Virus record (IMG/VR): IMGVR_UViG_2541047172_000012
Source: a virus
Taxonomy: Duplodnaviria > Heunggongvirae > Uroviricota > Caudoviricetes
DNA length: 5,663 bases
Strand: one strand, 5' to 3'
Shown here: positions 1 through 5,663 of the stretch, in pieces
How the letters are laid out: each line of letters starts with the position of its first letter
How positions within the stretch are numbered: position 1 is the stretch's first letter
The notes under the pieces: generated by a model
What the model saw: only the letters and a program-made list of their open reading frames with translations
What the model was told of the DNA's origin: nothing
Databases searched by the model: none
Program-made: the position numbers and the translations under genes

Positions 1-16
1 CCCTCGTTTTGAGGGA
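1..16. repeat. Partial first ori iteron (O-binding site) inside the O coding sequence
   Basis: Reverse complement of 1..17 is ATCCCTCAAAACGAGGG, the start of the lambda ori iteron consensus, with internal inverted arms CCCTC/GAGGG. Truncated by the window edge. Confidence 0.5.
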
Positions 17-365
17 TGCACCATTCTGAGATGTTTTTATTTGGTCCAAACATGCCGCCTTGCTGCTTGATAATATTCATTCTGACGAGTTCTAACTTGG
101 CTTCATTGCACCGTTTGACAGGTAACTTTGTAATCTCGCTAAGTTGAGAATCGGTGATTCTGTCCATTGGTTTATTCCACCCATAGGTTTTACGCAGAAT
201 GGCAAGCAGCACTTTAAACTGTCGCTTGGTCAGATCTGCGCCCGAATAAGCCTCAAGCAGCATATTTGATAGTCTGGCGTAACCATCATCGAGATCTGCC
301 ACATTACGCTCCTGTCCGGCAAAGTTACCTCTGCCGAAGTTGAGTATTTTTGCTGTATTTGTCAT
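1..365 (-). CDS. O: Replication initiator protein O, N-terminal 121 codons; gene continues past the window start
   Basis: Reverse-complement translation from ATG at 365..363 reads MTNTAKILNFGRGNFAGQERNVADLDDGYARLSNMLLEAYSGADLTKRQFKVLLAILRKTYGWNKPMDRITDSQLSEITKLPVKRCNEAKLELVRMNIIKQQGGMFGPNKNISEWCIPQNEG, which matches lambda O as I recall it. Absent from the ORF track because it runs off the window and the track shows another frame (325..684). Confidence 0.95.
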   Translation of the reverse strand, partial: MTNTAKILNFGRGNFAGQERNVADLDDGYARLSNMLLEAYSGADLTKRQFKVLLAILRKTYGWNKPMDRITDSQLSEITKLPVKRCNEAKLELVRMNIIKQQGGMFGPNKNISEWCIPQNE

Positions 366-368
366 AAT
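340..368 (+). promoter_or_regulatory. Candidate oop promoter (Po)
   Basis: TTGAGT (340-345), 17-bp spacer, CATAAT (363-368), placing the start near 375-376 on the strand antisense to O/cII. Confidence 0.45.
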
Positions 369-375
369 GACTCCT

Positions 376-452
376 GTTGATAGATCCAGTAATGACCTCA
401 GAACTCCATCTGGATTTGTTCAGAACGCTCGGTTGCCGCCGGGCGTTTTTTA
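376..452 (+). ncRNA. oop: oop antisense RNA, about 77 nt, overlapping the 3' end of cII
   Basis: Position matches lambda oop relative to cII/O, and it ends in an intrinsic terminator (stem 426-432/439-445, U-tract 446-451). Exact 5' end is from recalled lambda coordinates. Confidence 0.6.
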
Positions 453-691
453 TTGGTGAGAATCGCAGCAACTTGTCGCGCCAATCGAGCCATGTCGTCG
501 TCAACGACCCCCCATTCAAGAACAGCAAGCAGCATTGAGAACTTTGGAATCCAGTCTCTCTTCCACCTGCTGATCTGCGACTTATCAACTCCCACAGCTT
601 CCGCTGTCTTCTCAGTTCCAAGCATTGCGATTTTGTTAAGCAACGCACTCTCGATTCGTAGAGCCTCGTTGCGTTTGTTTGCACGAACCAT
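398..691 (-). CDS. cII: Transcriptional activator CII (97 aa)
   Basis: Track ORF 398..751 contains MVRANKRNEALRIESALLNKIAMLGTEKTAEAVGVDKSQISRWKRDWIPKFSMLLAVLEWGVVDDDMARLARQVAAILTNKKRPAATERSEQIQMEF from the internal Met at 691..689, preceded by the lambda-like AAGGAAATACTTACAT leader. The upstream in-frame Met at 751 lacks an RBS. Confidence 0.95.
   Translation of the reverse strand: MVRANKRNEALRIESALLNKIAMLGTEKTAEAVGVDKSQISRWKRDWIPKFSMLLAVLEWGVVDDDMARLARQVAAILTNKKRPAATERSEQIQMEF
426..451 (+). terminator. Intrinsic terminator of oop RNA
   Basis: 7-bp GC-rich stem CGCTCGG/CCGGGCG (one G-U pair), 6-nt loop, followed by TTTTTT. Confidence 0.7.
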
Positions 692-705
692 ATGTAAGTA
701 TTTCC
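669..705 (+). promoter_or_regulatory. PRE promoter with CII-binding direct repeats
   Basis: TTGC (669-672) and TTGC (679-682) separated by 6 bp, flanking the -35 region, with a weak AAGTAT -10-like hexamer downstream. It overlaps the cII start on the opposite strand and points toward cro/cI antisense, as in lambda. Confidence 0.6.
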
Positions 706-770
706 TTAGATAACAATTGATTGAATGTATGCAAATAAATGCATACACCATAGGTGTGGTTTAATTGGAT

Positions 771-802
771 GCCCTTTTTCAGGGCTGGAATGTGTAAGAG
801 CG
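771..802 (-). promoter_or_regulatory. nutR site: boxB hairpin (771-785) and boxA (795-802), lambda type
   Basis: Reverse complement gives CGCTCTTACACATTCCA (boxA) and GCCCTGAAAAAGGGC (boxB), identical to lambda nutR as I recall. Located between cro and cII on the PR transcript. Confidence 0.85.
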
Positions 803-809
803 GGGTTAT

Positions 810-1019
<210 letters not shown>

Positions 1020-1034
1020 TTAGTACATGCAACC

Positions 1035-1063
1035 ATTATCACCGCCAGAGGTAAAGTAGTCAA
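1035..1063 (-). promoter_or_regulatory. PR promoter
   Basis: On the minus strand, -35 TTGACT (reverse complement of 1058-1063) and -10 GATAAT (reverse complement of 1035-1040), overlapping OR1/OR2 and driving cro. Confidence 0.85.
1037..1053. promoter_or_regulatory. Operator OR1
   Basis: TATCACCGCCAGAGGTA, exact match to the lambda OR1 17-mer. Confidence 0.9.
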
Positions 1064-1077
1064 CACGCGCGGTGTTA
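1061..1077. promoter_or_regulatory. Operator OR2, one central base different from recalled lambda OR2
   Basis: CAACACGCGCGGTGTTA versus lambda CAACACGCACGGTGTTA (reverse complement of TAACACCGTGCGTGTTG). Spacing to OR1 and OR3 is conserved at 7 and 6 bp. Confidence 0.85.
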
Positions 1078-1104
1078 GATATTTATCCCTTGCGGTGATA
1101 GATT
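1075..1104 (+). promoter_or_regulatory. PRM promoter giving leaderless cI mRNA
   Basis: -35 TAGATA (1075-1080) and -10 TAGATT (1099-1104), with the cI ATG at 1111 and no Shine-Dalgarno, as in lambda. Confidence 0.8.
1084..1100. promoter_or_regulatory. Operator OR3
   Basis: TATCCCTTGCGGTGATA, the reverse complement of lambda OR3 TATCACCGCAAGGGATA. Confidence 0.9.
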
Positions 1105-1107
1105 TAA

Positions 1108-1824
<717 letters not shown>

Positions 1825-2198
1825 AGAGGATAGATGGAGTTTAATGGCCATGAGTATCAAGCGGTCAAAAAGAAGTTCATCTATTCATTGAAAGCATAAG
1901 GCCATCTGAGTATATCCGTAATGATCTGGATATTGTCTATAACATCAATGACCGGACGATAGATATCGGTGAGCAGCGTCCTGTATGGCAGGGTGAGGCA
2001 GGTGAAAAAACGTCCTGCCATCAACAAGAATCAAGTGCATCCGCTCTCTGGACAGATGGAAAATTTATTGGATGCAAAAAGATATGAAATAACACCTGTA
2101 TAGCACGGAGCTTTCTCTGACCGATGCACTTGAAGTTGTTAGGGCTGACCCAGCCTGCTGTTTCTTTAGGTAAGAGAAAAGAGATTTAGGAGATGAAA

Positions 2199-2225
2199 GG
2201 TCGCAGAGGTGCGGCCTTTTTTATT
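2199..2225 (+). terminator. Intrinsic terminator closing the non-coding region downstream of cI
   Basis: 7-bp stem GGTCGCA/TGCGGCC (one G-U), GAGG tetraloop, followed by TTTTTTATT. Confidence 0.6.
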
Positions 2226-2234
2226 GAGAGTGGA

Positions 2235-2267
2235 TCTTGAACGGAAATTCTCAAGACTTGAGTCTTG
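2235..2267. promoter_or_regulatory. Overlapping inverted repeats upstream of the 173-aa gene (operator-like)
   Basis: TCTTGA-N10-TCAAGA (2235-2256) and CAAGAC-TTGA-GTCTTG (2252-2267) share an arm. A GCATGC palindrome follows at 2266-2271. Confidence 0.35.
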
Positions 2268-2293
2268 CATGCAAATCAATTCCTGGATAAACT
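2265..2293 (+). promoter_or_regulatory. Candidate sigma70 promoter for the 173-aa gene
   Basis: TTGCAT (2265-2270), 17-bp spacer, TAAACT (2288-2293). It sits just downstream of a terminator and about 30 bp upstream of a purine-rich RBS (AGAGAGAGAG) and the ATG at 2326. Confidence 0.3.
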
Positions 2294-2325
2294 CGATCTG
2301 AGTCAATAACTTAGAGAGAGAGCAA

Positions 2326-2847
2326 ATGGCAAAGTCAAACGTTAGCGTGCAGGCATTCAAGGACTTCCTTGAAGAGCTTATGTCGCTGAACATAATGAAG
2401 GAGGCCACCGCTCGAAATTTAAAAAACTCATCCGCTCGCCTCTTAACGGTAGTCCAAGAAGAGGAAATGGGTGATGTTACTCAGCTTGATGTGAATGAGC
2501 TTGCCGAGCGATACATCAACGCAACTGAGCCGAAGCCTAGCGACAGCAGCATTACTGCATATAAAAGCCGCATGGAAAGTGCAATCAAAAAGTTTGTAGC
2601 TTTCCAGTCTGGTGAAGAAATCCCATACACTCCGATTGACAAAGAATCCAGTGAGGAAAAAGATTTGACTGGCGAACCAACAAAAGTCGAAGGCAAGGCT
2701 AATGCACTTCATACCTATGATCTTCCAGTAGTTCTTCGACCTGAATCAGGGGTTACAGTAACGATTAAAGGCATTCCTAACGATATCACAAACGAAGAAG
2801 CCGAACGCATCTCTTCAATTCTGAAGGTTTACGTTCGGCCTCAATAA
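2326..2847 (+). CDS. Hypothetical acidic protein (173 aa); cargo gene at the position of lambda rexA/rexB
   Basis: Clean 173-codon ORF with a purine-rich RBS, MAKSNVSVQAFKDFLEELMSLNIMKEATARNLKNSSARLLTVVQEEEMGDVTQLDVNELAERY... No resemblance to RexA/RexB or any family I recognise; E/D-rich, no obvious HTH or hydrophobic segment. Opposite-strand ORFs overlapping it are shorter and lack signals. Confidence 0.7.
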   Translation: MAKSNVSVQAFKDFLEELMSLNIMKEATARNLKNSSARLLTVVQEEEMGDVTQLDVNELAERYINATEPKPSDSSITAYKSRMESAIKKFVAFQSGEEIPYTPIDKESSEEKDLTGEPTKVEGKANALHTYDLPVVLRPESGVTVTIKGIPNDITNEEAERISSILKVYVRPQ

Positions 2848-3020
2848 TGCAAAAGCATTCAGCACAATGTCCAACTCCCCAGTCCGACATTGATGCTGTT
2901 TAACCAGAGCCTCCAAAAGGAGCCCTTGTTAAGGTACACAATATTTGCGATGTAACCTTAGCGCGTCTGGTACATTTTTTCAAGCGGTTGTAGGGCTGCC
3001 GCCAATATGAGAAAACACAG

Positions 3021-3143
3021 ATGTCTACATACAATTTGAATGACCAATTCGATCGAGAAGTTCATGTGAATGCCTATGAACGGATAAGGCATGGAAATCT
3101 TGAACATGTGTGTGAGCATTATCGCTCAAGGCCACACCGCTAA
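3021..3143 (+). CDS. Candidate small ORF (40 aa, His/Cys-rich), or the body of a terminator-capped small RNA
   Basis: ATG at 3021 to TAA at 3141-3143 encodes MSTYNLNDQFDREVHVNAYERIRHGNLEHVCEHYRSRPHR, ending 7 nt before a strong intrinsic terminator. No convincing Shine-Dalgarno; a possible promoter (TTCAAG-18-CAATAT, 2979-3008) would make it near-leaderless. Confidence 0.25.
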   Translation: MSTYNLNDQFDREVHVNAYERIRHGNLEHVCEHYRSRPHR

Positions 3144-3150
3144 TCATCAA

Positions 3151-3179
3151 CCCGGCCTCCATGCCGGGTTTTCTTTTCC
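3151..3179 (+). terminator. Strong intrinsic terminator, positionally analogous to lambda tIMM
   Basis: Stem CCCGGC (3151-3156) / GCCGGG (3163-3168), 6-nt loop, then TTTTCTTTTCC. Confidence 0.75.
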
Positions 3180-3357
3180 TCTCGCCCAAAAAAACACATA
3201 ACCAATTGTATTTATTGGAAAATAAATAGATACAACTCACTAAACAACGCAATTCTGATCTCTCCTTACATCGCCGAGGCAATACACCCACGCTAAAAAA
3301 CAATACTATTAAATACAAAGCGTTGTAAAAAAACGCCCCGTTTTAGAACAAATTGTA

Positions 3358-3386
3358 TTGACCAAGTGAAGTACATATCGTACTAT
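3358..3386 (+). promoter_or_regulatory. PL-like promoter upstream of nutL and N
   Basis: TTGACC (3358-3363), 17-bp spacer, TACTAT (3381-3386), set in an AT-rich region about 190 bp upstream of N. Flanked by short inverted repeats (TACAAAGCGTTGTA 3314-3327, ACAAATTGT 3348-3356, AGTAC-N5-GTACT 3370-3384) but no lambda-type 17-mer operators. Confidence 0.5.
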
Positions 3387-3432
3387 TTAACCATCAGCAG
3401 GACGCTGGAAGCCAAATGGAACAGACTGGCAG

Positions 3433-3477
3433 GCTCTTTAAACAACGTCGACTCTCGACTACGTGGCTGAAAAGCCA
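3433..3477 (+). promoter_or_regulatory. nutL-like site: boxA (3433-3445) and boxB hairpin (3464-3477)
   Basis: GCTCTTTAAACAA resembles the boxA consensus (CGCTCTTTAACAA). Downstream, TGGCT-GAAA-AGCCA forms a 5-bp stem with a GAAA loop. Both lie in the leader between the promoter and N. Confidence 0.5.
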
Positions 3478-3575
3478 GATCACCCAACCACATAAGCTGT
3501 GGGATGCAATGCCGAAGCAACCGTCTCAGGAGGAGCTTCGAGATTGCATCGCCAAAGTTTATTCGGGAGGAATCT

Positions 3576-3848
3576 ATGTCCAGAAAAACAGAATTTAAAG
3601 GCACCGCAGCTTCTCGCCGTAGAGCTCGTCGCGCAAACCTGCAAAGTCAGGAGGCGATTAGCTCCGACAAACTACACAGGCCAACCCCATCACGAGTGGT
3701 CTTACAATGCAAACGCAAACCAGCAATGAGAGCAGAAGTAATAACACTGACAACGTTGACCAGAAAATATGAAGGCTCAACTTGTCTTCCAAATGTAGCT
3801 CTTTACGCGGCAGGCTACCGTAAATCCAAACAACTGACAGCAAGATGA
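3576..3848 (+). CDS. N: Antitermination protein N, P22 gene-24-like rather than lambda-like (90 aa)
   Basis: Start chosen at ATG 3576 with strong RBS GGGAGG (3565-3570); the track ORF begins at an upstream Met (3504) with no RBS. It has an N-terminal arginine-rich motif (TAASRRRARRANLQ) and a C-terminus CLPNVALYAAGYRKSKQLTAR that closely resembles the P22 N C-terminus as I recall it (LLPGVALYAAGHRKSKQITAR). Confidence 0.75.
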   Translation: MSRKTEFKGTAASRRRARRANLQSQEAISSDKLHRPTPSRVVLQCKRKPAMRAEVITLTTLTRKYEGSTCLPNVALYAAGYRKSKQLTAR

Positions 3849-3898
3849 CTTGTGTTGGTCGCCAGAAAATGAAATTAGGCAGCAAACCACTTATTTGA
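3845..3898 (+). pseudogene. Relic of a lambda/21-type N C-terminus in the +1 frame, overlapping the N stop codon
   Basis: Frame open from 3824; ATG 3845 to TGA 3898 encodes MTCVGRQKMKLGSKPLI, resembling the C-terminal residues of lambda N (ITCSGRQKIKGKSIPLI) and phage 21 N (VTCVGRQKIKLGSKPLI), both from memory. Confidence 0.45.
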
Positions 3899-3906
3899 GG
3901 TGATAT

Positions 3907-4158
3907 ATGGAATTTCATGAAAGTGCGATTTGTGATTTTCGCGCTAACGCAAATTCAGTAAAACCACAGCCAATTGCAGTTCTTTTTAAAACAATGGGTG
4001 CGTGGGCTGTTTTATGCTTCGCCGCTGACGACACTGACGCAAGAATGGCAATAGGACAAGAGATGGAGATGGACCCGACAAACGATGAATTCATAATTTA
4101 TGGCGCTCCATCTAATTACTTACTTGATACCTGCAACATTTACAACAAGGCTGCCTGA
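3907..4158 (+). CDS. Hypothetical small protein (83 aa), first gene after N in the leftward early operon
   Basis: ATG 3907 preceded by RBS GAGGTGA (3898-3904); MEFHESAICDFRANANSVKPQPIAVLFKTMGAWAVLCFAADDTDARMAIGQEMEMDPTNDEFIIYGAPSNYLLDTCNIYNKAA. It sits where lambda has ral or small orfs; I do not recognise the sequence. Confidence 0.65.
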   Translation: MEFHESAICDFRANANSVKPQPIAVLFKTMGAWAVLCFAADDTDARMAIGQEMEMDPTNDEFIIYGAPSNYLLDTCNIYNKAA

Positions 4159-4204
4159 TGGTGGCCTTTATTTTTGGCATAAACAACAGAATAAACACAG
4201 CACT

Positions 4205-4232
4205 GTGTATTCATTCCAACGAGTGAATACAC
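4205..4232. repeat. Perfect 9-bp inverted repeat with 10-bp spacer in an intergenic region
   Basis: GTGTATTCA (4205-4213) ... TGAATACAC (4224-4232). No adjacent T-tract on either strand, so it is not a typical intrinsic terminator. Confidence 0.5.
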
Positions 4233-4294
4233 GGAGCAATGTCGCTCGTAACTAAACAGGAGCCGACTTGTTCTGATTATTGGAAATCTTCTTT

Positions 4295-4320
4295 GCCCTC
4301 CAATGTGAGGGCGATTTTTT
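4295..4320 (+). terminator. Intrinsic terminator upstream of ea10
   Basis: Stem GCCCTC (4295-4300) / GAGGGC (4307-4312), 6-nt loop, then GATTTTTT. Confidence 0.65.
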
Positions 4321-4340
4321 ATCTGTGAGGATATGAACAG

Positions 4341-4709
4341 ATGTCAAACATCAAAAAATACATCATTGATTACGACTGGAAAGCATCAATAGAAATTGAA
4401 ATCGACCATGACGTAATGACAGAGGAAAAACTTCACCAGATTAATAATTTCTGGTCAGACTCTGAATACCGACTCAATAAACACGGCTCTTTATTAAATG
4501 CTGTATTAATCATGCTGGCGCAACATGCTCTGCTTATAGCAATTTCAAGCGACTTAAATGCATATGGTGTTGTGTGTGAGTTCGACTGGAATGATGGAAA
4601 TGGTCAGGAAGGATGGCCTTCAATGGATGGTAGCGAAGGAATAAGAATTACCGATATCGATACATCAGGAATATTTGATTCAGATGATATGACTATCAAG
4701 GCCGCCTGA
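4341..4709 (+). CDS. ea10: Ea10 protein (122 aa)
   Basis: MSNIKKYIIDYDWKASIEIEIDHDVMTEEKLHQINNFWSDSEYRLNKHGS... matches lambda Ea10 as I recall it, in the correct position upstream of cIII. Confidence 0.85.
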   Translation: MSNIKKYIIDYDWKASIEIEIDHDVMTEEKLHQINNFWSDSEYRLNKHGSLLNAVLIMLAQHALLIAISSDLNAYGVVCEFDWNDGNGQEGWPSMDGSEGIRITDIDTSGIFDSDDMTIKAA

Positions 4710-4732
4710 GCGCGGCGTTACCGCATACCAAT

Positions 4733-4756
4733 AACGCTTCACTCGAGGCGTTTTTC
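4733..4756 (+). terminator. Terminator-like hairpin between ea10 and cIII
   Basis: Stem AACGCTTC / GAGGCGTT (with one G-U pair) around an ACTC loop, followed by TTTTT. It may be a partial terminator or a structure affecting cIII translation. Confidence 0.4.
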
Positions 4757-4781
4757 GTTATGTATAAATAAGGAGCACACC

Positions 4782-4946
4782 ATGCAATATGCCATTGCAG
4801 GGTGGCCTGTTGCTGGCTGCCCTTCCGAATCTTTACTTGAACGAATCACCCGTAAATTACGTGACGGATGGAAACGCCTTATCGACATACTTAATCAGCC
4901 AGGAGTCCCAAAAAATGGATCAAACACTTATGGCTATCCAGACTAA
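4782..4946 (+). CDS. cIII: CIII, inhibitor of FtsH that stabilises CII (54 aa)
   Basis: RBS AGGAG (4771-4775); [54 protein letters not shown] matches lambda CIII. Below the track's length threshold, so it was found by manual translation. Confidence 0.93.
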   Translation: MQYAIAGWPVAGCPSESLLERITRKLRDGWKRLIDILNQPGVPKNGSNTYGYPD

Positions 4947-5058
4947 ATTCACTATCGCCACTTTTATTGGCGATGAAAAGATGTTTCGTGAGGCCGTCGA
5001 CGCTTATAAAAAATGGATATTAATGCTGAAACTGAGATCAAGCAAAAGCATTCACTAA
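4915..5058 (+). CDS. kil: Kil, host-killing and FtsZ-inhibiting protein (47 aa)
   Basis: Internal Met of track ORF 4789..5058: [47 protein letters not shown], with RBS AGGAG (4901-4905). It overlaps the cIII 3' end and the gam 5' end as in lambda. Confidence 0.9.
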
Positions 5059-5429
5059 CCCCCTTTCCTGTTTTCCTAATCAGCCTGGCATTTCGCGGGC
5101 GATATTTTCACAGCTATTTCAGGAGTTCAGCCATGAACGCTTATTACATTCAGGATCGTCTTGAGGCTCAGAGCTGGACGCGTCACTACCAGCAGATCGC
5201 CCGTGAAGAGAAAGAGGCAGAACTGGCAGACGACATGGGAAAAGGTCTGCCCCAGCACCTGTTTGAATCACTCTGCATCGATCATTTGCAACGCCACGGG
5301 GCCAGCAAAAAAGCCATTACCCGTGCGTTTGATGACGATGTTGAGTTTCAGGAGCGCATGGCAGAACACATCCGGTACATGGTTGAAACCATTGCTCACC
5401 ACCAGGTTGATATTGATTCAGAGGTATAA
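5013..5429 (+). CDS. gam: Gam, inhibitor of host RecBCD nuclease (138-aa long form; short form starts at 5133)
   Basis: [55 protein letters not shown]... matches lambda Gam. The internal start at 5133 (MNAYYIQ) has RBS AGGAG at 5121-5125. Confidence 0.93.
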
Positions 5430-5434
5430 AGCGG

Positions 5435-5663
5435 ATGAGTACAGCACTCGCAACGCTGGCAGGGAAGCTGGCTGAACGTGTCGGCATGGATTCTGTCGAC
5501 CCACAGGAACTGATCACCACTCTTCGCCAGACGGCATTTAAAGGTGATGCCAGCGATGCGCAGTTCATCGCATTGTTGATCGTCGCCAACCAGTACGGCC
5601 TTAATCCGTGGACGAAAGAAATTTACGCCTTCCCTGATAAGCAGAACGGCATCGTTCCGGTGG
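5435..5663 (+). CDS. bet: Bet (Red-beta) single-strand annealing protein, N-terminal 76 codons; continues past the window end
   Basis: ATG 5435 translates to MSTALATLAGKLAERVGMDSVDPQELITTLRQTAFKGDASDAQFIALLIVANQYGLNPWTKEIYAFPDKQNGIVPV, matching lambda Bet. Not in the ORF track because no stop falls within the window. Confidence 0.95.
   Translation, partial: MSTALATLAGKLAERVGMDSVDPQELITTLRQTAFKGDASDAQFIALLIVANQYGLNPWTKEIYAFPDKQNGIVPV

Follow-up and report, generated by a model that had tools for sequence, protein, structure and literature searches.

Positions 2195-3181 of the 5,663-nucleotide stretch of DNA analyzed here (the window) are an autonomous two-gene prophage cassette, or moron, located in the interval that holds rexA-rexB in phage lambda. 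Comparison with lambda indicates that rexA-rexB is exactly replaced by window positions 1821-3148. Homology over 651-1820 (lambda 38400-37231, cII-cro-OR-cI; 97.8% identity) ends at 1820, is absent across 1821-3148, and is back at 3149, where positions 3149-3264 match lambda 35826-35708 (the rexB stop codon, t_imm, and spacer; 87.5% identity). The replacement of rexA/rexB put forward in the original prediction is thus exact by this alignment, and a terminator-promoter-genes-terminator layout bears out its description of a self-contained cargo unit with its own signals in the rexAB slot. All five features that it listed are real and lie essentially where it placed them.

The cassette sits between cI and OL in the same orientation as cI, and every feature given a strand below is on the plus strand. 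Its upstream neighbor, which forms the left border of the replaced interval, encodes a 237-aa cI repressor (1111-1824; Pfam HTH_3 and Peptidase_S24) with a lambda-type DNA-binding domain, and exactly the same protein is found widely among prophages of E. coli. A spacer of about 370 nucleotides (1825-2194) follows. It contains a perfect 11-nucleotide inverted repeat (2031-2041/2123-2133), and it accompanies the cassette in its E. coli version but is missing from the Salmonella versions. Outside the cassette on the other side, the OL operators and PL promoter (3311-3386) are assigned by transfer of annotation from VT2-Sakai. PL reads TTGACC-17-TACTAT in the window, and the lambda operator half-site was not found at 3311-3386, where OL/PL are of the VT2-Sakai type rather than the lambda type. 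An Rfam search of the whole window detects only the cIII thermometer, with zero matches in 2199-3179.

Intrinsic terminators bound the cassette on both sides. T1 (2195-2226) consists of a hairpin at 2195-2220 with a G+C core (2199-2205/2210-2216) and a following T-run; a terminator had been predicted at 2199-2225, and the fold here (-16.4 kcal/mol, z = -3.3) is equaled by one of 200 shuffles. The T1 hairpin, GGTCGCAGARRTGCGGCC, is kept at the nucleotide level in E. coli, Salmonella, Proteus, Serratia-type, and SH2026Stx1 loci, where it follows cI genes that are unrelated. The right border is T2 (3149-3181), a homolog of lambda t_imm with a stem at 3149-3170 and a T-run (-14.3 kcal/mol, z = -3.6; 0 of 200 shuffles as good). 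This site carries a terminator annotation in VT2-Sakai and corresponds to the strong terminator originally predicted at 3151-3179.

A sigma-70 promoter for the cassette is predicted at 2265-2293, with a -35 hexamer (TTGCAT, 2265-2270) and a -10 hexamer (TAAACT, 2288-2293) separated by 17 nucleotides. This promoter agrees with the consensus at 7 of 12 positions and falls below detection in a generic promoter scan, and a different site slightly outscores it in the window itself. Among the 18 loci compared, a TTGnnn-17/18-TAnnnT arrangement 25-35 nucleotides 5' of the ATG is the top-scoring site in most, and the position of the promoter is conserved. The -35 hexamer lies within a set of overlapping inverted repeats (2235-2274) that form a candidate operator. 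They comprise TCTTGA (2235-2240) with TCAAGA (2251-2256), the 14-mer palindrome AAGACTTGAGTCTT (2253-2266), which occurs once within the window, and TTGCATGCAA (2265-2274). The AAGACT..AGTCTT arms are retained in Salmonella and Proteus relatives. The palindromes and candidate promoter expected at 2235-2293 are therefore upheld, the repeats as readable in the sequence and the promoter as conserved in position across loci.

A further candidate operator half, GATC followed by TGAGTCAA (2295-2306), provides a second TGAGTC copy near the predicted transcription start. TGAGTCWW occurs in the window only at 2259 and 2299, which is to say on either side of the promoter. Across 23 upstream regions, GA(N0-1)TCAA was observed 18 times versus 4.7 +/- 2.1 expected and GANTC 34 times versus 18.9 expected. 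None of 1000 dinucleotide shuffles reaches the observed counts, a significance that is overstated because the loci are partly related. The sequence CTTGAGTCAAG appears twice upstream of a Neorhizobium homolog that is itself only about 27% identical. GATC and GANTC are both enriched upstream in both bacterial classes, and this pattern would fit a protein-binding motif better than a methylation-controlled promoter.

The first gene of the cassette (2326-2847) encodes a 173-aa acidic protein (pI 4.85) that is known as ECs1184, H0093, Sp5 ORF23, WP_001130059, and phrog_2602. Purifying selection acts on this reading frame, which is real and comprises two conserved domains joined by a variable linker: an integrase core-binding-like four-helix domain (residues ~8-94), a disordered acidic linker (102-127), and a beta-hairpin plus helix domain (130-165). 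AF2 models the N-domain with a pLDDT of ~90 and the C-domain alone with a pLDDT of 90.5. The modeled N-terminal half probably adopts the integrase core-binding/SAM-like fold of tyrosine recombinases, unaccompanied by a catalytic domain. Pfam Phage_int_SAM gave 15 matches among the 29 family members scanned (best E = 7.7e-5), with all Pfam matches under the curated threshold. K33, R38, R62, K80, and R82 are conserved basic residues. The phage-borne subfamily is acidic, with a charge of about -8 for the whole protein and about -3.4 for the N-domain, which is unusual for a DNA binder. The original description of an acidic protein with no recognizable family is thus correct as to the gene and its acidity, and the probable fold of the N-terminal half partly amends the rest.

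Searches for other functions in this protein gave negative results. The R-H-R-Y active site and C-terminal catalytic domain of recombinases are absent, and the protein ends after the 45-residue beta-hairpin-helix domain. This C-terminal domain has zero structural matches, and its profile retrieves only short proteins of 35-99 aa and zero fusions to known domains. A PDB sequence search with the family profile returned only noise, Foldseek found nothing at E < 0.001 among viral structures, and NCBIfam gave nothing at threshold. PADLOC 2.0 produced no credible match for the 173-aa protein and 28 other family members, the best single value being E = 0.0022 for one member only. There is likewise no Rex homology in Pfam, PHROG, or PADLOC, no toxin or antitoxin domain in Pfam, NCBIfam, or PADLOC, no membrane segment (maximum 19-residue hydropathy 0.72), and no effector-type, enzymatic, or nucleotide-binding domain. 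A role as a decoy for the own integrase of Sp5 was considered and rejected (hhalign probability 1%).

Between the two genes lies a structured spacer with three hairpins (2848-3020), identified by folding and comparison. Its minimum free energy is -52.2 kcal/mol (z = -3.94), and 0 of 200 shuffles fold as well. The last hairpin (2975-2982/3008-3015) pairs with GAGAAA, the Shine-Dalgarno-like sequence of the small open reading frame (ORF) that follows. The consensus structure is retained in the divergent locus L093, where eight pairs are altered on both sides. Relative to the Salmonella type, the spacer has 91% identity, versus 81% for the 173-aa gene.

The second gene is a 40-aa small ORF (3021-3143; H0092, phrog_21154) that is absent from the current RefSeq annotation. 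It is, from its pattern of divergence, genuinely coding. Comparison with a relative of 69% nucleotide identity finds that changes are almost all synonymous and that an indel is in frame, which argues against a small RNA. Of the two options in the original prediction, a His/Cys-rich ORF or an sRNA, the coding ORF stands; the sRNA option does not, given the coding divergence and the lack of an Rfam match, and the single cysteine is not invariant. A zinc-finger reading of this ORF (small ORF type A) was rejected on the same ground, its sole cysteine not being invariant. The invariant core of the protein is YxRIRxGxLEHVxxHxRS. Type A is neutral in charge and hydrophilic, and types B and C are basic. 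The 40-aa protein has no membrane segment (maximum hydropathy -0.84 over 15 residues), and the small ORFs have zero matches to toxin families in Pfam or to PADLOC models. A member of the 173-aa family lies upstream of the small ORF in 43 of the 45 viral loci that carry type A, and a small ORF is linked to the 173-aa gene in all 18 diverse loci. At locus L098, the 173-aa gene is reduced to its last 19 codons and small ORF A is intact.

Comparison among loci identifies the cassette as a mobile unit. Identical cassette sequence occurs behind four or more types of cI; the alignment of loci of the Salmonella type is limited to 2198-3179 (85% identity), and loci with other cI genes align from about window position 1797. 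The original prediction called this cargo unrecognized, but its two ORFs were already on record in VT2-Sakai as H0093 and H0092, and in the Stx2 prophage Sp5 the 173-aa protein goes by the name ECs1184, under which two papers treat it (PMC5155283 and PMC7618764). Of 5426 complete E. coli genomes, 234 carry ECs1184, and most of these are O157:H7. Homologs in the cI-N position are found in prophages of Proteus/Morganella (73% identity) and Serratia (54%) and in SH2026Stx1 (40%), and a homolog in Yersinia phage YP3 adjoins an excisionase gene, an unannotated 430-aa gene, and gin. The family comprises at least 660 sequence clusters, chromosomal genes of Alphaproteobacteria included, and has no curated model. 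The distant homologs are lone alphaproteobacterial chromosomal genes beside housekeeping genes, with neither a partner ORF nor an integrase nearby. The original prediction had proposed a survey of the cI-to-N interval, and this slot proves to be a cargo hot spot in which part of the alternative cargo matches PADLOC defense candidates. PDC-M63A occurs in L098, PDC-S43 lies beside the gene in Proteus and SH2026Stx1, and an NYN gene replaces the cassette after the same cI in loci L004-L009. Related prophages that carry other cargo instead, together with the loss of most of the gene in L098, indicate that the 173-aa gene is not generally required. New in the present analysis are the C-domain without a structural match, the extent of the family, the coding 40-aa ORF, the conserved promoter position, and the upstream motif enrichment.

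An in-frame deletion of ORF23 (ECs1184) from the Sp5 lysogen was unobtainable, and the authors considered its loss apparently lethal and the gene probably needed for stable lysogeny (PMC5155283). The deletion of ECs1180 failed too, and 43 other mutants were made by the same method (PMC5155283). The non-deletability of ECs1184 is a negative result from one study in which the cause was not stated. The protein was recovered from uninduced cultures of EHEC Sakai, and in a test of RNA binding it was not a strong binder (PMC7618764). The literature searched contains no lysogen transcript map for the cassette and no papers on the RefSeq accession of the 173-aa protein or on neighboring locus tags.

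Our best reading, which we hold tentatively and with somewhat less than even confidence, is that the 173-aa protein may be an autoregulated DNA-binding accessory or maintenance factor of lysogeny rather than an abortive-infection effector. In this scheme, T1 would stop the cI (PRM) transcript and thereby insulate the cassette, and the promoter at 2265-2293, overlapped by the inverted repeats, would drive a single mRNA. This mRNA would contain the 173-aa gene, the structured spacer masking the next ribosome site, and the 40-aa gene, and would end at the t_imm-type terminator T2. We envisage the 173-aa protein as an oligomeric, sequence-specific DNA-binding regulator that could repress its own promoter through the TTGA-N-TCAA or TGAGTC-type repeats, with the 40-aa protein as its putative conserved partner. 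In the lysogen, it might restrain or neutralize some function that otherwise harms the cell, which would explain why the deletion from the Sp5 lysogen failed. A broader proposal is possible, if rather unlikely: proteins of the ECs1184 class might be widespread, undescribed stand-alone integrase core-binding-domain proteins that, with a small partner, form a second, cI-independent prophage lock helping to control induction of Shiga-toxin phages, and their alphaproteobacterial relatives might be autoregulated DNA-binding regulators at a TTGA-N-TCAA-type site.

The original prediction viewed the cassette as a candidate for exclusion, defense, or anti-defense. Here two proteins expressed in the lysogen would detect or stop an incoming phage, which is what RexAB does from the same position. 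The slot is identical to that of rexAB, the signals are autonomous, expression in lysogens is probable, and other cargo in the slot matches PADLOC candidates (PDC-M63A in L098; PDC-S43 in Proteus and SH2026Stx1; an NYN protein). Both proteins of the cassette and 28 further family members nevertheless have zero PADLOC model matches, and no effector, enzymatic, nucleotide-binding, or membrane domain was found. The failed deletion is atypical of a rex-like gene, and distant homologs are lone chromosomal genes next to housekeeping genes. Defense or exclusion is consequently a minority possibility that derives only from location. The failed deletion would be expected of an addiction module similar to a toxin-antitoxin pair, where the antidote would be the acidic, autoregulating 173-aa protein, the toxic partner would be the small protein or another prophage product, and loss of the 173-aa gene would kill the lysogen. 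Two genes with palindromes at their promoter, an acidic first protein, small proteins that are basic in types B and C, and tight linkage to a small ORF (18/18 diverse and 43/45 type A loci) are compatible with such a pair. Yet small ORF A is intact in L098, which has lost the 173-aa gene, alphaproteobacterial homologs are without a partner ORF, and small ORF A is neutral, hydrophilic, only 40 aa long, and unmatched by any toxin family. The 173-nucleotide distance between the genes, with its structured spacer, also differs from typical type II operons, and we consider this explanation quite unlikely.

It is very doubtful that the gene acts early in the lytic cycle or during establishment and has no function once lysogeny is established, the failed deletion being technical, as through a damaged cis element. 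That deletion result is a negative one and lacks an explanation, the unrelated ECs1180 deletion failed as well, and the promoter is weak; but T1 and T2 isolate the unit from PRM and PL, the cassette points away from any lytic promoter, uninduced cultures contained the protein (PMC7618764), and the same method yielded 43 other mutants (PMC5155283). The least probable explanation is that the protein modulates site-specific recombination, its free core-binding domain occupying integrase core sites and so tuning excision or integration. An integrase core-binding fold is the only recognizable domain, and the YP3 homolog lies beside an excisionase gene and gin. This proposal is opposed by the lack of specific similarity to the Sp5 integrase (hhalign probability 1%), by the location of the gene in the immunity region, distant from int/xis, and by chromosomal homologs that have no integrase near them, and altered excision would leave lethality unexplained.

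In E. coli O157:H7, the release of Shiga toxin is governed by the induction of Stx prophages, and the cassette belongs to the immunity region of the Stx2 prophage in Sakai. If ECs1184 truly keeps the lysogen alive or silent, then it would add a second control point to that of cI and offer a handle on the stability of the toxin phage. If instead the deletion failure was technical, then the cassette is one more prophage cargo of unknown function. Through the fold assignment, the small-protein partner, and the upstream motif shared among loci, a protein listed as "hypothetical" for 25 years gains a DNA-binding hypothesis that can be tested.

The cassette resembles lambda rexA-rexB in occupying the same interval, from the cI stop codon to the t_imm terminator, in having the same direction as cI, and in its probable expression in the prophage. 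Its proteins are unrelated to RexA and RexB in sequence and fold, and they include no membrane protein, whereas RexB is a polytopic membrane component. The rexAB genes are cotranscribed from PRM, while the cassette has a promoter of its own and a terminator that separates it from cI, and ECs1184, unlike rexAB, is reported to be non-deletable. Morons, as defined by Hendrix and colleagues, are autonomous promoter-gene-terminator insertions in lambdoid phages. The cassette is similar to them in its arrangement of terminator, promoter, genes, and terminator between conserved neighbors, in its presence or absence among close relatives, and in its shuffling between immunity types. Morons are usually dispensable to both phage and lysogen, however, and the reported non-deletability of ECs1184 sets it apart.

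The cassette is like type II toxin-antitoxin systems in having a pair of small genes, palindromes at the promoter, a first product that is acidic and has a putative DNA-binding N-terminus, and a first gene that resisted deletion. It differs from them in having no recognized toxin or antitoxin family, a long structured spacer, a small ORF that stands alone in L098, and unpartnered chromosomal homologs. In comparison with tyrosine recombinases (lambda Int, XerC/D, IntI), ECs1184 has neither the catalytic domain nor the RHRY residues; its matches to their core-binding domain are below Pfam thresholds, and the domain of the phage subfamily is acidic. The integrase fold is also used by the lysogeny master repressors MrpR/YopR of SPbeta and SroF of phi3T, which have the whole two-domain recombinase fold. 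ECs1184, by contrast, appears to consist of the core-binding domain only, joined to an unrelated mini-domain, and it is adjoined by a classical cI.

The cassette (2195-3181) stands exactly where lambda carries its exclusion genes rexA and rexB, as the original prediction proposed. A BLAST comparison with lambda aligns window positions 651-1820 with lambda 38400-37231, which covers the start of cII, cro, OR and cI. The match ends at 1820 and restarts at 3149, where positions 3149-3264 correspond to lambda 35826-35708 (the rexB stop and t_imm, ending just before OL3). The 1328 nt between these two blocks stand in for the lambda cI-rexA spacer, rexA and rexB.

The window as a whole is an immunity region of the lambdoid type. 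Its minus strand carries the start of O, then cII (398-691) and cro (810-1010); OR, cI on the plus strand (1111-1824), the cassette, OL/PL and N (3576-3848, Pfam N_peptide) follow. Beyond N are an 83-aa ORF and Ea10/DUF2528. Rfam RF01804, the cIII thermoregulator RNA element of lambda, matches cleanly at 4769-4827 (88.5 bits), ahead of cIII, kil, gam and the first part of bet. From 1414 to 5663 the window shares 99.5% identity with VT2-Sakai/Sp5, the Stx2 prophage of EHEC Sakai, and with many other Stx phages; from 1 to 1822 it shares 99.6% identity with lambda-immunity prophages. The switch from lambda-type cII, cro, OR and cI to a left arm of VT2-Sakai type falls within the C-terminal domain of cI that both have in common (junction zone 1414-1822). 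Lambda operator half-sites in the window are confined to OR (1037, 1069 and 1092; OR zone 1030-1100), and the OL operators at 3311-3386 are of the Sakai type. This arrangement recurs in a single IMG/VR contig of 6.8 kb (L050, 99.7%) and in 0 of 5426 complete E. coli genomes, and it could reflect either rare recombination or an assembly join over a 410-bp repeat. In vitro, lambda CI is about 10-17 times weaker on Sakai operators than on its own OL1 (PMC10742460); an earlier report of cross-immunity is cited there. A 60-aa ORF in the PL leader (3416-3598, RefSeq annotation ECs_5705) runs into the beginning of N. Gene calls include it in every related locus; it matches no family and may be an artefact of gene calling across the nutL region.

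The cassette is a mobile unit. An identical (100%) 173-aa gene follows Sakai-type, lambda-type and two further types of cI in IMG/VR loci whose alignment to the window begins near 1797 and ends near 3172-3272. In Salmonella-type loci the alignment spans 2198-3179 at 85% identity, from terminator to terminator, almost the borders originally predicted. The cassette is present in 234 of the 5426 complete E. coli genomes, always with at least 99% identity. A 39.9-kb viral contig (L039) combines lambda cII, cro and cI with the cassette, true lambda OL operators and lambda N, and it is a coherent lambda-immunity phage with the cassette as cargo replacing rexAB.

The cI-to-OL slot is a hot spot for cargo that holds rexAB, the cassette and further genes. 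A 285-aa NYN-domain gene lies behind the same lambda-type cI in L004-L009 (6842-7699). In Proteus, a DUF3024 gene (L020, 3422-3763; PADLOC PDC-S43, E 4e-37) directly precedes the homologue of the 173-aa gene, and phage SH2026Stx1 has a 113-aa ORF at the equivalent spot (L099, 2970-3311). Locus L098 keeps the small ORF and only the last 19 codons of the 173-aa gene, and a DUF6932 gene (PADLOC PDC-M63A) and a 309-aa gene are inserted (2441-3945). About 370 nt (1825-2194) separate the cI stop from the first terminator. The E. coli cassette carries this segment behind four cI types, and Salmonella versions lack it; it contains a perfect 11-nt inverted repeat (2031-2041/2123-2133) and otherwise only short unconserved ORFs.

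The transcription signals that had been proposed for the cassette hold up at the sequence level. Both terminators (T1, 2195-2220, -16.4 kcal/mol, z -3.3; T2, 3149-3170, -14.3 kcal/mol, z -3.6) fold much better than shuffled sequence, and annotators of VT2-Sakai labelled T2 as the PRM terminator. The T1 hairpin GGTCGCAGARRTGCGGCC is almost unchanged behind otherwise unrelated cI genes in E. coli, Salmonella, Proteus, Serratia-type and SH2026Stx1 loci (L053, L054, L060, L064, L099), which suggests that it may serve as a recombination joint in addition to a terminator. The overlapping palindromes are readable directly, and the 14-mer AAGACTTGAGTCTT occurs once in the window. The predicted promoter (TTGCAT-17-TAAACT) keeps its position in relatives with diverged flanks, as TTGCAA-17-TAGAAT in Proteus and TTGATC-17-TAAACT in a distant group.

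Upstream regions of 23 loci were compared with 1000 dinucleotide shuffles of the same regions. GA(N0-1)TCAA occurs 18 times (shuffle mean 4.7) and GANTC 34 times (18.9), counts reached by 0 of 1000 shuffles, and GATC occurs 35 times (20.2; 2 of 1000), with a significance that is overstated because the loci are partly related. In the window, TGAGTCTT lies over the -35 element and TGAGTCAA near the predicted start, and neither occurs elsewhere in it. A chromosomal Neorhizobium homologue with only about 27% identity has the palindrome CTTGAGTCAAG, which resembles these two sites, twice upstream and 26 nt apart (L027, about 4890-4925). Since the protein itself is the only factor common to all motif-bearing loci, the simplest inference from these sequences is that it would autoregulate its own promoter.

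The 173-aa ORF (2326-2847) is a real gene, as predicted, with 44 close clusters in Enterobacterales and two conserved blocks separated by a variable linker. Homologues between cI and N are 73% (Proteus/Morganella), 54% (Serratia) and 40% (phage SH2026Stx1) identical, and that of Yersinia phage YP3 adjoins gin and integration genes. In an exhaustive profile search, 660 clusters reach E 0.001 or better; nearly all of the best 150 are 160-210 aa long and match over nearly their full length. The family is covered by no Pfam, NCBIfam or PADLOC model. Many named distant members are from Alphaproteobacteria. These have a basic linker, and their genes are solitary: the neighbors are housekeeping genes, the upstream regions are long and no partner gene is conserved nearby. 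Members carried by phages are acidic, with a pI of 4.85 and a charge of about -4 in the linker.

In the AlphaFold2 model built on the family alignment, an N-domain of four helices (residues about 8-94) is predicted with confidence, at a pLDDT of about 90. Residues 102-127 make up a disordered linker, and a beta-hairpin and a helix lie C-terminal to it. Scanning 29 family members with Pfam Phage_int_SAM gives 15 weak matches, all below threshold. There is no catalytic domain, which rules out a recombinase; a role as an integrase decoy found no support.

The cassette had been described as unrecognized cargo, but VT2-Sakai has its ORFs as H0093 and H0092, and the 173-aa product is known as ECs_1184 (WP_001130059). 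Mondal et al. (2016) obtained 43 in-frame deletions in MG1655 lysogenic for Sp5 and failed to delete either ORF23 (ECs1184) or ORF21 (ECs1180); they considered these deletions apparently lethal and the genes, in which they found no conserved domain, probably needed for stable lysogeny (PMC5155283). ECs1180 is the 83-aa ORF downstream of N (3907-4158, phrog_2471), with no match in Pfam or PADLOC. Several loci carry the cassette without it, so the two are not obligately linked. A 2025 study recovered ECs1184 among the RNA-associated proteins of EHEC Sakai (FDR 0.065) with a crosslinking signal no better than GFP, which implies that it is made in culture and is not a strong RNA binder (PMC7618764).

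For the 40-aa element, the choice between ORF and sRNA falls to a coding ORF. Compared with L093 (69% nucleotide identity in the region), its codon differences are nearly all synonymous and its length difference is in frame, which makes an sRNA unnecessary; Rfam finds nothing in this region. The Salmonella type differs by five synonymous and two nonsynonymous codon changes. ORFs of 40-60 aa occur 135-230 nt downstream of the family gene in all 18 diverse loci, and they fall into three families that are not related to each other. The ORF of the window is of type A (phrog_21154); type B has 47 aa, CxxC and CxC motifs and a weak treble-clef zinc-finger match; type C is basic and has 57 aa (phrog_33859). 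Types B and C replace the 40-aa ORF in L053, L060, L063-L066, L068, L071, L075, L084, L086, L087, L091 and L094. Because a family member lies directly upstream of type A in 43 of 45 viral loci, the cassette is, judged by gene order, a pair of genes. The 173 nt that separate them (2848-3020) are a candidate structured RNA. This spacer is better conserved than the 173-aa gene (91% versus 81% identity to the Salmonella type), and it folds strongly (z -3.94) into three hairpins, which a divergent relative retains through compensatory changes. In the predicted fold, the last hairpin (2975-2982/3008-3015) covers the ribosome site of the 40-aa ORF and may mask it.

We tentatively read the 173-aa protein as a candidate regulator or lysogeny-maintenance factor. 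Its predicted integrase-type fold, the operator-like repeats at its promoter, its location in the immunity region and the published failure to delete ECs1184 (PMC5155283) all point this way, although its acidity and the existence of natural prophages without the gene, such as L098, speak against it. If the 173-aa gene and the small ORF instead formed an addiction pair, this would also account for the nondeletability, but that explanation is weakened by the retention of the small ORF alone in L098 and by chromosomal homologues without a partner.

The original prediction of an autonomous cargo cassette in the rex slot stands, but the defense or anti-defense role attached to it is unsupported. 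Location is the sole basis for such a role, in a slot that also holds the PADLOC candidates PDC-S43 and PDC-M63A and an NYN protein. The 173-aa protein matches no PADLOC defense model and has no effector-like or membrane part, and some of its relatives are lone chromosomal genes.

The sequence and odd genetics of the cassette are already published, and this is not the discovery of a new locus. What is new, and can be tested, is the fold assignment, the breadth of the family, the pairing of the two genes, the borders of the cassette and the upstream motif that the loci share. We read the cassette as a kind of prophage cargo or lysogeny accessory gene.

Follow-up and report, generated by a model that had tools for sequence, protein, structure and literature searches.

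An evolutionarily constrained 40-codon gene in the immunity region of Stx2a phage Sp5/VT2-Sakai, likely the distal cistron of a two-gene moron

Within the window, the whole 5,663-nt stretch of phage DNA that was analysed, a 40-codon open reading frame (the mini-ORF) is likely a real, translated small-protein gene and the distal cistron of a self-contained two-gene moron at the position of lambda rexAB. This conclusion is based on coding constraint, family membership, covariation in the leader, portability of the cassette and homology of the terminator, all found here, together with published transcription, ribosome footprints and Hfq crosslinking at the locus; from these we infer a driving promoter, translational gating and a function for the mini-ORF. 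The evidence fits best with a weakly and conditionally translated small-protein gene whose RNA is bound by Hfq and ends at a tIMM-type terminator; readings of the locus as an sRNA only, as a metal protein or as an attenuator are each contradicted by a specific test. The mini-ORF maps to the immunity region of Sp5/VT2-Sakai, an Stx2a phage of medical importance, and is absent from the current RefSeq annotation. Regarding it as a constrained gene would unite an orphan Hfq site, a mis-framed Ribo-seq signal and the reportedly lethal deletion of ECs1184 next door, would give a directly testable explanation for the failure to delete ECs1184, and highlights a large uncharacterised family of phage proteins of ~40 aa, most of which standard gene callers pass over.

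By sequence and annotation comparison, the window contains a lambdoid immunity region into which an accessory segment is set after cI (Table 1). Identity to lambda is 97.6% across window positions 725-1820 and identity to VT2-Sakai/Sp5 is 99.5% across 1414-5663, with 2850-3400 matched at 100% identity by ~44 Stx-phage records. A search of the whole window against Rfam (E <= 1) gave a single match, the lambda cIII thermoregulator at 4769-4827, and none at the mini-ORF locus.

Table 1. Features of the immunity region and of the accessory cassette, in window coordinates
Feature	Position	Strand	Remarks
cII, cro		-	lambdoid immunity region
OR operators	1037-1100		lambda-type
cI	1111-1824		lambda-type; accessory segment next
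Intrinsic terminator, left edge of cassette	2195-2226	+	GAAAGGTCGCA-GAGG-TGCGGCCTTTT + T-run
Perfect palindrome CAAGACTTGAGTCTTG	2252-2267	n/a	candidate operator; putative protein-binding site
Putative sigma-70-like cassette promoter	2265-2293	+	-35 TTGCAT, 17-nt spacer, -10 TAAACT
173-aa gene	2326-2847	+	VT2-Sakai H0093, Sakai ECs1184
Leader hairpin 1	2860-2898	+	12-bp stem, 3-bp tip; deltaG -16.6, z -5.74
Leader domain 2	2903-2971	+	long-range stem around two hairpins; covariation
Leader hairpin 3	2977-3013	+	UUUUCA:UGAGAA and GCGGU:GCCGC pairing
EcOnc20 Hfq CRAC peak	~2983-3108	+	PMC4104026 Table S2 and coordinate conversion
Mini-ORF, 40 aa	3021-3143	+	VT2-Sakai H0092; phrog_21154 beta-hairpin mini-protein family
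Intrinsic terminator, lambda tIMM homologue	3149-3179	+	right edge of variable cassette; G+C-rich hairpin, then TTTTCTTTT
Sakai-type OL/pL, nutL, N, ea10, cIII, kil, gam, bet	N: 3576-3848		after accessory segment

Reading frame and protein family of the mini-ORF

The mini-ORF encodes the peptide MSTYNLNDQFDREVHVNAYERIRHGNLEHVCEHYRSRPHR and is entered in AP000422 as H0092, "hypothetical protein". The first-pass annotation had described a frame of 40 aa with H15, H24, H29, C31, H33 and H39 in an accessory locus, and all of this was confirmed, the locus being a cassette in lambda's rexAB slot. ATG 3021 is the sole start, since an in-frame TAG lies upstream at 2991-2993 with no alternative start between them. 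The reported lack of a clear Shine-Dalgarno (SD) sequence also stands: no AGGAGG-type SD is present, and in the sequence 5' of the ATG, GCCAATATGAGAAAACACAG, the SD-like element is limited to GAG, 9 nt before the ATG. No CDS was called by PGAP at the mini-ORF in 234 complete E. coli genomes, the Sakai RefSeq record skips from ECs_1181 to ECs_1184, and searches of Pfam, NCBIfam and PADLOC with the mini-protein returned no match.

Selection on the mini-ORF was analysed by the Nei-Gojobori method using copies from E. coli, P. vulneris, a Logan contig and IMG/VR. Wherever dS could be estimated, dN/dS was 0.06-0.12, with pS reaching 0.87 vs a pN of 0.12. Variable alignment columns were distributed 11/6/29 over the three codon positions (40 columns each), matching the pattern in the neighbouring 173-aa gene (42/31/116), whereas an adjacent intergenic control was flat (20/20/19). 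The P. vulneris copy has 41 aa and is 87% identical; the copy on the Logan contig has 44 aa, is 76% identical and carries a 9-nt in-frame insertion. This insertion and the gain or loss of one C-terminal residue (Trp41) are the only indels among the homologues, and all are in-frame. Copies in Salmonella and Cronobacter prophages are likewise intact, and further diverged copies are found in IMG/VR. A comparison of synonymous with non-synonymous change had been proposed earlier as a check on the reading frame, and the frame clearly passed it. Because the frame is kept in diverged homologues with a clear synonymous-substitution signature, the mini-ORF is more than a chance occurrence, and on the evidence of these alignments it is an evolutionarily constrained small-protein gene under strong purifying selection.

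The mini-protein matched phrog_21154 (E = 5e-8, residues 10-38), an uncharacterised family of 30-60-aa phage and mobile-element proteins. A profile search of 1.84 billion representatives gave 95 clusters at E <= 1e-3 (50% identity), mostly of 28-60 aa, and a second profile search gave 240 clusters (90% identity), all "hypothetical", the few named ones being from Variovorax and Delftia. A degenerate DNA pattern scan of IMG/VR located at least 120 mini-ORF family loci, and the family HMM was passed by 120 of 121 candidate ORFs among the matches listed on IMG/VR viral contigs. Ten positions are invariant in the family (V14, V16, Y19, R21, R23, E28, H33, R35, S36 and P38) and two more, G25 and V30, are at least 90% conserved. 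Every position of the family core, V-x-V..Y-x-R-x-R-x-G..E-x-V..H-x-R-S-x-P, is present in the window peptide, which at 40 aa and with a unique start codon is also a stand-alone ORF of family size (~30-60 aa). Large repeat proteins (P0052, P0115) matched the profile through an AY..A.RNGWLDEVC.HM repeat and were set aside as a partial motif resemblance.

The enterobacterial branch, to which the window peptide belongs, differs from other phrog_21154 members in its distinct N-terminus, MSTYNLND, and in lacking their common C-terminal PGQLSLF tail; it is near-neutral and has no strong SD, whereas the other members are strongly basic and usually have one. Strong SDs in fact precede most family members, including those from other phyla, and the SDs of distant members lie in anti-SD/SD hairpins, which suggests a translational gating logic like that proposed below for the window. 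AlphaFold2, run with 100 homologues, predicted the mini-protein to be a single two-stranded beta-hairpin (strands 14-23 and 26-35), with a pLDDT of 96 over residues 21-30. When the 40-aa model was compared with the PDB by Foldseek, no match fell below E = 2.4, which is unsurprising for a single hairpin.

The family alignment bears directly on the earlier suggestion that the histidines and the cysteine make this a metal-binding mini-protein. In the predicted fold, H29, C31 and H33 would alternate along one beta-strand and hence lie on the same face, and another type of mini-ORF in the equivalent slot of other cassettes has CxxC...CxC. The mini-protein itself, however, has no CxxC motif and no zinc-ribbon family match, and H33 is the only one of the flagged residues that is invariant among 68-100 family members. 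Position 31 is C in 59-88% and R in 10-26% of members (with R, S, T, I or G replacing C in 12-41%), H29 is kept in ~40%, and F, F and G predominate at positions 15, 24 and 39, respectively, so that four conserved Cys/His ligands are not found across the family. With H33 alone invariant, a metal cluster is unsupported as a family feature. The suggestion was thus not borne out: the mini-protein is probably not metal-binding, and we regard a His/Cys metal site as highly improbable.

The cassette, its borders and its leader

From left to right, the cassette consists of an upstream terminator, a promoter-like site overlapped by a palindrome, ECs1184, a leader, the mini-ORF and a terminator homologous to tIMM. 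At the left edge, the terminator hairpin (deltaG -15.9, z -4.13) has a core, GGTCGCAGAGATGCGGCC plus T-run, that is kept in 9/9 contexts, including that after the Q antiterminator in P. vulneris. The palindrome occurs once in the window, its AGTCTTGC half is invariant across contexts, and it overlaps the -35-like TTGCAT of the promoter-like site. This site scores 8/12 and hence falls below the threshold of the scanner; in the alignment, homologues have TAGAAT as the -10. The cassette follows cI of at least five types in E. coli, Salmonella, Cronobacter and Serratia, and the Q antiterminator in P. vulneris. In other cassettes the slot equivalent to the mini-ORF holds a 47-aa CxxC...CxC type (L027, Serratia) or, in Proteus, a 57-aa type (phrog_33859).

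With flanking terminators, a promoter-like site of putative activity and different genomic contexts, the cassette resembles phage morons (Juhala 2000; PMC3594210), which are terminator-flanked units with a promoter-like site, found in variable contexts and variably present in related phages. It is unlike them in having two genes and a long structured inter-cistronic leader, and its promoter is a predicted one. Judged by its organisation, the cassette is an autonomous moron of two genes, with the mini-ORF in the distal position. Given the upstream terminator and promoter-like site of its own, the cassette may not belong to the pRM transcript.

The lambda rexAB slot holds lysogen-expressed accessory or exclusion genes. 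The cassette sits in this same slot, between cI and OL/pL, and ends in a homologous terminator, but its genes are unrelated to rexA and rexB, and it was once found after the Q antiterminator.

The strong terminator noted earlier just downstream of the mini-ORF was confirmed as a hairpin followed by a U-tract. Its stem (3149-3170) has 8 bp, 6 of them G-C pairs, and precedes the U-tract TTTTCTTTTCC; the deltaG is -14.3 kcal/mol (z = -4.75), and 0/200 shuffles fold as well. The mini-ORF stop had been placed 7 nt before the terminator, which is right relative to 3151, but the stop is only 5 nt before the base of the stem. In AP000422 the hairpin is labelled "putative rho independent terminator for pRM transcript". 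It is exactly here that homology to lambda, 933W, H-19B and HK97 starts, and the hairpin and ~95 nt beyond it align with lambda 35708-35826, directly after the rexB stop, where tIMM lies in lambda. Since homology resumes exactly at the hairpin, we consider the terminator a tIMM homologue and the right border of a replaceable slot. The description of the mini-ORF as an independently terminated element is not supported, as the terminator is part of the lambdoid backbone and the mini-ORF is the second gene of a cassette.

The 5-nt distance from stop codon to stem base would suit a regulatory leader peptide, in which a ribosome at the stop masks the terminator and tunes read-through into the pL/N operon, the peptide sequence being irrelevant. 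However, the spacing from stop to hairpin ranges from 5 to 16 nt among homologues, and hundreds of clusters, in unrelated contexts and with mostly convergent downstream genes, share the conserved amino-acid sequence. A role of this kind is therefore extremely improbable.

A conserved, structured spacer of 173 nt separates the 173-aa gene from the mini-ORF. In an alignment of 10 distinct homologues, 97.4% of cells were paired, and 7 pairs were changed on both sides vs 1.8 in shuffles (0/500 reach 7) and 0-3 in slid controls; the set is small, its members are related, and the 10 sequences used for scoring were also those from which the structure had been obtained. The stem of hairpin 1 is invariant in the 10 homologues, with its 14-nt tip reverse-complemented in 4/10, and domain 2 has three consecutive compensatory pairs (CCAGA/TCTGG vs CTGCA/TGCAG). 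In hairpin 3, three pairs are changed on both sides, and the pairing covers the purine stretch UGAGAA, 8-13 nt upstream of the mini-ORF ATG; the single-sequence fold of this hairpin was no better than shuffled (z -0.75). This arrangement suggests that the ribosome-binding region of the mini-ORF is occluded by the last leader hairpin and that its translation may be gated. The stretch at 2979-3008, for which a weak promoter had been proposed, instead forms this conserved hairpin with its compensatory changes. Two other candidate elements in the leader were rejected. A U-run at 2975-2980, considered as the tail of an attenuator, is not kept in the Logan copy and is the pairing partner of UGAGAA in hairpin 3, and the conservation of ATG 3007, considered as the start of a 10-codon uORF, is explained by the hairpin 3 pairing.

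Neighbours were also counted, with crude ORF calling, for 76 non-redundant viral-contig members of the family among the matches listed. The upstream neighbour is on the opposite strand in 26/76, the downstream neighbour is convergent in 54/76 and both are on the opposite strand in 23/76, with a median upstream gap of ~180 nt. Upstream neighbours include M78 ImmA/IrrE peptidases (10/75) and HTH regulators; downstream are S24 repressors (6), N peptides (6), AAA_13 (6) and AAA_21 (4) genes. Two loci, L048 and L049, have the mini-ORF and ~170 nt of leader in common and unrelated upstream genes, a pattern that points to the mini-gene plus leader as a mobile unit tending to lodge by lysogeny-control modules. 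At the level of the family, mini-genes are often stand-alone units.

RNA, ribosome footprints and Hfq binding at the locus

Published data sets provide a view of expression at this locus. XECs114 (Hücker 2017, PMC5597208) occupies window 3091-3201 in a different frame, overlapping the mini-ORF at its 3' end and extending through the terminator. In Sakai, its RNA RPKM in three conditions was 452/807/234 and its Ribo-seq RPKM was 135/88/2.6, with a low ribosome-coverage ratio of 0.01-0.30, which was attributed to the XECs114 frame (PMC5597208). These values indicate that the locus is transcribed and footprinted in Sakai; the assignment to the XECs114 frame is doubtful. The supplements of the same study (PMC5597208) hold no entry for ECs1182, ECs1183 or ECs1184.

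EcOnc20 was reported as an orphan Hfq CRAC peak in Sp5 (1255628-1255753, minus strand; Tree 2014, PMC4104026) that passed in 4/5 experiments with a modest AUC. Its coordinates were converted using the +142 genome-version offset obtained from XECs114, which was checked against the positions of stx2B and AsxR. The converted peak is on the mini-ORF strand and reaches from the last part of the leader to codon 29 of the mini-ORF. The locus is not a subject of either the Pas-sRNA preprint or the HnrS paper.

As an alternative to a protein-coding gene, the first-pass annotation had raised a terminator-capped sRNA, and the coincidence of the region with a published Hfq-binding orphan site gives an RNA reading a basis. 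The CRAC peak passed in four of the five experiments (PMC4104026), is on the correct strand and lies ~40 nt upstream of the terminator, a promoter-like match was found at 3007-3035 in the promoter/terminator scan, and the mini-ORF has neither an SD nor a RefSeq CDS call. Nevertheless, it is very unlikely that the locus encodes only a non-coding Hfq-dependent sRNA, or a processed 3'-UTR RNA, in which the ORF is incidental. The amino-acid sequence is under strong purifying selection while synonymous change is near-saturated, the substitutions show 3-nt periodicity, and family members in other phyla carry strong SDs. In addition, EcOnc20 is a candidate from a CRAC screen with a modest AUC (PMC4104026), and Hfq also binds the 5' regions of mRNAs. 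The sRNA proposal thus stood as far as the Hfq site is concerned and failed in its purely non-coding form, being contradicted by the dN/dS values. From the substitution pattern, the region is probably not purely non-coding RNA, and the mini-ORF transcript may be a dual-function RNA. EcOnc20 came from the same screen as the EHEC prophage Hfq sRNAs (AgvB, AsxR, StxS and HnrS) and like them is terminator-capped and prophage-encoded. Those RNAs, in contrast, are 50-70-nt non-coding transcripts of the late region, whereas the EcOnc20 candidate overlaps a selected coding frame.

We favor a small-protein gene with the following mode of expression. The cassette sits between cI and pL, with its own intrinsic terminator (2195-2226) as left boundary, and translation of the mini-ORF is probably kept low and regulated by the lack of a strong SD, the pairing of the ribosome-binding region in hairpin 3 and Hfq binding at EcOnc20. 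The lack of a canonical SD in the enterobacterial copies also counts against this explanation, as do the missing PGAP calls, the low ribosome-coverage ratio assigned to another frame and the weak single-sequence fold of hairpin 3. Most likely, the peptide would act by binding a macromolecular partner in the lysogen, in an accessory, exclusion or addiction-type role that is not metal-dependent.

ECs1184 and a possible addiction-type role

The protein encoded upstream, ECs1184, is acidic (pI 4.85) and is predicted to have an integrase core-binding-like N-domain, a disordered linker and a C-terminal beta-beta-alpha domain; in Pfam, NCBIfam and PADLOC it gave only sub-threshold integrase SAM-like matches. 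In TRAPP/PNK work it did not behave as a strong RNA binder. A role for ECs1184 as an immunity-specific co-repressor is unlikely, since the cassette travels with several cI types and is also found after Q. An in-frame deletion of ECs1184 was unobtainable and "appears to be lethal to the host" (PMC5155283), which makes a toxin-antitoxin-like role possible, if unproven, for the pair.

A refinement of the small-protein explanation would make the mini-protein a putative toxic effector, with ECs1184 repressing transcription at the palindrome and/or neutralising the peptide; loss of ECs1184 alone would then lead to over-expression of the peptide and death of the lysogen. We view this as possible but doubtful. 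The layout matches that of an antitoxin-first operon, with an acidic protein composed of a predicted DNA-binding domain, a disordered linker and a small C-terminal domain, and with a palindrome overlapping the -35; the ribosome-binding site of the mini-ORF appears tightly occluded, with Hfq binding there. In addition, the mini-protein family is often found behind Xre/M78 (COG2856-type) modules and beside AAA_13/AAA_21 genes. Three natural disruptions fit as well: an IS at ~2297 that precedes both genes, a second IS at ~2979-2984 that separates them and an insertion at ~3089 within the mini-ORF all remove expression of the peptide, and in no case is ECs1184 lost on its own. Because IS629/IS1203 is highly active in O157, however, these insertions may be neutral, and the unrelated ECs1180 was likewise non-deletable in the same study (PMC5155283), so other causes of the failed deletion are possible. 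The chief counter-evidence is that ECs1184 keeps a conserved C-terminal domain in front of each of three unrelated mini-ORFs, which speaks against neutralisation by a specific protein-protein contact. The window mini-protein is neutral (pI 7.0), and PADLOC gave no match for either protein of the cassette.

Taken one step further, ECs1184 and the mini-protein could form an addiction or abortive-infection module that has so far escaped notice in Stx and other enterobacterial prophages, a proposal that we make tentatively and consider rather unlikely. Under such a model, synthesis of the peptide would be held down by transcriptional autorepression, the leader occluding the ribosome-binding site and Hfq. 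If true, this would explain why ECs1184 could not be deleted from Sp5 lysogens, the beta-hairpin peptide would represent a new class of small hydrophilic toxic effector, and phrog_21154 would comprise widespread mini-effectors attached to the Xre/M78 and cI-type repressor modules of phages and mobile elements.

Comparison with known toxin-antitoxin systems shows both likenesses and differences. No homology to known toxins, antitoxins or defence proteins was found for either protein in PADLOC, Pfam and NCBIfam. As in type II operons, an acidic upstream protein with a predicted DNA-binding domain, a promoter palindrome and a small downstream ORF are present, but type II pairs usually abut, whereas the genes of the cassette are split by the 173-nt structured spacer. 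Similarity to type I toxin mRNAs (hok, tisB, ralR) lies in a small, usually unannotated prophage ORF, a 5' leader that pairs with the ribosome-binding site and association with Hfq. Type I toxins, however, are small hydrophobic membrane helices, whereas the mini-protein is hydrophilic and predicted to form a beta-hairpin. In a scan of 1800-3650, no minus-strand promoter was detected within the mini-ORF or leader hairpin 3; the nearest minus-strand promoter-like matches lie at 3329-3300 and 2873-2844, and the Hfq peak reported at the locus is on the plus strand only (PMC4104026).

Variation within and around the cassette

In other copies of the cassette, which comprises the 173-aa gene, its structured leader and the 40-aa mini-ORF, the slot 3´ of the 173-aa gene is filled by unrelated small ORFs, each followed by a terminator-like hairpin (see the table). 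When the L027 locus was compared with the leader in the window, homology ended inside the first few codons of the small ORF. The leader also differs at the tip of hairpin 1, where CAACTCCCCAGTCC is replaced in Salmonella and IMG/VR homologues by AGACTGGGGAGTTG, a near-exact reverse complement, with the stem unchanged. The difference is a small inversion of the hairpin tip that leaves the structure intact.

Upstream of the 173-aa gene, an extra insert of ~100 nt was found in most cassettes (L005, L006, L041, L043, L007 and L027; columns ~140-240 of A11, the alignment of this region across contexts) and was missing from the window and from the Salmonella locus L036. The insert carries a promoter-like site of good quality (TTGACG / 16 nt / TATACA) and, ~15 nt past it, a short terminator hairpin (CCCTC-TGAT-GAGGG followed by T7), and could encode a tiny transcript or an attenuator.

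The ~1-kb cassette has received three independent insertions. For the IS1203/IS629-type element, the site was mapped in 644-PT8, and four other genomes have an identical match span and annotation. Between cI and the cassette lies a frameshifted remnant of a DUF3024 gene, whose translation, with frames joined conceptually, matched PF11225 (E = 1.6e-6, score above the gathering score).

Features of the window and of related cassettes (window coordinates unless a locus is named)
Feature	Locus or source	Coordinates	Remark
47-aa CxxC...CxC peptide	L027	4690-4833	slot after 173-aa gene
47-aa CxxC...CxC peptide	L039, Serratia	4690-4833	slot after 173-aa gene
57-aa basic peptide, phrog_33859	L007, Proteus	4675-4848	slot after 173-aa gene
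IS1203/IS629-type element	L173, O157 strain 644-PT8	window ~2297	between promoter-like site and 173-aa gene
IS3-family element	L174, plasmid pNJS001-2	window ~2979-2984	directly 5´ of hairpin 3
Third insertion	L032, IMG/VR contig	window ~3089	mini-ORF truncated
Lambda-type OR and cI half	window	1037-1414	97.6% to lambda
DUF3024 remnant	window	1834-2100	
Hairpin 1 tip	window	2872-2885	14 nt
XECs114	window	3091-3201	+2 frame
Sakai-type OL/pL	window	3311-3386	
ECs_5705	window	3416-3598	60 aa
Annotated N	window	3576 onward	90 aa; stop at 3846-3848
N, conceptual join	window	3576-3899	
ECs1180 (ORF21)	window	3907-4158	83 aa

The published ORF XECs114

XECs114 was published as a 'novel gene' with Ribo-seq signal (Hücker 2017; PMC5597208). 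This ORF overlaps the 3´ end of the mini-ORF and continues through the terminator hairpin; the conserved 3021-3143 frame is more plausibly the source of the signal.

Immunity region and early genes

The operators of OR and the DNA-binding half of cI are of lambda type and join VT2-Sakai sequence within cI at ~1414, with the Sakai-type OL/pL on the VT2-Sakai side of this junction. By its sequence, the window is an immunity hybrid, with a lambda-type OR/cI half and a Sakai-type OL/pL. A search of 5,426 complete E. coli genomes and 50,697 phage records did not find the junction. No lambda operators were found near pL of the window, and the hybrid cI should not repress this pL.

Eighteen codons in the -1 frame after the N stop, KMTCVGRQKMKLGSKPLI, align, once joined conceptually, with the lambda N C-terminus, TCSGRQKIKGKSIPLI; N of the window is therefore either truncated or dependent on a frameshift. 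The same arrangement is seen in VT2-Sakai. ECs1180, which had no match in Pfam, is, besides the 173-aa gene ECs1184, the other early gene of Sp5 (VT2-Sakai) that could not be deleted by Mondal et al. (PMC5155283). In the RefSeq annotation of Sakai, the pL/nutL leader additionally contains ECs_5705, a CDS for a hypothetical protein, which overlaps N at its start.

Follow-up and report, generated by a model that had tools for sequence, protein, structure and literature searches.

The window analyzed here, a stretch of 5,663 nucleotides, is the early regulatory region of a lambdoid prophage in the orientation opposite to that of the standard lambda map (Table 1). It falls into two modules: the right-hand one (O, cII, cro, OR1-3 and cI up to about position 1700) is of the lambda-immunity type, while the last ~150 bp of cI and everything leftwards of them are of the VT2-Sakai/Sp5 type. 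The repressor encoded in the window shares 233 of its 237 residues with lambda CI (the changes being T3A, K71N, R129K and D139G) and contains the Pfam domains HTH_3 and Peptidase_S24. Its helices 2-3 (QESVADK...QSGVGALFN) are those of lambda without any change, and the DNA coding for its N-terminal domain is 99% identical to the lambda sequence. This exact protein occurs very often (in 10,875 index blocks). A weight matrix derived from the six operators of lambda, by which the real lambda operators score 13.8-22.8 bits, places OR1, OR2 and OR3 (20.7, 15.9 and 19.0 bits, respectively) as the top three matches in the window; one further match, of 13.2 bits, lies within the O gene. The matrix scores and the CI comparison confirm an earlier note on this DNA, which had described OR1-OR3 as intact lambda 17-mers and had recognized the lambda recognition helix in CI.

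Table 1. Features of the window, with coordinates counted from its first nucleotide and the basis of each assignment.
Feature	Coordinates	Strand	Basis
O, lambda-type replication gene, 5' part	1-365	-	translation similar to lambda O; 98.5% identity to lambda; runs off the window edge just before the ori iterons
cII, lambda-type	398-691	-	ORF list; PF05269 at the equivalent place in loci L005-L014
cro, lambda-type	810-1010	-	ORF list; PF09048 Cro at the equivalent place in loci L005-L014
OR1 (1037-1053), OR2 (1061-1077, G at 1069), OR3 (1084-1100)	1037-1100		lambda 17-mers; lambda operator matrix
cI, 237 aa, lambda DNA-binding specificity	1111-1824	+	N-terminal domain coded by 1111-1413; C-terminal domain common to Sakai-type CI
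Crossover interval, 47 bp, same in both parents	1678-1724		SNP table; L006-type alleles to the left, Sakai-type to the right
173-aa ORF (VT2-Sakai H0093), in the position of lambda rexAB	2326-2847	+	annotation; no Pfam match
40-aa ORF	3021-3143		ORF
Intrinsic terminator, end of cI operon	3149-3180	+	terminator scan; AP000422 "putative rho independent terminator for pRM transcript" (falls at 3149-3177)
Sakai-type OL/PL module	3265-3400	+	total divergence from lambda-immunity relative L054 at 3264/3265
Putative OL3, Sakai-type, AAATACAAAGCGTTGTA	3311-3327		putative operator annotation; 9.7 bits, rank 4 in window (Sakai-OR-only matrix)
Putative OL2, Sakai-type, TAGAACAAATTGTATTG	3344-3360		putative operator annotation; 12.5 bits, rank 2; covers the -35 hexamer
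Putative PL, TTGACC (3358-3363), 17 nt, TACTAT (3381-3386)	3358-3386	+	promoter scan; AP000422 "putative major leftward promoter"
Putative OL1, Sakai-type, AAGTACATATCGTACTA	3369-3385		putative operator annotation; 15.7 bits, rank 1; covers spacer and -10 hexamer
nutL, boxA-like GCTCTTTAA and boxB hairpin TGGCTGAAAAGCCA	3432-3480	+	AP000422 "putative N-utilization leftward" (falls at 3432-3472)
N antiterminator, Stx-phage/H-19B type, 90 aa	3576-3848	+	Pfam PF25694 N_peptide, E = 3e-32; 100% identity to VT2-Sakai N
Remainder of early-left operon: 83-aa ORF, ea10, cIII, kil, gam, start of bet	3907-5663	+	annotations; 3 SNPs vs L019 over 1678-5663
cIII thermoregulator RNA	4769-4827		Rfam RF01804

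The left-hand module has the organization of a lambdoid N-dependent early-left operon, with a sigma-70 PL, a nutL composed of boxA and boxB, an N protein with an arginine-rich N-terminus and the gene order cIII-kil-gam-bet; PL, nutL, N and kil show no damage and do not differ from their counterparts in functional, inducible Stx phages. The Ea10 S94 variant occurs only in normal Sakai-type contexts among the longest contigs examined. The exact 173-aa protein has a Sakai-type CI in all of the contexts shown (10/10) and is also found in one lambda-immunity locus, L054, while the terminator stretch is 87.5% identical to the lambda region between rexB and OL3. Pfam searches with the 173-aa, 40-aa, 60-aa and 83-aa ORFs gave no match, and there is thus no candidate for an alternative repressor in the window.

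The PL region had been described as devoid of lambda-type operators, and this is borne out by the lambda matrix, whose best score over 2850-3575 is 3.3 bits; the same interval contains a single 9-mer with at most two mismatches to TATCACCGC, at position 2984. The inverted repeats reported around TTGACC-17-TACTAT are indeed found as quoted, namely TACAAAGCGTTGTA at 3314-3327, ACAAATTGT at 3348-3356 and AGTAC-N5-GTACT at 3370-3384. With the lambda matrix, these three repeats score -5.7, -11.3 and -10.6 bits, so the absence of lambda operators is real and not a threshold effect. The repeats had also been called unrelated, and here the earlier note was mistaken: they belong to one operator family and are the putative OL3, OL2 and OL1 of the VT2-Sakai/Sp5 immunity type. 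The segment 2850-3600 of the window is 100% identical to VT2-Sakai, the Stx1-converting phage, Stx2 II, Nil2, 2851, 1717 and about 40 further phage records (the Stx1-converting phage and Stx2 II being phages of strain Morioka V526). When placed on the window with an offset of 651, the annotations of AP000422 (VT2-Sakai) and AP005153 (Stx1 phage) put three 17-bp "putative operators" at exactly these repeats. Together with the OR sites AAATACAATATGTACTT, AAATACACATTGTGCAT and CAGTACAGAGCGTAATA, the three OL sites form the Sakai operator family of six, with the consensus AAGTACAnAnnGTACTT. A second matrix was built from the three VT2-Sakai OR sites alone, and is hence independent of the window; ranked over all 17-mers of the window, it yields the scores given in Table 1. 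In 200 shuffles, the maximum of each shuffle had a median of 10.0 bits and never exceeded 14.9, a value surpassed by the 15.7 bits of OL1. Operators of the 434 type (ACAA-N6-TTGT) and of the P22 type were also considered and dropped, since neither the half-sites nor their spacing agree and the sites are accounted for by their exact identity to the Sakai OL.

The window therefore contains elements of two immunity systems, each of them incomplete. From the lambda system it has the CI N-terminal domain and the 17-mers at OR between cI and cro, but no lambda 17-mers at OL over PL. From the VT2-Sakai system it has the 17-mers at OL over PL, but neither the CI N-terminal domain (helix QGGIGHWLR) nor Sakai OR1-3 and cro; in the window outside 3311-3385, no Sakai-type site of at least 12 bits was found, nor any DNA coding for the Sakai N-terminal domain. 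The window is thus neither a complete lambda-immunity switch, lacking the lambda OL, nor a complete Sakai one, lacking the Sakai N-terminal domain and OR.

The window is a two-parent mosaic, in which a lambda-immunity prophage is joined to a Sakai-type Stx prophage inside cI, and it is because of this join within the repressor gene that Sakai OL sites, very probably free of control in cis, are found at PL. Lambda aligns with positions 1-1820 (98.5% identity) and VT2-Sakai with 1414-5663 (99.4%), the overlap being the C-terminal-domain coding part of cI. Among the loci fetched, three (L006, L007 and L011) have no mismatch to window positions 19-1724; they represent a small degraded lambda-immunity cryptic prophage that adjoins proA in E. 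coli and is also present in the O157:H7 strains TR01 and JEONG-1266. From 1678 to 4619, and by the SNP table as far as 4699, the window has no mismatch to the common Sakai-type alleles L017/L019, and in 1678-4619 it differs from VT2-Sakai by one base (1795), where other Sakai-type loci agree with the window. Since the two mismatch-free ranges overlap at 1678-1724, the switch between parents lies inside this 47-bp stretch. The parents can be joined there because lambda CI and Sakai CI have a nearly identical C-terminal (oligomerization/cleavage) domain: from residue 101 on, 133 of 137 residues are identical between the lambda-type and VT2-Sakai proteins, whereas their N-terminal domains are only about 30% identical and their recognition helices read QSGVGALFN and QGGIGHWLR, respectively. 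At the DNA level, the parental cI genes are homologous over about 410 bp, in which they are 94% identical and agree without interruption for at most 50 bp. Smith et al. 2012 (PMC3430580) had already pointed out that the CI proteins of the lambda and Sakai types have a C-terminus in common. The two-parent mosaic joined in cI, the C-terminal domain that enables the join and the possibility of an assembly artefact are points absent from the earlier note.

All the individual parts, that is lambda cI, OR, cro and cII, Sakai OL, PL, nutL and N, and the common C-terminal domain, are already known. Phages of the VT2-Sakai/Sp5 type (the Stx1-converting phage, Stx2 II, Nil2, 2851, 1717 and the PA-series Stx2a phages) have the same OL1-3, PL, nutL, N, 173-aa ORF and terminator as the window, but another CI N-terminal domain together with the matching Sakai OR1-3 and cro, where the window has the lambda versions. 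In lambda and the wild lambda-immunity prophages (L005-L014, L066-L078), cII, cro, OR1-3 and cI are 98.5-100% identical to those of the window, the gene order is alike, and an OL/PL module likewise follows a conserved terminator segment; this module, however, consists of lambda OL1-3 before a lambda-type N, both of which the window lacks. A further relative is L054 (IMGVR_UViG_2778261064_000020), which resembles the window in its lambda N-terminal domain and OR, its Sakai-identical cI 3' end and its 173-aa-ORF module up to the equivalent of 3264. Unlike the window, L054 carries lambda OL1-3 from 3265 on and is thus a matched, double-crossover version, whereas the window looks like the single-crossover version. 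The structure of L054 implies that the ~1.85 kb from the C-terminal-domain coding region of cI to 3264 are common to both immunity groups; from the sequences compared, a double exchange in this stretch keeps the switch matched and a single exchange gives the putative arrangement of the window. In the laboratory hybrids lambda imm434 and imm21, the immunity of one lambdoid phage was brought into the backbone of another via flanking homology, and the whole OL-to-cro block was exchanged, so that OL and OR stay matched. The exchange point of the window, in contrast, falls between OL and OR. Functionally, the window resembles a heteroimmune hybrid with the exchange point at this place. Heteroimmune lambda hybrids are mentioned in PMC8630535.

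In order to survey the pairing of repressors and operators, all loci fetched were scanned with both matrices and counted where the OL region lay within the contig. The lambda OL triple was present in 20/20 loci with a lambda N-terminal domain and the Sakai OL triple in 41/41 loci with a Sakai one; against these 61 matched loci, repressor and OL are mismatched only in the window and in L015 (IMGVR_UViG_2531839234_000006), a draft contig of 6,777 nt. L015 matches the window at 99.7% identity, with the crossover in the same interval; the lambda sides of the two differ by 2 SNPs and their Stx-phage arms by 15 positions. L015 is also the one contig that matches the exact anchored junction pattern in IMG/VR, and a looser pattern, with the crossover anywhere in the C-terminal-domain coding region, adds only the matched locus L054. 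No copy of the hybrid junction was found among 5,426 complete E. coli genomes, in which the best match to window positions 1560-1960 is of the plain Sakai type (98.0%), or among 50,697 phage records, the representative genomes of GTDB and the metagenomes of JGI. The reciprocal junction would have the form of a Sakai N-terminal domain (e.g. GAGCTAGGTATGACGCAGGGTGGAATTGGACACTGGTTGCGCGG), a C-terminal domain, TAGGAAGTAAG... and a lambda OL; its exact pattern found no match, and the looser pattern retrieved L050, which is also matched. A limited literature search found no published description of such a mismatched natural arrangement. Two SNPs of L015 near PL (3340 and 3368) were considered as compensating promoter mutations; this was rejected, since they also occur in the normal Sakai-type locus L041 and were inherited from that lineage.

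The join may have arisen by a rare recombination or by mis-assembly, and we rate the chances that it existed in a cell, and not merely in an assembly of short reads, as about even. As an explanation in its own right, an assembly chimera, in which a short-read assembler crossed from the cI of the cryptic prophage to that of the Stx prophage of the same genome at the identical 47-bp stretch, has somewhat less than an even chance of being correct. Three whole Sakai N-terminal-domain draft contigs stop in the 3' end of cI within stretches shared between alleles, at positions equivalent to 1552 (L046), 1555 (L048) and 1715 (L044); the last of these stops lies inside the crossover interval itself, and L048 and L015 come from genomes with similar numbers (2531839237 and 2531839234, respectively). 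Short-read assembly graphs of strains with both prophages evidently branch at this spot. The two sequences that carry the junction are both short, and the window begins in the ori iteron area. The junction is missing from every one of the 5,426 complete genomes, even though window positions 1000-3600 are covered to at least 80% in 229 of them, where the top-ranked matches show the Sakai-type arrangement. An identical crossover interval with near-invariant lambda sides and different Stx arms is what independent mis-joins in different strains would be expected to give, and the failure to find the reciprocal junction points the same way. On the other hand, the same join occurs in two non-identical sequences, the switch is sharp and free of mixed or consensus bases, and assemblers with k above 47 or reads of at least 100 nt would span the shared stretch. 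Natural exchange also takes place within the same shared region from cI to 3264, as seen in L054. Moreover, real recombination between O157:H7 prophages is well documented: chromosomal inversions bounded by prophages arise in E. coli O157:H7 via inverted homologous prophage segments (PMC8743559). Such rearrangements produce hybrid prophage junctions as in the window, but through repeats of 5 kb or more, against the ~410 bp available here.

If the join is real, one has to ask whether the lambda-type CI could still control PL through a weak recognition of the Sakai 17-mers, helped by the cooperativity of three sites and by looping to OR 2.3 kb away. In the only electrophoretic mobility shift study found, which used lambda CI, this protein shifted oligonucleotides with VT2-Sakai OL1, OL2 and OL3 with apparent KD values of 5.4, 4.0 and 3.7 uM (Sedhom and Solomon 2023, PMC10742460), as compared in the same assay to 0.21 uM for lambda OL1 and 3.1 uM (3.07) for lambda OR3. 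All six VT2-Sakai operator oligonucleotides were shifted, at 3.7-6.4 uM, i.e. close to the value for lambda OR3, and a cross-immunity between lambda and VT2-Sakai is credited, in a secondary report within the same paper (PMC10742460), to Fattah et al. 2000. Consistent with some affinity, Gln33 and Gln44 of the helix-turn-helix are conserved in both repressors, and the operators of both families are 17 nt long, with an A in second and a C in sixth position. Some cross-binding of lambda CI to Sakai sites may thus occur. However, the affinities for the Sakai sites fall 17-25 times below that for lambda OL1, within the range expected of non-specific binding, and a text search of the same paper (PMC10742460) found no non-operator control. 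The strongly negative lambda-matrix scores of the PL sites and the perfect co-variation of operators and N-terminal domains in the 61 loci, which would not be kept were the specificities interchangeable, argue that any such cross-binding is not functional; both repressor types, furthermore, co-reside in O157:H7 genomes as separate immunity systems. We consider control of PL by the lambda-type CI quite unlikely.

It is even less credible, indeed extremely improbable, that the true CI-controlled PL is elsewhere and that TTGACC-17-TACTAT is not the promoter of N, as the earlier note had envisaged. No supporting point was found, and this suggestion can be set aside: the promoter, nutL and N match functional Stx phages base for base, TTGACC-17-TACTAT is the annotated putative PL of VT2-Sakai, the terminator at 3149-3180 lies immediately upstream of it, and the window has no second cluster of lambda-type operators, the only other match being the one inside O.

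From the operator and repressor sequences, we infer that a Sakai-type CI would bind the sites at PL and that the lambda-type CI of the window would not. With Sakai OL at PL and a lambda-type CI in cis, PL, and via N the kil-gam-bet genes, would then escape the repressor encoded in cis: this CI would occupy OR1-3 and leave the PL sites free, and the cognate protein for the latter would be a CI with the Sakai N-terminal domain, which is not encoded in the window. The proposal that another repressor binds the repeats is accordingly the best supported of those made before, given the putative OL annotations, the likeness of the sites to Sakai OR1-3 and their strict co-variation with the Sakai CI N-terminal domain in 61 loci, while the proposal that leftward transcription is not under CI control would hold only for the CI encoded in the window. 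In lambda, an unrepressed PL together with N reads through into Kil, which blocks division and kills the host. Because of this harm, a stable carrier cell should have a Sakai-type CI in trans, and PL would be silent in a living cell only if a co-resident Sakai-type prophage supplied it. Such a supply would come about automatically if two prophages of an O157:H7-like chromosome had exchanged segments reciprocally and the junction marked one end of that event; neither hybrid cI gene would then be damaged, and each repressor would act in cis at one OR and in trans at one OL. Two strains, TR01 and JEONG-1266, do have both parents on a single chromosome and inverted relative to each other: in TR01, L012 lies at 0.30 Mb (reversed) and L061/H77 at 2.70 Mb (forward), and in JEONG-1266 the two are L014 and H93. 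A real join in which the early-left operon of an Stx-phage-type arm (N, Kil, Red) owes its silence solely to the CI of another prophage in the same cell, with mixed dimers or mixed OL-OR loops as a possibility given the common C-terminal domain of the two repressors, is in our view conceivable rather than probable.

A real hybrid might also exist without any repressor in trans, as a defective remnant in which PL is constitutive and N, Ea10, CIII, Kil, Gam and Bet are always made. That the prophage is defective had been suggested before and is plausible, since in L015, the sole other copy of the junction, the O gene is frameshifted by a 23-bp insertion and the element is not a viable phage. This insertion is common to the L006-type cryptic prophage, and its equivalent site is 28 nt beyond the start of the window; the lambda side of L015 therefore derives from a defective element, and the hybrid is not a free-living phage. 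A constitutive PL would also agree with the intactness of PL, nutL, N and kil noted above. Neither a contig with a Sakai N-terminal domain nor a lambda-type module from downstream of cI was found for the genome of L015 in IMG/VR, a collection that does not include short or non-viral contigs; the former result would also be compatible with a constitutive PL. Against it, kil is intact and 3265-5663 shows no compensating lesion, so that an N-antiterminated PL would express Kil, and the L015 SNPs at 3340 and 3368, coming as they do from a normal lineage, are not new promoter-down mutations. A constitutive PL therefore appears unlikely.

If the junction is an artefact, the 3' end of cI is a repeat common to two O157:H7 prophages at which short-read assemblies break or mis-join, and odd immunity regions of short draft contigs are not to be taken as biology. 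If it is real, the window represents a natural lambdoid switch in which OL and OR have different specificities, a modest curiosity on cross-regulation between prophages. The repressor C-terminal domain common to immunity groups would then be a recombination bridge able to split OL from OR. Were silencing in trans also true, the loss or induction of the Sakai-type phage would unleash the PL of the hybrid, a wired-in dependency between two prophages. The arms of one prophage would in that case be silenced by another prophage, which would bear on the stability of Stx prophages and on the cross-talk among the lambdoid prophages of EHEC.

A boundary between lambda-type and Sakai-type (VT2-Sakai/Sp5 immunity type) sequence is also found in another prophage. 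In L054 (IMGVR_UViG_2778261064_000020, locus 2100-5090), a lambda-immunity prophage with lambda-type OL1-3, the 3' end of cI and the entire module of the 173-aa ORF are identical to those of Sakai; this module is then followed by the lambda operators, thus placing a sharp module boundary at the window equivalent of 3264/3265. The 3' end of cI is also where three draft contigs with Sakai-type cI, taken whole (L044, L046 and L048), come to an end, at the window equivalents of 1715, 1552 and 1555, respectively. All three end points are in stretches without differences between the lambda-type and Sakai-type alleles and bear the signature of a branch in the assembly graph.

The draft contig L015, the only other carrier of the hybrid cI junction, has a further feature in common with the cryptic lambda-immunity prophage adjoining proA. 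In the ori region of the O gene, L015 contains a 23-bp insertion (6504-6526), an additional iteron-like copy (ATCCCTCAAATTGGGGGATTGCT) that frameshifts O and is found at the equivalent position in four copies of the cryptic prophage (L006, L007, L011 and L012); the insertion site is 28 nt outside the window, past its first base. The window itself carries an OR2 variant (see the table) whose G at 1069 results in greater symmetry than in lambda OR2, with a score of 16.1 bits versus 13.8 for the lambda site. This variant is common to most proA-adjacent copies (L006, L007, L011, L012 and L014) and is present in L015, L070, L075, L076 and L078; the fuller prophages L005 and L008-L010 do not have it. 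A weight matrix built from the six lambda operators gives 13.2 bits to a putative operator-like match within the start of the O gene (326-342, TACCTCTGCCGAAGTTG); most of the related loci have kept this match, as has lambda (L004 6710).

Features of the immunity and early-left regions in the window
Feature	Position	Strand	Sequence	Remark
OR2	1061-1077		CAACACGCGCGGTGTTA	G at 1069, A in lambda
173-aa protein (VT2-Sakai H0093)	2326-2847	+		occupies the rexAB position
60-aa ORF in PL leader	3416-3598	+		overlaps nutL and the N start
cIII thermoregulator RNA (Rfam Lambda_thermo, RF01804)	4769-4827	+		88.5 bits; directly around the cIII start

Despite being extremely common, with 10,900 index blocks on record, the 173-aa protein was assigned to no family in a Pfam search; in lysogens, its ORF is presumably transcribed together with cI. 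The 60-aa ORF is called as a gene in many assemblies and had no match in a Pfam search. Further downstream, residue 94 of Ea10 is Ser (window 4620), a variant found in only 90 index blocks, the residue being Pro in lambda and VT2-Sakai, and residue 37 of Kil is Met (window 5025) where lambda has Ile.

The Sakai-type operators are spaced differently on the two sides: start to start, sites 1 to 2 and 2 to 3 are 32 and 26 bp apart in OR (L003 1733-1807) versus 25 and 33 bp in OL (L003 3962-4036, equivalent to window 3311-3385), a difference that may be relevant to pairwise cooperativity. Lambda-type and Sakai-type CI occur together in the O157:H7 chromosomes CP033605 (TR01) and CP014314 (JEONG-1266). 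The C-terminal domains of these co-resident repressors are nearly identical, and it is conceivable that mixed dimers of lambda-type and Sakai-type CI would form in ordinary strains.

Follow-up and report, generated by a model that had tools for sequence, protein, structure and literature searches.

A lambda nutR beside a VT2-Sakai-type N gene: probable passenger of a single exchange within cI of a mosaic lambdoid prophage

How does one N antiterminator come to share a regulatory region with two nut sites of different kinds? The stretch of DNA analysed here (the window, 5,663 nt) is an early regulatory region of lambdoid type, lying in the orientation opposite to the lambda map. Its nutL carries a boxB with a GAAA loop, whereas its nutR carries the GAAAA loop of lambda type, so that the window holds no cognate triple of N, nutL and nutR. 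From this juxtaposition, the initial annotation concluded that either a single N has to handle two different boxB types or antitermination on the right operon works differently. The elements concerned, namely the N gene, nutL and the lambda nutR, had each been known and annotated before, and the window is very probably a mosaic lambdoid E. coli prophage, composed of two lineages through one exchange at 1678-1724, with nutR as a passenger and N without dual specificity.

The first part of the window is of lambda type and is read largely from the minus strand. It contains the 5' part of the replication gene O (1-365, minus strand, 99.4% identity to lambda), which exits the window end at the ori iterons, cII (398-691, minus strand; Pfam Phage_CII, E=1e-48; lambda identity), nutR (771-802, minus strand) and cro (810-1010, minus strand; Pfam Cro, E=6e-35). 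The operators OR1-OR3, together with pR and pRM, occupy 1037-1100, with matches to the lambda operator consensus at 1037-1053 and 1084-1100. The cI repressor gene on the plus strand (1111-1824; Pfam HTH_3 and Peptidase_S24) joins a lambda-type N-terminal DNA-binding domain to a mosaic C-terminal domain.

Beyond cI, all features lie on the plus strand. A 173-aa ORF without a Pfam match (2326-2847; H0093 in VT2-Sakai) takes the position of rexAB, and Timm, the intrinsic terminator of the pRM transcript, is located at 3149-3170 by the terminator scan and by the VT2-Sakai annotation. The promoter scan places pL at 3358-3393, with TTGACC (3358-3363) as the -35 element, TACTAT (3381-3386) as the -10 element and a start at about 3393; it is set within OL operators of VT2-Sakai type, three operators and pL being annotated in that phage. 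N (3576-3848) is the first gene of the pL operon, and its transcript carries a boxA-boxB nut site, nutL (3433-3477), ahead of it. Following N are an 83-aa ORF, two intrinsic terminator-like hairpins identified by the terminator scan (4147-4168, with a T-run, and 4293-4314), ea10/DUF2528, cIII, kil, gam and the start of bet. Rfam holds no nut or boxB family, and its sole match in the window is the cIII thermoregulator.

The N protein consists of 90 residues, with an arginine-rich motif, AASRRRARRANLQSQ, near the N-terminus and a C-terminal end reading ...VALYAAGYRKSKQLTAR. It matches Pfam N_peptide (PF25694) over residues 1-90 (E=3.4e-32, 111.3 bits against a cut-off of 27.9), and a PDB sequence search with N returned no match. 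The arginine-rich motif that the initial annotation had attributed to N is thus present; within it, SRRRARRA (residues 13-20) aligns with the motifs of lambda, P22, HK97 and 21-like proteins. Over 17 positions, nine are identical to lambda, eight to the 21-like motif, six to P22 (TRRHERRRKLAIE) and five to HK97. The further description of N as P22-type holds for the last 24 residues and was rejected for the protein as a whole: tblastn aligns P22 gp24 over residues 67-90 only (79% identity, 27% of the protein), and the motif is less like that of P22 than that of lambda. The window N matches the N annotated in VT2-Sakai at every residue (100% identity), and the 127-aa HK97-type N, also found in Stx2 converting phage I and Min27, shares about 40% identity with the window N over the full length.

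In two other loci (L016 and L024), the same C-terminus is joined to a 21-like motif and accompanied by a 21-like boxB. The C-terminus is thus a shared module, and the N-terminal motif varies together with the boxB loop. A relic of a lambda/21-type N C-terminus, recognised by translation, lies out of frame at 3845-3898 on the plus strand and overlaps the N stop codon. It reads MTCVGRQKMKLGSKPLI up to its own stop and is comparable to the lambda N C-terminus, ITCSGRQKIKGKSIPLI. The same out-of-frame relic is present after HK97 N, and absent after P22 gene 24 and the N of L016.

In nutL, boxA (GCTCTTTAA, 3433-3441) is followed by a spacer hairpin, GTCGA-CTC-TCGAC (3447-3459), and by boxB, UGGCU-GAAA-AGCCA (3464-3477). 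The variant boxB TGGCT-GAAA-AGCCA proposed from the initial reading is therefore found in place and, folded in isolation (-7.1 kcal/mol, z=-3.4), forms a stem of 5 bp capped by a GAAA tetraloop. The hairpin is conserved among relatives: 79 of 80 IMG/VR loci encoding the window-type N have an identical nutL boxB, and the remaining locus starts at N, with nutL outside it. The VT2-Sakai record, as deposited, already marks N, nutL (as putative), nutR, pL and the operators. The nutR of that phage, native to this type of N, reads CGCTCTTTG-taacaac-GGACattcGTCC-tacg-TCGCT-GAAA-AGCGA. It follows the layout of nutL, but its spacer hairpin differs (GGAC-ATTC-GTCC) and a C-G pair replaces one G-C pair of the boxB stem. 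The two sites are thus alike in design and unlike in spacer hairpin sequence, indicating that structure, not sequence, is conserved between them. Both have the GAAA loop instead of the GACAA pentaloop expected of a P22-type site.

The nutR of the window is built differently. On the minus strand, boxA CGCTCTTA (802-795), a spacer of 9 nt and boxB GCCCU-GAAAA-AGGGC (785-771; GCCCTGAAAAAGGGC) are all identical to lambda nutR, and one flanking difference lies at 767. Its boxB forms a pentaloop hairpin whose stem is 5 bp long (-9.4 kcal/mol, z=-3.1). In every element, it agrees with the definition of lambda nutR, namely boxA CGCTCTTA, a short spacer and boxB GCCCUGAAAAAGGGC between cro and cII. The native nut sites differ from it in the stretch between boxA and boxB, which measures 22-23 nt and contains a hairpin. 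The coexistence of a lambda-identical nutR with a GAAA-loop nutL, as first noticed, is accordingly a property of the window sequence.

The origin of this coexistence lies in cI. The window is a mosaic, with positions 1-1450 being 99.4% identical to lambda and positions 1414-5663 being 99.5% identical to Stx phages; from 3300 to 3900, identity to VT2-Sakai and many other Stx phages reaches 100%. Both parental types were taken from E. coli O157:H7 strain PA20, which carries a degraded lambda-immunity prophage remnant at thrW (L003) and an Stx-type prophage (L004). Positions 1-1724 differ from the thrW remnant by 1 mismatch in 1724 nt, and positions 1678-5663 differ from the Stx-type prophage by 4 mismatches. 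Nineteen differences specific to the Stx-type parent are located at 1446-1677, and six specific to the thrW remnant at 1725-1800. The mismatch pattern at these 25 diagnostic sites places one exchange within the 47 bp at 1678-1724 of the cI C-terminal domain, an interval that is the same in both parental types. N most probably stands beside a lambda nutR because this single crossover joined two prophage lineages; nutR came along with the other parent and is not cognate to the window N.

An assumption that the O157:H7 thrW remnant lacks nutL and N proved wrong, since it retains lambda nutL and the start of the lambda-type N frame; related thrW loci encode the lambda-type N as an 81-aa N36 product. 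The view of the two PA20 prophages as literal parents was likewise softened. Alleles of the cI C-terminal domain shuffle widely among lambdoid phages, and in IMG/VR contigs the pattern termed "reciprocal" occurs 27 times, the pattern "B" 15 times and the pattern "A" 18 times. Because "reciprocal" and "parental" patterns are so common in other phages, the PA20 prophages are the nearest representatives, not proven ancestors.

The junction itself is rare: neither a set of 5,426 complete E. coli genomes nor one of 50,697 phage records contains it, and species-representative genomes and metagenome contigs likewise lack a 105-nt pattern that combines diagnostic sites from the two parents. Besides the window, exactly one IMG/VR contig contains the junction (L005, 6,777 bp). 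This contig extends over the full window and differs from it by 17 substitutions and 1 indel (99.7% identity), differences which show that L005 derives from a genome other than that of the window. Since the junction recurs in just this one short draft contig, it may be an assembly chimera, in which case N and the lambda nutR never lay on one DNA molecule. Such a chimera, a possible though less probable account, would have arisen in a strain with a VT2-Sakai-type prophage and a thrW remnant, from short reads mis-joined where the two cI C-terminal domains are identical over 47-50 bp.

Several observations suit a mis-join. Single O157:H7 genomes such as PA20 contain both parental segments, the two contigs with the junction are short drafts (5.7 and 6.8 kb), and the window ends fall in repeated sequence, the ori iterons and bet, taken as typical contig break points; bet is found in many of the prophage loci compared. 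The 16 left-arm positions at which the window and L005 differ would also fit independent assemblies of different strains with the same mis-join. The switch, however, is single and clean across the diagnostic sites, and the second, non-identical contig has the same junction and reads through the iterons. IMG genome 2531839234 has neither a parental-type nor a reciprocal-type contig in IMG/VR, whereas its sister genomes have parental contigs. The frequent shuffling of cI C-terminal-domain alleles in nature, finally, makes a real recombination at 1678-1724 plausible. Whether recombinant or chimera, the pairing of N with this nutR is not a selected feature, and a rare recombinant or chimeric join of two known modules dissolves the puzzle of their juxtaposition.

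The pairing of N and nutR elsewhere agrees with a passenger nutR. In the 80 IMG/VR loci with the window-type N, nutR is of the native GAAA type in 74, uninformative in 5 and of lambda type in 1, the last (L070) being the same contig as L005. Conversely, exact lambda nutR occurs in 62 IMG/VR contigs, and lambda N and/or lambda nutL accompanies it in 44 of the 45 informative ones, L005 again being the exception. Genome-derived loci are uniform, with lambda N and lambda nutR together in 14/14, HK97-type N and GACAA nutR in 6/6, and window-type N and GAAA nutR in 11/11. The deposited sequences of HK544 and CL707, wild phages with lambda immunity, encode an N of lambda type. The exact cI protein of the window is very common, usually in the company of a lambda-type N, and look-ups of the exact cI, Ea10-variant and Kil proteins gave only ordinary matched contexts among the longest matches listed.

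Loci with the window-type N fall in five immunity clusters. In six of them (L043, L071, L072, L081, L085 and L100), a lambda-like cro/cI cassette is combined with the window-type N, and GAAA nutR is kept in 6/6. Three were compared in detail (L043, L081 and L100). Their cro-cI region and that of the window share about 92% identity, homology in the immunity region starts at about window position 796, just past nutR on the cro side, and left-arm homology to the window resumes at about 3392, at the pL start; the OL operators of L043 are lambda-like. With one mosaic border separating cro from nutR and the other where pL starts, each regulator retains its own site. In the window, the border inside cI instead breaks two regulator-site pairs, N with nutR and the lambda-type cI N-terminal domain with the Sakai-type OL. 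Outside OR, the lambda operator consensus has no match in the whole window, including the vicinity of pL; cI and OL are therefore mismatched as well, beside N and nutR.

The right arm also bears signs of decay. In L005, a duplication of 23 bp in the iterons throws O out of frame, and the PA20 thrW remnant has the same frameshift. The window ends 58 nt short of the position of this frameshift, so that a dead right arm is demonstrated for L005 only.

Could the window N nevertheless recognise both boxB types? A real recombinant in which N serves both sites is an unlikely reading. It would require the arginine-rich motif to bind any boxB of GNRA fold closed by U-A, the GAAA tetraloop of its own sites as well as the GAAAA pentaloop of lambda (a GNRA fold with one base extruded), leaving the rightward operon responsive to N. 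The motifs are close enough to make this conceivable: AASRRRARRANLQSQ and lambda AQTRRRERRAEKQAQ are identical at the nine positions already counted, including the whole Arg6-8/Arg10-11 patch, and the lone change within the patch is at Glu9 (RRRARR versus RRRERR). Lambda N depends chiefly on residues 6-11, and in deep mutational scanning Arg6-8/Arg10-11 are the most critical and Glu9 is inert (PMC12027372). Its target is a GNRNA pentaloop that takes up the GNRA tetraloop fold by extruding one base, and recognition requires that a U-A pair close the loop, that the first loop base be G and that the third be a purine (PMC12027372). These last three features are common to both boxBs of the window. 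Mimicry of the GNRA fold is, moreover, general among the boxB pentaloops and hexaloops known so far (PMC12550061).

The window N and its boxB thus share the features most critical to lambda recognition, which makes cross-binding of the lambda boxB chemically plausible. In work by Legault et al. from 1998, the lambda N peptide reportedly still binds a boxB with a GAAA tetraloop, and Cocozaki et al. are said to have described, in 2008, overlapping boxB requirements of P22 and lambda. The stronger proposition, that the VT2-Sakai-type N is a lambda-like GNRA-fold recogniser whose cross-recognition of the lambda boxB would suffice for a response of the rightward operon, is improbable. If it were true, the lambda and Sakai specificity classes would overlap and the junction would represent a natural specificity-swap experiment.

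Dual recognition is opposed by the survey. In more than 130 loci, the class of the N motif and the loops of both nut sites are strictly matched across the immunity region, the window junction being the sole exception, which argues that the classes are not interchangeable in nature. At the residue level, Glu takes the place equivalent to lambda Trp18 and Leu that of Lys14. The boxB stems are unlike (UGGCU or UCGCU versus GCCCU), and the hairpin-bearing native spacer is not that of lambda nutR. The dead O of the L005 lambda arm and the mismatch of cI with OL, in addition, make the element unlike a selected, working genome. One N serving two boxB types, as a property of a working phage, is therefore not upheld: the N has a native nutR with TCGCT-GAAA-AGCGA, the lambda nutR came through the cI crossover, the same crossover left cI at odds with OL, and the lambda segment of the sister contig has an O that is dead. 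Nothing points to an evolution of the window N towards two boxB types.

In the preferred reading, a mosaic with a passenger nutR, the left arm (1678 to the end) is of ordinary VT2-Sakai type, comprising the cI 3' end, orf173, the pRM terminator, Sakai-type OL/pL, nutL and N, and continuing past N with two terminators, ea10, cIII, kil, gam and bet. The right arm (before 1724) is the O157:H7 thrW-type lambda-immunity segment, with O', cII, nutR, cro, OR and most of cI. As to the activity of N and its factor requirements, we infer from family membership that N and nutL act in cis as in VT2-Sakai. [quoted passage not shown] With the help of host Nus factors, N would modify RNA polymerase, allowing transcription to pass both terminators (4147-4168 and 4293-4314) and to enter cIII, kil, gam and bet. 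Both hairpins are candidate targets of the N-modified polymerase, the one at 4147-4168 being a likely one.

The importance of the locus is mostly slight, as an ordinary crossover in the conserved C-terminal domain of the repressor, or a mis-assembly, explains the juxtaposition. What is left is a small question on N-boxB specificity. The VT2-Sakai-type N, common in Stx phages of O157:H7, combines a lambda-like arginine motif with a boxB that has a true GNRA tetraloop, and is a handy natural variant for probing what divides the specificity classes.

Compared with known systems, the window N resembles P22 gp24 in its C-terminal 24 residues (LPGVALYAAGHRKSKQITAR versus LPNVALYAAGYRKSKQLTAR) and belongs to the same Pfam family. 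The N-terminal two-thirds of gp24, however, yield no alignment, and the P22 boxB, GCGCU-GACAA-AGCGC, has no spacer hairpin before it (P22 nutL, GCGCTGACAAAGCGC). The H-19B/HK97-type N shares the C-terminus of the window N, and the out-of-frame relic likewise follows its stop codon. HK97 nutR resembles VT2-Sakai nutR in spacer hairpin and boxB stem, but has a GACAA loop in boxB, and the arginine-rich motif of the HK97-type N differs from that of the window N. H-19B nutR has been described with two hairpins (PMC3526286), an arrangement found here in nutL and in the native nutR, each with a spacer hairpin besides boxB.

The lambda N-nut system (N36 peptide) shares with the window the order boxA-spacer-boxB on the pL and pR transcripts, and its nutR is the very one found in the window. 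Both systems have a 5-bp boxB stem closed by U-A and a loop that begins with G and has a purine in third place, and both N proteins carry the motif RRRxRRA..Q.Q. The loop of lambda is a GAAAA or GAAGA pentaloop, whereas that of the window-N system is a true GAAA tetraloop, with a hairpin-containing spacer of 22 nt and no equivalent of Trp18. Unlike lambda N, the window N, with its 90 aa and its P22-like C-terminus, matches Pfam N_peptide and not N36. The closest system is that of VT2-Sakai (AP000422/AP000363), shared by the Stx1-converting AP005153, Stx2 II, 2851 and the PA series, in which pL, OL, nutL and N are 100% identical to the window and the left arm differs at 2-5 positions. That group has a nutR of the form CGCTCTTTG...GGACattcGTCC...TCGCT-GAAA-AGCGA, together with cro, cI and OR of Sakai immunity, whereas the window is of lambda type to the right of about codon 200 of cI.

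The window repressor carries a lambda-type DNA-binding domain and faces a lambda-type OR (1037-1100). The operators of the OL/pL region (3300-3395) are of the VT2-Sakai type, and a search of this region for a lambda operator found none. On this arrangement of sequences, pL would be free of repression by the window cI in a lone prophage, and hence N and kil would be unrepressed as well. Repression of pL would have to come from a Sakai-immunity repressor supplied in trans.

Natural phages with a lambda-like immunity cassette occur in IMG/VR (L043, L071, L072, L081, L085 and L100); their cro and cI share about 92% identity with the window genes. In L043, the OL operators are lambda-like. In all six loci, the cassette is flanked by a VT2-Sakai-type nutR on one side and by the pL start, nutL and N on the other, and in the three loci compared in detail (L043, L081 and L100) the homology borders relative to the window lie at approximately 796 and 3392.

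The C-terminal (Peptidase_S24) domain of cI, as compared between window 1414-1824 and IMG/VR loci L108-L166, consists of several allele blocks that assort freely across phages differing in immunity and N type. The same diagnostic sites appear in three distinct combinations, carried by 27, 15 and 18 IMG/VR contigs. The domain serves as a general linker for recombination. The cI allele of the window is extremely frequent in public assemblies, with 10,875 index blocks listing it in an exact-protein look-up. Relative to reference lambda, the lambda-type segment has the cI substitutions T3A and K68N (window 1117 and 1323), and two bases of its OR1-OR2 region are changed (1056 and 1069).

At the edge of the lambda-type arm, the window start (1-30) falls within the ori iterons of O. 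An additional 23-bp iteron copy frameshifts O both in L005 (reverse complement 1-666), the only other contig found with the same junction within cI, and in the thrW prophage remnant of E. coli O157:H7 PA20; an intact 299-aa O is encoded by further prophages at thrW, L006 and L015 among them. In the left arm, the lambda cIII thermoregulator (Rfam RF01804) is matched at full length at the cIII start (4769-4827; 88.5 bits, E=2.7e-21).

Immediately downstream of N, a 17-codon frame (3845-3898), whose ATG overlaps the N stop codon (ATGA), translates to MTCVGRQKMKLGSKPLI followed by a stop, an out-of-frame relic similar to the lambda N C-terminus, ITCSGRQKIKGKSIPLI and stop. An equivalent relic also lies 3' of HK97 N; none was found 3' of P22 gene 24 or of the N of L016, which joins a 21-like motif to the same C-terminus. 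The relic looks like the scar of a P22-like C-terminal module replacing a lambda/21-like one.

Upstream, a 60-aa ORF (3416-3598) covers nutL and the N ribosome-binding site. Annotated in RefSeq as a hypothetical protein (e.g. WP_000438343.1 in PA20) and without a Pfam match, it is probably not a gene, since it overlaps the nut RNA elements. When the nutL RNA is folded as a whole (3432-3476), the minimum-energy structure (-14.3 kcal/mol, z=-2.6) has boxA (GGCUCUUU) paired with the 3' half of boxB (AAAGCC), enclosing the spacer hairpin. With this predicted pairing, nutL could adopt a form other than the one with two hairpins; alternative NUT structures have been proposed for H-19B.

Follow-up and report, generated by a model that had tools for sequence, protein, structure and literature searches.

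Bases 3846–3898 of the window, i.e. of the whole stretch of 5,663 nucleotides analysed here, are very probably a non-coding relic, namely what is left, at the 3′ end, of an N gene of the phage 21 type; it lies at a mosaic recombination joint behind the antiterminator gene N, as far as this can be judged from the nucleotide sequence. In a preceding sequence-only reading of this DNA a recombination scar had been proposed, a P22-type N having taken the place of a lambda/21-type N except for roughly its last 50 bp. The proposal is supported by the switch of the closest relatives at 3845/3846, by the existence of both parental arrangements in extant phages and by the nucleotide identity of the relic with in-frame N ends.

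The early-left (pL) operon of the lambdoid prophage runs in the direction of the plus strand of the window, with a promoter-like site at 3358–3386; the coordinates of the other features are collected in Table 1. The N protein starts with MSRKTEFKGTAASRRRARR and ends with ...CLPNVALYAAGYRKSKQLTAR. Its arginine-rich N-terminus is its own, its C-terminal end is of the HK97/H-19B/P22 type, and upon translation the reading frame closes with ...ALYAAGYRKSKQLTAR followed by the stop codon. The profile PF25694 (N_peptide) matched N with E = 3.4e-32 and 111.3 bits (cut-off 27.9), residues 1–90 being aligned to positions 5–100 of the 100 profile positions. The match is therefore full-length and above the gathering score, and it ends at the last profile position, i.e. 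at ...TAR. For comparison, a fusion of N with the downstream tail was scored with the same profile, resulting in 110.5 bits and a match that was not extended by the tail. N is annotated in the Stx phages that are identical to the window in this region.

Several further observations concern the surroundings of N. In the AP005153 annotation the start of N was placed at an upstream ATG (3504), and the Pfam match together with the Shine-Dalgarno sequence favours 3576. Between pL and N a probable nutL site was observed (3432–3478), consisting of a boxA-like element and a boxB-like hairpin; a 60-aa ORF at 3416–3598, which is annotated in some records, overlies this candidate and is probably spurious. 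Where lambda has rexA/rexB, between cI and pL, a 173-aa ORF (2326–2847) was found that is listed as hypothetical in the Stx phage records and whose only Pfam matches, to integrase SAM-like domains, are sub-threshold.

Table 1. Features around the end of N in the window and N ends of the phages used for comparison. Position 3790 is the start of the blastn query and no measured module boundary.
Feature	Position	Strand	Sequence or basis
boxA-like element, part of probable nutL	3432-3445		GGCTCTTTAAACAA
boxB-like hairpin, part of probable nutL	3464-3477		TGGCT-GAAA-AGCCA
N, antiterminator	3576..3848	+	90 aa plus TGA; translation, PF25694 match
Left flank of the joint (3′ portion of the P22/HK97-type C-terminal module)	3790..3845	+	blastn, alignment
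TAA closing the -1 frame upstream	3821..3823	+	translation
Proposed recombination joint AGA/TGA	3843..3848	+	direct comparison of the window, phage 21, HK97, HK620, SE1 and mEp213
Probable relic, final 17 codons and stop of an N gene of the phage 21 type	3846..3898	+	52/53 nt identity to phage 21 N
Shine-Dalgarno sequence of the next gene	3897..3904	+	GAGGTGAT; read from the sequence
Downstream gene, 83 aa	3907..4158	+	MEFHESAICDFR...; ORF list; hypothetical in PA4 and Stx1 phage
Terminator-like hairpins	4147-4178; 4293-4324		
N end, window			...CAA CTG ACA GCA AGA TGA CTTGTGTTGGTCGCCAG...
N end, HK97			...GCA AGG TGA CTTGTG...
N end, HK620			...CAA CTG ACG GCG AGG TAA, then unrelated sequence
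N end, SE1			...CAA ATA ACA GCG AGG TAA, then unrelated sequence
N end, phage 21			...ATG GGT GTG ACT TGT GTT GGT CGC CAG AAA ATT AAA TTA GGC AGC AAA CCA CTT ATT TGA GGTGATATATGG

The frame that overlaps the end of N reads IQTTDSKMTCVGRQKMKLGSKPLI between two stop codons over 3821–3898. It is open from 3824, contains an ATG at 3845 and ends with a stop codon at 3896–3898, and its last part (3845–3898) encodes MTCVGRQKMKLGSKPLI followed by this stop and overlaps the TGA of N (3846–3848). The peptide, its ATG, the overlap with the TGA of N and the range 3824–3898 given in the earlier reading were thus confirmed by translation. The frame, which had been assigned as +1 relative to N, has to be corrected: since the ATG at 3845 lies one base upstream of the TGA at 3846, the tail frame is −1 (equivalently +2). 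Owing to the upstream TAA of this frame, any change of frame would be confined to 3824–3845. The ATG itself exists because the last Arg codon of N is AGA; in HK97-type copies, the AGG at this position gives GTG. No CDS covers the relic in any of the eight records inspected, and no Shine-Dalgarno sequence was found by reading the sequence upstream of 3845 (AACTGACAGCAAG), i.e. the peptide has no ribosome-binding site of its own.

In order to place the segment among N genes, the 3′ ends of which the sequence-only reading had proposed for alignment, 3790–3906 was used as a blastn query against 50,697 phage records. Phage 21 (OL657228) matched exclusively over 3846–3906 with 98.4% identity (E = 3e-21), and the matches of DE3, CUS-3, Gally and others were likewise restricted to 3846–3906. 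Over 3846–3898, lambda N is identical at 31/53 nt, whereas the value for phage 21 N is the one given in Table 1; at the peptide level, 15 of 17 residues are shared with phage 21 N and 11 of 17 with lambda N. The commonest in-frame 21-type allele in IMG/VR, which ends with VTCVGRQKMKLGSKPLI, agrees with the relic peptide at 16/17 residues. The relic is specifically 21-type in sequence, and lambda is only a protein-level cousin, so that of the likeness to lambda and phage 21 N ends noted before, the part referring to phage 21 holds at the nucleotide level and the part referring to lambda at the protein level only. The 3′ end of phage 21 N (positions 33641–33940 of OL657228) resembles the window in the last 17 codons, in the GAGGTGATATATG leader, in the Shine-Dalgarno sequence and in the ATG that comes next. 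It differs in that phage 21 reads the segment in frame as the C-terminus of its N, whereas in the window it follows the N stop in the −1 frame and belongs to no annotated gene. Residues 62–99 of phage 21 N align to chain N of 6GOV; the tail segment accordingly belongs to the RNAP-binding C-terminus of the in-frame N proteins, and the N of the window has no need for it.

On the other side of 3845/3846, where the closest relatives change abruptly in the blastn analysis, HK620 and HK630 (87% each), the P22-like phage SE1 (80%) and several lambda-like phages match only 3790–3844/48. Both parental arrangements are extant: HK620, SE1 and mEp213 end their N with ...KSKQ(L/I)TAR plus TAA without an adjacent tail, and phage 21 carries the tail in frame. 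Direct comparison of the N ends (Table 1) reveals that the stop codon TGA of N in the window derives from the out-of-frame G-TGA-CT of the 21-type N (GGT GTG ACT), and that this TGA occupies exactly the position of the TAA in the P22-type parents. The compared sequences point to at most 2–3 nt (GT) of microhomology shared at the crossover. An N with an HK97/H-19B/P22-type C-terminal module would thereby have been joined to the DNA of a phage whose N was of the 21 type. The crossover would have fallen 17 codons before the end of this 21-type N, and the joint is out of frame by one base. The left parent would have contributed N through its last Arg codon, and the right parent everything from the G-TGA-CT of GTG ACT onwards. 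As only 2–3 nt are common at the crossover, we infer an illegitimate or microhomology event. The relic peptide is presumably not produced. Since the TGA from the 21-type gene stands at the parental TAA position, the length of N is unchanged and the protein lacks nothing for its function, and the joint presumably survived because N was left intact.

The region 3560–3910 is 100% identical to VT2-Sakai, YYZ-2008, 1717, 2851, PA4 and many other Stx phages, and the identical joint is present in HK97 and in the 933W-type phage Min27. It was found in at least 120 IMG/VR contigs and, counting contiguous matches to at least 80% of 3790–3906, in 634 of 5426 complete E. coli genomes. Among the GTDB species representatives, E. 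albertii was the only hit apart from two probable contaminant contigs, so that this search points to Escherichia and is otherwise uninformative. HK97, the H-19B/933W-type phages (Min27) and the Sakai-type Stx phages share the same joint (...GCA AGR TGA CTTGTG...) and the same relic, whereas their N genes differ from one another in the N-terminal and middle parts (127-aa against 90-aa N). The HK97-type copies read AGG-TGA, and their relic starts with GTG, compared to ATG in the window.

The window as a whole was found to be chimeric. Positions 1414–5663 are 99.5% identical to Sakai-type Stx phages and 1–1413 are lambda-type, with the joint inside cI (1111–1824). The lambda-type part comprises cII, cro, oR and the N-terminal half of cI, and in oR (1037–1100) lambda OR1 and OR3 are perfect and OR2 has one mismatch. 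The window is not covered to 80% or more by any phage record or any complete genome of E. coli. A lambda-type operator was not found near pL (about 3300–3400), and a repressor with a lambda DNA-binding domain is therefore not expected to control the pL of the window.

Remnants of the same N end occur in other contexts as well, in four nested lengths with one common 3′ end: approximately 100 nt behind nun, 53 nt in the window, approximately 38 nt in contig L038 and approximately 30 nt in mEp213-type phages. In mEp213 a 225-bp gene lies between the TAA of N and the relic of about 30 nt. L038 exhibits a second kind of joint, in which a P22-type N end with TAA is followed by 13 unrelated nt and then by CCAGAAAATG.... 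In the nun contigs (HK022-type: L218, L222, L248, L214, L228, L239, L246) the relic of about 100 nt, ending with ..YYRKPRSEMGVTCSGRQKQRGKSIPAYYD and a stop codon, follows the nun stop and a terminator-like hairpin. In analogy to the window, the HK022-type relic is a lambda/21-type N 3′ end behind the replacing gene and is anchored on the downstream ribosome-binding site; unlike in the window, the replacing gene is nun, the relic is longer and has another tail allele, and a terminator-like hairpin lies in between. Nested relics on one 3′ end that holds the Shine-Dalgarno sequence of the next gene are the pattern expected if the replacements come from the left, in which case only those joints that retain the downstream ribosome-binding site would survive. 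Another arrangement was observed in L265, whose N combines the P22 arginine-rich N-terminus (MTVITYGKSTFAGNAKTRRHERRRK...) with an in-frame lambda/21-type C-terminus (..ERKQNRIYY..QKQRGKSIPAYYD) and an unrelated middle patch of 13 aa; this hybrid implies that the C-terminal modules of N are interchangeable.

The segment forms a uniform island between mosaic flanks. IMG/VR was scanned with its last 26 nt and the upstream context was then classified (n = 125), yielding approximately 70 in-frame 21-type N genes, approximately 45 out-of-frame copies as in the window and approximately 9 shorter relics preceded by unrelated genes (mEp213-type). The tail shows an equally low nucleotide diversity (pi) in both contexts, 0.007 in the relic copies and 0.013 in the in-frame copies, in comparison to 0.07 to 0.56 in the flanks. 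To the left lie two types of N C-terminal ends as well as nun and others. To the right, at least nine unrelated genes begin at the ATG after GAGGTGA(T/G)AT, the common ones behind both N types, so the modules to its left and to its right reassort independently. The Shine-Dalgarno sequence overlaps the relic stop codon, precedes the ATG at 3907 and is present in every relic form as well as in phage 21. Even the shortest relics (mEp213-type) keep the 3′ portion of the segment, through GAGGTGA(T/G)ATATG. The 83-aa gene of the window is one of these unrelated downstream genes, and no Pfam family was matched for it. In 21-type phages the commonest gene after the segment is a 28-codon acidic ORF, MEEEFEEFEEHPQDVMEQYQDYPYDYDY, with its ATG behind the shared Shine-Dalgarno sequence (about 762–848 in L003, i.e. 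phage 21); it is not annotated in the phage 21 record.

The 53 nt plus GAGGTGATAT constitute the intercistronic leader of the next gene, bearing its Shine-Dalgarno sequence. Because the segment is identical in phages with an in-frame 21-type N, it would act also as a homology patch of about 60 bp, via which the N alleles upstream of it and the variable early-left genes downstream may keep reassorting by homologous recombination. Such exchange would account for the very low diversity and the apparently conserved ORF, and ongoing homologous exchange rather than selection probably keeps the segment uniform.

This explanation has to be set against the intactness of the relic ORF, which is preserved in all but one of approximately 124 out-of-frame copies among the matches listed; 57 of these encode MTCVGRQKMKLGSKPLI and 41 encode VTCVGRQKMKLGSKPLI. 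Moreover, the segment is less polymorphic than the neighbouring synonymous sites of N, and a few relic copies with very different nucleotide sequences still give N-like tails (..QKQRGKSIPAYYD, ..QKTKGKSIALI and ..LLYEG). Intactness and low polymorphism alone could suggest constraint; we consider them explained by exchange with in-frame copies plus recent spread. The IMG/VR scan revealed that the diverged relic tails are nucleotide-identical to sequences with which ordinary in-frame N genes end. Among 93 copies of the tail ..QKQRGKSIPAYYD there are approximately 80 in-frame N genes, approximately 10 copies behind nun or other non-N sequence and 3 out-of-frame relics, and the tail ..QKTKGKSIALI was found 11 times, 9 times in in-frame N and twice in the out-of-frame relic context. 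Purifying selection on the relic peptide was rejected, as the variant tails are exact copies of in-frame N ends. A 51-nt haplotype also present in in-frame N genes is carried by 115/122 relic copies among the matches listed, which suggests that the relic is continually refreshed by crossovers within the common GTGACTTGTGTTGGTCGCCAGAA stretch and that most relic copies are intact because they were exchanged with in-frame genes. The changes private to relic copies (one synonymous, four non-synonymous and one 10-nt insertion, versus about 8:8 in the in-frame copies) are too few for a test; they are suggestive of relaxed constraint. Decay is tolerated in some copies, namely in L187, where the 10-nt insertion (TGTAGTGGTC) within the relic breaks the tail frame, and in L038 and the mEp213-type copies, which are 5′-truncated.

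With respect to a possible use of the overlapping frame, a programmed −1 frameshift near the end of N would add the lambda/21-type tail to a fraction of the protein and thereby produce two isoforms. From 3824 onwards the tail frame has no stop until beyond the end of N, the homologous residues of in-frame N are the RNAP-binding C-terminus in the 6GOV comparison, and a rare AGA codon directly precedes the stop. We nevertheless regard such a shift as extremely improbable. Frameshift sites of the dnaX type (−1) consist of A AAA AAG plus a hairpin and those of the prfB type (+1) of CUU UGA C plus an upstream Shine-Dalgarno sequence; the sole likeness of the window to them is an alternative frame that is open across a stop codon, whereas slippery motif, stimulator and conservation across N homologues are lacking. 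The N frame was free of X XXY YYZ heptamers throughout its length, and 3800–3850 of homopolymers of four or more; the latter range includes 3840–3848, near which a slippery sequence was to be looked for according to the sequence-only reading. The context of the candidate Lys codon varies (TCC AAA in the window, TCA AAA in other copies), an SD-like sequence is absent upstream within 3800–3845, and the predicted fold of 3815–3925 is no better than that of shuffled sequences (MFE −18.7 kcal/mol versus a mean of −18.4, z = −0.09). The +1 shift originally considered is impossible on arithmetic, the tail frame being −1. Furthermore, the arrangement is not conserved, as HK620, SE1 and mEp213 have the same N C-terminal end without the adjacent tail, the tail frame is broken in L187, and natural variants in which the P22-type end continues in frame into the tail, sought with spacers of 0, 1, 3 or 4 nt, gave zero matches in IMG/VR. 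The N of H-19B, a 127-aa ORF product with the same C-terminal end, is functional as such: activity was seen in vivo and also with the protein in purified in vitro assays. The final 7 aa of H-19B N are redundant, and the last 14 aa of lambda N, the counterpart of the relic tail, were reported to be dispensable (PMC3526286). The same frame might instead be used for a separate 17-aa micro-protein that is made by termination-reinitiation at ATGA/GTGA, an overlap that permits this process in other operons, and that might supply the RNAP-contacting tail in trans. The start codon does overlap the N stop in nearly all copies (57 with ATG and 41 with GTG for the commonest peptide among the matches listed), and approximately 123 of 124 listed copies are intact. 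The ATG or GTG is, however, an automatic by-product of an AGR Arg codon followed by TGA, and exchange with in-frame N suffices to explain both the intactness of the ORF and its variants. With no Shine-Dalgarno sequence upstream of 3845, no annotated CDS at this position in the eight records, truncated relics (mEp213-type, L038) that lack the start of the peptide, and private changes that are mostly non-synonymous or disruptive, albeit in numbers too small for a test, we give the micro-protein very little chance. Hardly to be expected, too, is that a few ribosomes reinitiate at ATGA/GTGA or shift to −1 at the rare AGA, by which Sakai/HK97-type phages would make some ancestral N tail, either fused or as the free 17-aa peptide; if true, a low level of this ancestral RNAP-entering tail could tune the processivity of antitermination.

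A role of the nucleotide sequence itself was considered as well, i.e. that the island of about 60 nt is under selection for a cis-acting function beyond the Shine-Dalgarno sequence, either as an exchange linker or as a processing or stability element of the early-left transcript. Its near identity between mosaic flanks in both contexts and the retention of the same 3′ end in four relic lengths, the nun relic among them, are in line with this, and lambdoid phages are recognised to exchange modules by way of short conserved flanks (PMC2327257). Yet lambda-type, ..AYYD-type and ..SIALI-type tails fill the same position with 30–40% nucleotide divergence, which argues that no single sequence is required. 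Neither significant RNA structure (3815–3925) nor a promoter-like or terminator-like site was found in the segment, the shortest relics retain only the part adjacent to the ribosome-binding site, and phage modules that were exchanged recently typically show little diversity within an allele. Consequently, a cis-acting role of this kind appears unlikely.

The relic is thus read as a gene fragment at a lambdoid mosaic joint, which is a well-known kind of object, and as ordinary, if tidy, mosaicism. Lambdoid mosaic joints and short conserved boundary sequences were reportedly treated by Juhala et al. 2000 and Clark et al. 2001. The window resembles such joints in the abrupt switch of relatives, in the independent flanking modules and in the position at a gene boundary, by which function is spared on both sides. 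Nothing essential sets it apart from them, except that its joint, being out of frame, neatly puts a stop codon back where the original one stood. As summarised in PMC2327257, lambdoid mosaicism arises from illegitimate recombination filtered by selection and from exchange through short shared flanks. A published description of this N-end relic was not found in the full-text literature searched, which included the epsilon34 paper; the papers on HK97 and H-19B may differ in this respect.

For annotation and for the search for frameshifts the relic is a caution, as an out-of-frame joint alone can yield an intact and seemingly conserved ORF that resembles a functional tail and that then stays fresh through exchange with in-frame copies. 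No new biological question is opened by it. As a worked case, it illustrates clearly that lambdoid phages exchange portions of one small regulatory gene: N reassorts its nut-binding, NusA-binding and RNAP-binding segments separately, and the joint that survived preserved both the stop codon of N and the ribosome-binding site of the next gene.

Follow-up and report, generated by a model that had tools for sequence, protein, structure and literature searches.

An 83-residue early-left protein as the alternative to orf28-ral in lambdoid phages: anatomy of the slot and a candidate role in counter-defense

The early-left region of lambdoid phages contains a slot with two alternatives, in which ORF83, a gene for a protein of 83 amino acids, is allelic to and mutually exclusive with orf28-ral. 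Among 216 fetched loci, ral was present in 101 and ORF83 in 112, and both genes in none. We are highly confident of the overall anatomy of this locus, which comprises the slot equivalence, the hairpins underlying the common Lys-Ala-Ala (KAA) ends, and a fossil of the antiterminator gene N. On the function of ORF83 we offer a tentative reading derived from its position: an early inhibitor of a host protein, made together with N and most likely serving in counter-defense.

The window, i.e. the whole stretch of 5,663 nucleotides analyzed here (IMG/VR record IMGVR_UViG_2541047172_000012), comes from a lambdoid phage and covers its immunity and early-left region; in the orientation used here, transcription from pL runs to the right (Table 1). 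The IMG/VR contig L047 matches the whole window with 99.7% identity. Positions 1414-5663 share 99.5% identity with the Stx1-converting phage AP005153 and with many Stx2 phages, whereas identity to lambda reaches about 98% at 551-1820 and at 4142-5545. Lambda cI/OR is combined here with an OL of Stx type, changing over near position 1414, and this combination may be genuine or a chimera of the assembly. The three operator-like 17-mers have exact counterparts in AP005153, where they are labeled 'putative operator', and they also resemble the OR operators of that phage; a search for a lambda-type operator at the pL operator region (3311-3385) found none. Transcription of N, of ORF83 and of the early-left genes further downstream is assigned to the pL-like promoter. 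The putative nutL is so named by analogy to mEp234, in which the annotated nutL takes an analogous position. The N type of the window is annotated as N in phi330 and AP005153. A scan with Rfam models had the cIII thermoregulator at 4769-4827 as its sole match and thus gave none in 3850-4340.

Table 1. Features of the window in order of position, with strand and remarks
Feature	Position	Strand	Remarks
cII	398-751	-	
cro	810-1010	-	
cI	1111-1824	+	
173-aa ORF	2326-2847	+	occupies the place of lambda rexA/rexB
Three operator-like 17-mers, Stx1-phage type	3311-3327, 3344-3360, 3369-3385	+	overlap the pL promoter
pL-like promoter (TTGACC, 17 nt, TACTAT)	3358-3386	+	promoter scan; coincides with promoter feature of AP005153
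Putative nutL (boxA-like GGCTCTTTAAACAA, boxB-like hairpin TGGC-TGAAAA-GCCA)	3432-3477	+	read from the sequence
N antiterminator gene, HK97/Stx type	3576-3848	+	90 aa; Pfam PF25694, E=3.4e-32; PHROG 271
N-ORF83 spacer, 58 nt	3849-3906	+	lambda-type N 3'-end fossil and ORF83 Shine-Dalgarno sequence; left linker of the cassette
ORF83	3907-4158	+	83 aa, ATG to TGA; PHROG 2471
Intrinsic-terminator hairpin AAGGCTGCC-TGAT-GGTGGCCTT, then TATTTTT	4147-4176	+	terminator scan; 9-bp stem, 4-nt loop
Perfect 14-bp hairpin, ral-ea10 intergenic region	4203-4234	+	-21.7 kcal/mol, z = -7.35
Second intrinsic terminator GCCCTC-CAATGT-GAGGGC, then TTTTTT	4293-4322	+	scans of window and lambda; terminator in mEp234 annotation
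ea10 (DUF2528)	4341-4709	+	Pfam PF10800, E=7e-47; 98% identity to lambda
Hairpin at ea10 end, GCCGC-CTGAGC-GCGGC	4697-4717	+	motif match; stop codon in loop
cIII	4782-4946	+	
kil and gam	gam 5013-5429	+	
bet	from 5435	+	runs off the window

A preliminary description of this DNA had credited ORF83 with a strong ribosome binding site, a clean frame and the first position after N, and all three features were recovered. The start is preceded by GAGGTGAT, whose GAGGT core lies 5 nt upstream of the ATG, the 83-codon frame is uninterrupted from ATG to TGA, and N (PF25694) directly precedes it among the open reading frames. Judged from a dN/dS of 0.07-0.19 against homologs of 70-83% identity, ORF83 is a genuine protein-coding gene under strong purifying selection. 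Its coding sequence occurred in 47 distinct versions among 94 loci; 39 distinct sequences are of the E. coli type, and at least 11 encode an identical protein. Premature stops were found in none of these 94 loci, and the only length variants were two stop-loss extensions, one in-frame duplication of 9 nt and one deletion of 3 nt.

Full-length homologs are encoded by Escherichia phages and by phages of Citrobacter, Klebsiella, Enterobacter and Salmonella; those of the latter four keep an intact frame at 70-83% identity. Residues 1-83 of ORF83 aligned to profile positions 1-83 of 83 of PHROG 2471 (E=1.4e-61), a family that carries no functional annotation. The exact protein was present in at least 1000 contigs. 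Of 5426 complete E. coli genomes, 403 contained the gene, always labeled 'hypothetical protein', and at least 80% of its length was kept in 400 of these. The 56 phage records with ORF83 include VT2-Sakai, Stx1- and Stx2-II-converting phages, 2851, phi330, HK106, HK633, mEp234, Gally and JEP4, and also two P22-like Salmonella phages at 75% identity. When 1.84 billion cluster representatives were searched exhaustively with an HMM, the only relatives obtained were those of a narrow enterobacterial family. Two repeat proteins returned by this search (P0035 and P0036) were discarded, as their scores were sums of weak repeat matches.

The ral position proposed for the gene proved to be exact. Identity to lambda ends at the start of orf28 and resumes 17 nt before the end of ral. 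Window positions 3882-3912 correspond to lambda 34381-34352, which comprise the ribosome binding site and start of orf28, and positions 4142-5545 correspond to lambda 34103-32700 with 98.2% identity. On the left, the similarity is confined to CCACT(T)ATTT(G/A)AGGTGATATATGGAA, i.e. the ribosome binding site, the start codon and the second codon of orf28 (ATG-GAA), and on the right it restarts at AACAA(G/A)GCTGCCTGA, which represents the final five codons of ral. Thus, ORF83 replaces orf28 and ral exactly. Among 120 viral contigs with the 3' arm of the downstream terminator and its T-run, the gene ending in the hairpin was either Ral, often in a truncated form, or ORF83, and no other. Lambda orf28-ral is preceded by an antisense sieB, and so is the ORF83 homolog of the P22-like phage S9-5. 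It is therefore the ral slot to which ORF83 corresponds in position, and not merely the place after N.

Lambda Ral (PF11058) alleviates restriction of type I (EcoKI/EcoBI) by enhancing modification. Together with the overlapping orf28, it shares with ORF83 the slot in the pL operon, the left linker at the orf28 start, and the right linker, in which the last codons N-K-A-A and the stop are located inside the same terminator hairpin. In contrast, Ral is Cys-rich and basic (net charge about +3, counted from the sequence), whereas ORF83 is acidic and has no Cys cluster, and the lambda slot holds two open reading frames (orf28 and ral) where ORF83 is a single one. BLASTP gave no alignment between ORF83 and Ral, hhalign a probability of 0.2%, and ORF83 did not match PF11058, which was matched by Ral itself as a positive control with E=1.6e-48. 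By sequence ORF83 thus lies outside the Ral family, and by position, between N or sieB and ea10 with a shared terminator, it lies in the place of Ral. Kinship with Ral or Ea10 was rejected. A clear match to a known lambda orf with an established function unrelated to defense, which had been named in advance as refuting the proposal, was also looked for, and ORF83 matched no characterized lambda gene.

The sequence in front of ORF83 records an earlier exchange of N. Read in the -1 frame, the spacer gives MTCVGRQKMKLGSKPLI followed by a stop. In HK633 (L014), which has a lambda-type N, the same MTCVGRQKMKLGSKPLI and stop are the true in-frame C-terminus of N, and the TGA of N lies inside the ribosome binding site of ORF83. 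Lambda N ends with the similar GITCSGRQKIKGKSIPLI and a stop, and the N proteins of Klebsiella and Enterobacter end alike. From this comparison, the HK97/Stx-type N of the window, which ends with LTAR, has replaced the body of a lambda-type N, of which the 3' end is left as a fossil. Upstream of orf28, lambda itself retains a relic of this N junction. No stable hairpin was found in the spacer (z = +0.33).

To the left of the ORF83 module, mosaic boundaries are concentrated near 3852, 3880 and 3901, inside the N fossil, and to the right near 4170-4175, 4185 and 4316. The cassette is framed by a conserved linker on the left, consisting of the N 3' end or its fossil and the GAGGTGA ribosome binding site, and by the stop-codon-spanning terminator hairpin on the right. 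This is reminiscent of the conserved linker or boundary sequences in the modular-evolution model of lambdoid phages, as breakpoints here, too, cluster at the N 3' end and ribosome binding site and at terminator hairpins. It differs from that model in that both linkers have an identifiable role of their own, the left one in coding for the N C-terminus and in ribosome binding, and the right one in termination. Degnan et al. reportedly annotated in 2007 a 'boundary sequence 4' just downstream of the ORF83 gene in EF120460.

The last three codons of ORF83, AAG GCT GCC, form the 5' arm of the hairpin at its end, and the stop codon is located in the loop. This hairpin has a folding energy of about -13.4 to -13.9 kcal/mol (z = -2.3). 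As the hairpin at the end of ORF83 or ral is followed by a T-run, it is regarded as an intrinsic terminator; the hallmarks of a rho-independent terminator, i.e. a GC-rich hairpin, an adjoining T-run and conservation in relatives, were all found at 4147-4176. Independently, the GenBank record of mEp234 has rho-independent terminators annotated both here and at the next hairpin, which precedes the following gene. Across five lineages the energies range from -10 to -16 kcal/mol, and pairing is kept through wobble-compatible changes. Compared to about -13.4 kcal/mol for the window, the form AGGCTGCC / TAACT / GGCGGCCT of Citrobacter and Salmonella has -15.5 kcal/mol, AGGCCGTC / TGAT / GGCGGCCT of Klebsiella -15.1 kcal/mol, and AAGGCCG / CATAGT / CGGCCTT of Enterobacter -10.1 kcal/mol.

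The Klebsiella homolog has the C-terminus Q-A-V, in which Val stands for Ala by a C-to-T change preserving a G·U pair. Since pairing is kept in this case and an ea10-type hairpin occurs as non-coding sequence in the locus L061, the constraint looks like one at the level of RNA, and the comparison points to RNA rather than protein as the level at which the last ORF83 codons are constrained. For the same two reasons a C-terminal Ala-Ala degradation tag was rejected as the cause of the KAA end. The 5' arm of the terminator happens to encode a C-terminal (K/Q)-A-A. Nor is the strong hairpin specific to ORF83, an idea that was dropped because ral has strong and weak versions: the strong form was found with 48 copies of ral, and lambda's weak form (-4.3 kcal/mol) with 50. 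Therefore, the hairpin is a shared linker and not allele-specific.

A common K-A-A-TGA end of ORF83 and ea10, CAAGGCTGCCTGA (4146-4158) and CAAGGCCGCCTGA (4697-4709), had been pointed out before and interpreted as a hint to a short shared recombination motif. The similarity is real: the 13-nt motif CAAGGCYGCCTGA matches the window just twice, with about 0.01 matches expected by chance, and none of 200 shuffles contained two matches. The motif is thus shared and sits at mosaic module boundaries, but it is a hairpin arm with its loop and no exchange between the copies was seen, so that the recombination part of the interpretation needs revision. AAGGCYGCC-TGA supplies the 5' arm and the loop in a GC-rich hairpin spanning the stop codon. 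No hybrid junction between the ORF83 and ea10 motifs occurred among 34 distinct 3' ends, and the exchange idea was rejected on this count.

The hairpin at the end of ea10 lacks a T-run, and its fold is ordinary for its composition (z = -0.41). In the locus L039 an unrelated gene in the ea10 slot ends with ETSAA and a stop on an ea10-type hairpin, and in L061 this type of hairpin is found alone, as non-coding sequence. It serves as a linker at the boundary of the ea10 slot. The recurrent Ala-Ala-stop arises incidentally from GC(C/T)GCC hairpin arms located at module boundaries, and the KAA hairpins mark these boundaries rather than constitute a dedicated recombination signal. Accordingly, several unrelated early-left proteins would end in Ala-Ala because terminator or boundary hairpins straddle their stop codons. 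Two further structures are located between the ORF83 terminator and ea10. For the perfect 14-bp hairpin an equally good fold was obtained in none of 200 shuffles; it lies inside the segment of 98% identity to lambda and is also present in lambda. The second terminator lies directly upstream of ea10, and it is probably a member of the lambda tL2 cluster.

According to the terminator scan, the hairpin at the end of ORF83 is the first terminator-like structure downstream of pL on the + strand, and the promoter scan found no promoter-like site between pL and ORF83. As this first terminator lies at the end of ORF83 and none lies between N and ORF83, the gene is placed on the pL transcript of N. Synthesis of the protein would thus share a transcript with that of N and would precede N-dependent read-through or do without it. 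Rho-dependent termination may, however, occur between N and ORF83, which would count against a shared transcript. Owing to the lack of a promoter-like site between pL and ORF83, repression of the gene is also expected in a normal lysogen. Translational coupling of N and ORF83 is suggested by phages with a lambda-type N, where the N stop codon lies within the ORF83 ribosome binding site.

ORF83 encodes a soluble, mildly acidic protein with 12 acidic and 5 basic residues out of 83 and a pI of 4.24. The Salmonella (S9-5) homolog has 10 acidic and 7 basic residues and a pI of 4.87, and the Citrobacter homolog a net charge of about -3 as counted from the aligned sequence. Among 10 sequences 43 columns are invariant. 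The conserved core (K19-PQPIAVLFK-28, W33, VLCFA, D44-A, IGQE, D56-x-TN, F62-x-IYGAP and T75-C) suggests a specific fold and a specific partner. An alpha-beta-beta-alpha-beta-alpha topology is common to two AlphaFold models, one of the window protein (pLDDT 57) and one of the Citrobacter homolog (pLDDT 69), whose confidence is low to moderate. A membrane helix at the hydrophobic stretch 22-40 was considered and rejected, since a beta-hairpin is predicted there and homologs have D/E residues in this stretch.

Homology and structure searches, proposed in the preliminary description, were carried out, and the function of ORF83 stays unassigned by Pfam, NCBIfam, PADLOC, PDB, HMM and Foldseek searches. 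The Pfam search gave nothing at E<=1, the NCBIfam search no match, and the defense models of PADLOC-DB no family at E<=1. A sequence search of the PDB returned noise only (E >= 0.09), and Foldseek searches of the models against PDB and BFVD gave a best E of 0.2-0.9 with TM-scores <0.5, i.e. no fold neighbor. ORF83 also did not match the superinfection exclusion protein SieB (PF14163); a true SieB is encoded beside the S9-5 homolog. A literature search found no paper on the gene, which is also absent from the supplements of a screen of accessory genes for counter-defense (PMC12373910).

We propose that ORF83, as a small soluble alpha/beta protein, would bind and neutralize a host protein early in infection. 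The target would most likely be a component of restriction or of another defense system, so that ORF83 would substitute for Ral in function. Any Ral-like action must use a different mechanism, as ORF83 and Ral are not related. The counter-defense reading was ranked first because ORF83 is allelic with an anti-restriction gene, is apparently expressed earliest, and occurs in phi330 without another anti-restriction function. In this phage DefenseFinder, as applied by its authors, found no anti-restriction methylase or Ral, unlike in their other phages (PMC12502783). Position is a weak guide, as cassettes that occupy a common accessory slot of mosaic phages can differ in function. No similarity by sequence or fold to Ral, Ocr, ArdA or any other characterized protein was found. 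A more specific version is rather doubtful: ORF83 as a counter-defense protein with a new fold, made with N in the first minutes and neutralizing type I restriction or another system, thus taking the part of Ral in some 7% of the E. coli genomes, among them that of O157:H7 Sakai with its Stx2 phage.

As to mechanism, the DNA mimics T7 Ocr and ArdA are small, acidic and very early proteins whose genes lie close to the beginning of the operon transcribed first, and ORF83 would resemble them in all these respects, including its presumed timing. In contrast to these proteins, ORF83 is only 14% acidic, its homologs have a pI of about 4.9 and a net charge of about -3, and it has neither a Pfam match nor a fold match. 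Neither a very high density of acidic residues throughout the family nor a profile match, which would characterize a DNA mimic, was found. Since the acidity is modest and lower in homologs (pI 4.87), DNA mimicry seems unlikely.

Alternatively, ORF83 may modulate host takeover or physiology without relation to defense, for example, like Kil, CIII and Gam, as an early inhibitor of a host process such as division, replication, proteolysis or transcription. We judge this to be unlikely but still worth serious consideration. The genes kil, cIII and gam belong to the same pL operon, the highly conserved core of a small soluble protein suggests a single specific binding partner, and the anti-defense signature looked for in Pfam, NCBIfam and PADLOC was not found. 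However, the slot has just one other occupant, which serves in anti-restriction, ORF83 shows no similarity to Kil, CIII or known inhibitors, and none of our observations is specific to a takeover function.

The cassette could also be mainly regulatory, the peptide being secondary. In that case, translation of ORF83 into the stop-spanning terminator would gate read-through of pL transcription to the delayed-early genes, or ORF83 would modulate N. A ribosome terminating at the hairpin would cover it through transcription-translation coupling. In favor of such a role, all lineages examined have the stop codon within the loop, no terminator-like site precedes this hairpin downstream of pL, and ORF83 is tightly linked to N in most contexts. 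Nevertheless, purifying selection acts over the whole amino acid sequence (43 invariant columns in 10 sequences), far beyond the need of a spacer frame, and ral, an unrelated gene, uses the same hairpin. Moreover, the N genes that accompany ORF83 belong to three or more unrelated families, and in S9-5 sieB lies between N and ORF83, which argues against a specific partnership of ORF83 and N. Hence, we regard a mainly regulatory role as improbable.

Equally improbable in our view is a benefit to the lysogen, such as superinfection exclusion or defense, with ORF83 expressed from the prophage. It would fit the finding that the gene is nearly always intact in prophages, as seen from the lack of premature stops in the 94 loci and from the 400 of 403 genomes with at least 80% of its length, in contrast to about 30% truncated ral copies from the same terminator scan, and neighboring slots (rex and sieB) hold exclusion genes. 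On the other hand, repression is expected in the lysogen as no promoter-like site was found from pL to ORF83, the protein has no membrane segment, and no PADLOC defense model matches it. In addition, sieB co-occurs with ORF83 in S9-5, and ORF83 therefore does not replace sieB. The notion that ORF83 is a chance frame, or that one of the antisense frames at 3658-3918 or 3915-4094 (- strand), carried as hypothetical proteins in AP005153 and phi330, is the real feature, is effectively refuted by comparison of the sequences, in which the + frame has the low dN/dS given above, polymorphism is mostly at third codon positions (19 of 32 sites) and the frame is kept at 70% identity across genera, and by the strong ribosome binding site of ORF83.

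The gene has already been catalogued as encoding a hypothetical protein, and the slot, mosaic exchange and terminators are classical lambdoid features. New, in a modest sense, are the recognition of ORF83 as the only alternative to orf28-ral in this slot, the explanation of the KAA ends by stop-spanning hairpins, and the identification of the N fossil. Overall, our analysis describes ordinary lambdoid mosaicism together with a testable lead, in which ORF83 is a reasonable candidate for a counter-defense protein. A test is easily made, as mEp234, HK106 and HK633 carry the gene and can be plated on K-12, and ral provides a natural allelic control in an otherwise identical slot.

Whatever the function of ORF83, the locus represents a clean case of functional elements, namely the sequence coding for the N C-terminus with the ribosome binding site and the terminator hairpins, that double as recombination linkers. 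If the counter-defense reading is true, ORF83 would represent a new family unrelated to any known inhibitor. The host range of VT2-Sakai and of Stx1- and Stx2-II-converting phages, and thereby the spread of stx genes, would then be concerned as well, since ORF83 could then influence which hosts Shiga-toxin phages enter.

The integrity of ral and ORF83 was compared in the viral contigs carrying the ral-end terminator (loci L096-L215), an intrinsic-terminator hairpin that straddles the stop codon of either gene. About 30% of the ral copies were disrupted. In 16 contigs a recurrent premature stop leaves nothing but ...QNNKAA, and an internal deletion, likewise recurrent, results in 23-aa remnants. 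In contrast, the ORF83 copies were almost universally intact.

Natural ORF83 variants were found nonetheless. The stop codon was lost by a 1-nt deletion in phage HK633, resulting in a protein of 129 aa, and by a TGA-to-TTA change in locus L020, resulting in 91 aa; both extended reading frames run through the terminator. A form of 86 aa derives from a 9-nt in-frame duplication (DDT-DDT) in several Stx2 phages; the carriers of this variant were L088/L091 and phages YYZ-2008, 1717, and Stx2a_F349.

The spacer between N and ORF83 is a fossil: read in a shifted frame, it gives the C-terminal end of a lambda-type N. In HK633 the equivalent sequence (MTCVGRQKMKLGSKPLI*) is read in frame, and a relic of the same N-end junction is located upstream of lambda orf28. 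In two Citrobacter-type loci (L005/L007) the ORF83 homologue is flanked by two different N-like genes, the upstream one assigned to PF25694 (N_peptide) and the downstream one to PF26859 (Phage_N_antitermin). In locus L004 the genes upstream of the homologue instead encode TerB-like and DUF3927 proteins, and N is reduced to the relic 'GKSTPLI*'.

Features of the window around ORF83
Feature	Window position	Strand	Assignment or remark
OR1-OR3	1037-1100		lambda-type
Lambda/Stx-type join	near 1414		inside the common cI C-terminal domain
173-aa ORF	2326-2847	+	PHROG 2602 (unknown function)
40-aa ORF	3021-3143	+	PHROG 21154
Three pL operators	3311-3385		Stx1-phage type (AAATACA...TGTA...)
'Intergenic' spacer, fossil of a lambda-type N	3849-3906		frame-shifted reading MTCVGRQKMKLGSKPLI*
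Perfect 14-bp hairpin without T-run	4203-4234		ral-ea10 intergenic region; -21.7 kcal/mol, z = -7.35
Lambda cIII thermoregulator RNA element, intact	4769-4827		Rfam RF01804, 88.5 bits

The 14-bp hairpin downstream of ORF83 is also kept in lambda, and one guess is that it serves as an RNA processing or stability site.

In its operator and repressor sequences, the immunity region is a hybrid. While cI, including its N-terminal DNA-binding domain, is of lambda type like OR, the pL operators are not, and a search for a lambda-type operator at pL of the window gave none. Hence, repression of this pL by a repressor of lambda specificity is not expected. A single IMG/VR contig of 6.8 kb was the only place where the join was found; neither the 5426 complete E. 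coli genomes nor the 50,697 phage records searched contained it. The hybrid is either a recombinant but defective prophage or a chimera created by assembly.

Downstream of cI, the 173-aa and 40-aa ORFs take the place of the lambda exclusion genes rexA/rexB, a slot occupied by hicAB in mEp234, a lambdoid phage with ORF83. Neither was assigned by Pfam, NCBIfam, or PADLOC, and the 173-aa ORF gave only weak Phage_int_SAM-like matches. Both are candidates for accessory or defence genes expressed from the prophage.
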